38,525 nucleotides of DNA from Promethearchaeota archaeon (GTDB lineage Archaea; Asgardarchaeota; Lokiarchaeia; Sigyniarchaeales; SOKP01). The notes beneath the pieces are model-generated. The model saw only the letters and a program-made list of their open reading frames with translations. It had not been told where the DNA came from and did no database searches. The position numbers were made by a program, and so were the translations under genes. The DNA is taken from the NCBI GenBank assembly GCA_016930515.1, contig JAFGGO010000050.1, positions 1-38,525 on the forward strand, given 5' to 3'. Below are positions 1 through 38,525 of this stretch, piece by piece (positions within the stretch are counted from its first letter, which is position 1; each line of letters starts with the position of its first letter).

Positions 1-2103
1 TAATCTTTCTTTCCCAAAAATATTCGTTCCAATGCTATATAGCAATCGAGGAAAATATTTTTTTAATTCTTCAATCTTGTGAATTATTTCAGGATTTTCT
101 TTTAGGATAATTTGAAGATAATATCTTGCATAAGATCCAACAATAAATGTTGAAATTAATTTTGGCTTTATAAAGGGGGGATCCATCGATGAAAAATAAT
201 TTAATATATTGTTCATATCTTCTTTTTTAAAATTTCGAATTTTGCTTTTTTTATATCTCTCCTCTAGTCTTTTATATCTAAGAGTAAGCATTTCTTCTAC
301 TAAATTTTTATTCATTATCATTTTTTCAATGGTGTCAAGATTATATATCATTATTTCACTACAAATATCAATAACTTCTAATAATGTTCTACTTTTTTCT
401 ATAATTTGTGAATATCTCTCTCTGTCTGAAAAATAAAGAGGAAGAAATTCCTTAATTATCCTTTCATAAATATTTTTTTCCCAAAATAATATGTTATCCT
501 CTAAATTGAATGAAATACCGTTAGTATCAATATAATCAAGAAAGGCTTTTTGATGGGTAATTCCTAAATTTCCTTTTAGGATTTTTTTCATAAAATTTAA
601 TCCTTGAAGGAGTGAATTTAATAGTGTTTTCAAATAAAAAAATCCAAATTTTTTATTTTTTCCAATCATCTCTAAAATTGCTTGTTTTAAATCTTGGTTT
701 TTCTCAATTTTTTCAAAAATTTCCCTAAGTGAGTTATTTAATGAAATCTGGCTTAACTCCTCGTTTAAAAAATCATTTTTAATTTGTTTTATGGTATTTG
801 TTCTTTTTTCAAAACTAAACCCCGTAATTGCTAAATTTCTAAGTCTGTCAATTAATAAATATTCAATTAAGGAAAGATTATTTATTTTCTTAGTTAAATG
901 ATAATTAAAATCAAAATTAATATTATATTTCTCATCGTAATCTTGATGATTGGGGTTTATTATCCCTTCTCCATTGAAAAATTCTCTAAAAAAATTCATA
1001 TTTAATCTATTTGCTTTGCTTTGATATAAAAAACAATGTTTTTCAATTAGATATCCAGCTTCAATCAAATCTTCAATAAATCTAGTTAGATCCTTTAAAT
1101 ATACATTTGGAATTATGAACCAACCAAATACCTCAATAGAAAAATTTTTTTCTGATGACATTGATTCATAAAAAAAGGGAAGATCTTTAATTATGAGATC
1201 AATCTCTTTTCTTTTTAGAATAGGATGGAATCTAAAAGTACAGGAAATAGTATTTATCCCAATTAATGTAGTATCAATATCATAAGAAGGACCAACTGTA
1301 CTAAATTTATTGAGCCACTTTATATTTGAAATAAATTTATGTGGACTAAGATCTGTTTTAATATATCCATTTTTTTTAAATTTTATAAAATATCTCTTAT
1401 ATTCCTCTAAAGAATTAAAATTTTTGACTTTATAAAAGATTTTTATTAAAATTCGTATTACTTCAACCATTTCATTATTATATAACGAAATTGAAGTTTT
1501 AAAAAGAAATTCTTTAAATAAAACATCGTAAAATCCCTTAAATTTATTTTGAATCGTCAAAACATTATTTCTAATATATTCAAAAAAGAATATTTTTGGT
1601 TCAATTAATTGGTTGGTTCCTTTTAGATTTAGGAACTTGTCAATTTTATCAAACTGAGCCATCATAAATTCAGAATCAATATAAAGAATTCTGAATGCTT
1701 CAACCCATCTCTCTCTTGCTTCTAATTCCTCTAAATCATTAACTACCATTTGATTAATAAAGAGTTTCACAGCCATGTTATTTTTTAATGTGAATGGTAC
1801 AAAATAATAGTAAGCCTCTCTTAACAAAATAAAGGGGAAAAAATTATGATAAGAGTCGAATATTTCTACGATAAAAATATCCTGATAATACCTTTTTGTT
1901 CCGATATCAAGGAAATAATCTTTTTTATCAAAAAGAATTTGTTTTTTTGATTTCTTTTTAATAATTTTTACATTTAACTTGATATCGAATAATCCTAAAT
2001 ATATTTGAAGTTGTTCTAATAAGTCTTGAAAAAGTTGGTTGAGTTCAACTGTGGAAATTTCCTTTGGAATTTCTAACAAATCATTAACATAAAATTTATC
2101 CAT
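1..2103 (-). CDS. Large hypothetical protein (>701 aa, runs off the left edge); putative multi-domain regulator with a degenerate metallopeptidase-like N-terminus and Lrp/AsnC-like segments
   Basis: Absent from the ORF track. I read the frame from ATG (2103-2101, MDKFYVNDLLEIPK...) to base 1 and found no stop in 701 codons. Motifs: FPFILLREAYYYFVP and GPSYDIDTTLIGINTISCTFRFHP (Lrp-like linker/beta strand). A TTTAAATAT TATA-like box lies ~30 nt upstream. The CDS is secure; the function is inference. Confidence 0.8.
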   Translation of the reverse strand, partial: MDKFYVNDLLEIPKEISTVELNQLFQDLLEQLQIYLGLFDIKLNVKIIKKKSKKQILFDKKDYFLDIGTKRYYQDIFIVEIFDSYHNFFPFILLREAYYYFVPFTLKNNMAVKLFINQMVVNDLEELEARERWVEAFRILYIDSEFMMAQFDKIDKFLNLKGTNQLIEPKIFFFEYIRNNVLTIQNKFKGFYDVLFKEFLFKTSISLYNNEMVEVIRILIKIFYKVKNFNSLEEYKRYFIKFKKNGYIKTDLSPHKFISNIKWLNKFSTVGPSYDIDTTLIGINTISCTFRFHPILKRKEIDLIIKDLPFFYESMSSEKNFSIEVFGWFIIPNVYLKDLTRFIEDLIEAGYLIEKHCFLYQSKANRLNMNFFREFFNGEGIINPNHQDYDEKYNINFDFNYHLTKKINNLSLIEYLLIDRLRNLAITGFSFEKRTNTIKQIKNDFLNEELSQISLNNSLREIFEKIEKNQDLKQAILEMIGKNKKFGFFYLKTLLNSLLQGLNFMKKILKGNLGITHQKAFLDYIDTNGISFNLEDNILFWEKNIYERIIKEFLPLYFSDRERYSQIIEKSRTLLEVIDICSEIMIYNLDTIEKMIMNKNLVEEMLTLRYKRLEERYKKSKIRNFKKEDMNNILNYFSSMDPPFIKPKLISTFIVGSYARYYLQIILKENPEIIHKIEELKKYFPRLLYSIGTNIFGKERL

Positions 2104-2279
2104 AATATTATTAGAAAATTATTCTATTGCATATTTAAATTTATAAGCATAATTTAATTGAATATTTATAAAATCGAAAATTTACAGTTGATAGAAGGTT
2201 GCTTGAGATTCCAGTTTTTTTAAAAAATATAAAAAAAACAAAAAAAGATTTTTTCATTTATTTAAAAATTTGCAATAGA

Positions 2280-2396
2280 TTATGGTAAAGATTCAGCACA
2301 TCCTGGGATGCTAACACCCGCTTTGGACATCGTTATTCCATAACTAATTGCTAAGATCATTGCTAGTAATGCTTTATTTTTTTCTTCCTGTGTCAT
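2280..2396 (-). CDS. Small 38-aa peptide MTQEEKNKALLAMILAISYGITMSKAGVSIPGCAESLP
   Basis: ATG at 2396-2394 preceded by SD-like GAGGTTTGA. TAA stop at 2282-2280. Locally richer in GC than the flanks. Followed on the minus strand by T-rich terminator-like runs (~2215-2246). Hydrophobic N-terminal helix. Confidence 0.6.
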   Translation of the reverse strand: MTQEEKNKALLAMILAISYGITMSKAGVSIPGCAESLP

Positions 2397-2430
2397 GGTG
2401 AATCAAACCTCAACAAAAAAATATCTTGAT

Positions 2431-2483
2431 AATAATATTTAAACTACAATATAATCAGTAATATTATCCAAATAATATTTAAA
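2431..2483 (-). promoter_or_regulatory. Tandem TATA-like boxes (13-bp direct repeat AATAATATTTAAA at 2431 and 2471)
   Basis: Reads TTTAAATATTATT on the minus strand twice, 40 bp apart, ~35-45 and ~75-85 nt upstream of the peptide ATG. The AT-rich background weakens the significance. Confidence 0.35.
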
Positions 2484-2728
2484 ATAGACTAATTATTGAG
2501 TAAAAAAAATCTTTTTTTTAAATTTAATAACACAAAGAATTAGTAGAATCTAAGATCTAATGAAATAAGACCAATAAGGCTTTTTGGGGGGTTATATCTT
2601 ATTTTATCAGAACTATCATTATTTAATAATAGTAATTCATTAATATAATCCATTTATAATGTTATAACAATTCTATATATAATAAAATAAATCAAATTTT
2701 TTGCCGCAAGCACGGAGGATTAATTTTT

Positions 2729-3460
2729 GTGATAAAGAAACGCGATTTTTATCATCAAAACATTAAATACAGTTTTAATTGGAATTTACATCATCATAAA
2801 GAAAAATTGAAAGGATTAAGCGAGACGAGGGCGGAATTTAAACGACTTGGTACTTTCTTTAAACAAATCTATCAGACCTCTTTAGTTCCTAATAAAATTT
2901 TCGATGAAAAAACAAATCCTCGTATCTCACAGTTTAAAATTCGTGGTTTAAAAAACGGTTTTTTATCGAGTTTTGGAAGACAACTTATTCGTGAAGGTAA
3001 AATAAAAAAGTACGATTCAAGCTTTAAATTATCTAAATACGCTCAAAATGTTTATGAAACTTACAAAAAATATCATTTTCATAAGGTACCCGGACACGAA
3101 CCTATATTAAAACACATTCTTATCAAGGATAAAGATTCCGTGGCGATCGAGGTTCCTATTTGGAACAATATAGATGATAAATATATCACTGGACATATAG
3201 ACTTGATCCAAATCAATAGTAATGAAGATATCGTAAAAGTAATTGATTATAAACCTGAAGGAAAGTTTATGATCTCTCTCCCTCAAGTATCCACTTATGG
3301 TATTTTACTTCAGAAAATGCTAAAAATAAGCAAAATAAAATGCGTTTCATTTAATAGAGACGAAACTTGGGAATACGACCCTCAGCTTCTTTTAACTGAT
3401 GTTAAAGATTATTTAACTTCCCATGGTATAAAATATAGGATTTGGGAACAATTTGTTTAG
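2729..3460 (+). CDS. PD-(D/E)XK superfamily nuclease
   Basis: Motifs AIEVPIW...ITGHIDLI...KVIDYKP...QVSTYG match the RecB/PD-(D/E)XK core. No Cas4 Fe-S cysteine set. GGAGG upstream of the GTG start. Confidence 0.8.
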   Translation: MIKKRDFYHQNIKYSFNWNLHHHKEKLKGLSETRAEFKRLGTFFKQIYQTSLVPNKIFDEKTNPRISQFKIRGLKNGFLSSFGRQLIREGKIKKYDSSFKLSKYAQNVYETYKKYHFHKVPGHEPILKHILIKDKDSVAIEVPIWNNIDDKYITGHIDLIQINSNEDIVKVIDYKPEGKFMISLPQVSTYGILLQKMLKISKIKCVSFNRDETWEYDPQLLLTDVKDYLTSHGIKYRIWEQFV

Positions 3461-3472
3461 AAAAAATTTAGT

Positions 3473-3742
3473 TTATTCTTTCTCGTTTTTCTCCGATTCT
3501 TCTGACTTTAGATAATTTTGGAGAAAGTAAGATACAATAATCAACGCGATAACTTCTACGAATATCCCCAAGACACTTATCATAATGCCGTTCTGATTGA
3601 AATACCTCAATAAAATCGACACTAATAAACCAGAAGATACCATGATTACAAGCACTAGGCCTTTTACTATTTCGGCAACAGAATTCTTAATATATCCCAT
3701 TTGTTTGCCAATCCAAGAAAAAACTTTTACCATTACAATCAA
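3473..3742 (-). CDS. Small membrane protein (2 predicted TM helices)
   Basis: Two hydrophobic stretches and a charged C-terminal tail. Co-oriented downstream of the two large hypothetical genes. Confidence 0.65.
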   Translation of the reverse strand: MIVMVKVFSWIGKQMGYIKNSVAEIVKGLVLVIMVSSGLLVSILLRYFNQNGIMISVLGIFVEVIALIIVSYFLQNYLKSEESEKNEKE

Positions 3743-3821
3743 GTATCAATTCTTTAAATAAGACTATTTTGAATAAATTTAGAATTCTATTAATATCTTA
3801 TGTAATTTTGATGTTTTTCAA

Positions 3822-6062
3822 TCAAGTAGTTTTACGCTTCTCTTTGAATTTCGTGTAAAGAATCTTGTCAAATAATTTTCCAATTCTAATTGCAATACTA
3901 GATGCAATTTCATATTTATCGCCATCAATTAAAATGTTATCTTGTTGAGACGAACCCAACCTTTTTGTTAAAACATTTTCAGCAATACTTTTTACAATAA
4001 ATTTTATTTTTTCATCGTCTGGCAGGTTTTGATTGGGTGCAAAGTTTTTTATTTTTTCAATGGCAAAGCTGAAATATTGACAAAATAAATCTATAGAATC
4101 TCCCTGAAGTTCGCTATGGTTCTTAATGTGCTCGGTGGCGGTTTTTATATCTTTTTCTTGCCAATAAAATTGTGTTGGATTAAATCCCGGTTTATTAATA
4201 TTGATGAGCGTAGATGTGATTCTTCTTTCGATCCAGTTTAAAGTACTAGTTTTTTGTTCTAAACGGAACTCTTTAATCTTTTTTTGCTTTTGCATTTCTT
4301 TAAGTTCAAGCCTTTTTTGAATGGCCACCGCTCGATTTGATTCAAATTCTTCAAACCTTTTTATGATATCAAAAGATATACAATAAGAAACGGGAAAAAT
4401 TTTTTCTGGATCTAATTTTAATAATGCAAAATTCTTATAAAAAAAGCTAGGTTCTTCTTTTAACTTCTTAATATTACTCCTTAGAGTAGATTCTGTTAGT
4501 CTAGCTAAAATAAATCCATTAATCAAAAAAGGTTTATTGCTCGAATTTAAAATTAATACTAGCTCGTTCTGAAGATTAATGATTCGCTTTATAAGAAGTT
4601 CCTCAAGCTTGATAAACAACCATTCTTCTTGTTCTTTGAAAGTATTCATTTTTTTTAAAGCCAAGAGAAATAATGACCTTTCGTTGGAAATTTTTGTATA
4701 TAACTCAATTATTCTTCCAAGCGGTCTGAATATCTTAGAAAAAATATAATAAAATATTTCTCTGACGATGTTGTTTAATATGTCTTCAAAATTAAGTAAT
4801 AATAAGATGTGAGAATAATCAATAAGCCCCATTCCCGTAAAAAAAATGCGGTCTATTATTGTTTTTTTTTGGTTAAGATTTTCAACATTAATTTGGGCAC
4901 TAGAAAGGATCTCTGGGAGATTTTTTAGATTTTTCTCTCTTAGCGTCATGATTTCAAATTTATCTATATTGTAGCGTATTAAGTTTTTTTTCACCTGTTT
5001 GGCTTTTTCTTCTGAAGAATCCATTAAATAAAGAATGTCGTTTACACCATTTTTTTTAAAAAGATAGATCACTTCAGAAAAGCTAATTTCGTTTAGTGCT
5101 TGAATAAAATAGACAAGATCATTGGGATTTGCGCTTAGTTTTTCTAATATTTTTTTTTTTAATATATTCAATATTTTTTCTTCAAAATCATCGAAATGAA
5201 TTTTTTGATCTAAATATTTTTCTATATTTGTAATAATTTCTTTTTTAAAATTATTTGCTTCCAAGAATTCTTTAAGTGCAGGGACTGAAATGGGAAAATA
5301 ATTAAAATAATGATCGAAAATCTTTTTTTTTATTTTATTTAAAGGCAATTCTTCGACTTGTAGTTCTCTGTAAGATTTAAATTCAAAATCTTTTTGAATC
5401 CTTGAAATGCTACGAAGTAAAGCAGAAGACTCGATAAATTTATCCTCCTTTTCGTCCCGTTCGAGTTTTGACTCTAATTCAATCGATAAATCCTTTAATT
5501 TAGAATATTTTTCCAGAATTTGGGTTTTTAGCAAATCTGTCAAACCAATGGTATCACTTACAAAATCGTAAAAGAAAAAAGCGGGATAATCTCCTTTTAC
5601 GATTTCAAGGAGTTCTTTCTCAATATCTTTCTCGATATTGCTTATATCGCGAGAATTATACCTTTTGTAATCTCTTTCATCGATACAATAAGATATAAAC
5701 TTCATTTCTCTTTGTATTTTCCTATGTAATAAGTTAATCTCCAGATTTAATGATTTATCCGATAATAGAGAAATTTCATTAAAAAGAATTAGTTTCTCTT
5801 TTGCTTCTAAATTTTTTGTTGCTTCTTCTGAAGTAAGATCTTCCCTCAGTTCGTGTTCAACTTTAATACCAGCACTATGATAAAGGTGTACTGCTGTTGC
5901 TGCTATAAGAAAATCATTTAATGTTGCGTTTTTATCTACAAGCTCAAAGATCTTTTTTTTATCTGCTTCTCTCTTAAAATGGGTCGTTATTAAATTTAAA
6001 GTCTGAAAATACCGGTAAGTACTTTCTACAGCTGTTGACTTCCTTTGGATTCCACTAATCAT
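3822..6062 (-). CDS. Large alpha-helical hypothetical protein (~746 aa)
   Basis: Long ORF. The start is more likely ATG at 6062 (ATGA overlap with the upstream stop at 6059-6061) than 6077. No recognisable motif. Confidence 0.8.
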   Translation of the reverse strand: MISGIQRKSTAVESTYRYFQTLNLITTHFKREADKKKIFELVDKNATLNDFLIAATAVHLYHSAGIKVEHELREDLTSEEATKNLEAKEKLILFNEISLLSDKSLNLEINLLHRKIQREMKFISYCIDERDYKRYNSRDISNIEKDIEKELLEIVKGDYPAFFFYDFVSDTIGLTDLLKTQILEKYSKLKDLSIELESKLERDEKEDKFIESSALLRSISRIQKDFEFKSYRELQVEELPLNKIKKKIFDHYFNYFPISVPALKEFLEANNFKKEIITNIEKYLDQKIHFDDFEEKILNILKKKILEKLSANPNDLVYFIQALNEISFSEVIYLFKKNGVNDILYLMDSSEEKAKQVKKNLIRYNIDKFEIMTLREKNLKNLPEILSSAQINVENLNQKKTIIDRIFFTGMGLIDYSHILLLLNFEDILNNIVREIFYYIFSKIFRPLGRIIELYTKISNERSLFLLALKKMNTFKEQEEWLFIKLEELLIKRIINLQNELVLILNSSNKPFLINGFILARLTESTLRSNIKKLKEEPSFFYKNFALLKLDPEKIFPVSYCISFDIIKRFEEFESNRAVAIQKRLELKEMQKQKKIKEFRLEQKTSTLNWIERRITSTLININKPGFNPTQFYWQEKDIKTATEHIKNHSELQGDSIDLFCQYFSFAIEKIKNFAPNQNLPDDEKIKFIVKSIAENVLTKRLGSSQQDNILIDGDKYEIASSIAIRIGKLFDKILYTKFKEKRKTT

Positions 6063-8371
6063 GATTCCTTTACCCATTCCTTGTAAACCGTTTTAAAGTT
6101 ATTTGAAATATAAATTTTGATTCTATCATGCCAATATTTAAAATTAATAACATGATAGAAATCTTCAGAAAATAAATCTTTCTCTTGTTCCGATAATTTT
6201 TGCTTAAGAATAATAGATGAAGGAAGAGGTAATAATTGAGAATAATACATTAATTCAGATTTTTTTAAATATTCGTAAAAAGAATCTATATCTAAGTTAA
6301 AATCTGGATTTTCCTTTATTTCAAAAACATTTATCGTTTCTAACACCATATTAATTACTTTTTCGAATAAGATCTTACCGTGAGTTATATTTTTTTTTAA
6401 AAGGTCATAAAAAATCTCAAGTCCCGCCTTCTTTTCTGCATTAGAGATTTTTTCTATTGAGGTACTTATGATTTTTAAAAAACCTTCTAATTTAAGTTCA
6501 GTTTCCTCCCTAATATCGATATAATCTAGAAAATCCTCAACGATTTCGCACAAATCCCTCTTATCATTGTCTTTTTCTTTGAAGAATTGTTTTGCATAAT
6601 CTTGAATCCAATTTAGGATGTATTCTTTCCAATATAAATCAATCCCTCCAACTCTTCTTTCTAAAAAGCGGTGAAAATGACTGGAAAAGGTTACAGGGTC
6701 CTTTATGTTGCTATACATTTGTTCTGTTAAAAATCGATTTATTGAACTATATTTAGTGATATAGGATGTTAAAAAACGAATTTGACCTGGGAATTTTTTG
6801 AAGTTATCAATATAATCCCCAATTGAATAACTTGGTTCGAACTTTTCTTTAATTAAATCAATATGTTTTTCAGGAGAGAGATTTAAATTGTTAATAAAAG
6901 GTCTAATACTCTGTTTTACAACATCTTTTAATCTCTCGATAAGAATGTGTTCCTCCAAGGGATTCTCTATTTCATAATGAAAGTTAGAATCACTCTTTTC
7001 TATTAGAATTTCTTTTAATAATTCAATATATTCATCAATTAAGGGATTTATATTTAAATCTGGCTCTTTAATATTATCTTTGAGATTATTTGCATATATT
7101 TGAATAAATTGAGCAAGCCTTCTTCTCATTAAATAATTAGGTAGGGAGTTGAGAATATTATCGTATGTCTTTTTAAATATTTCTCCTAAATAATTTAAAA
7201 TTGACCGGAATTCTGATGCTCTCAGCTCTTTCTTCTTATTAACAGATTGATTAATTAGCGTTTGAGCTATTTCAAGAAGTAATTCAAAATCTATACCTTC
7301 TAATTTGCCTTTTTCTTTAACATAAAACCAATATTTGTCTTTTAGATCCTTTAATCCTCCTCTCTCACCTGAAATCAAAAATTCGTTTGAATATTGAAGG
7401 AATTTATTTGAATACATGTTCATCTTTGTTAACATTTGCCTTAAAAGAGAATCCACATCAGAGATATATTTTTTTTTATTTATTGGTTCAATATCTTGCA
7501 TTATTTTACTAAGTATATATGAAACGAATTTATCTTGGATCTCGTCTAAGGTTCCAATATCGCACAGATCGAAAAGATCTATTCCAAATTTTATCGTGTT
7601 TTCAAGAATAAAATTCATACTTGGTTCGGATATTAAATATCTCATGTAATCAATTCCTATCTTGTTTTTAAGAGGCATGTGTTGTTTTTTAAATCGAGAA
7701 TTCTTCAATATCACCTCTCGAGGTTTTTTATGCCATTTAATGGTGATATTAGAAGAATTTGTTGCGTAAGTATGTATATAATTCTTTCCAGTTGGCTCGG
7801 ATCCAATCAAACCAATTAATTTTTTATCCCATTTTTTTTCAATTAATTCTCCATATAGTTTTTTACTAAATCTGGATGCGAATTTTTGCCTTAACCTATT
7901 TTTTTGGTCATTCTCTAAATCAGGTCGATCGATAAATTCTTCCACTTCCGAAAATAATTTACTTATTTCATCTATAGAATTTTTTGAACTATGCACATCT
8001 AAAATCCCTAACTCTGGTTTTAATGCAAGAAGTAAACATTCGCTTTCTTTATATTGTCCTGGAAGCAATATCATCGATTTAGGGAAGATTCCAAGGCGTT
8101 CTTGCTTCTCTTTTTTTACCGAATCCTTGTTTAAAAGTAAAAATTCAATTGAAAAAAGCTCAGAACCAGTGAAATCTCGAAGAATCGCGTTGTATGTGTT
8201 AAGAAATTTGATGACTTCGTGATATAAATTTATTATTTTCTCTCTTGTTAAATTGCCCGGACCAATGACATCTCCTACTGTAATTTCGTCGTTTTTAGAA
8301 GAAATATAGCCGAAAATGATTGAATATTGGTAATTAATCGCTTCTCTGGTCGTAATCATGTTTAAATTCAA
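6059..8371 (-). CDS. Large hypothetical protein (770 aa), possible N-terminal longin-like domain followed by a helical body
   Basis: Long ORF translationally coupled to the downstream gene. The N-terminal beta-beta-alpha-beta-beta-beta-alpha-alpha pattern is inferred from hydrophobic periodicity only. Confidence 0.75.
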   Translation of the reverse strand: MNLNMITTREAINYQYSIIFGYISSKNDEITVGDVIGPGNLTREKIINLYHEVIKFLNTYNAILRDFTGSELFSIEFLLLNKDSVKKEKQERLGIFPKSMILLPGQYKESECLLLALKPELGILDVHSSKNSIDEISKLFSEVEEFIDRPDLENDQKNRLRQKFASRFSKKLYGELIEKKWDKKLIGLIGSEPTGKNYIHTYATNSSNITIKWHKKPREVILKNSRFKKQHMPLKNKIGIDYMRYLISEPSMNFILENTIKFGIDLFDLCDIGTLDEIQDKFVSYILSKIMQDIEPINKKKYISDVDSLLRQMLTKMNMYSNKFLQYSNEFLISGERGGLKDLKDKYWFYVKEKGKLEGIDFELLLEIAQTLINQSVNKKKELRASEFRSILNYLGEIFKKTYDNILNSLPNYLMRRRLAQFIQIYANNLKDNIKEPDLNINPLIDEYIELLKEILIEKSDSNFHYEIENPLEEHILIERLKDVVKQSIRPFINNLNLSPEKHIDLIKEKFEPSYSIGDYIDNFKKFPGQIRFLTSYITKYSSINRFLTEQMYSNIKDPVTFSSHFHRFLERRVGGIDLYWKEYILNWIQDYAKQFFKEKDNDKRDLCEIVEDFLDYIDIREETELKLEGFLKIISTSIEKISNAEKKAGLEIFYDLLKKNITHGKILFEKVINMVLETINVFEIKENPDFNLDIDSFYEYLKKSELMYYSQLLPLPSSIILKQKLSEQEKDLFSEDFYHVINFKYWHDRIKIYISNNFKTVYKEWVKES

Positions 8372-8580
8372 ACAAATAATTTTAATAATGTAATTTATAT
8401 TTTTCTATTTACCCGTATTTGGTTTGTAAATTTTAATTTTTAATTAGAAATTCATTTAACATATCATAAATTCAATTTGATTAAAATTAAAAAGAATAAA
8501 ATTCATTATAATAATATCGTTTCAATTTGATTATTTAGCTTTAAAAAAATCACATATAATTTTGTTGTAGGTGTATTTCT

Positions 8581-8985
8581 ATTCAATTTGGTTCTGATTT
8601 AGGAATAAATAATGAAGATATTGAAAAAATTAGCCCTCAAATTACATTTATCACTTCAAATGCAGATATAGAAGCAATAGCTTTAGTTTCATTCGAAGGC
8701 TACCAAATAGCTTTCTCCGCACTACCACAATATCATGTTGATGGAGATCAATTTTGTGGCCTTGGGGCCGCGCTCTTAATGACTGGTAGATCAACAATCC
8801 AAACTCTTTTTCAAGAAGATTTAAGCGAAATAATCGTAAGGGCTAACGATGGATACATTGTGATTACAAACGCTGGACGTCTCGTAATAGTCTGTGCGGG
8901 TACTAAAATCGACACTTTAATGAAAACCGTCAAGGTTATGAGAATTGCAGCAAAAAATTTGATTAAAATTTTTGAAGGAAGATAA
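8581..8985 (+). CDS. Roadblock/LC7 domain protein (~134 aa)
   Basis: The frame of the 8779 ORF extends upstream without a stop to 8560 and encodes the roadblock N-half (DIEAIALVSFEGYQIA...GLGAALL), followed by LSEIIVRANDGYIVITNAGRLVIV. No ATG/GTG/TTG lies in the extension. AGGTG at 8569-8573 precedes ATT at 8581. Confidence 0.85.
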   Translation: MQFGSDLGINNEDIEKISPQITFITSNADIEAIALVSFEGYQIAFSALPQYHVDGDQFCGLGAALLMTGRSTIQTLFQEDLSEIIVRANDGYIVITNAGRLVIVCAGTKIDTLMKTVKVMRIAAKNLIKIFEGR

Positions 8986-9075
8986 GTTTAATTTTTCTTT
9001 ATTTCTAACCTGTAATTACATTTATATCATTAACTGACCTTGTATTATGTTAAAATTATAATAAAAATAAAAAAG

Positions 9076-10476
9076 TTAGAATTTAGACTCATCGATATTT
9101 GGCATTTCTGGAGAGGAAAGAGCTTTCTGAACTTCTTCCATGGGGAGTTCGTAATCCTTAAGATCTCCGGTCATATATTCCTTATATGCGAGCAAGTCAA
9201 AATATCCATGGCCACTAAAATTAAACAAGATGACTTTTTTCTCGTTGTTTTCCTTCGCTTTTAAAGCCTGATCCATGGCTTCTTTTACAGCATGAGCCGT
9301 TTCTGGTGCCGGTAAAATTCCTTCAGTGTTTGCAAATTTTAATCCTGCCTCAATTACTTCCGTTTGGTGATGCATCACGGTATCAATGATTTTATTATTG
9401 TATAATATCGATACAATTGGTGCTATGCCATGATATCTCAATCCTCCTGCGTGAATGGGGCTTGGTACGAATGTATGACCAAGAGTGTGCATTTTTACAA
9501 TAGGACCTTTCATCGCAGAATCGCCATAATCCCATAGATATTGTCCCTTACATACGCTTGGACAAGCACGAGGCTCAACGCCTATTATTTCAACATCGGG
9601 GAGTTTTCCGTGTAATTTGTCTCTTACAAAAGGAATCATCAATCCTGAGAAATTAGAACCTCCTCCCATACAACCAATTATTATATCTGGTTTGACTCCA
9701 ACCTTGTCCATCTGAATTTTGGCTTCCTGTCCTACGATTGTTTGGTGTAGTAGCACGAAATTGACGACACTTCCGAGAGCATATCTCGCTTTATCGGACC
9801 TCATACTGTGTTCTACTGCTTCGGAAATAGCTATTCCCAAACTGCCTGGATGTTCGCTATCTTTCTCCAAAAACATTTTACCCGACTCCGTAAATCTCGA
9901 AGGGCTTGCGTGAACTTCCCCATCGTAAGATCTCATTAAGATCTTTCTCCCTGGCTTTTGATTAAAGCTTGCTCTGACCATATAAACAATGCATTTTATC
10001 CCGAATAAACTACATCCATATGAAAGACCCGATCCCCATTGTCCTGCTCCCGTTTCTGTGACTAGTTCTTCAAGTCCTTGTTTCTTGGCATAATACGCTT
10101 GTGCTATTGCGGTATTGGGCTTATGAGATCCTGTTGGTGAAAAACTCTCGTTCTTGTAATATATTTGGATATCGTCGCCTTCGATTCCCAAACTTTTTTC
10201 CAATCCTAGCGCCCTATGGAGAGGGGATGGCCTGTATGTTCTAGCAAAAATCTCCCGAAGCTCGTTTGGAATTGGAATCGTGGGATCTTGGGAAACTTCT
10301 TGCATAACACACTCTTTTGGGAAGATTTGGAAGGCCATTTCGGGTGGGGCCGGTTTTCCATCCATAGGATTTACAAGAGGGGTCATTGGAGCGGGTAGAT
10401 CTGGAAGGATATTAACCCATTCCTTTGGTACTTCGCTTGGTTGCAATAAAATTCGTGAGTGAAAATAATCTACCAT
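9076..10476 (-). CDS. trpB2: TrpB2 (TrpB-like PLP enzyme, tryptophan synthase beta type 2)
   Basis: SPTGSHKPNTA (PLP Lys), TETGAGQWG, GGGSNF, IHAGGLRYHG, PAPETAHA and NFSGHG motifs. Confidence 0.95.
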   Translation of the reverse strand: MVDYFHSRILLQPSEVPKEWVNILPDLPAPMTPLVNPMDGKPAPPEMAFQIFPKECVMQEVSQDPTIPIPNELREIFARTYRPSPLHRALGLEKSLGIEGDDIQIYYKNESFSPTGSHKPNTAIAQAYYAKKQGLEELVTETGAGQWGSGLSYGCSLFGIKCIVYMVRASFNQKPGRKILMRSYDGEVHASPSRFTESGKMFLEKDSEHPGSLGIAISEAVEHSMRSDKARYALGSVVNFVLLHQTIVGQEAKIQMDKVGVKPDIIIGCMGGGSNFSGLMIPFVRDKLHGKLPDVEIIGVEPRACPSVCKGQYLWDYGDSAMKGPIVKMHTLGHTFVPSPIHAGGLRYHGIAPIVSILYNNKIIDTVMHHQTEVIEAGLKFANTEGILPAPETAHAVKEAMDQALKAKENNEKKVILFNFSGHGYFDLLAYKEYMTGDLKDYELPMEEVQKALSSPEMPNIDESKF

Positions 10477-10619
10477 ATTTTTTACCTATAATTTATTTTT
10501 TTTAGAAATTTATAAAGATAAATTCAATTTTAAACTATAAAAACCTTTTAGTTTATATGTCCTTAACAACCAAATTAATCTCATTTGAGGAATTTTAAGA
10601 ATTTCTCGGAATTTTGTTT

Positions 10620-11447
10620 TTAATTAAAACGCAAGTGGACTATGTTTGCCAATCTTCTATTGTCGACTAAGTTCATCTTAGATATAATTTCATCACTCCA
10701 ATTGTCATTTCTTTTAATATGGGCATACATCGGATAGGTTTCTATTATTTCTATTCTTTCGTCCCATTTTAAAAATTGTTTAATGCGAGAAAATCCCCAC
10801 CTCATTTGGCCTTTAATATCAAGTCTTTCGAGATTTTGCTTGTTGCCAACGGTAATCGCAACTTTAGAATGTGTATCAAAACAAAATTCAGAAGAAGGAA
10901 AGAAATTTGCAAGGTTAAAAAATAATTTTTTGATTTCTGCCTCTTCAAAATACATCAACACTCCATTTGCGACAAAACAAATAGGATCCTCTTTTGATTT
11001 GATATCATCGATCCAACTGAAATCAAATACGGACTTACTTATAATTTTTACCCTAGAATGCGTCGGAAATATTTTTTTTCTCAAGGTTATAACATTAGGT
11101 AAATCCAAATCATACCATTTTAAATTACCATTATCTATTCTATAAAATGCGGTTCCTAGTCCAGCACCTATATTAATAATAGTTGAAAATGGATGTTCTC
11201 TTAAGAATTTCCTGATTTGGGTATCTAAATTTTTTGAACGGACGCTCATAGCGATGATTTGCATTAATCCAAAATTTTCTTCAATTCTACTATAATCGTA
11301 ATTAAATTTATGAAAAACCTCCCAAGCGATTCTATCGTTCAATATGGAATTTTTCTGCAAATAATCATTTGCTCGTGCCCATAAAGGAATGACTAAAGTC
11401 TCTTGATCATAGATGAAATTTTGTTCTGAAGCAAAAAACGCGCTCAA
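10620..11447 (-). CDS. Class I SAM-dependent methyltransferase, LCM/TcmP-like family
   Basis: ETLVIPLWARA, INIGAGLGT, WYDLDLPNVI and NGVLMYF motifs. Confidence 0.9.
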   Translation of the reverse strand: MSAFFASEQNFIYDQETLVIPLWARANDYLQKNSILNDRIAWEVFHKFNYDYSRIEENFGLMQIIAMSVRSKNLDTQIRKFLREHPFSTIINIGAGLGTAFYRIDNGNLKWYDLDLPNVITLRKKIFPTHSRVKIISKSVFDFSWIDDIKSKEDPICFVANGVLMYFEEAEIKKLFFNLANFFPSSEFCFDTHSKVAITVGNKQNLERLDIKGQMRWGFSRIKQFLKWDERIEIIETYPMYAHIKRNDNWSDEIISKMNLVDNRRLANIVHLRFN

Positions 11448-11547
11448 ACTTTTTACACCATAATTAAATTATTTGGATATAGTCCTATTTACTATAAAGA
11501 TATATAAATTACAATAAAAATTGCAATTTGAATAGAAAAGTTAGGAA

Positions 11548-13242
11548 TTATGTTTTTTTAGCGATTTTCTTGACAATATCTCCTTCAACTAGTTTATCGG
11601 AGATAACTTTCTTTATCATTACTATAGCTTCACCTCCTAACATTCTAATTGCGTGGTGAATTAAAACCTTTGGTCCTCCCTTTATCACATAGCCAATCGC
11701 GTTTGATTTGTTTGAGAGATCAGGCTCGGCGATGAGCACATGTTGACGAGAACCAACCATTTCTTCCTTTCTTACCTTATTAAAATGTATGGCAAGACTC
11801 ACCAATTTCTTGCGATAAAGATTAAGTTCGTTATTTCTTCTTTGCAATAGTCTAGCTTTATTTTTCAGAGAGTAAAACGGCGCTCCAGGAAATTCTTGAT
11901 ATTTATATATTGTTATTTTATCTACTCCAAGCTCAAAGAACTTATTTATTAAATCAATACTTTGTTTTATGAAAGATATTTTTTCTCCTGGCAATCCATG
12001 GATGAAATACACATGAACCCGTATCCCTAATTTGATTGCTTGTTTTATTGCCAATATTGTTTTATCTGGACTAAAGGGGCGACCCAATAATTTAGAAAAT
12101 TCCCTGGATCCCGTTTCACAACCAATAGAAAATATGGAATTTGGAATTTTTGAAATAATCTTTAACGCTTTCTGAGTGCATAAGCTTGCTTTTATGTTCT
12201 CTATAAAAATTTGTACTACTTCATTTTCAACTGCTTTAATTGATGTAATCTGGTTAATTAATTCTTCTAAGGCCTCATAATTTGGTTCGGGGGGAATTAT
12301 TGGCGTTGTCAAGATGTTATCTTTTGAAAAATCCTCTCTTTTATAATCTAAAAAATCAGGACCTCCCAATACGATTCTTCTAGCGCCCAAGGCGATAATC
12401 TTCTTTATCTCGGATATTATATCAGATATTTTTCGGGATTTTGGGGATCCAAATGAATCGATTGTAGCGCAAAATCCACAACCAGGCGGAATTTGCGATG
12501 GGCAGGTTATTAAAGGATTTAAAAATTCATCAGAACAATTCTTACATGTTTCCAAGCATTTCTCACAGAACGATAAGGGAAATTTTGTTCTTATATAGTT
12601 AGAACATCCTCTCAAGCATTCCACATAAATTTTGGCAAACTTGAAATTCGGATACTGTAGGATAAGATCAATGGCCCCTTCTGGAGGAGAAAAGCCATCA
12701 AATTCCTCTTTTGAAAGGACTGGTGCGTCGTTTGTTTTGATTATTTCCTCGTCTCTACGAAAAGTAATCCCCCCAACCTCGATTAATTTTTTAAAGCATT
12801 CTTCATCTATTTTTAAACCTGAACTCAATAAGATCTTAAAAATCGAAAGTATTTTTTTTTCTCCTTCACCAATTACAGAAATATCGGCTTTAATAGTATC
12901 AAGAATAGACCTATCAGAACATAATGGACCTCCTATTACAATAGGGGCTTTTTTATTCACTCTTTTTATAATTTCCACAATGTTTTTTACAGCAAGATAA
13001 TCCATCGTCATTGAAGCTACTAAAAAAACATTATATTTTTTAAAAATTTTCTTATTGAAATCGTTACCGAATACTTTTTCCGCTCTAATTATTTCAACAT
13101 TAAGATTTTTTATATCTAATAAATAAAGTATTCCAGCAATTAATCTGGGCCCTCCTCCAATGAAATCTCTTGTAAATCTTCTTCTTTTCTTACCGATTGC
13201 TAAACAATCAATCATTAGCACGTTCATTTTGTTTTCACCCAA
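11548..13242 (-). CDS. B12-binding-like / radical SAM / TRAM domain protein with a split Fe-S motif
   Basis: N-terminal IVIGGP...IGEGE. RGCSN...(Cys-rich insert)...PPGCGFC, SRKISDIISEI, SIGCETGS and YFIHGLPGE. C-terminal TRAM-like beta domain. Confidence 0.85.
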   Translation of the reverse strand: MGENKMNVLMIDCLAIGKKRRRFTRDFIGGGPRLIAGILYLLDIKNLNVEIIRAEKVFGNDFNKKIFKKYNVFLVASMTMDYLAVKNIVEIIKRVNKKAPIVIGGPLCSDRSILDTIKADISVIGEGEKKILSIFKILLSSGLKIDEECFKKLIEVGGITFRRDEEIIKTNDAPVLSKEEFDGFSPPEGAIDLILQYPNFKFAKIYVECLRGCSNYIRTKFPLSFCEKCLETCKNCSDEFLNPLITCPSQIPPGCGFCATIDSFGSPKSRKISDIISEIKKIIALGARRIVLGGPDFLDYKREDFSKDNILTTPIIPPEPNYEALEELINQITSIKAVENEVVQIFIENIKASLCTQKALKIISKIPNSIFSIGCETGSREFSKLLGRPFSPDKTILAIKQAIKLGIRVHVYFIHGLPGEKISFIKQSIDLINKFFELGVDKITIYKYQEFPGAPFYSLKNKARLLQRRNNELNLYRKKLVSLAIHFNKVRKEEMVGSRQHVLIAEPDLSNKSNAIGYVIKGGPKVLIHHAIRMLGGEAIVMIKKVISDKLVEGDIVKKIAKKT

Positions 13243-13323
13243 TATAAATGAAGTAAATAAAAATAATATAAAAGAATATGGTTACTTTATTATCTATAAA
13301 AAAACGAAACTTAAGTCGATCTT

Positions 13324-13830
13324 ATGTCTGGCGAGCATCTTAAAATAGGAAGGATAAATAAGGGCACTGTTATTGATCATATCGATGCTGGTTACGCAAT
13401 AACAATTCTAACCCTTACGGGCTTAGATAAATCACCAAATTTGATGACGATAGGTGTAAATGTTCCCTCGTATAAATATAAGAAAAAAGATATCGTGAAA
13501 ATTGAAAATGTCTTCTTAAACGATGTTCAGATGCAAAAAATTGCCATACTTAGTTCAAATGCGACAATTTCGTTGATAGATAATTTTCAAGTAATTGAAA
13601 AGAAAAAAGTATCAATACCTAAAGTGATTGAAAAAATAATAGTATGTGTAAATAAGACTTGCATTAGCAACTCCAATAAAGAACCTATAACTAGCGAATT
13701 TATTGTTTTAGAAGAAAAACCCTTAAAAATTCAATGCGCTTACTGTGATAGAATATACGATATTGATGAGATCATATTTGGTTCAAAAGAAAAAATTGAA
13801 AAGAAAGCTACTCAAGATTATCAACTATGA
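13324..13830 (+). CDS. pyrI: Aspartate carbamoyltransferase regulatory subunit
   Basis: GTVIDHI and KKDIVKIE motifs; zinc ligands CVNKTCISN...CAYCD. Confidence 0.95.
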   Translation: MSGEHLKIGRINKGTVIDHIDAGYAITILTLTGLDKSPNLMTIGVNVPSYKYKKKDIVKIENVFLNDVQMQKIAILSSNATISLIDNFQVIEKKKVSIPKVIEKIIVCVNKTCISNSNKEPITSEFIVLEEKPLKIQCAYCDRIYDIDEIIFGSKEKIEKKATQDYQL

Positions 13831-13849
13831 TATAATTAAACTAAAAACT

Positions 13850-14341
13850 TTAGAAATAAATTCCCGTAAATGTAATTTTATATCCTACTCCAAGGAAATA
13901 AAGTACTGTGTTTGTGAAGACGCTTGTAAATATAAATAAAAAGAAAAATATGCTTAAACCTGGTTTTAAAACATTTTTCCATGTCCACTTATCCTCCTCG
14001 AATTCATATTTAAGGATACGATTTATAACAAAAGGGAAGAGAATTAACAACCCAATCATCCAAATAAAAAGCGTCCATCCAACAAAACCAACTAATCTCA
14101 GAAGAAAACCTCCCAAAGCCCCTATAACAGCGCGATACCAGTATATTTTAGTTTCTCTTTCAATCCGAAGGTCAAATTCTATTTCTTTTTGACTTTTTTG
14201 TTTTTCCTTTACAGGTTTAATTTCCTGTGTCTGCCGAACCTCTTTTAGTTTCTTTTCCGATAATTTCTTTTGTTTCAGTCTCTCTTTTTTAATATTGATT
14301 TTATGCCTGCTACGTATTTTCTTCTTCGGTTGTTGTTGCAT
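13850..14341 (-). CDS. EMC6/Rab5ip (OPTI)-like three-TM membrane protein with a basic N-terminal tail
   Basis: IYWYRAVIGALGGFLLRLVGFVGW and GLSIFFFLFIFTSVFTNTV resemble the EMC6/RAB5IF pattern (W-x-R...G...G.L.L.G..G; G...F...T..Y). Confidence 0.6.
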   Translation of the reverse strand: MQQQPKKKIRSRHKINIKKERLKQKKLSEKKLKEVRQTQEIKPVKEKQKSQKEIEFDLRIERETKIYWYRAVIGALGGFLLRLVGFVGWTLFIWMIGLLILFPFVINRILKYEFEEDKWTWKNVLKPGLSIFFFLFIFTSVFTNTVLYFLGVGYKITFTGIYF

Positions 14342-14402
14342 AATAGATATTATACATCAAGTATAATAAATATTATAGAAACTATATTGAGCTAAGATAA
14401 AA

Positions 14403-16454
14403 TTGGTTACAACGAATTTTTCGAACATTGATGTATTTGCAATTTCAAAAGAACTGGACGCTCTTTTAACCGGAAGTATGATATCCAATGTTTACGAAGT
14501 AGAAGATATGTTAATATTAAAATTAAACACTGATAAGGGAAGGAAAAATTTAATTATAAAAAGTGATTCCCGTATAAACCTTACAAACTACGATTACCCC
14601 ATTCCAAAATATCCAAATCAATACATCATGTCTCTCAGAAAATTCTTAAAAAATAGAAGAATATTAAGCGTGTCGCAGTTTAATTTTGATAGAATAATTG
14701 TTCTCGAGTTAAGTAATCTCGATACTACCTCGTGGAAATTCATCATCGAACTCTTTAACAAGGGAAATTTTTTGTTATTAGATGAAAATAATATACTTAA
14801 AATAGCTAAAAAATATCGAAAATTCAAGGATAGAGATGTTTTAGCTGGGAAAGAATTTCTTTTTCCAAAATCTCGGGGTAAAGACTTTATTTCTATAAAA
14901 AAGGAAGAATTTAAAGATATAATTCGAGAAAAAGATGAAGAAATCGTTCGAATTCTTGCTAGAAATATCAATATTGCAGGTTTATACGCTGAAGAATTAT
15001 GTTTAAGGGCAAATCTTGATAAGAAAAAATCGGGTATAAAACTCAATGAGGAGGAACTCGAATGTTTTTTTGATCAGTTTAAAACGATGAGAAACGAAAT
15101 ATTATTTGGCAAAATCAAACCATATATACTATTAGACGATGATAAAAGCGAAATAGGTGTTTATCCTTTCGAGCTTGAGATTTTCTCTGAAAAACACAAA
15201 AAAAATTACGAATCTTATAATAACGCTGTTGACGATTTTTATTCGAAAATAGATTCAGAAATTTTAAAAATGCCTAGCGATCAAAGAATTAACCAAAAAA
15301 TAAAGAACCAAGAAAAAATTTTAAAGAACCAACTTGAATATATGGAAGAGTTGGAGAAAAAGAAAAGTAAATATTATGAACAAGGAGACTTCATTTATTC
15401 AAATTTTAAAATCTTAGAAAATTTATTACATGTAATCTCTTCAGCAAGAACTAAAGGATTTTCATGGGAAGAAATAAACCAAAAATTAGTTTCAGCTAAG
15501 GAAGAAAAAATGTCTGATGTGGAATATTTTGACCATATTGTCCCTGCAACAAAACAAATTGTATTAAAGACCAATGATGAAACCATTTACATTGATCTCA
15601 CAAAAAGTATAGGAGAAAACGCTAGTATGATTTATGAAAAGGGAAAAAAAGCTGATAAGAAAATCAAGGGAACTTTACCCGCAATAGAACAAACAAGGGT
15701 TAAAATTGAGAAATTAAAAGAGGAAAAAGAACTCATCGAAGTTGAAGTTGATTTTCTAGTTAAAAAACCAAAAAAAAAATGGTATGAAAAATTTCATTGG
15801 TTTGTAACTTCTGATGATTTTCTTGTAGTGGGTGGAAAAGACGCCTCTTCGAATGAAATTATCTTCAAAAAATACTTGGATTCCCATGACCTCGTTTTTC
15901 ATACTAATTTTCCGGGCTCTCCCTTAACCATCCTAAAAAATCCAGAAAGTAGAGAGATTCCTGAAAGGTCTATAAAAGAAGCTGCGGATTTTGTGGCGAG
16001 CTATTCTCGAGCATGGAAGGAATCTTGGGGTTTTGTAGATGTTTTTTATGTTCACCCTGAGCAAGTTTCAAAAACACCTCCTTCGGGAGAATTCTTGCCC
16101 AAAGGATCGTTTATGATAACTGGAAAAAAAAATATTATCAAAAACGCCAAGATAGAACTTGCAATATCGTTAGATTTTGAAGATTTAGGTCTAAATAATA
16201 ACGAAACAACAAGAATAATGTATCCCAAATTAGTTTGTGGTCCTAAAAAAGCTATAGAAAAACACCAAAGTGGTGATATAGTTGTAATTAAACCTTCTAA
16301 AGCTGGTTTATCTAAAGGAAAGATTGCTAAAGAATTAAAAAATTTCTTTCTTAAAGCTTCGGATTCAAATAAAAAAAAATGGATTAAGCTTCTTTCGATA
16401 GACGAGATTTTATTATGCCTTCCGTCGGGATCCTCAATATTGAATGAGAATTAG
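14403..16454 (+). CDS. rqcH: Ribosome quality-control factor RqcH (NFACT/Rqc2/NEMF family)
   Basis: NFACT-N (LRKFL...QFNFDRII...IELFNKGN), KKWYEKFHWF...GGKDASSNE and QVSKTPPSGEFLPKGSFMITG motifs. Confidence 0.93.
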   Translation: MVTTNFSNIDVFAISKELDALLTGSMISNVYEVEDMLILKLNTDKGRKNLIIKSDSRINLTNYDYPIPKYPNQYIMSLRKFLKNRRILSVSQFNFDRIIVLELSNLDTTSWKFIIELFNKGNFLLLDENNILKIAKKYRKFKDRDVLAGKEFLFPKSRGKDFISIKKEEFKDIIREKDEEIVRILARNINIAGLYAEELCLRANLDKKKSGIKLNEEELECFFDQFKTMRNEILFGKIKPYILLDDDKSEIGVYPFELEIFSEKHKKNYESYNNAVDDFYSKIDSEILKMPSDQRINQKIKNQEKILKNQLEYMEELEKKKSKYYEQGDFIYSNFKILENLLHVISSARTKGFSWEEINQKLVSAKEEKMSDVEYFDHIVPATKQIVLKTNDETIYIDLTKSIGENASMIYEKGKKADKKIKGTLPAIEQTRVKIEKLKEEKELIEVEVDFLVKKPKKKWYEKFHWFVTSDDFLVVGGKDASSNEIIFKKYLDSHDLVFHTNFPGSPLTILKNPESREIPERSIKEAADFVASYSRAWKESWGFVDVFYVHPEQVSKTPPSGEFLPKGSFMITGKKNIIKNAKIELAISLDFEDLGLNNNETTRIMYPKLVCGPKKAIEKHQSGDIVVIKPSKAGLSKGKIAKELKNFFLKASDSNKKKWIKLLSIDEILLCLPSGSSILNEN

Positions 16455-16487
16455 ATAAGATAATCTTCGTAGTAAAGCTCTCTATCA

Positions 16488-17228
16488 TTAACATTTAGAT
16501 CTTTTAGTCCATTTTTTTATTACTGGAATTATACAACAATTATCAAATAAAATACCATCAATGCCCTTTTTAATTATTTTCTTTATTTTCCTCAAGGGAT
16601 TTGAATACTGTCTAAAATTCCAAGATAGGGCTAATATATTATTATCGTGGCAAATACGGATAAATTTAGAATTAACTTTTTCAGAACTAAGGCTAATCAT
16701 ATCGATTTTTTCAGGTATTTTTTTACTATTTAATAATTTATTGTATGTAAATCCAATTGCTTTTGTTATATTATAACACCCAAGGCCTTCTGGATATCTA
16801 AATTTAAAATCAATTAGCTCTTCAAGAATCCTACTGCTTAAAATGCAATCTTTTAACAATCCCTTTTCGAGTAGGTATTTGATTACATCTTTCCAGATTC
16901 CTTTAGTTTTAAGATCTAACATGAATTTTATTTTTCCTTGAAATTGCTCTAAAACATCGATTAGGAGCGGAATTTTAAAATGCCCAATTTTTGTTTCGAA
17001 TTCTAAAATCTCATTGTAATCCATTAAATGAATGTACCCCTTACCATTTGTAGTTCTTTCTAAATTAGAATCGTGTATGATAACTAATTTTTCGTCCTTT
17101 GTTCGTCTAACATCAAATTCGATATAGTCTGCGCCGCATTCTAGAGCGTTTTCAAAAGCTATTAAGGTATTTTCTTCGAATTTTTCCAAGCTACCTCTAT
17201 GACCAATATAAAGGAGGTTTGAAGTCAT
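16488..17228 (-). CDS. Glycerophosphodiester phosphodiesterase (GDPD family)
   Basis: IGHRG...ENTLIAF...IEFDVRRTKD...IIHD..LERTT motif. Confidence 0.92.
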   Translation of the reverse strand: MTSNLLYIGHRGSLEKFEENTLIAFENALECGADYIEFDVRRTKDEKLVIIHDSNLERTTNGKGYIHLMDYNEILEFETKIGHFKIPLLIDVLEQFQGKIKFMLDLKTKGIWKDVIKYLLEKGLLKDCILSSRILEELIDFKFRYPEGLGCYNITKAIGFTYNKLLNSKKIPEKIDMISLSSEKVNSKFIRICHDNNILALSWNFRQYSNPLRKIKKIIKKGIDGILFDNCCIIPVIKKWTKRSKC

Positions 17229-17245
17229 TTTTTTAATAGATCAAA

Positions 17246-17668
17246 TTACCAGTCTTGAATCAAATAAAAATAAATTATAACAATTATCAATCCTATAAAG
17301 GTTATACCTAAAACGATAGTATTTCTAATTGTTTGAAATAAGGAAAAGAGAAAAACAGATACCATTCCCTTCCAATTGAGTGGCTTTCCTAATATATCTC
17401 CATAATTTCCCAAAAAGGTAGTCATTAATAAAAAGAAAAGTAAGGGGGATGCTATTTTTATAATATAATTAATAATATCTAACAAGCCATTGTTAGTTAA
17501 CGCCAATATGGAAAAAAGATCGATTAAATTAAAGAAAATTGAAATAAAGAAAAAAATAGCAGCTAAAAATAATGTTATTTTCGCAGATCGAAACGCAAAC
17601 TCTTCGTCAAGTATCAAGGTTTTTTCCTCACTACTTTCTCTCTCAAATTTTGGCATTTTATCTGACAA
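17246..17668 (-). CDS. Integral membrane protein (~4 TM)
   Basis: Several hydrophobic helices; overlaps the stop of the upstream gene. Confidence 0.7.
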   Translation of the reverse strand: MSDKMPKFERESSEEKTLILDEEFAFRSAKITLFLAAIFFFISIFFNLIDLFSILALTNNGLLDIINYIIKIASPLLFFLLMTTFLGNYGDILGKPLNWKGMVSVFLFSLFQTIRNTIVLGITFIGLIIVIIYFYLIQDW

Positions 17669-18455
17669 TCCTCCTTATCTGTTTTTTAATCGTAATAACT
17701 TTGAATGTGTAAATAATGATTATGACGCCTGTTACTGAAAAGATAACGATGGATAATATAAAAAGTGAAAGCTCTAAATAATCTGTTTCTGTAGTTGGTG
17801 GTTGTAAAATATTGATAATAATCGTGGTACTATTTTTTATTGAATTTGGATAAGAATTTGATTCGCCATATATAATTTTAAAAGAATAAGCACTACTATA
17901 CTCGAGTACTACGTCTTCTAATTCGTTTGAAATCCTTAATGGGATCTTAAATTCGTAAAAAACATTCTTTCCTTTAAGTCCGGCAGCACCTTCGCTACCA
18001 TCTTGTTGAGAATCGATAGTAAAAATGTTATCATTTACATTATAATCTTTATATTCGTATTCTCCATTTGAAATGTTAACGAATTGAACTATTTTAGCGT
18101 CTTTATAATTGATCGTGTTGTTTGAAGTGCTATTCGAAATCATTAATCCAACAAATTCGGTCTCCTTATGCGATTCTAAATTAAAACTAATGGCGATATA
18201 TAAGTTTGAACTGCTTTGTAATGCCCATAGTTCGCTTGGATTGGAGCTCGTATTTAAAAAATCGAGATTAGATGTTTTATTAGCCTCGCTCCACTCGTCA
18301 ATACTCGTGTCAATAATTCCATCAATGACAGGTGCTTTTCCAAATCCTGGATCAATGTTTAAAAGGCAGTGTGTGCTTCCAATAACGGTGAAAAAAGAAA
18401 GCAAAACACACGAAATGAATAAACAACTTATAATAATTTTACCTGATTTCTTCAC
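17658..18455 (-). CDS. Exported, C-terminally membrane-anchored protein with a DOMON/CBM9-like beta-sandwich
   Basis: Signal-peptide-like N-terminus; APVIDG...EWSEA, NLYIAI and YEFKIPL motifs; C-terminal TM helix with a basic tail. Confidence 0.7.
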   Translation of the reverse strand: MKKSGKIIISCLFISCVLLSFFTVIGSTHCLLNIDPGFGKAPVIDGIIDTSIDEWSEANKTSNLDFLNTSSNPSELWALQSSSNLYIAISFNLESHKETEFVGLMISNSTSNNTINYKDAKIVQFVNISNGEYEYKDYNVNDNIFTIDSQQDGSEGAAGLKGKNVFYEFKIPLRISNELEDVVLEYSSAYSFKIIYGESNSYPNSIKNSTTIIINILQPPTTETDYLELSLFILSIVIFSVTGVIIIIYTFKVITIKKQIRRIVR

Positions 18456-18670
18456 GATAATTATTCCATTTATTTGATAGATTAAATAAAAAAAAATGTA
18501 ATTTTAAATTTATGAATTCTACCTTATATCTTAACATTGTGTTTTTATTTGTATTTTCGATTTTCCTTATTTCATTTACGATATCGATACATAAAACAAG
18601 GATTACTCATACATTTAATAGAAATATTTTAGCTATAGAGTTAATTTGATAGTTATTGATTGAAGTTTAA

Positions 18671-19135
18671 ATGAAAAAGATATTAATCAAGAGTGCTTTT
18701 TTCACTTTAATGAAGAAGGTAAAAAGTATTTCAAATGCAATCCTTCTAAGAATTAACAAAAATTTTCGGAAGAAGATAATACCTTTTAAAAACCATCAAT
18801 TCTTCAAAGATTATTCTTATGCATTTATCGTCGAATCAGCAACAGAAAAATGCATTAAAATGACAATCTACCCTCAAAATACATCTAATATTATTAAACT
18901 TGCAATACAAATTCCTGATGGGGAAGGCAATATAGTTAAAGAATTCCCACAAATTTTAAAAGACTATGGGCTGTTACACGCTTCTGGGCTCTTGAAGGTT
19001 GGAGAAATAATGGTATATGAATGTTATTTAAATGTAAAGTACAATTCTATTGAAATGGAAACATTAAAAAAAATATTGAATGGTATTGCTAACCCTTCAA
19101 TAATTATTTCTTTTCAAAAAGTCAAAACTATTTAA
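18671..19135 (+). CDS. Hypothetical protein, possibly AbrB-like N-terminus plus ACT-like domain
   Basis: LLRINKNFRKKI resembles an AbrB-type strand-helix; IIKLAIQIPDGEGNIVKEFPQILK resembles an ACT beta1-alpha1 start. Weak assignment. Confidence 0.5.
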   Translation: MKKILIKSAFFTLMKKVKSISNAILLRINKNFRKKIIPFKNHQFFKDYSYAFIVESATEKCIKMTIYPQNTSNIIKLAIQIPDGEGNIVKEFPQILKDYGLLHASGLLKVGEIMVYECYLNVKYNSIEMETLKKILNGIANPSIIISFQKVKTI

Positions 19136-19146
19136 AAAACCAAAAA

Positions 19147-19614
19147 TTGAAAAATAACATGAATCCTTGGAAAATCTCTTTGAAATTTTCAGAAAGCAGC
19201 GGAACTGATCAAGAACTTGAGATGTACGATGCAAAACCTTATTTCGATGGATATTTAAAGCTGAAAAGGAGTTATTTTGATGGATTGATAAAAAATATAA
19301 AGATGACGAAGAATTACATTACAAGCAAGGCGATTGAAAAAGTTATATCACCAGATAACGATGAATGGACCCATAATCCGTGGCTACTTCTACTTGTTAA
19401 AGACAACGAAAAAAATAAATCGTTTTGGTTTTTCATTAAAAGAGAAAAAGACTTATCTGGATTATTAGTGGCTATTGGCCCAAAAAATTTAAGTGATTAT
19501 CTAGATGCGAAGCCCTCTGAAGCAAGAAGTGAAATAAAACGCTTGATGAACTATTTAGTAACCTATCTAACTAAATTCAAATGTCTCGTGTTTCTTCCTA
19601 ACTTCCTTCCTTAA
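19147..19614 (+). CDS. Hypothetical protein
   Basis: 155-aa ORF co-oriented 11 bp after the previous gene; globular-looking composition. Confidence 0.7.
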   Translation: MKNNMNPWKISLKFSESSGTDQELEMYDAKPYFDGYLKLKRSYFDGLIKNIKMTKNYITSKAIEKVISPDNDEWTHNPWLLLLVKDNEKNKSFWFFIKREKDLSGLLVAIGPKNLSDYLDAKPSEARSEIKRLMNYLVTYLTKFKCLVFLPNFLP

Positions 19615-19647
19615 GTTAGTTATATTGTTTTCAGGAGGCGATAATAG

Positions 19648-19980
19648 TTAAAAAAATCGAGTCTTATATTTATTCATTGTCTTTATCGTTCCTGATGTTT
19701 TCAATGGTGATATAATTATTCTTTTTCCATTAATTTCCGTAATAAGTGTTAAAGCCGTAATGATTAATTCTTTCGTAATGTGAGCACAACGAATGATTCC
19801 ATAACCAGGATCTGTTTTAAAATCAACCAACCATAATCCAATCTTATTTGCTTCTTTCATTCCAAAAAAGCGCCATATCGACGACCAAATGCTTTTAAGA
19901 AACTCATTTTGGTCCAAATATTCAATATTCTCTGAAATAATTTTAAACAAGATATATCTCTGTCTTTCTCTTTTAACCAT
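19648..19980 (-). CDS. rnp2: Ribonuclease P protein component 2 (Pop5/Rpp14)
   Basis: RERQRYILF...GIIRCAH...TSGTIK motifs; directly downstream of rnp3. Confidence 0.93.
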   Translation of the reverse strand: MVKRERQRYILFKIISENIEYLDQNEFLKSIWSSIWRFFGMKEANKIGLWLVDFKTDPGYGIIRCAHITKELIITALTLITEINGKRIIISPLKTSGTIKTMNKYKTRFF

Positions 19981-20707
19981 TTCTAAAATCCTCTCTCTTT
20001 AATAATTGAACACCCTCCTCAATTATATTCTTATTGATCCTTTTGTTTAGCCTATTTAACAAAAATTTTGGATGCTCTTCGAAGACTTTTTTGGCTTCTC
20101 CTAAAGGTAATTCTAACAGGGTGTTGAATATACTTGCTAAGCCTCGAGGATTCCTTAATTCAAATTTGGATTTAATATTTCCACTGATGATATAATTAAC
20201 TCTTTCTTTTCTTACAAGCTCTAAAGATCTATACAACAATCGAAAGTTTTTTGATTGGATGCTCCTATTATTATTCAAAACGGGTGTAAAAGAAAATTCT
20301 ACAAAAGAGTTGTTCTGTCTTATTAAAGATAGTATTCCAGGTGCAAGGGTTTTTAAAGCGTTTGGATCCGAAAAAGAGACAATATCAACTCGAGCGTCTT
20401 TTGCCGCGCTAATTTGAGTGTCTTTATTTAAAGATTCGACCGAAATTATATCAGATAGATTTCCAAGTGCTTTAATTTTTTTTTTTAAATTTTCCTTCCT
20501 CTCTTGCTTGATATTTATCCTGTAATAAATTTTTAAATCTGTAATTTCGTCGATTTTATTTCGAAGTTGTTGAGGTACAATATTTTCGTCCGTTATTGAT
20601 TCTAATATCACAATATTTATTCCAAGAACTTTACATAATTGTAATTTATCTTTAATATCTTGAAAATCATTAATATTAATCCTCAATCTTGATTCAAAAT
20701 ATGACAA
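19973..20707 (-). CDS. rnp3: Ribonuclease P protein component 3 (Rpp30)
   Basis: AAKDARVDIV, FVEFSF and ISG...FELRNPR motifs; 8-nt overlap with rnp2. Confidence 0.9.
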   Translation of the reverse strand: MSYFESRLRININDFQDIKDKLQLCKVLGINIVILESITDENIVPQQLRNKIDEITDLKIYYRINIKQERKENLKKKIKALGNLSDIISVESLNKDTQISAAKDARVDIVSFSDPNALKTLAPGILSLIRQNNSFVEFSFTPVLNNNRSIQSKNFRLLYRSLELVRKERVNYIISGNIKSKFELRNPRGLASIFNTLLELPLGEAKKVFEEHPKFLLNRLNKRINKNIIEEGVQLLKREDFRNG

Positions 20708-20798
20708 CTAACAATGGCCTCAATTTTCAATAAACTTCTTGTTCGATGTTTTAAAATAGGATAGATTATTAATAAAATTTTTATTTATATATCACATC

Positions 20799-22079
20799 GT
20801 GGAAAAAAAAAGAAAACTCTCTGAAATTCGGAAAAAAATAAAAGAAAATAAAGCGATAGTATTCACCGTTCAAGAACTCTTAGATGCTATAGCTAATGGG
20901 GAAGAGGTCCAATTCGAGGATGTTGATGTAATTACGACTGCTACGAAAGGGTTAATGAGTGGTATCGCGGGAATATTTTCTTTTAGGCTGGTTCAACCGA
21001 AAACAGTAAGAAAGTTTACAGAGATCTCTCTTAATGGAATAATTGGATTTCCAGGACCGTGTCCAAATGAATATCTTGGGATAATAGATCTAATTGTATA
21101 TGGGACCGGACATAGCGTAACAAGGGATAATTATTCTGGAGGAACTCTTTTTAGAGATCTTGTCGAGGGAAAGTTGGTCGAAGTCGTGGCAAAGTCCGTT
21201 GAGGGAAAAATCTTCCGCAAGGAAATGACTCTAGAAGATATGCAGTTTGCTAGGTTAATGGGCACTCGTCAAGCGATAAAGAATTACAACGCAATGATAA
21301 ATCCTACAACGGAAAGAATCGATACTATCTTTTCAGTATTACCATTTGAACCAAACTCAAGTCAGATTACCTTTTCGGGGTGTGGAGCCCTTAATCCTTT
21401 TCAAAACGATCCCCTTTTTGAAACTTTTGGGGTTGGAATGCCAGTCTTAGTTAATGGGAGCATTGGACATTTAATTGGTCCTGGAACTCGTAATTATGTA
21501 CAGAAGCCTAATATGATGACCATCGCCGATTTTCAAGGAATGAAACCAGAATATATGGGCTCTTTTAATACATCCTACGGACCGGAACCAATTTGCTCGA
21601 TTGCCGTTCCAATTCCAATCCTTAGCGAATCAATTTTTGATAATATCGTAAAATCAGACAACCAAATCCCACTGACAATCTTAAATTTAGTTGGCCGAGA
21701 AAAATTAGGAGAAATAACCTATGGAGATGTTTGGAATAATAACTTTCTAGTTAAATTTCATTCACTCAAGTGCAAAAAATGTGAAAAATGTAATATAGAA
21801 CAATTATGCCCGACACTAGCTTTCAACATCGTAAAAGGAATTGATAAAACAAGATGTTTTAATTGTGGCGCTTGTGTTATCGGATGTAAAGAGAATGCTT
21901 TTGAATGTGATTTAAAGACGATTAAATACGATAGAAGAGACATACCAATTGTTCTAAGGCAGTCGGATAGACACGGAGCAATTAAACTAGCAAAAGAATT
22001 AAAAAAGATGATCTTAGACGAAAAATTTATTTTAGAAAAGCCAACAGGTAAGTTAGAATTTGCTAAAAAAATGAAATAA
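20799..22079 (+). CDS. Homocysteine-biosynthesis (DUF39) family protein with C-terminal ferredoxin domain, methanogenesis marker 16-like
   Basis: VDVITTATKGLMSG, GPCPNE, FSGCGALNPFQNDP and RQSDR motifs; CxxCxxC...CP and CFNCGACVIGC ferredoxin motifs. Confidence 0.85.
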   Translation: MEKKRKLSEIRKKIKENKAIVFTVQELLDAIANGEEVQFEDVDVITTATKGLMSGIAGIFSFRLVQPKTVRKFTEISLNGIIGFPGPCPNEYLGIIDLIVYGTGHSVTRDNYSGGTLFRDLVEGKLVEVVAKSVEGKIFRKEMTLEDMQFARLMGTRQAIKNYNAMINPTTERIDTIFSVLPFEPNSSQITFSGCGALNPFQNDPLFETFGVGMPVLVNGSIGHLIGPGTRNYVQKPNMMTIADFQGMKPEYMGSFNTSYGPEPICSIAVPIPILSESIFDNIVKSDNQIPLTILNLVGREKLGEITYGDVWNNNFLVKFHSLKCKKCEKCNIEQLCPTLAFNIVKGIDKTRCFNCGACVIGCKENAFECDLKTIKYDRRDIPIVLRQSDRHGAIKLAKELKKMILDEKFILEKPTGKLEFAKKMK

Positions 22080-22113
22080 ATTATGATCCTCGTAAGATAA
22101 ATGATGAAGGAGT

Positions 22114-22698
22114 TTATTTTCCTCTTCCTTGATTGGCTCCGATGCTCGGGCGGGTTTTTTCCGAGCCCCATCCTTTCTTATGCAATCCTCGCGCTCTTTT
22201 TCCAGCAGAAGTTAAACCTCGTGTAACTCGTTTTTTATGTTGGGCTTCAGTTATCCAATTTATTTTAGGATCGGATTGAATTACAGGATGGTTTGGATCG
22301 ACCATAATAACCTCGTAATACCAATTCTTCCCATCGGCATATACTTTATAGCTATTTAAAACTTGCATGTTAGGATATTTTCTCTGTGCTCGTTCTTCGG
22401 CAATCCATTGTAGGTTTTTTCCTGTTGTATATTTGGACACTCCTAACGCTCTAGGTTTTCTTCCTTGTTTTGGTCTGATTTTATGTGCACCTCCCTTTCT
22501 TATCCTCGATCGGACGACTATATATCCTTGTTTAGCTTTATAACCCAAAGTTCTTGCTCTCGGAAGATTTGTTGGATTCTCAACCCTTTCTATAGATTTT
22601 CCTTTCCGATATTGAATTCCTCGATACCATTGAGGTGTTTGAAATGCTTTTTCGTGTTTTTCGAATGTCTCTTTGACATAGCTGTATCCTGACTTCAT
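22114..22698 (-). CDS. rpl15e: 50S ribosomal protein L15e
   Basis: RARTLGYKAKQGY, IAEERA...VLNSY and RGLTSAGK motifs. Start taken at ATG 22698. Confidence 0.97.
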   Translation of the reverse strand: MKSGYSYVKETFEKHEKAFQTPQWYRGIQYRKGKSIERVENPTNLPRARTLGYKAKQGYIVVRSRIRKGGAHKIRPKQGRKPRALGVSKYTTGKNLQWIAEERAQRKYPNMQVLNSYKVYADGKNWYYEVIMVDPNHPVIQSDPKINWITEAQHKKRVTRGLTSAGKRARGLHKKGWGSEKTRPSIGANQGRGK

Positions 22699-22804
22699 TA
22701 GTATATGCTCCAAATAATGTATGTTTCAATAAAATATATCATAATTTTAATTTTTTACCATTTTTTATGATGGACTTCCTATTGATAATTAAATAAAAAA
22801 GAGA

Positions 22805-23725
22805 TTATTTTTTCAAAAATTGTGCTATTTGTTCTGCAATTGAGATTGCTGCGGATATTTGTGTTTCTTCTGTTGAACTACCAATATGGGGTGTAAGAAT
22901 GAGATGTTCGTCCCAATCACATAATTCATTGTTTTTTGTCGGTTCTTCCTTGAAAACATCCAAACCAGCACCACCAATCTCCTTATTTTTCAAGGCCTTG
23001 ACTAAGGCTTGTTCATCTACAAGTGCACCTCTTGCAGTGTTTATAAGAATGGTATTTTTACTCATTAACCTAATTTTTTCCTGATTGATAATATTTTCTG
23101 TGTGTTTATTAGCTGGGATGTGAAGAGAGATGATTTGAACGCTTTTAATAAGGTCCTCTATAGAAGAATATACAGTATAACCCATATTTTTTGCTTTTTT
23201 AATAAGTTCAGGCAATATGTCAAAAATTCCCACATCCATTTCTAATGCGGCACATTTTTTCGCCACTGCTTGACCTATATTTCCAAAACCAATCAATCCA
23301 ACCTTTTTTTCCTTTAGAATAAAACCCATATAATCGTTCTTGCACCATTTCCCTCGGTGCATGGTTTTATCCGCTTTTGAAACGTGTCTGGCAAGGCTTA
23401 GCATTAAACATATGGCTAATTCTGCAACTGAATCCGAAGGGGCGTCTGGCGTGTTAAATACTTTAATGTTCATCTCTCCAGCCTTAATAAGGTCCACATT
23501 ATCTAATCCAACACCAGCTCGACCAATCACCTTCAAATTTTTGGCGTTATCCAAGATTTCTGAAGTAAGTTTTGTTCTCGATCGAATAATAACGCCATTG
23601 TAGTTTCCAATTTCTTGCTTCAATTCCTCTGGAGTTATGCTAAACTTTTTAACGACTTCAAATCCTTGGTTTTCAAGAATTTTAATTCCTTCTTCTTCAA
23701 GCTTATCTGAAATGAGTATTCTCAT
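22805..23725 (-). CDS. D-isomer-specific 2-hydroxyacid dehydrogenase (short SerA-like, no ACT domain)
   Basis: RAGVGLDNVD, GLIGFGNIG, INTARG, GLDVF.EP and TPHIGSST motifs. Confidence 0.9.
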   Translation of the reverse strand: MRILISDKLEEEGIKILENQGFEVVKKFSITPEELKQEIGNYNGVIIRSRTKLTSEILDNAKNLKVIGRAGVGLDNVDLIKAGEMNIKVFNTPDAPSDSVAELAICLMLSLARHVSKADKTMHRGKWCKNDYMGFILKEKKVGLIGFGNIGQAVAKKCAALEMDVGIFDILPELIKKAKNMGYTVYSSIEDLIKSVQIISLHIPANKHTENIINQEKIRLMSKNTILINTARGALVDEQALVKALKNKEIGGAGLDVFKEEPTKNNELCDWDEHLILTPHIGSSTEETQISAAISIAEQIAQFLKK

Positions 23726-23789
23726 TTGCTCATCAACATAATTTTTTTATTGTTTAGTAGTATAGTTTACTTAGACATAAAAGATTTAT

Positions 23790-24305
23790 TTGTTTAAGGA
23801 AGATTCAAGATTGAACGATAAAAGGAATGAAAAGGATAAAATAGATGTTACAAATTTTCAAGTGGAACGCGAAGATGGATTACAAATTCAATACGATAAA
23901 GAACATTTAGAAGAACAATATCCTAACTTAATGGAGGAAATTGTAAACAAAAAGCAGGTACTTAATATTGATTCAATATGTATAAGTGAAGAAAATGATA
24001 AAATCAAAAGCTTTGAATCAAATAATCGTCCTGAAGAATTAATCAATCCCGGAGTAATGGATTTCCTAAGAAGGTGCAAGAAAAACGAGGAAGCTATAGA
24101 AATTTTAGATTTTTTATTACATAGAAATGAAATTACTAGCGAAGATTACGATTCTTACAAATCACAAATTAAAAAAGAAAACGGCCTAAAAGAACTCATT
24201 GAAGCCCATGGAGGGTTAAAAAAACCAGGGTATTACGAACGAAAATATTATAAAAATCCTAAATTCGAATCATATGGAAACAATAAAGAAATTAACAACA
24301 ACTAA
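23790..24305 (+). CDS. DUF2095-like archaeal protein
   Basis: YPNLMEEI and NPGVMDFLRRC..EEAIEILDFL..RNEIT motifs. Confidence 0.7.
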   Translation: MFKEDSRLNDKRNEKDKIDVTNFQVEREDGLQIQYDKEHLEEQYPNLMEEIVNKKQVLNIDSICISEENDKIKSFESNNRPEELINPGVMDFLRRCKKNEEAIEILDFLLHRNEITSEDYDSYKSQIKKENGLKELIEAHGGLKKPGYYERKYYKNPKFESYGNNKEINNN

Positions 24306-24440
24306 ATTACAACCTGAGCGTTAAAGTAGAAAAATGATGAACTCAATGACAAGAAGAGTTATTGCTCATAACGATGATTTTGTCGCCCCAAACTGATTTC
24401 GAAAAACTTCAGGACGAAAATTCCTACTCTTCAGAAAAAT

Positions 24441-24713
24441 TCACGATGTCTTCTTTTTCTCTAAATTTTTCTTGAGGTATTGCTTAAAATTATGTCCTCT
24501 TTCGGCTAAATGGAACTCATTATTCTCATTTTGAATTAATTTTAAATCAATTAAAACGGGAATCCTCCCTTTGATACAAGAAATTGGAAGTCCAGAAAAA
24601 ATCTTTATGGTTTCTATATCTTTGGCGCCCTTATCTATTGCGTCCAAGATTTCTACACCCATATTTCCAAGTAAATATTTCAAGTCTTCTAAGGAATCGT
24701 TTTCTTTCGACAT
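24441..24713 (-). CDS. Small winged-helix protein
   Basis: ILDAIDKG...ETIKIFSGLP..CIKGRIPVLIDLKLI...FHLAERG fits a winged HTH pattern. Confidence 0.65.
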   Translation of the reverse strand: MSKENDSLEDLKYLLGNMGVEILDAIDKGAKDIETIKIFSGLPISCIKGRIPVLIDLKLIQNENNEFHLAERGHNFKQYLKKNLEKKKTS

Positions 24714-24733
24714 GATTTACTATTACTGTTATT

Positions 24734-26035
24734 CTATTCTTTTTTACCATTTTTTTTCTTTGGATTTGATGACAAGTCAGTTAAAAATGTTTGTATCTTC
24801 TTTTCTTTTGGGGATTGGACGCCTTTATTTCCAAGGCCCTTGAAAATTTCAGCCATTTCTTCCCGTTTTTGCTGCTTGTCGTTTTTACCTAAATCTTCCT
24901 GGCTTGGCATGTATCTATCAGCAATAACCGGTGCTCCTTCCTCTCCCTTTAATAATTTTCTCAAGTATTTCGGAAAATCCGTGGTTATTTGAAAATTAGT
25001 TTTTAATACGATATTATCTTTACCGTTTAATTGAATTTCTTCAATAAATTCGTGATTTTTCAAATAATCGATAGTTTTTACAAGAAAATCCTGATTTCGT
25101 TTCGGAATAATTTCATGTAATTGTTCTTTTAGAACCCTACCGTCCCTGAGTTTTGATAGAATATTATATTTTTTAGAGTCCGAGATGACTTGAAAAATTT
25201 GATAGGAATCTTCGTATAACTCTTCTTCTTTTTTTTTTTCGTGCTTGTTAAAAAAGTCAAGAATCCGGGGAAGTAATAAATCGTTAAGTTCGTCGTTCCG
25301 GTCAAAATTCTCGATAATACTAAGTGGTGGAATCCTTTCAGCATTCACTTCCTTTAGTAATAGGATGAATGTAGTCCAACCAATTTTGTTTTTAAATATA
25401 AATTTATTATCAACTAAAACATCGATCATTTCGTTAAAATTCTTATGAACAAAGTTGTTGTGAAACCATTCTGATAGACTTTCTAAAGTCATAGGCCCTT
25501 TTGAAAGCTTTTTCAGGGTTAAAAATATGTGATTTTTACTTAAAAGAGAAGCAATGATTTCTTCTTCGCTTTTTTCTCGCGTGTCCTCCTTTATTGTTCT
25601 AAATAAATCTTGAATATTTGATTTCATTAACTCGTGATTTTCGATGATAGTTTCCTTGAATTCCTCGTAGTTTGAAATGTCATTTATGTAGAAAGCAGCA
25701 TATATTTCCTCATTTGCTTGGAGTGTTTTTGCAAAGTCAGAAAGTAATTGTGATATATTTTGTTCTATATCGATGTTGGTTTGCTGGTCGAAGATTACTG
25801 AAACCATTAACATGTCCCTGTTTCCTCGGGCCCATTCTGATGGAATCTCGAAGTAGTAATTCATGGAATAGGTATTTTCAAATGAATGGGTGAAAAAACC
25901 CTCGTTGAAAGTTTGGTCCATTATATTTGCGATTCTCACTGATAAATCTTGGTCTAATCCAGACTCAGGATATGTGTAAATGTTAATCGGGCCAATTTTT
26001 CTATGAAAATACGATAAAGCAACGACAATTTTCAA
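24734..26035 (-). CDS. Longin/uDENN-domain protein with two C-terminal winged-helix-like domains
   Basis: The N-terminus VALSYFHRKIGPINIYTYP matches the uDENN/NPRL-type F-(H/D)-x-x-x-G-P motif. Two wHTH-like segments: LKKLSKGPMTLESL...IDVLVDNKFI and ILSKLRDG...IDYLKNHEFI. Confidence 0.7.
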   Translation of the reverse strand: MKIVVALSYFHRKIGPINIYTYPESGLDQDLSVRIANIMDQTFNEGFFTHSFENTYSMNYYFEIPSEWARGNRDMLMVSVIFDQQTNIDIEQNISQLLSDFAKTLQANEEIYAAFYINDISNYEEFKETIIENHELMKSNIQDLFRTIKEDTREKSEEEIIASLLSKNHIFLTLKKLSKGPMTLESLSEWFHNNFVHKNFNEMIDVLVDNKFIFKNKIGWTTFILLLKEVNAERIPPLSIIENFDRNDELNDLLLPRILDFFNKHEKKKEEELYEDSYQIFQVISDSKKYNILSKLRDGRVLKEQLHEIIPKRNQDFLVKTIDYLKNHEFIEEIQLNGKDNIVLKTNFQITTDFPKYLRKLLKGEEGAPVIADRYMPSQEDLGKNDKQQKREEMAEIFKGLGNKGVQSPKEKKIQTFLTDLSSNPKKKNGKKE

Positions 26036-26241
26036 TTCGTAGATCTCCCTTGTTGTTAATGAATTTATGTTGCGTCAAGACCAAATATAAGCCAATATTA
26101 AAAATTATATAGTCAAATAAGCTATTTAATTTTTAGTTTTTAAAATCGATCCACATTCTTGTTTTAAATTTTTATATCTTAACATAAAAAATAAAAGGTA
26201 AAACCGCCATTCTATGGTTAAATTGAAGTGAGAATTTTGAT

Positions 26242-26988
26242 ATGTGTCCTATAAAATTAGTCGGGTTCGATTTGGATGATTGCCTCTTTGACTCGACGGG
26301 TTTGTCCGAAAGAGCCAGGATCAAAGGTATAGAGGCAATGTTGGAACTGGGCTTGAAAGTGGATTGCCATGAAGCAATAAAAATTATTCAAGAAATAGTC
26401 CAAGAATATAGTTCAAATTTTTCCAAGCATTACGATTATTTCATACGCCGCTTAATTCACCAAAAAAAAAGACTGGAAATATCGTTTAATGACCAATATA
26501 AATACATTGCAGCAGCAATTATTGCATATCACAAGGAAAAGGTGGAATCTGTCAGGCTTTACGATGATGTTGAGCCGTGCTTAATAAATTTAAAGAAAAT
26601 TGGATTAAAATCAATGATTATTAGCGATGGAGATCCTATCAAGCAAAATGAAAAGATTCTAAGACTTGGTCTCCACAAGCTCATTGACAACATTTTTATT
26701 TCTGACGAAATTGGAATTAAAAAACCCAATCCTCAATTATTCTTGTATGGCTTGAAAAAATCTGGAGTATCTGGACAAGAAGCCATTTATATTGGAGATC
26801 GAATAGATATGGATATAATACCAGCGAAATATAGCAAGATTCATACTGTTTATGTCCATAGAGGTGGAAAACACGATATAAAAAAGACTGGATTGAAAGT
26901 AACTAAAGATAAGGAACCCGATTATTATATATCGTCCTTCAACGAAATATTTCCGATTATAGATGAATTAAACGAAAAAATTCCTTGA
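26242..26988 (+). CDS. HAD-superfamily hydrolase (archaeal TIGR02253-like)
   Basis: FDLDDCL, ISDG, KPNP and YIGDR..DI motifs. Confidence 0.92.
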   Translation: MCPIKLVGFDLDDCLFDSTGLSERARIKGIEAMLELGLKVDCHEAIKIIQEIVQEYSSNFSKHYDYFIRRLIHQKKRLEISFNDQYKYIAAAIIAYHKEKVESVRLYDDVEPCLINLKKIGLKSMIISDGDPIKQNEKILRLGLHKLIDNIFISDEIGIKKPNPQLFLYGLKKSGVSGQEAIYIGDRIDMDIIPAKYSKIHTVYVHRGGKHDIKKTGLKVTKDKEPDYYISSFNEIFPIIDELNEKIP

Positions 26989-26992
26989 ACTT

Positions 26993-27805
26993 ATGAAAAT
27001 TGCTTGCATTCAGCCAGAAGTGGCTGCTACCCGTAATGAATGTTATACTAATGTTGAATCAATTATTCGAGACTTGACTGATCAATATGAAAATTGCGAT
27101 ATTGTTTGCTTGCCAGAAAGATGGACCCCTTATTCGATTGATGTTTTTAAAAATTTCCAACAGGAGAGGGGGGATGATTATCTTTTCGTAAAAAAATTAG
27201 CTAGGACCTATCGAATCAACCTTCTATCGGGGGGAATTTGGGAGAAAAGAGAATATTCTAAAAAGCCATTTGTGACATGTTATTTCTTTAACGATAAAGG
27301 AGAGGAGGTTACCCGTCAAGACAAGATTCACCTTTATGCCTATGAAAGAGGCATTTTTCAAGGGGGAAAAGAATTAAAGATAGTAAGATTTAAAGAGGTG
27401 AATTTTGCAATCTTGATCTGCTTTGATGTGGCGTTTTACGAAACCCCCCGATTAGCAGCAGAAAATGGTGCAGATCTCGTGTTTTCACCTACTCAAATTA
27501 GAGAAGAAGGATTATACAACTGGAATATTTATTTACAAGCGAGATCGCTCGAAAATCGAATGCCCATTGCTGCGTGCAATACACTTGGAAAAATAAATAA
27601 TAGAAATTTCCCAGGAAAAAGCAAGATTATTTCATTTTTGGAGGGAGATAGCACGCCTTCTAAGTTGCGCGTTTTAGAGGCACCTGAAAACCAAAGCGGG
27701 TTTATATACGACGATATCGATCTTGATTTTCCAAAAAAAATTCGATCCATTAGAATAAGCGAAAAAATCGAAAAAACCAAAATTATTATTAGTAAAATTA
27801 GTTGA
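26993..27805 (+). CDS. Carbon-nitrogen hydrolase (nitrilase family)
   Basis: Catalytic triad in LPE, DKIHL and ICFD; ARSLEN motif. Confidence 0.92.
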   Translation: MKIACIQPEVAATRNECYTNVESIIRDLTDQYENCDIVCLPERWTPYSIDVFKNFQQERGDDYLFVKKLARTYRINLLSGGIWEKREYSKKPFVTCYFFNDKGEEVTRQDKIHLYAYERGIFQGGKELKIVRFKEVNFAILICFDVAFYETPRLAAENGADLVFSPTQIREEGLYNWNIYLQARSLENRMPIAACNTLGKINNRNFPGKSKIISFLEGDSTPSKLRVLEAPENQSGFIYDDIDLDFPKKIRSIRISEKIEKTKIIISKIS

Positions 27806-27843
27806 AAAGTATATCATAAATTTTAATCATTGATTTGAGTTGA

Positions 27844-28797
27844 TTGCTGATTTCGAAAGAAATTAAAAAAGTGCTATTTGTTGGACTTGACGACGGTGGA
27901 AAGACTTCGATAATGTATGTCCTCAATAAAAAGTTCAGCTTGCTCAGATCAATCAAACCAACGAAGAAAGCGAAAATAACTGCTCAAAAATTCTTACTGT
28001 TAGGTTTAGAGATTATTAACTGGGATTTGGGTGGACAAGAAAATTTCAGGAATATCTACCTTCAAAGATACGAGAAGTATTTTTCGGATGTTCAGACGAT
28101 CTTTTATGTTATCGATATTCAAGACACGCGCAGGTTTGAGGAAGCCAAGGAATATTTAAAATCGATAGTTGAAATTATGGTTCGCATGAAGCAAAAAGAC
28201 GCACATTTTTTAGTCTTGCTCCATAAATGTGATCCAGATATAAGAAACAACGAAGATACTGTGAAAAATTTAAAAGTTTTGCAAGAGCAAATTGAAAAAG
28301 CAAATCCTAATACTTCCTTTTTGTTTTACACGACATCGATATACGACGAACCGAGTTTGTACAAACCATTCTCAGACGGTGTAATTGCTTTTTCACATAA
28401 AGCGAAAATGGTAGAAACCTTGCTAAAGGATTATATGGGCAAATCCTTCAATAGTGCAACGGTCATTCTAGACGAACATAATTTTATCATTGCGAGCAGG
28501 GCAACAAAAACCGAATATGAGACTATATGTGAAGAGATCGCTCCGAGATTGACTCCAAGTATGGAAAAACTAGAAACACTAAACATTGATACGATTGATA
28601 TAGTTATTCGTTTTACATCTATCTTTCCCGAGTCTGACGAACATAGGGAGGGTATGGTGTTTTTAAAAAAAATAGACCTTAAGGAAGAACGGCTTTACTT
28701 GGTAGCTTTATGCTTGAACCATAAAGTCAAGACGAGATCCTATGACCTCCTTCCGCAGCTCGCGAGCAATCTAAGGGAACTTTTAGAAAGCTATTAA
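27844..28797 (+). CDS. Rag/Gtr-like small GTPase with C-terminal roadblock-like domain
   Basis: G1 GLDDGGKTS, G2 PT, G3 WDLGGQ, G4 HKCD (His as in Rag GTPases), G5 TSIYD; ~130-aa C-terminal alpha/beta extension. Confidence 0.85.
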   Translation: MLISKEIKKVLFVGLDDGGKTSIMYVLNKKFSLLRSIKPTKKAKITAQKFLLLGLEIINWDLGGQENFRNIYLQRYEKYFSDVQTIFYVIDIQDTRRFEEAKEYLKSIVEIMVRMKQKDAHFLVLLHKCDPDIRNNEDTVKNLKVLQEQIEKANPNTSFLFYTTSIYDEPSLYKPFSDGVIAFSHKAKMVETLLKDYMGKSFNSATVILDEHNFIIASRATKTEYETICEEIAPRLTPSMEKLETLNIDTIDIVIRFTSIFPESDEHREGMVFLKKIDLKEERLYLVALCLNHKVKTRSYDLLPQLASNLRELLESY

Positions 28798-28971
28798 TTC
28801 ATAAGCGATAATTGCGTTTAGGAGCCCATTTTTGAGGCTTCTCTCTCTGGTTAATATATATATTTTTTAGATTTTTTTAAATTTATTTTTACTTCCATTG
28901 ACCTCTATCGGTGGGGTTTAAATACTGCTGTTAAAAGAAACTTGTAAAGTATAAAATTAAATAAAAAATAA

Positions 28972-30165
28972 TTGAAAATGATTGCAAAACAAATGCAATA
29001 TGTTGGACCAAGAGCCATATTTGATCCCAATTTTGTTCCTCCAAAATTACTATATCGAAAAAAGGAAGAGGTTTCGATATATTCAATGTTGCGCGATTCA
29101 CTATCAGACAATTACAACATGAACATGTTATTTCAGGGGATAGACGGGATTGGAAAGAAAGTTCTCGTCCAAAAAGTAGTCAGGGACTTGATAAGCAAGG
29201 TCGAAGATGTTACTTCCGTAAGTAAATTCTGCGTAGACTGCAGGGAAAAAACTTTTGAAGACGTCCTTATTTCAATGCTCTCACAAATCTTAAAAAAATT
29301 GGATTTAAGCTTGGAAATGAACGCGGTACTTAATTCGACACCTTCTCGTCTTTGGACTCTTTATAAACTTGCGTGCAAAAAACTAGGCCGTACATCGCTC
29401 GTGATTCTTAATAACATCGAATATTTGAAACCAGAAAAATACAAAAAATTTCTCTCGAGCGCCAAGGAAATTAATGTGTCCTTAATTTCAACCGTAAATC
29501 GGATCTTGAGACCTTCCACAATCGACCTCCTCCCCGAATTTGATTTTAAAAAAAAACTTCGATTTTTCTCGTATAAAGAACTTAACTCAATTTTAAGACA
29601 AAGAGCGCGCTTAACATTTGCAAAGGAAATTGATAGAGATGTTATCGACTTTATTGCAGATGTTACCTTTGAACACCATATCCCTGTACCTGGAAAGGGG
29701 ATTGAAGTGTTTCGAGAATGTTATCCCCTTCTTAAATCAAATTCGACCATTGATTTAAACGAAATGCTTGATGTTTGCAAAAATCAGTTCGATTCCTTCC
29801 GAATGTCAGACGACTTTGGAGTACTTTCCTATCTCGCGGAAGAAGATCTCTTGACAATAATATTTCTTGATAATTTATCCAATCATTTCCTTAAAAAAGC
29901 AAAATTTTATGTTTCTTCTACCGAACTCCGGGAACTATACGATATTTCGTGTGAATCACTCGAATATAGGAAGAACACGCCCGAATACGATTCGTTAATT
30001 CATAAATTCGTAAATGTGGGGATTTTAAGCCTTTCTCGAAAACCACGCATCTCTCCCAATTACTCATTTAAAACAAGAAATGCGGTAGATAACGACTCGT
30101 ATTTCATGATAATTTGTCCACATCAGCTCAAATCCATCGTTGATGTCATCTTCGGAAAATTATAG
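28972..30165 (+). CDS. Cdc6/Orc1-family AAA+ protein with degenerate ATPase motifs
   Basis: FDPNFVPPKLLYRKKE N-terminal signature. Walker A GIDGIGKK, Walker B ILNNIE, FSYKELNSILRQRA. C-terminal winged helix (LRELYDISCE...FVNVGIL). Confidence 0.8.
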   Translation: MKMIAKQMQYVGPRAIFDPNFVPPKLLYRKKEEVSIYSMLRDSLSDNYNMNMLFQGIDGIGKKVLVQKVVRDLISKVEDVTSVSKFCVDCREKTFEDVLISMLSQILKKLDLSLEMNAVLNSTPSRLWTLYKLACKKLGRTSLVILNNIEYLKPEKYKKFLSSAKEINVSLISTVNRILRPSTIDLLPEFDFKKKLRFFSYKELNSILRQRARLTFAKEIDRDVIDFIADVTFEHHIPVPGKGIEVFRECYPLLKSNSTIDLNEMLDVCKNQFDSFRMSDDFGVLSYLAEEDLLTIIFLDNLSNHFLKKAKFYVSSTELRELYDISCESLEYRKNTPEYDSLIHKFVNVGILSLSRKPRISPNYSFKTRNAVDNDSYFMIICPHQLKSIVDVIFGKL

Positions 30166-30270
30166 CAATTGATATTTCTCTTCATAATATTTTTCCTAAA
30201 ACTTTTTTTAAAAAATCTGCTATATTCATATTATCATAATGGACTAAGTGTTGAAAAATGGAGGCTTATT

Positions 30271-33200
30271 TTGACCTGGATTTCTAAAATCTCCATGTCG
30301 GGATTCAAATCGTTTGGAGAAAGAACGGTAACAATCAGACTTTCGAGCGGATTTACTTGTATCGTTGGTCCGAACGGAGCAGGAAAGTCAAATATCATTG
30401 ACGCCCTTTGTTTTTGCTTGGGTAGGTTAAGTAAAAAAACAATGAGGGCAAAAAGTTTAGAAGACCTCATCTTTGCGGGAGCGAAGGGAAAAAACCCATC
30501 CAATCGAGCATCTGTTACTATTTATTTTGATAATAGGGAAAAACTATTTCCAGGAGAAGGTGATTCTTTTAGCATAACGAGGACGATCAAGAGAGGTGGT
30601 GGTGGTGGCTACAAGATGAACGGTGAAAAAGTCACTCGCCAGCAGATTCTCAACGCCTTAGCAGCAGCGAACATTGACCCTGAAGGAAGCAACCAATTTG
30701 TCCTCCAAGGTAAGATCGTCGAGCTCACGCATATGAATGCCGAAGATAGACGCAAGTTTATCGAGGAACTCATTGGACTTCAAAAATACGACGATATGAA
30801 GAATGCAACCATGAAAGAACTGGAAAAGGCGGAGCGAGATCTCGGTCAATTTGAAGCCATATTCAAGGAAGTTTCAACCCAACTCCAAAAAGTCGAAAAA
30901 GAAAAAAACGATGCTCTTGCTTGGAAGGAATTAGAAGAAAAAATAAATTTATATAACGCTCAACTTATCGCTATAAAGATCACTAAGCTCAGGAAAGAAG
31001 AAGACGAGCTCGAAGCCAGTATCGAGGAATCTCAAAAAGTTATTGAAGAACTCGAGGAAAAAATCACGCATCAAGAGGATCTCATGAAGCAAGAATCCTT
31101 AGTAATGGATGGCATCCAAAGTACCATTACTGAAAAGGAAAACGAGCGAGAACAGATAAAAGAAAGCATAACGCAGATAAAAACGCAATTATCCTCCAAT
31201 AAAACAACATTGAGTTACTCCAAAAACACCATTGAAAAACTCACGCAGGACATTGAAAACCTGAAAAGTAAGCAAATTGTACTTGAAGAGGGTCAAACTC
31301 TTGATGGGCTTATTGAAAACGCTTCTAAGGAAAACGAAAATATTGAAAATAACATCGAAACCGCTAAACAAGAAATAGAGAAGAGCCAGGAAAGCCAAGC
31401 GGAGTTTGATTCAAAGATCAAGAGTAGCGAAAGCGATAAGTCCAACTTGAAAGCAGAAATCTCGAAGATAAAACAGAAAATATCATCAAACAACGCTCAG
31501 ATTAAAATTCTAAGGGAAAATATCGTCAAGAACGAGTCAAAAAGAGAGAAACTCCAACAAGAGCTCGATCGACTCAAGGGAGATGCCGAGGGGATTGACG
31601 AGGCAATAAAGCAGGCAAGAGATGTTGAAAACTCTATTAGAAAAAATATAGATGATCTAAACAAGAAGGTATCAGAAGAAAATCAGAAACAAAAAGACCT
31701 TGAACGAAAAATAAACGATACACAGGAAAAAAAAAACCAACTGGCAAGAAAGATCTCAGACTTTCAAGCTACGCTTTCTTCTGCGAACACGGAAGTAAAA
31801 ATGAACCTCGACCGGATTGAGAACCTTAACAAGCAAAAAGCGTCCATTGAGGCGAAGATAAAGGACTTAAGTAAGGGAAAAGATTCCGAAGAGGCGTTAA
31901 AAGCCTTACTCAAGGAGAAGGAAGCGATAACATCCGTACTGGGGGGGTTGAAACAAAGGGCTAAAGAAGAAGACTCCGTTTTTAGGAAAAACGAGAAAGA
32001 ACTGGAACTCAAGGAGATGCAACAGTCAGCATTGATTACTGAAATCAACGATCATAAGGGTAAGATTAATAACATTAATACCGAACTCAAATTGCTCAAG
32101 AAAGAATACACGGGGCTAGAACGAGAAAAAAAAGACTTAGAGATGAAGGTTGACTCAATTAGTAAGACGAATACGACTATTGAATCGGAATTTGAAACGC
32201 TCAATATTAAAAAGGACAACATCACTCGAAGAATAGAGGAATTAAATGAGGAAAAGAATGGAGTGCTAAAGCGCATTGAAAGCTCCGAAGAGGATTACGA
32301 GCGCAACAAGGACGACATTTCTGGCGTCCTTCAAATCCTTAACATGCTTACTCAGAACATCAGCATTTCCGTTGACTCCATCAAGGGGGACATACAACTT
32401 TCAAATGCCGAATCTATAGAAGTATCAGCGGGAAAGTTCCGAGATTTTATTAAGGACATCATCGAGATTATGAGAACTTTACAGGATGTAGATGTTGACG
32501 CCAAGGAAGGGGATGAGTCTGGAATGCTCCTTAATTCCATTGTAACTACTTTAAATATATTTACGGAAAACGCAGATGGCACCATTGAACAGCTCATTGA
32601 GAAGGTTAAACTTTCGTCTGATGTTGCCATTCAAGAATCTACTTCAAAATTCGACACGTTCGTTCAGGACTTGATGGATATCTTACAAACAGTTCCTATT
32701 TCGCTCAAGAAGTTAACATTGTCGAAAGGCCAGGAACTTTACAAGCAACTCGAGGAGATCTCTGATAGCATCAAGTCGCAATCGGACGATCTGACTGAAG
32801 TCGAAAAGAAAAGGACCGAACTTGACATCAAGCTCAAGCACGACACGGAGAATCTTTTAGCGTATAAAAGAAGGCTTGAAGAAATCGACAAGAGGATACA
32901 AGACCTCAACGCAAAGATCGCTAAGTCGGATGATGAAATAAACGAGAGGGCAGAAAGCGTCAATAATAAGCAGGAGGACGTCCAAAAGTTCGAGAACGAT
33001 GTCATGGCCCTCAAGAAAACGAAAGAAGAATATTGGGAGAAAATCTCTAAAATCCAAGAAGAAATCGACGCCAAACAAAAGGAATTCGATGAATTCCAAA
33101 ACAAACTCCAAGAACTTAAGGGTATTCAAAATCTATTCGAACGAATTGACGAGATTAACGAAAATATTGGTGCTCTCAATACCACGATAGAGGAAAAGAA

Positions 33201-34773
33201 AAAAGCCGTACTGGACATCGAAACTAGCTCTAAAAATGTAGAAGCAGAGCAAGAGACGCTTCAAAAAGAGATTAATGGTTTGAATTCTGATAAAGAACAA
33301 TTCTGGGTCGTGACAGAGGATCTGCGAAAGAAAAAGGAAGGAGAAAGCAAGAAATTAGAAGAAGTTATCGACCGCATCCGTGGCTTGGAAAACGTGATGA
33401 GGATCATCACGTCTATCGAGGATTTAACGAAAGAAAACGAGGAAGCAAGTGCTAACATACAAACGAGTGATAAGGAGATCGAAACTCTCAACGCTCAGGT
33501 AGACGGCATTCAAGCTAAGGTTGATGAGGTACAGGGCGTAATCGACTCTTTATCAGAAGAAAAATCGAAAGAAATCGATGTTCAAAAAGGCGCTCAAAAG
33601 AAACTCAATGACCTTAATAAGGAACTCCAGAAATCTCAAAGCAGGCTCAACGAGCTAAACAAGAACAAGGAACGACAACAACAAATAGTTACGTTGGGTG
33701 AGGAAATAAAGGCAACTGAGAAAAGCCTTGAAAATGTCGTCCAGGAAATAGAATCCTTGGAAGGAGGGCTGAGTGAAAAGAATACCGTCTTGGACGAAAA
33801 GCAAGAGGAAATTAATAAATACCTCGCAGAAAAGGACGAATCGTGGAAGAAGCAAAAGCAATACCAAAAAGCGTACACCGACCTAAAAAGCGACCTATCG
33901 CTCGAAAGTTCCAAATTAAACAATTTTGAGTCTAAAAAAATCATTTGCAACGACCAAATTGAGGCCCTGTTCCATCGATCCAAGGATTACGGTGCCATAC
34001 CACAAGTGACCGAGGACCTTACCGAGGAAGGGCTCCAGTCGGACATTGAATTATCAACGAAAAAGAAGAAAGCGCTCGAACCGGTCAACCTCAAGGCGAT
34101 AGATCAGTACGATGTGGTCAAGGAACGGTTTGACGAGATCGACATGCGTCGTCAGACCATACAACGAGAACGAAAAGCTATATTAGACGCTATCGAGAAG
34201 ATCGAGCTTGAAAAGACGAGATCGTTCATGAAAGCCTATCACGAGATCAATCGGGAGTTTTCGCGCATTTTTCAGAAGCTCTCGCCTGGTGGATCGGCAA
34301 AAATGATTCTCGATAGACCCGATTCGCCGTTCGAAGGTGGAATTTCGATTGAAGCTCGACCCAGAGGTAAGAAAATCAGTTCGCTTGAAATTTTAAGTGG
34401 TGGTGAGAAAACGCTCGTGGCGCTCTCGTTCATATTTGCCGTGCAGGAGTTTTACCCCGCTCCGTTTTACGTAATGGATGAAATTGATGCGGCCTTGGAC
34501 GGTCCCAACGTGCATCGCGTCTCAACCGTGATTCAGGAGTTTTCTAGTCAAGCACAGTTCCTTGTCATCAGTCACCGTGAAGAAAACATCGTCAACTCCG
34601 ACAGAATTTACGGAGTCGCCATGCAACAAAGTGGCATTACCGACATCTTCAGTGTCGATCTGGAACAAGAAGCAAAACGCCTCCTTGAGATAGAAGAGGA
34701 TCAGAAAGAAGGGGAAGAGGAAAGTGAAGATGAAACTTCAGACGATAATGAGGATAACCTTAGCGATGAATAA
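30271..34773 (+). CDS. smc: SMC-family ATPase, unusually long (~1500 aa) and lacking a canonical hinge
   Basis: GFKSF, Walker A GPNGAGKSN, Q-loop VLQG, PVNLKAI, signature LSGGEK, Walker B/D-loop MDEIDAALD and H-loop ISH. Start placed at TTG 30271 after GGAGG (30260-30264). Confidence 0.92.
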   Translation: MTWISKISMSGFKSFGERTVTIRLSSGFTCIVGPNGAGKSNIIDALCFCLGRLSKKTMRAKSLEDLIFAGAKGKNPSNRASVTIYFDNREKLFPGEGDSFSITRTIKRGGGGGYKMNGEKVTRQQILNALAAANIDPEGSNQFVLQGKIVELTHMNAEDRRKFIEELIGLQKYDDMKNATMKELEKAERDLGQFEAIFKEVSTQLQKVEKEKNDALAWKELEEKINLYNAQLIAIKITKLRKEEDELEASIEESQKVIEELEEKITHQEDLMKQESLVMDGIQSTITEKENEREQIKESITQIKTQLSSNKTTLSYSKNTIEKLTQDIENLKSKQIVLEEGQTLDGLIENASKENENIENNIETAKQEIEKSQESQAEFDSKIKSSESDKSNLKAEISKIKQKISSNNAQIKILRENIVKNESKREKLQQELDRLKGDAEGIDEAIKQARDVENSIRKNIDDLNKKVSEENQKQKDLERKINDTQEKKNQLARKISDFQATLSSANTEVKMNLDRIENLNKQKASIEAKIKDLSKGKDSEEALKALLKEKEAITSVLGGLKQRAKEEDSVFRKNEKELELKEMQQSALITEINDHKGKINNINTELKLLKKEYTGLEREKKDLEMKVDSISKTNTTIESEFETLNIKKDNITRRIEELNEEKNGVLKRIESSEEDYERNKDDISGVLQILNMLTQNISISVDSIKGDIQLSNAESIEVSAGKFRDFIKDIIEIMRTLQDVDVDAKEGDESGMLLNSIVTTLNIFTENADGTIEQLIEKVKLSSDVAIQESTSKFDTFVQDLMDILQTVPISLKKLTLSKGQELYKQLEEISDSIKSQSDDLTEVEKKRTELDIKLKHDTENLLAYKRRLEEIDKRIQDLNAKIAKSDDEINERAESVNNKQEDVQKFENDVMALKKTKEEYWEKISKIQEEIDAKQKEFDEFQNKLQELKGIQNLFERIDEINENIGALNTTIEEKKKAVLDIETSSKNVEAEQETLQKEINGLNSDKEQFWVVTEDLRKKKEGESKKLEEVIDRIRGLENVMRIITSIEDLTKENEEASANIQTSDKEIETLNAQVDGIQAKVDEVQGVIDSLSEEKSKEIDVQKGAQKKLNDLNKELQKSQSRLNELNKNKERQQQIVTLGEEIKATEKSLENVVQEIESLEGGLSEKNTVLDEKQEEINKYLAEKDESWKKQKQYQKAYTDLKSDLSLESSKLNNFESKKIICNDQIEALFHRSKDYGAIPQVTEDLTEEGLQSDIELSTKKKKALEPVNLKAIDQYDVVKERFDEIDMRRQTIQRERKAILDAIEKIELEKTRSFMKAYHEINREFSRIFQKLSPGGSAKMILDRPDSPFEGGISIEARPRGKKISSLEILSGGEKTLVALSFIFAVQEFYPAPFYVMDEIDAALDGPNVHRVSTVIQEFSSQAQFLVISHREENIVNSDRIYGVAMQQSGITDIFSVDLEQEAKRLLEIEEDQKEGEEESEDETSDDNEDNLSDE
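32338..32694 (+). repeat. Tandem protein-level repeat (two 48-aa units, 71-aa period) at the SMC apex
   Basis: LNMLTQN...LS....I..S..KF..F..D...I..T at 32338 aligns without gaps to LNIFTEN...LS....I..S..KF..F..D...I..T at 32551; 14 of 48 residues identical. Confidence 0.8.
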
Positions 34774-34829
34774 ACCTTATTTGGGGCAAATTTTTCCTCA
34801 TTCGCATGGTTTTTTATTTAAACTAATGA

Positions 34830-35021
34830 CTATTTTAAGTTCCTTAAATTTATTCTTAAATTGGAAAGATCAATTTCTTCAGGTTGTTTTTTAAAAAGAT
34901 TCGATATTTTCTCTTCTAATTCCTTGATAGATAAGAATTTCATTGAATCTTCTATTGTAATCAGGCTTGGAACAATAAATTTTTCTTCATTTAATATGTT
35001 ATTATCCTTCATTTCAACCAT
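34830..35021 (-). CDS. Small hypothetical protein
   Basis: 63-aa ORF filling the gap between smc and the HNH gene; no motif. Confidence 0.35.
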   Translation of the reverse strand: MVEMKDNNILNEEKFIVPSLITIEDSMKFLSIKELEEKISNLFKKQPEEIDLSNLRINLRNLK

Positions 35022-35151
35022 TTAGAAGCGTAATATTTTCTATAATAATATTGAACATTTTGTTTTTAAACTCCTATTTATAATTTCCCTAATAAAAATT
35101 GAGTTTCAATTCTTTACCAGGTTATTTTAAATAGGAAAGGCGGAATCATAT

Positions 35152-35607
35152 TTGTTAAGACAAGTATTAATTCAAGAGTGGGCGCGAATGGGAGGTACAT
35201 CTCGTAAAAAACACGAAAGAAAACATGAGAAAAGAATTAATAAAGAAAAACAAAAGGATAAGAAATTTATTTACGGGAGGAATGAGATGTGGCGTAAATA
35301 TTTCGACTGGTATTACATTGAAACCTTAAACAAAGGCTTGGGAGTGAGTAAAAAAAATAGTTACGTGGATTCTAACGGGTATTTACGATGGAAGGCCAAC
35401 GATCGCTTGGTCCATCGCGATATCGCCAAACAATGCATTTATAATAAAAAATCGTTTGCCCTACCATTCTCTTGCTACGAAGTTCACCATAAAAACAGAA
35501 ACGAGCTCGATAACAATCTGAGTAACCTCGAAATCCTAAACCCCGAAGAGCACGCTCTCGTTCACGCAGGGGAAAAAAAAAAAGAAAAAACAAAAAAAGC
35601 ACGATAA
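35152..35607 (+). CDS. HNH endonuclease-family protein
   Basis: NGYLR...LVHRDIA...EVHHKNRNELDNNLSNLEIL..EEH motif typical of HNH_3-type domains. Confidence 0.85.
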   Translation: MLRQVLIQEWARMGGTSRKKHERKHEKRINKEKQKDKKFIYGRNEMWRKYFDWYYIETLNKGLGVSKKNSYVDSNGYLRWKANDRLVHRDIAKQCIYNKKSFALPFSCYEVHHKNRNELDNNLSNLEILNPEEHALVHAGEKKKEKTKKAR

Positions 35608-35829
35608 GAAAAAAGAAAAAAAAGCAGCATACCAGAATGATCCGAAATACATGAGGATCGCTAAGGCAGATTACAAGTAAAGGGAAAAGCACGAGTTAAT
35701 CTACCTTGATGGTGAGTATAAGCGTTGGTATCCAGTAAAAGATTTATTAGTGCGAGACGGATATATTTACACTCCTCGATGGGCAATAAAAAAAAATAAA
35801 AATGATCATTTTAAAGATCTTTATATTTT

Positions 35830-38525: not shown

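What the first reader, a model, noticed from the sequence alone, without database searches (positions are those of the whole stretch)
30271..34773. Hinge-less giant SMC: canonical heads, but the apex is a tandem helical repeat
All ABC-type head motifs and PVNLKAI match true Smc (condensin/cohesin type). At the gene midpoint (~32520), however, there is no alpha/beta hinge with the GX6GX3GG motif and no Rad50 CxxC zinc hook. Instead there are two amphipathic helical units (32338 and 32551; 71-aa period; 14/48 identical) joined by an acidic loop (DVDVDAKEGDES). At ~1500 aa it is about 300 aa longer than a typical prokaryotic Smc, and no scpA/scpB lies next to it. Inference: a distinct SMC class with a novel dimerisation or apex domain, perhaps with a non-ring or tether-like role.
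Basis: partly seen in the sequence, partly recalled or inferred. Interest (0 to 1): 0.8.

Follow-up and report, generated by a model that had tools for sequence, protein, structure and literature searches.

The report
Hingeless long-armed SMC of Lokiarchaeales
This Asgard archaeon's main chromosome-folding ATPase (SMC) has lost the usual hinge and ends in a conserved helical hairpin on arms about 1.5 times the normal length; it keeps its own kleisin and ScpB partners and, in most relatives, is the only condensin-type SMC left.

Summary
Window 30271-34773 (+) encodes a 1500-aa SMC with intact ATPase heads. It has no SMC_hinge match and no CxxC. A real internal duplication (aa 683-737 vs 754-808, z 9.9) flanks a variable acidic loop. 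AlphaFold2, run on two family alignments, folds the centre as one long helical hairpin, not a globular hinge.

The protein belongs to a length-invariant family of about 1480 aa. I found it in 60/68 and 7/7 sampled genomes of two sister Asgard families (one order, Lokiarchaeia-type) and almost nowhere else.

The head tree puts the family inside canonical archaeal SMC, apart from SMC5/6-like and Rad50-like proteins. Relative to hinged SMCs, aa ~515-1048 replace the hinge with extra coiled coil plus the tip.

In relatives the gene heads an operon: SMC, a divergent kleisin, then a long ScpB. This genome keeps orthologues of both partners on contig C27. Some genera also keep a hinged SMC with a short ScpB. 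This genome and most relatives have lost that pair.

The most likely reading is a third, lineage-specific SMC-kleisin-kite complex whose tip replaces the hinge as the dimerisation module. Dimerisation is inferred, not shown. I found no description of it in the papers searched. It is a new variant of a known kind.

The parts
30271..34773 (+). Gene for the 1500-aa hingeless long-arm SMC (TTG start; stop included)
   Evidence: ORF. SMC_N 140 bits. TIGR02168 595.7 bits, over its cut-off of 567.35. The family alignment starts at this residue.
30260..30264 (+). GGAGG Shine-Dalgarno-like site 6 nt before the TTG start. An A/T-rich TATA-like run lies at about 30203-30215.
   Evidence: Read directly from the sequence. 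Function is inferred.
30271..30765 (+). N-terminal half of the ATPase head (aa 1-165): Walker A at aa 33, Q-loop at aa 145
   Evidence: Column conservation 0.92 across 60 family members.
30778..32307 (+). N-arm helix (aa 170-679, about 510 aa). It contains repeats of about 97/195 aa.
   Evidence: Residues 1-514 are collinear with aa 1-519 of a hinged SMC. AF2 gives a continuous helix for aa 561-738. The lag-195 self-similarity exceeds all shuffles.
31813..33414 (+). Central segment (aa ~515-1048) that stands where hinged SMCs have the hinge and hinge-proximal coil (about 240 aa)
   Evidence: blastp against hinged SMCs of G144, G213 and G006: only aa 1-514 and aa 1049/1115-1473 align.
32308..32775 (+). 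Conserved apex (aa 680-835): two helices and a loop, with buried-domain-like composition
   Evidence: Conservation is 0.82-0.87 against 0.73-0.75 for the arms. Conserved large-hydrophobic positions are 38-39% against 23-26%. Charged residues are 22-26% against 40%. AF2 gives a hairpin in two runs.
32317..32481 (+). Apex repeat 1 (aa 683-737), the ascending helix
   Evidence: Internal duplication, z 9.9.
32485..32520 (+). Acidic tip loop DVDVDAKEGDES (aa 739-750); variable in the family
   Evidence: AF2 loop with pLDDT about 50-57.
32530..32694 (+). Apex repeat 2 (aa 754-808), the descending helix
32776..34230 (+). C-arm helix (aa 836-1320, about 485 aa) with 90-aa repeats in its apex-proximal part
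   Evidence: Self-similarity at lags 90 and 180 exceeds all shuffles. Block-to-block z is 4.5-4.9 for aa 840-1110.
34243..34665 (+). C-terminal half of the ATPase head (aa 1325-1465): signature, Walker B/D-loop, H-loop. PVNLKAI lies just upstream at aa 1271.
   Evidence: Conservation 0.95.
34690..34770 (+). Acidic C-terminal tail (aa ~1474-1500); longer here than in most homologues
   Evidence: Most homologues are 1483-1484 aa.
28972..30165 (+). Divergent Orc1/Cdc6-like gene directly upstream. The linkage is conserved in at least one other genome. Membership of the system is not shown.
   Evidence: TIGR02928 54 bits, below cut-off. It is 46% identical to the gene upstream of the SMC in GCA_020343655.1. 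It is not upstream in G213, G144, G147 or G040.

Best explanation
The gene encodes the SMC subunit of a lineage-specific third SMC-kleisin-kite complex of one Asgard order (Lokiarchaeia/Promethearchaeia-type genomes).

Origin. It descends from the canonical archaeal SMC. The heads are intact and very conserved, so it is an active ABC ATPase. The hinge and hinge-proximal coil have been replaced by about 530 aa. These are extra coiled coil, built partly by tandem duplication of coiled-coil modules, capped by a conserved helical hairpin tip that arose by duplicating one helix. Each arm is about 500 aa, which is roughly 75 nm by my estimate at about 0.15 nm per residue. Canonical arms are about 330-345 aa and 47-49 nm.

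Partners. The protein works with its own divergent ScpA-like kleisin and a long-form ScpB. In relatives these are the next two genes. Here they lie on contig C27.

Role in this genome. This genome, like most of its family, has lost the hinged SMC and its short ScpB. The long SMC is therefore the only condensin-type SMC, beside an SMC5/6-like operon.

Inferred step. The tip replaces the hinge as the constitutive dimerisation module. Most likely two hairpins pack into a four-helix bundle. The complex would then still form a kleisin-closed ring or rod that entraps or extrudes DNA.
For: SHOWN
- Canonical head motifs, and SMC_N and TIGR02168 scores over their cut-offs.
- No hinge HMM match in the protein.
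- Two AF2 runs on 59-sequence alignments give one long helical hairpin (pLDDT 85.9 and 81.0).
- Foldseek finds only generic long hairpins: MCP cytoplasmic domain, Rad50, dynein stalk, MukB elbow.
- The apex profile has no PDB sequence match. It hits only 41 of 1.84 billion representative proteins.
- The family is nearly free of indels and about 1480 aa long.
- The apex is present in 60/68 genomes of family f1 and 7/7 of f2. It is found in 0/2 genomes of the other families of the class. In the rest of the phylum there are only three matches, and two of them look like stray contigs.
- Head tree: the long-SMC clade has 100/100 support. It sits in the canonical Asgard SMC group near the same-order hinged SMCs (87/89), apart from SMC5/6-like proteins (100/100). 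Its internal topology follows the family split.
- The operon SMC, 329-366-aa protein, long ScpB is present in G213, G144, G147, G040 and GCA_020343655.1.
- By my hand count, the long ScpB lies within 10 kb of the SMC apex in 30 of 44 genomes.
- The C27 pair is orthologous to the operon pair: 65.6% and 52.8% identity to G144, with the same tRNA-synthetase neighbour.
- The 348-aa protein is kleisin-like. Orthologues hit ScpA at E 5.5e-4 and 1.8e-3, and Rad21_Rec8 at 0.006. Collinear PDB profile hits are ScpA-N at 0.014 and Scc1-C/ScpA-C at 0.1-0.4. JGI names homologues as kleisin family.
- Strong-hinge SMC plus short ScpB occur only in some genera (g4, g7, g8, g9, part of f2). They were not found in g1, g2, g3, g5 or g6, including ten genomes rated 100% complete.

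INFERRED
- Tip dimerisation. The apex helices carry 38-39% conserved large hydrophobics in ##.##.## patterns and about half the charge of the arms. That is more burial than a two-helix hairpin needs.
- AF2 is less confident in the apex than in the less conserved arms.
- In B. subtilis the hinge can be functionally replaced by an unrelated dimeriser, the Rad50 zinc hook (PMC5344682).
Against: - No direct evidence shows that the tip self-associates.
- The same composition could reflect binding of another protein or a fold-back in cis.
- The kleisin assignment rests on sub-threshold but mutually consistent hits.
- The sister group of the long SMC is unresolved, so the timing of the duplication is uncertain.
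- In this genome and its genus the SMC and the kleisin-ScpB pair lie on different contigs. Co-regulation here is therefore not shown.
- The genome is a 94% complete MAG. Loss of the hinged SMC in this one genome leans on the pattern in relatives.
Confidence: 0.7

Rival explanations
1. The tip is a docking site rather than a dimeriser. It would bind a partner protein or DNA, as chemoreceptor hairpin tips bind CheA/CheW. The two SMCs would be held together only by heads, kleisin and zipped arms.
For: The best fold match is a chemoreceptor cytoplasmic hairpin, whose conserved tip is a partner-binding site (that function is my background knowledge). The same apex module sits at the N-terminus of a second, non-SMC family of about 920-1180 aa with a lysine-rich tail. 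This would fit heterotypic tip-to-tip docking. Hinge-less B. subtilis Smc still dimerises through its arms (statement in PMC5526789).
Against: In the sample the second family was found only in f2 genomes. This genome has only one apex match. No partner gene is conserved beside the SMC other than kleisin and ScpB. Docking and dimerisation are not mutually exclusive.
Confidence: 0.2
2. It is a DNA-repair tether or an anti-plasmid/anti-virus SMC-like system of the Rad50/SbcC, RecN or Wadjet/Lamassu type, not a chromosome organiser.
For: It lacks a hinge, as Rad50 and RecN do. In this window a SIR2-TPR gene and an HNH gene lie just downstream.
Against: - No CxxC hook.
- Rad50, RecN and ASRP models score far below their cut-offs, whereas TIGR02168 passes.
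- A separate Rad50/SbcC-like 902-aa gene exists on C152.
- The gene is nearly universal and vertically inherited in the order, and its heads evolve slowly.
- Its conserved neighbours are kleisin, ScpB and a tRNA synthetase, with no nuclease.
- The SIR2 and HNH neighbours are absent from the relatives examined.
Confidence: 0.04
3. The apex is a highly diverged SMC hinge, or the gene is an assembly or annotation artefact.
For: It occupies the hinge position. The atlas feature search lists a cluster in which 55% of members carry SMC_hinge, but only at score 0.79, which is within the chance range.
Against: - All-helical prediction in two runs.
- No hinge HMM signal even at E<=10.
- The internal helix duplication explains its origin.
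- Intact ORFs of the same length occur in more than 60 genomes, including closed or long contigs.
Confidence: 0.03

Closest known systems
Canonical prokaryotic Smc-ScpAB (archaeal/bacterial condensin; TIGR02168/02169)
   Same: Head motifs. Heads and head-proximal arms are collinear (aa 1-514 and 1049-1473; 31-44% identity). Dedicated kleisin and ScpB-type kite in an operon. The head phylogeny places it inside canonical Asgard SMCs.
   Different: No hinge domain. About 530 aa of coiled coil plus a helical tip stand in its place. Arms are about 500 aa instead of about 335. Arms carry internal repeats. ScpB has an N-terminal extension. The kleisin is too divergent for Pfam ScpA to pass its cut-off, and some members carry a SAP/HeH motif.
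Engineered B. subtilis Smc with the hinge replaced by the P. furiosus Rad50 zinc hook (Burmann et al. 2017, PMC5344682)
   Same: An SMC-ScpAB with an unrelated apex dimeriser in place of the hinge. That paper concludes that the nature of the dimerisation domain is 'surprisingly uncritical'.
   Different: This one is natural, fixed across an order, has a metal-free all-helical tip and has lengthened arms. Dimerisation here has not been tested.
'Hinge-less' SMC cluster from ocean metagenomes, assigned to Actinobacteria (PMC12153180)
   Same: SMC-like heads and an antiparallel coiled coil without a hinge or CxxC.
   Different: That cluster is bacterial, and no conserved apex module or partner genes are reported in the passages I read. 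No sequences were at hand to compare. Here the lineage, partners, paralogy and replacement history are resolved.
Rad50/SbcC and RecN
   Same: SMC-superfamily ATPases whose coiled coils end in a non-hinge apex.
   Different: No zinc hook and no Mre11/SbcD partner. Model scores are far below cut-off (Rad50 models 45-105 bits against cut-offs of 700-1087; RecN 43 against 408).
Archaeal SMC5/6-related SMC (Yoshinaga & Inagaki 2021, PMC8665677; bioRxiv 10.1101/2024.01.07.573240)
   Same: A second SMC paralogue with its own operon in Asgard and TACK archaea.
   Different: In this genome that paralogue is a different gene (C9, 1142 aa, weak hinge of 28.9 bits). It forms a separate clade with 100/100 support. 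The long hingeless SMC is a further paralogue that those papers do not mention in the text I searched.
Methyl-accepting chemoreceptor cytoplasmic domain (PDB 2ch7)
   Same: Best Foldseek hit (E 4.5e-4). It is a long helical hairpin with a highly conserved tip that forms a four-helix bundle in the dimer (the bundle is my background knowledge).
   Different: Analogy only: 15% identity and no sequence-profile relation.

Membership tests
SMC proper (Smc of Smc-ScpAB) | Split ABC ATPase head with Walker A, Q-loop, signature motif, Walker B/D-loop and H-loop | tested here: met
   All motifs located. Pfam SMC_N 140.2 bits against a cut-off of 40.
SMC proper (Smc of Smc-ScpAB) | Whole-protein score over the curated NCBIfam equivalog cut-off | tested here: inconclusive
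   TIGR02168 scores 595.7, over its cut-off of 567.35. TIGR02169 scores 646.6, under its cut-off of 729.4. The matches come in 4-5 stretches.
SMC proper (Smc of Smc-ScpAB) | Long intramolecular antiparallel coiled-coil arm | tested here: met
   AF2 hairpin for aa 560-940, with pLDDT 90-96 in the arm parts. The rest of the arms is inferred from collinearity with hinged SMCs.
SMC proper (Smc of Smc-ScpAB) | Central alpha/beta hinge dimerisation domain (Pfam PF06470) | tested here: not met
   No match at E<=1 on the protein or at E<=10 on the apex. The six-frame search of the whole genome hits only C9. The predicted fold is all-helical.
SMC proper (Smc of Smc-ScpAB) | Dedicated kleisin (ScpA) and kite (ScpB) partners | tested here: met
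   Operon in relatives. Orthologues on C27 here. ScpB scores 110.7 bits. Kleisin support is sub-threshold but collinear. Physical binding was not tested.
SMC proper (Smc of Smc-ScpAB) | Heads group with canonical SMC in a phylogeny | tested here: met
   The sister relation within canonical Asgard SMCs is unresolved.
Rad50/SbcC | CxxC zinc hook at the coiled-coil apex; Mre11/SbcD partner | tested here: not met
   No CxxC, and no Cys between aa 50 and 1225. Rad50 models are far below cut-off. No nuclease neighbour.
RecN | About 550 aa, short coiled coil, TIGR00634 | tested here: not met
   43 bits against a cut-off of 407.85. Length is 1500 aa.
MukB/MksB/JetC | MukB-type head and hinge; MukEF/MksEF/JetAB partners | tested here: not met
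   No such family among the Pfam hits at E<=1. The only MukB fold hit is the coiled-coil elbow, a generic hairpin. The partners are ScpA/ScpB-type.
Archaea-specific SMC-related protein (ASRP) / arcadin-4 | NCBIfam NF045487 / NF053563 over cut-off | tested here: not met
   148.1 bits against 300, and 25.2 bits against 860.
SMC5/6-related archaeal SMC | Heads group with the SMC5/6-like clade | tested here: not met
   A separate clade with 100/100 support. This genome's own SMC5/6-like gene is on C9.

The most novel reading that the evidence does not exclude
The helical tip is a previously unrecognised SMC dimerisation or gate module. It has naturally replaced the hinge in the only condensin-type complex of most Lokiarchaeales. 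It is also shared with a second protein family that has an N-terminal apex module and a basic tail, and that family would dock onto the SMC tip. If so, an Asgard lineage runs a kleisin-closed SMC machine with arms of about 75 nm and no hinge. That would show in nature that the hinge is dispensable for SMC function.
Probability: 0.4. Interest if true: 0.78.

Novelty: new variant of a known kind. Interest (0 to 1): 0.64.

Why it matters
The hinge is treated as a defining and functionally important part of every true SMC: it dimerises the protein, binds DNA and may act as a gate. Here an entire order of Asgard archaea, the closest prokaryotic relatives of eukaryotes, carries an SMC-kleisin-kite complex without one. 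Most of its genera have discarded the hinged version.

This is a natural counterpart to the engineered zinc-hook Smc of B. subtilis. It offers a way to separate what the hinge does from what the arms and heads do. It also departs from the narrow arm-length distribution reported for SMCs.

Surveys that collect SMCs by their hinge, such as the pipeline described in PMC5344682, would miss this family.

The family adds a further duplication, followed by differential loss, to current accounts of SMC complex evolution in Asgard archaea. Cultured members of this class exist, so Hi-C, ChIP and biochemistry should be feasible.

Tried and rejected
- Complex prediction on two copies of the apex alignment (aa 640-870) gave no verdict (ipSAE 0.00 in both runs, controls not run). 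It is no evidence either way.
- Foldseek of the 381-aa model against PDB gave only generic long hairpins.
- The apex profile against PDB sequences gave only chance-level coiled-coil hits with E>0.1.
- The atlas feature search on the apex gave only unnamed clusters below 0.9.
- The GX6GX3GG regular expression is uninformative, because it also fails on genuine hinged SMCs.
- My first head tree wrongly included two 'short apex' proteins as if they were SMCs. blastp showed that their apex module is N-terminal and that they have no SMC heads. I rebuilt the tree without them. Their placement should be ignored.
- I tested whether the end of contig C100 overlaps the start of C27, which would make the operon merely interrupted. 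No overlap was found, so the question stays open.
- The Orc1-like upstream gene is not conserved upstream in four relatives but is in a fifth. It is not counted as part of the system.
- Apex matches outside the order look like mis-binned contigs: one 8.6-kb contig in G193, and three fragments in G205 (72% complete). I did not take them as evidence of a wider range.

Full report
WHAT IS THERE

The ORF at 30169-34773 (+) most likely starts at the TTG at 30271. A GGAGG lies 6 nt upstream, and most homologues align from that residue. The product is 1500 aa.

It carries every SMC head motif: Walker A at aa 33, Q-loop at 145, PVNLKAI at 1271, signature LSGGEK at 1375, Walker B/D-loop at 1403 and H-loop at 1433. 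Pfam gives SMC_N at 140 bits spanning aa 4-1457 and no SMC_hinge at E<=1. The apex alone gives nothing relevant at E<=10. NCBIfam SMC_prok_B scores 595.7, over its cut-off. SMC_prok_A scores 646.6, under its cut-off. Rad50, RecN, ASRP and arcadin-4 models are far below theirs. There is no CxxC, and no cysteine at all between aa 50 and 1225.

THE APEX

Residues 683-737 align ungapped with residues 754-808. The offset is 71 aa, with 14/55 identical. The score is 86 against 29.4 +/- 5.7 in 2000 shuffles. The units are joined by DVDVDAKEGDES (aa 739-750).

In an alignment of 59 family members, the two helices are the most conserved part of the protein outside the heads. Long invariant runs occur on both helices, while the loop varies.

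AlphaFold2 was run on aa 560-940 and again on aa 640-870, each with the 59-sequence alignment. Both runs give a single long helical hairpin with a 10-residue loop (mean pLDDT 85.9 and 81.0). Confidence is lower in the apex (about 69-82) than in the flanking arms (90-96).

Foldseek against PDB returns only generic long hairpins. The best hit is a chemoreceptor cytoplasmic domain, followed by Rad50, dynein stalks and the MukB elbow. The apex profile matches nothing in PDB sequences. Among 1.84 billion representative proteins it matches only 41. The centre is thus neither a divergent hinge nor any known apex domain.

The composition of the apex resembles a buried domain rather than a two-stranded coiled coil. 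Conserved large hydrophobics make up 38-39% of positions against 23-26% in the arms, in ##.##.## patterns. Charged residues make up 22-26% against 40%.

RELATION TO HINGED SMCs

Against hinged SMCs of related genomes, only aa 1-514 and aa 1049/1115-1473 align, collinear with the heads and arms. About 534 residues therefore stand where a hinged SMC has about 240. The segment comprises an N-arm extension, the tip and a C-arm extension.

The arms carry internal repeats. The N-arm shows lags 195 and 97. The C-arm shows lags 90 and 180. All exceed every shuffle. The repeats are also present in a 43%-identical member of the sister family and absent from hinged SMCs. Lengthening by tandem duplication of coiled-coil modules is the simplest reading. 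Each arm is about 500 aa, compared with the 344 aa and about 47-49 nm reported for B. subtilis Smc (PMC5344682, PMC5526789).

FAMILY AND RANGE

The central region finds 73 proteins, nearly all 1470-1485 aa. They are 46-67% identical in the centre and are labelled Lokiarchaeia, Promethearchaeota or other Asgard MAGs. The full-length alignment is almost free of indels.

In 300 sampled genomes of the phylum, the apex profile is found as follows:
- 60/68 genomes of the window's family (f1)
- 7/7 genomes of the sister family (f2, same order)
- 0/2 genomes of other families of the class
- three further genomes elsewhere: an 8.6-kb contig in G193, three fragments in a 72%-complete bin (G205), and a 23-bit match with stop codons in G023

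A maximum-likelihood tree of the head halves puts the long SMCs in one clade (100/100). That clade sits inside the canonical Asgard SMC group, near the hinged SMCs of the same order (87/89). It is apart from SMC5/6-like proteins (100/100) and from the Rad50-like outgroup. Its inner topology follows the family split. Its branches are shorter than those of the hinged paralogues in the same genomes.

PARTNERS

The genome nevertheless has one ScpB (C27, 110.7-112.3 bits) preceded by a 348-aa gene.

In G213, G144, G147, G040 and GCA_020343655.1, the long SMC is followed directly by a 269-366-aa gene and then a 291-332-aa ScpB. In four of the five, a class I tRNA-synthetase gene on the other strand comes next; G213 has an unrelated 381-aa gene there. 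The C27 pair is orthologous to these: 65.6% and 52.8% identity to G144, with the same synthetase neighbour at 69% identity.

By my hand count from the tables family genomes have both features located:
- In 30 the long ScpB lies within 10 kb of the SMC apex, usually 3.6-4.0 kb away.
- In 2 it lies farther off on the same contig.
- In 12 it lies on another contig, often at a contig end.

The middle gene is a divergent kleisin, on these grounds:
- Orthologues hit Pfam ScpA at E 5.5e-4 and 1.8e-3, and Rad21_Rec8 at 0.006.
- A five-sequence profile hits ScpA-N (E 0.014) with its N-terminal part, and Scc1-C/ScpA-C chains (E 0.1-0.4) with its C-terminal part. Six of the seven hits are kleisins.
- JGI annotates many homologues as kleisin family.

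PARALOGY AND LOSS

Hinged SMCs of about 1175-1220 aa with strong hinge scores (96-136 bits) are the rule in other Asgard families. Within the order, some genera (g4, g7, g8, g9 and part of f2, including the closed genome G213) have both a strong-hinge SMC followed directly by a short ScpB (about 190-204 aa, 57-73 bits) and the long SMC operon.

In g1 (this genome), g2, g3, g5 and g6, only a weak hinge match (E 1e-5 to 1e-11) is found. In this genome that match belongs to the SMC5/6-like gene. No short ScpB is found either. This holds for ten genomes rated 100% complete.

In this genome, a search with the nearest hinged SMC returns only the window gene. The one hinge match is the 1142-aa SMC5/6-like gene on C9, which scores only 203 bits on SMC_prok_B.

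The published picture has two SMC complexes in Asgard archaea: canonical and SMC5/6-related (PMC8665677; bioRxiv 10.1101/2024.01.07.573240). I found no mention there of a hingeless third complex or of loss of the hinged one. Three further full-text searches also found none. The only 'hinge-less SMC' reported in the library is a marine actinobacterial cluster (PMC12153180).

MECHANISM

Shown:
- An intact SMC ATPase.
- A helical hairpin instead of a hinge.
- Dedicated kleisin and kite genes.
- Vertical inheritance under strong constraint.

Inferred:
- The tip is the dimerisation module, probably a four-helix bundle of two hairpins, so the complex still closes into a ring or rod.

The inference rests on three points:
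- The tip has more conserved hydrophobic surface than a two-helix hairpin needs.
- The monomer model has lower confidence in the tip than in the arms, despite the tip's higher conservation.
- B. subtilis Smc works with an unrelated dimeriser in place of its hinge (PMC5344682).

The main rival is that the tip is a docking site. That idea gains some weight from a second family of about 920-1180 aa, which carries the same module at its N-terminus and a lysine-rich tail. The two readings can both be true.

Repair-tether, defence-system, degenerate-hinge and artefact readings are each contradicted by several results. These are set out under the rival explanations.

VERDICT

The 'distinct SMC class with a new apex' reading is supported. 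The 'no kleisin, perhaps non-ring' reading is not.

I rate this a new variant of a known kind, with interest 0.64. The sequences are already in databases, annotated as SMC or AAA ATPase. The hinge replacement, the dedicated partner set and the loss of the hinged complex in most of the order do not appear in the literature I could search.

Noticed in passing
G213:C1:3819996-3823121 (L019:497-3622, -) and G089 (L028:378-3455, -); also P0197, P0199, P0200, P0203, P0205, P0210, P0216: A second, non-SMC protein family of about 920-1180 aa carries the same apex module at its N-terminus (aa ~37-233). In the G213 member this is followed by helical and globular parts and a lysine-rich tail resembling histone H1. 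No Pfam or PDB match. In the sample it was found only in the sister family f2. It could be a tip-docking partner of the long SMC.
   Followed up: partly
window 30778-32307 and 32776-34230: The SMC arms contain internal repeats: about 97/195 aa in the N-arm (aa ~272-660) and 90 aa in the C-arm (aa ~840-1110). Both exceed all shuffles, are conserved in a 43%-identical relative and are absent from hinged SMCs. This agrees with an earlier first-reader note on this stretch.
   Followed up: yes
window 28972-30165: A divergent Orc1/Cdc6-like gene (TIGR02928 54 bits, below cut-off) lies directly upstream of the SMC. The same arrangement, including a Gtr1/RagA-type GTPase gene further upstream, occurs in GCA_020343655.1 (46% identity for the Orc1-like gene; the two GTPases share Pfam families but were not successfully aligned). 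Four other relatives lack it.
   Followed up: partly
G000:C27:2160-4085 (L017): The kleisin (348 aa) and long ScpB (285 aa) of this complex sit at the start of contig C27. The window is the whole contig C100 and ends 3.7 kb after the SMC. The two contigs could abut, with an HNH and SIR2-TPR insertion splitting the operon. No sequence overlap was found. In two other genomes of the same genus where both genes were located (G168, G312), they are also on different contigs.
   Followed up: partly
L017:2160-3206 N-terminus; L046:7820-8824; P0083, P0084, P0087: Some kleisins of this complex carry an N-terminal SAP/HeH/Ish1-like motif (Pfam PF10281 at E 7e-5 in the G144 orthologue; PF02037 and PF12949 precomputed in others). 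This would be a DNA-binding add-on that is unusual for ScpA.
   Followed up: no
G000:C9:411-6336 (L015): A putative SMC5/6-like operon: a 423-aa gene, a 1142-aa SMC with a weak hinge (28.9 bits), then 217-aa and 175-aa genes. The small genes have no Pfam match. They could be a divergent kleisin and kites.
   Followed up: partly
window 35830-38430 (-) and 35152-35607 (+): An 866-aa SIR2_2 plus TPR protein with a weak UFC1-like match (E 3e-4), and a small HNH protein, lie just downstream of the SMC. This looks like a defence-type island and is absent at this position in the relatives examined.
   Followed up: no
window 27844-28797: A Gtr1/RagA- and Arf-like small GTPase (100 bits), an Asgard 'eukaryotic signature' type gene. 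A gene with the same Pfam families lies two genes upstream of the SMC in GCA_020343655.1.
   Followed up: no
G193:C70 (L030) and G205 (three contigs): Long-SMC apex matches occur in genomes of other Asgard families. They sit on an 8.6-kb contig (1 of 21 genomes of that family) and on three fragments in a 72%-complete bin. These are probably mis-binned contigs rather than a wider range or gene transfer.
   Followed up: partly
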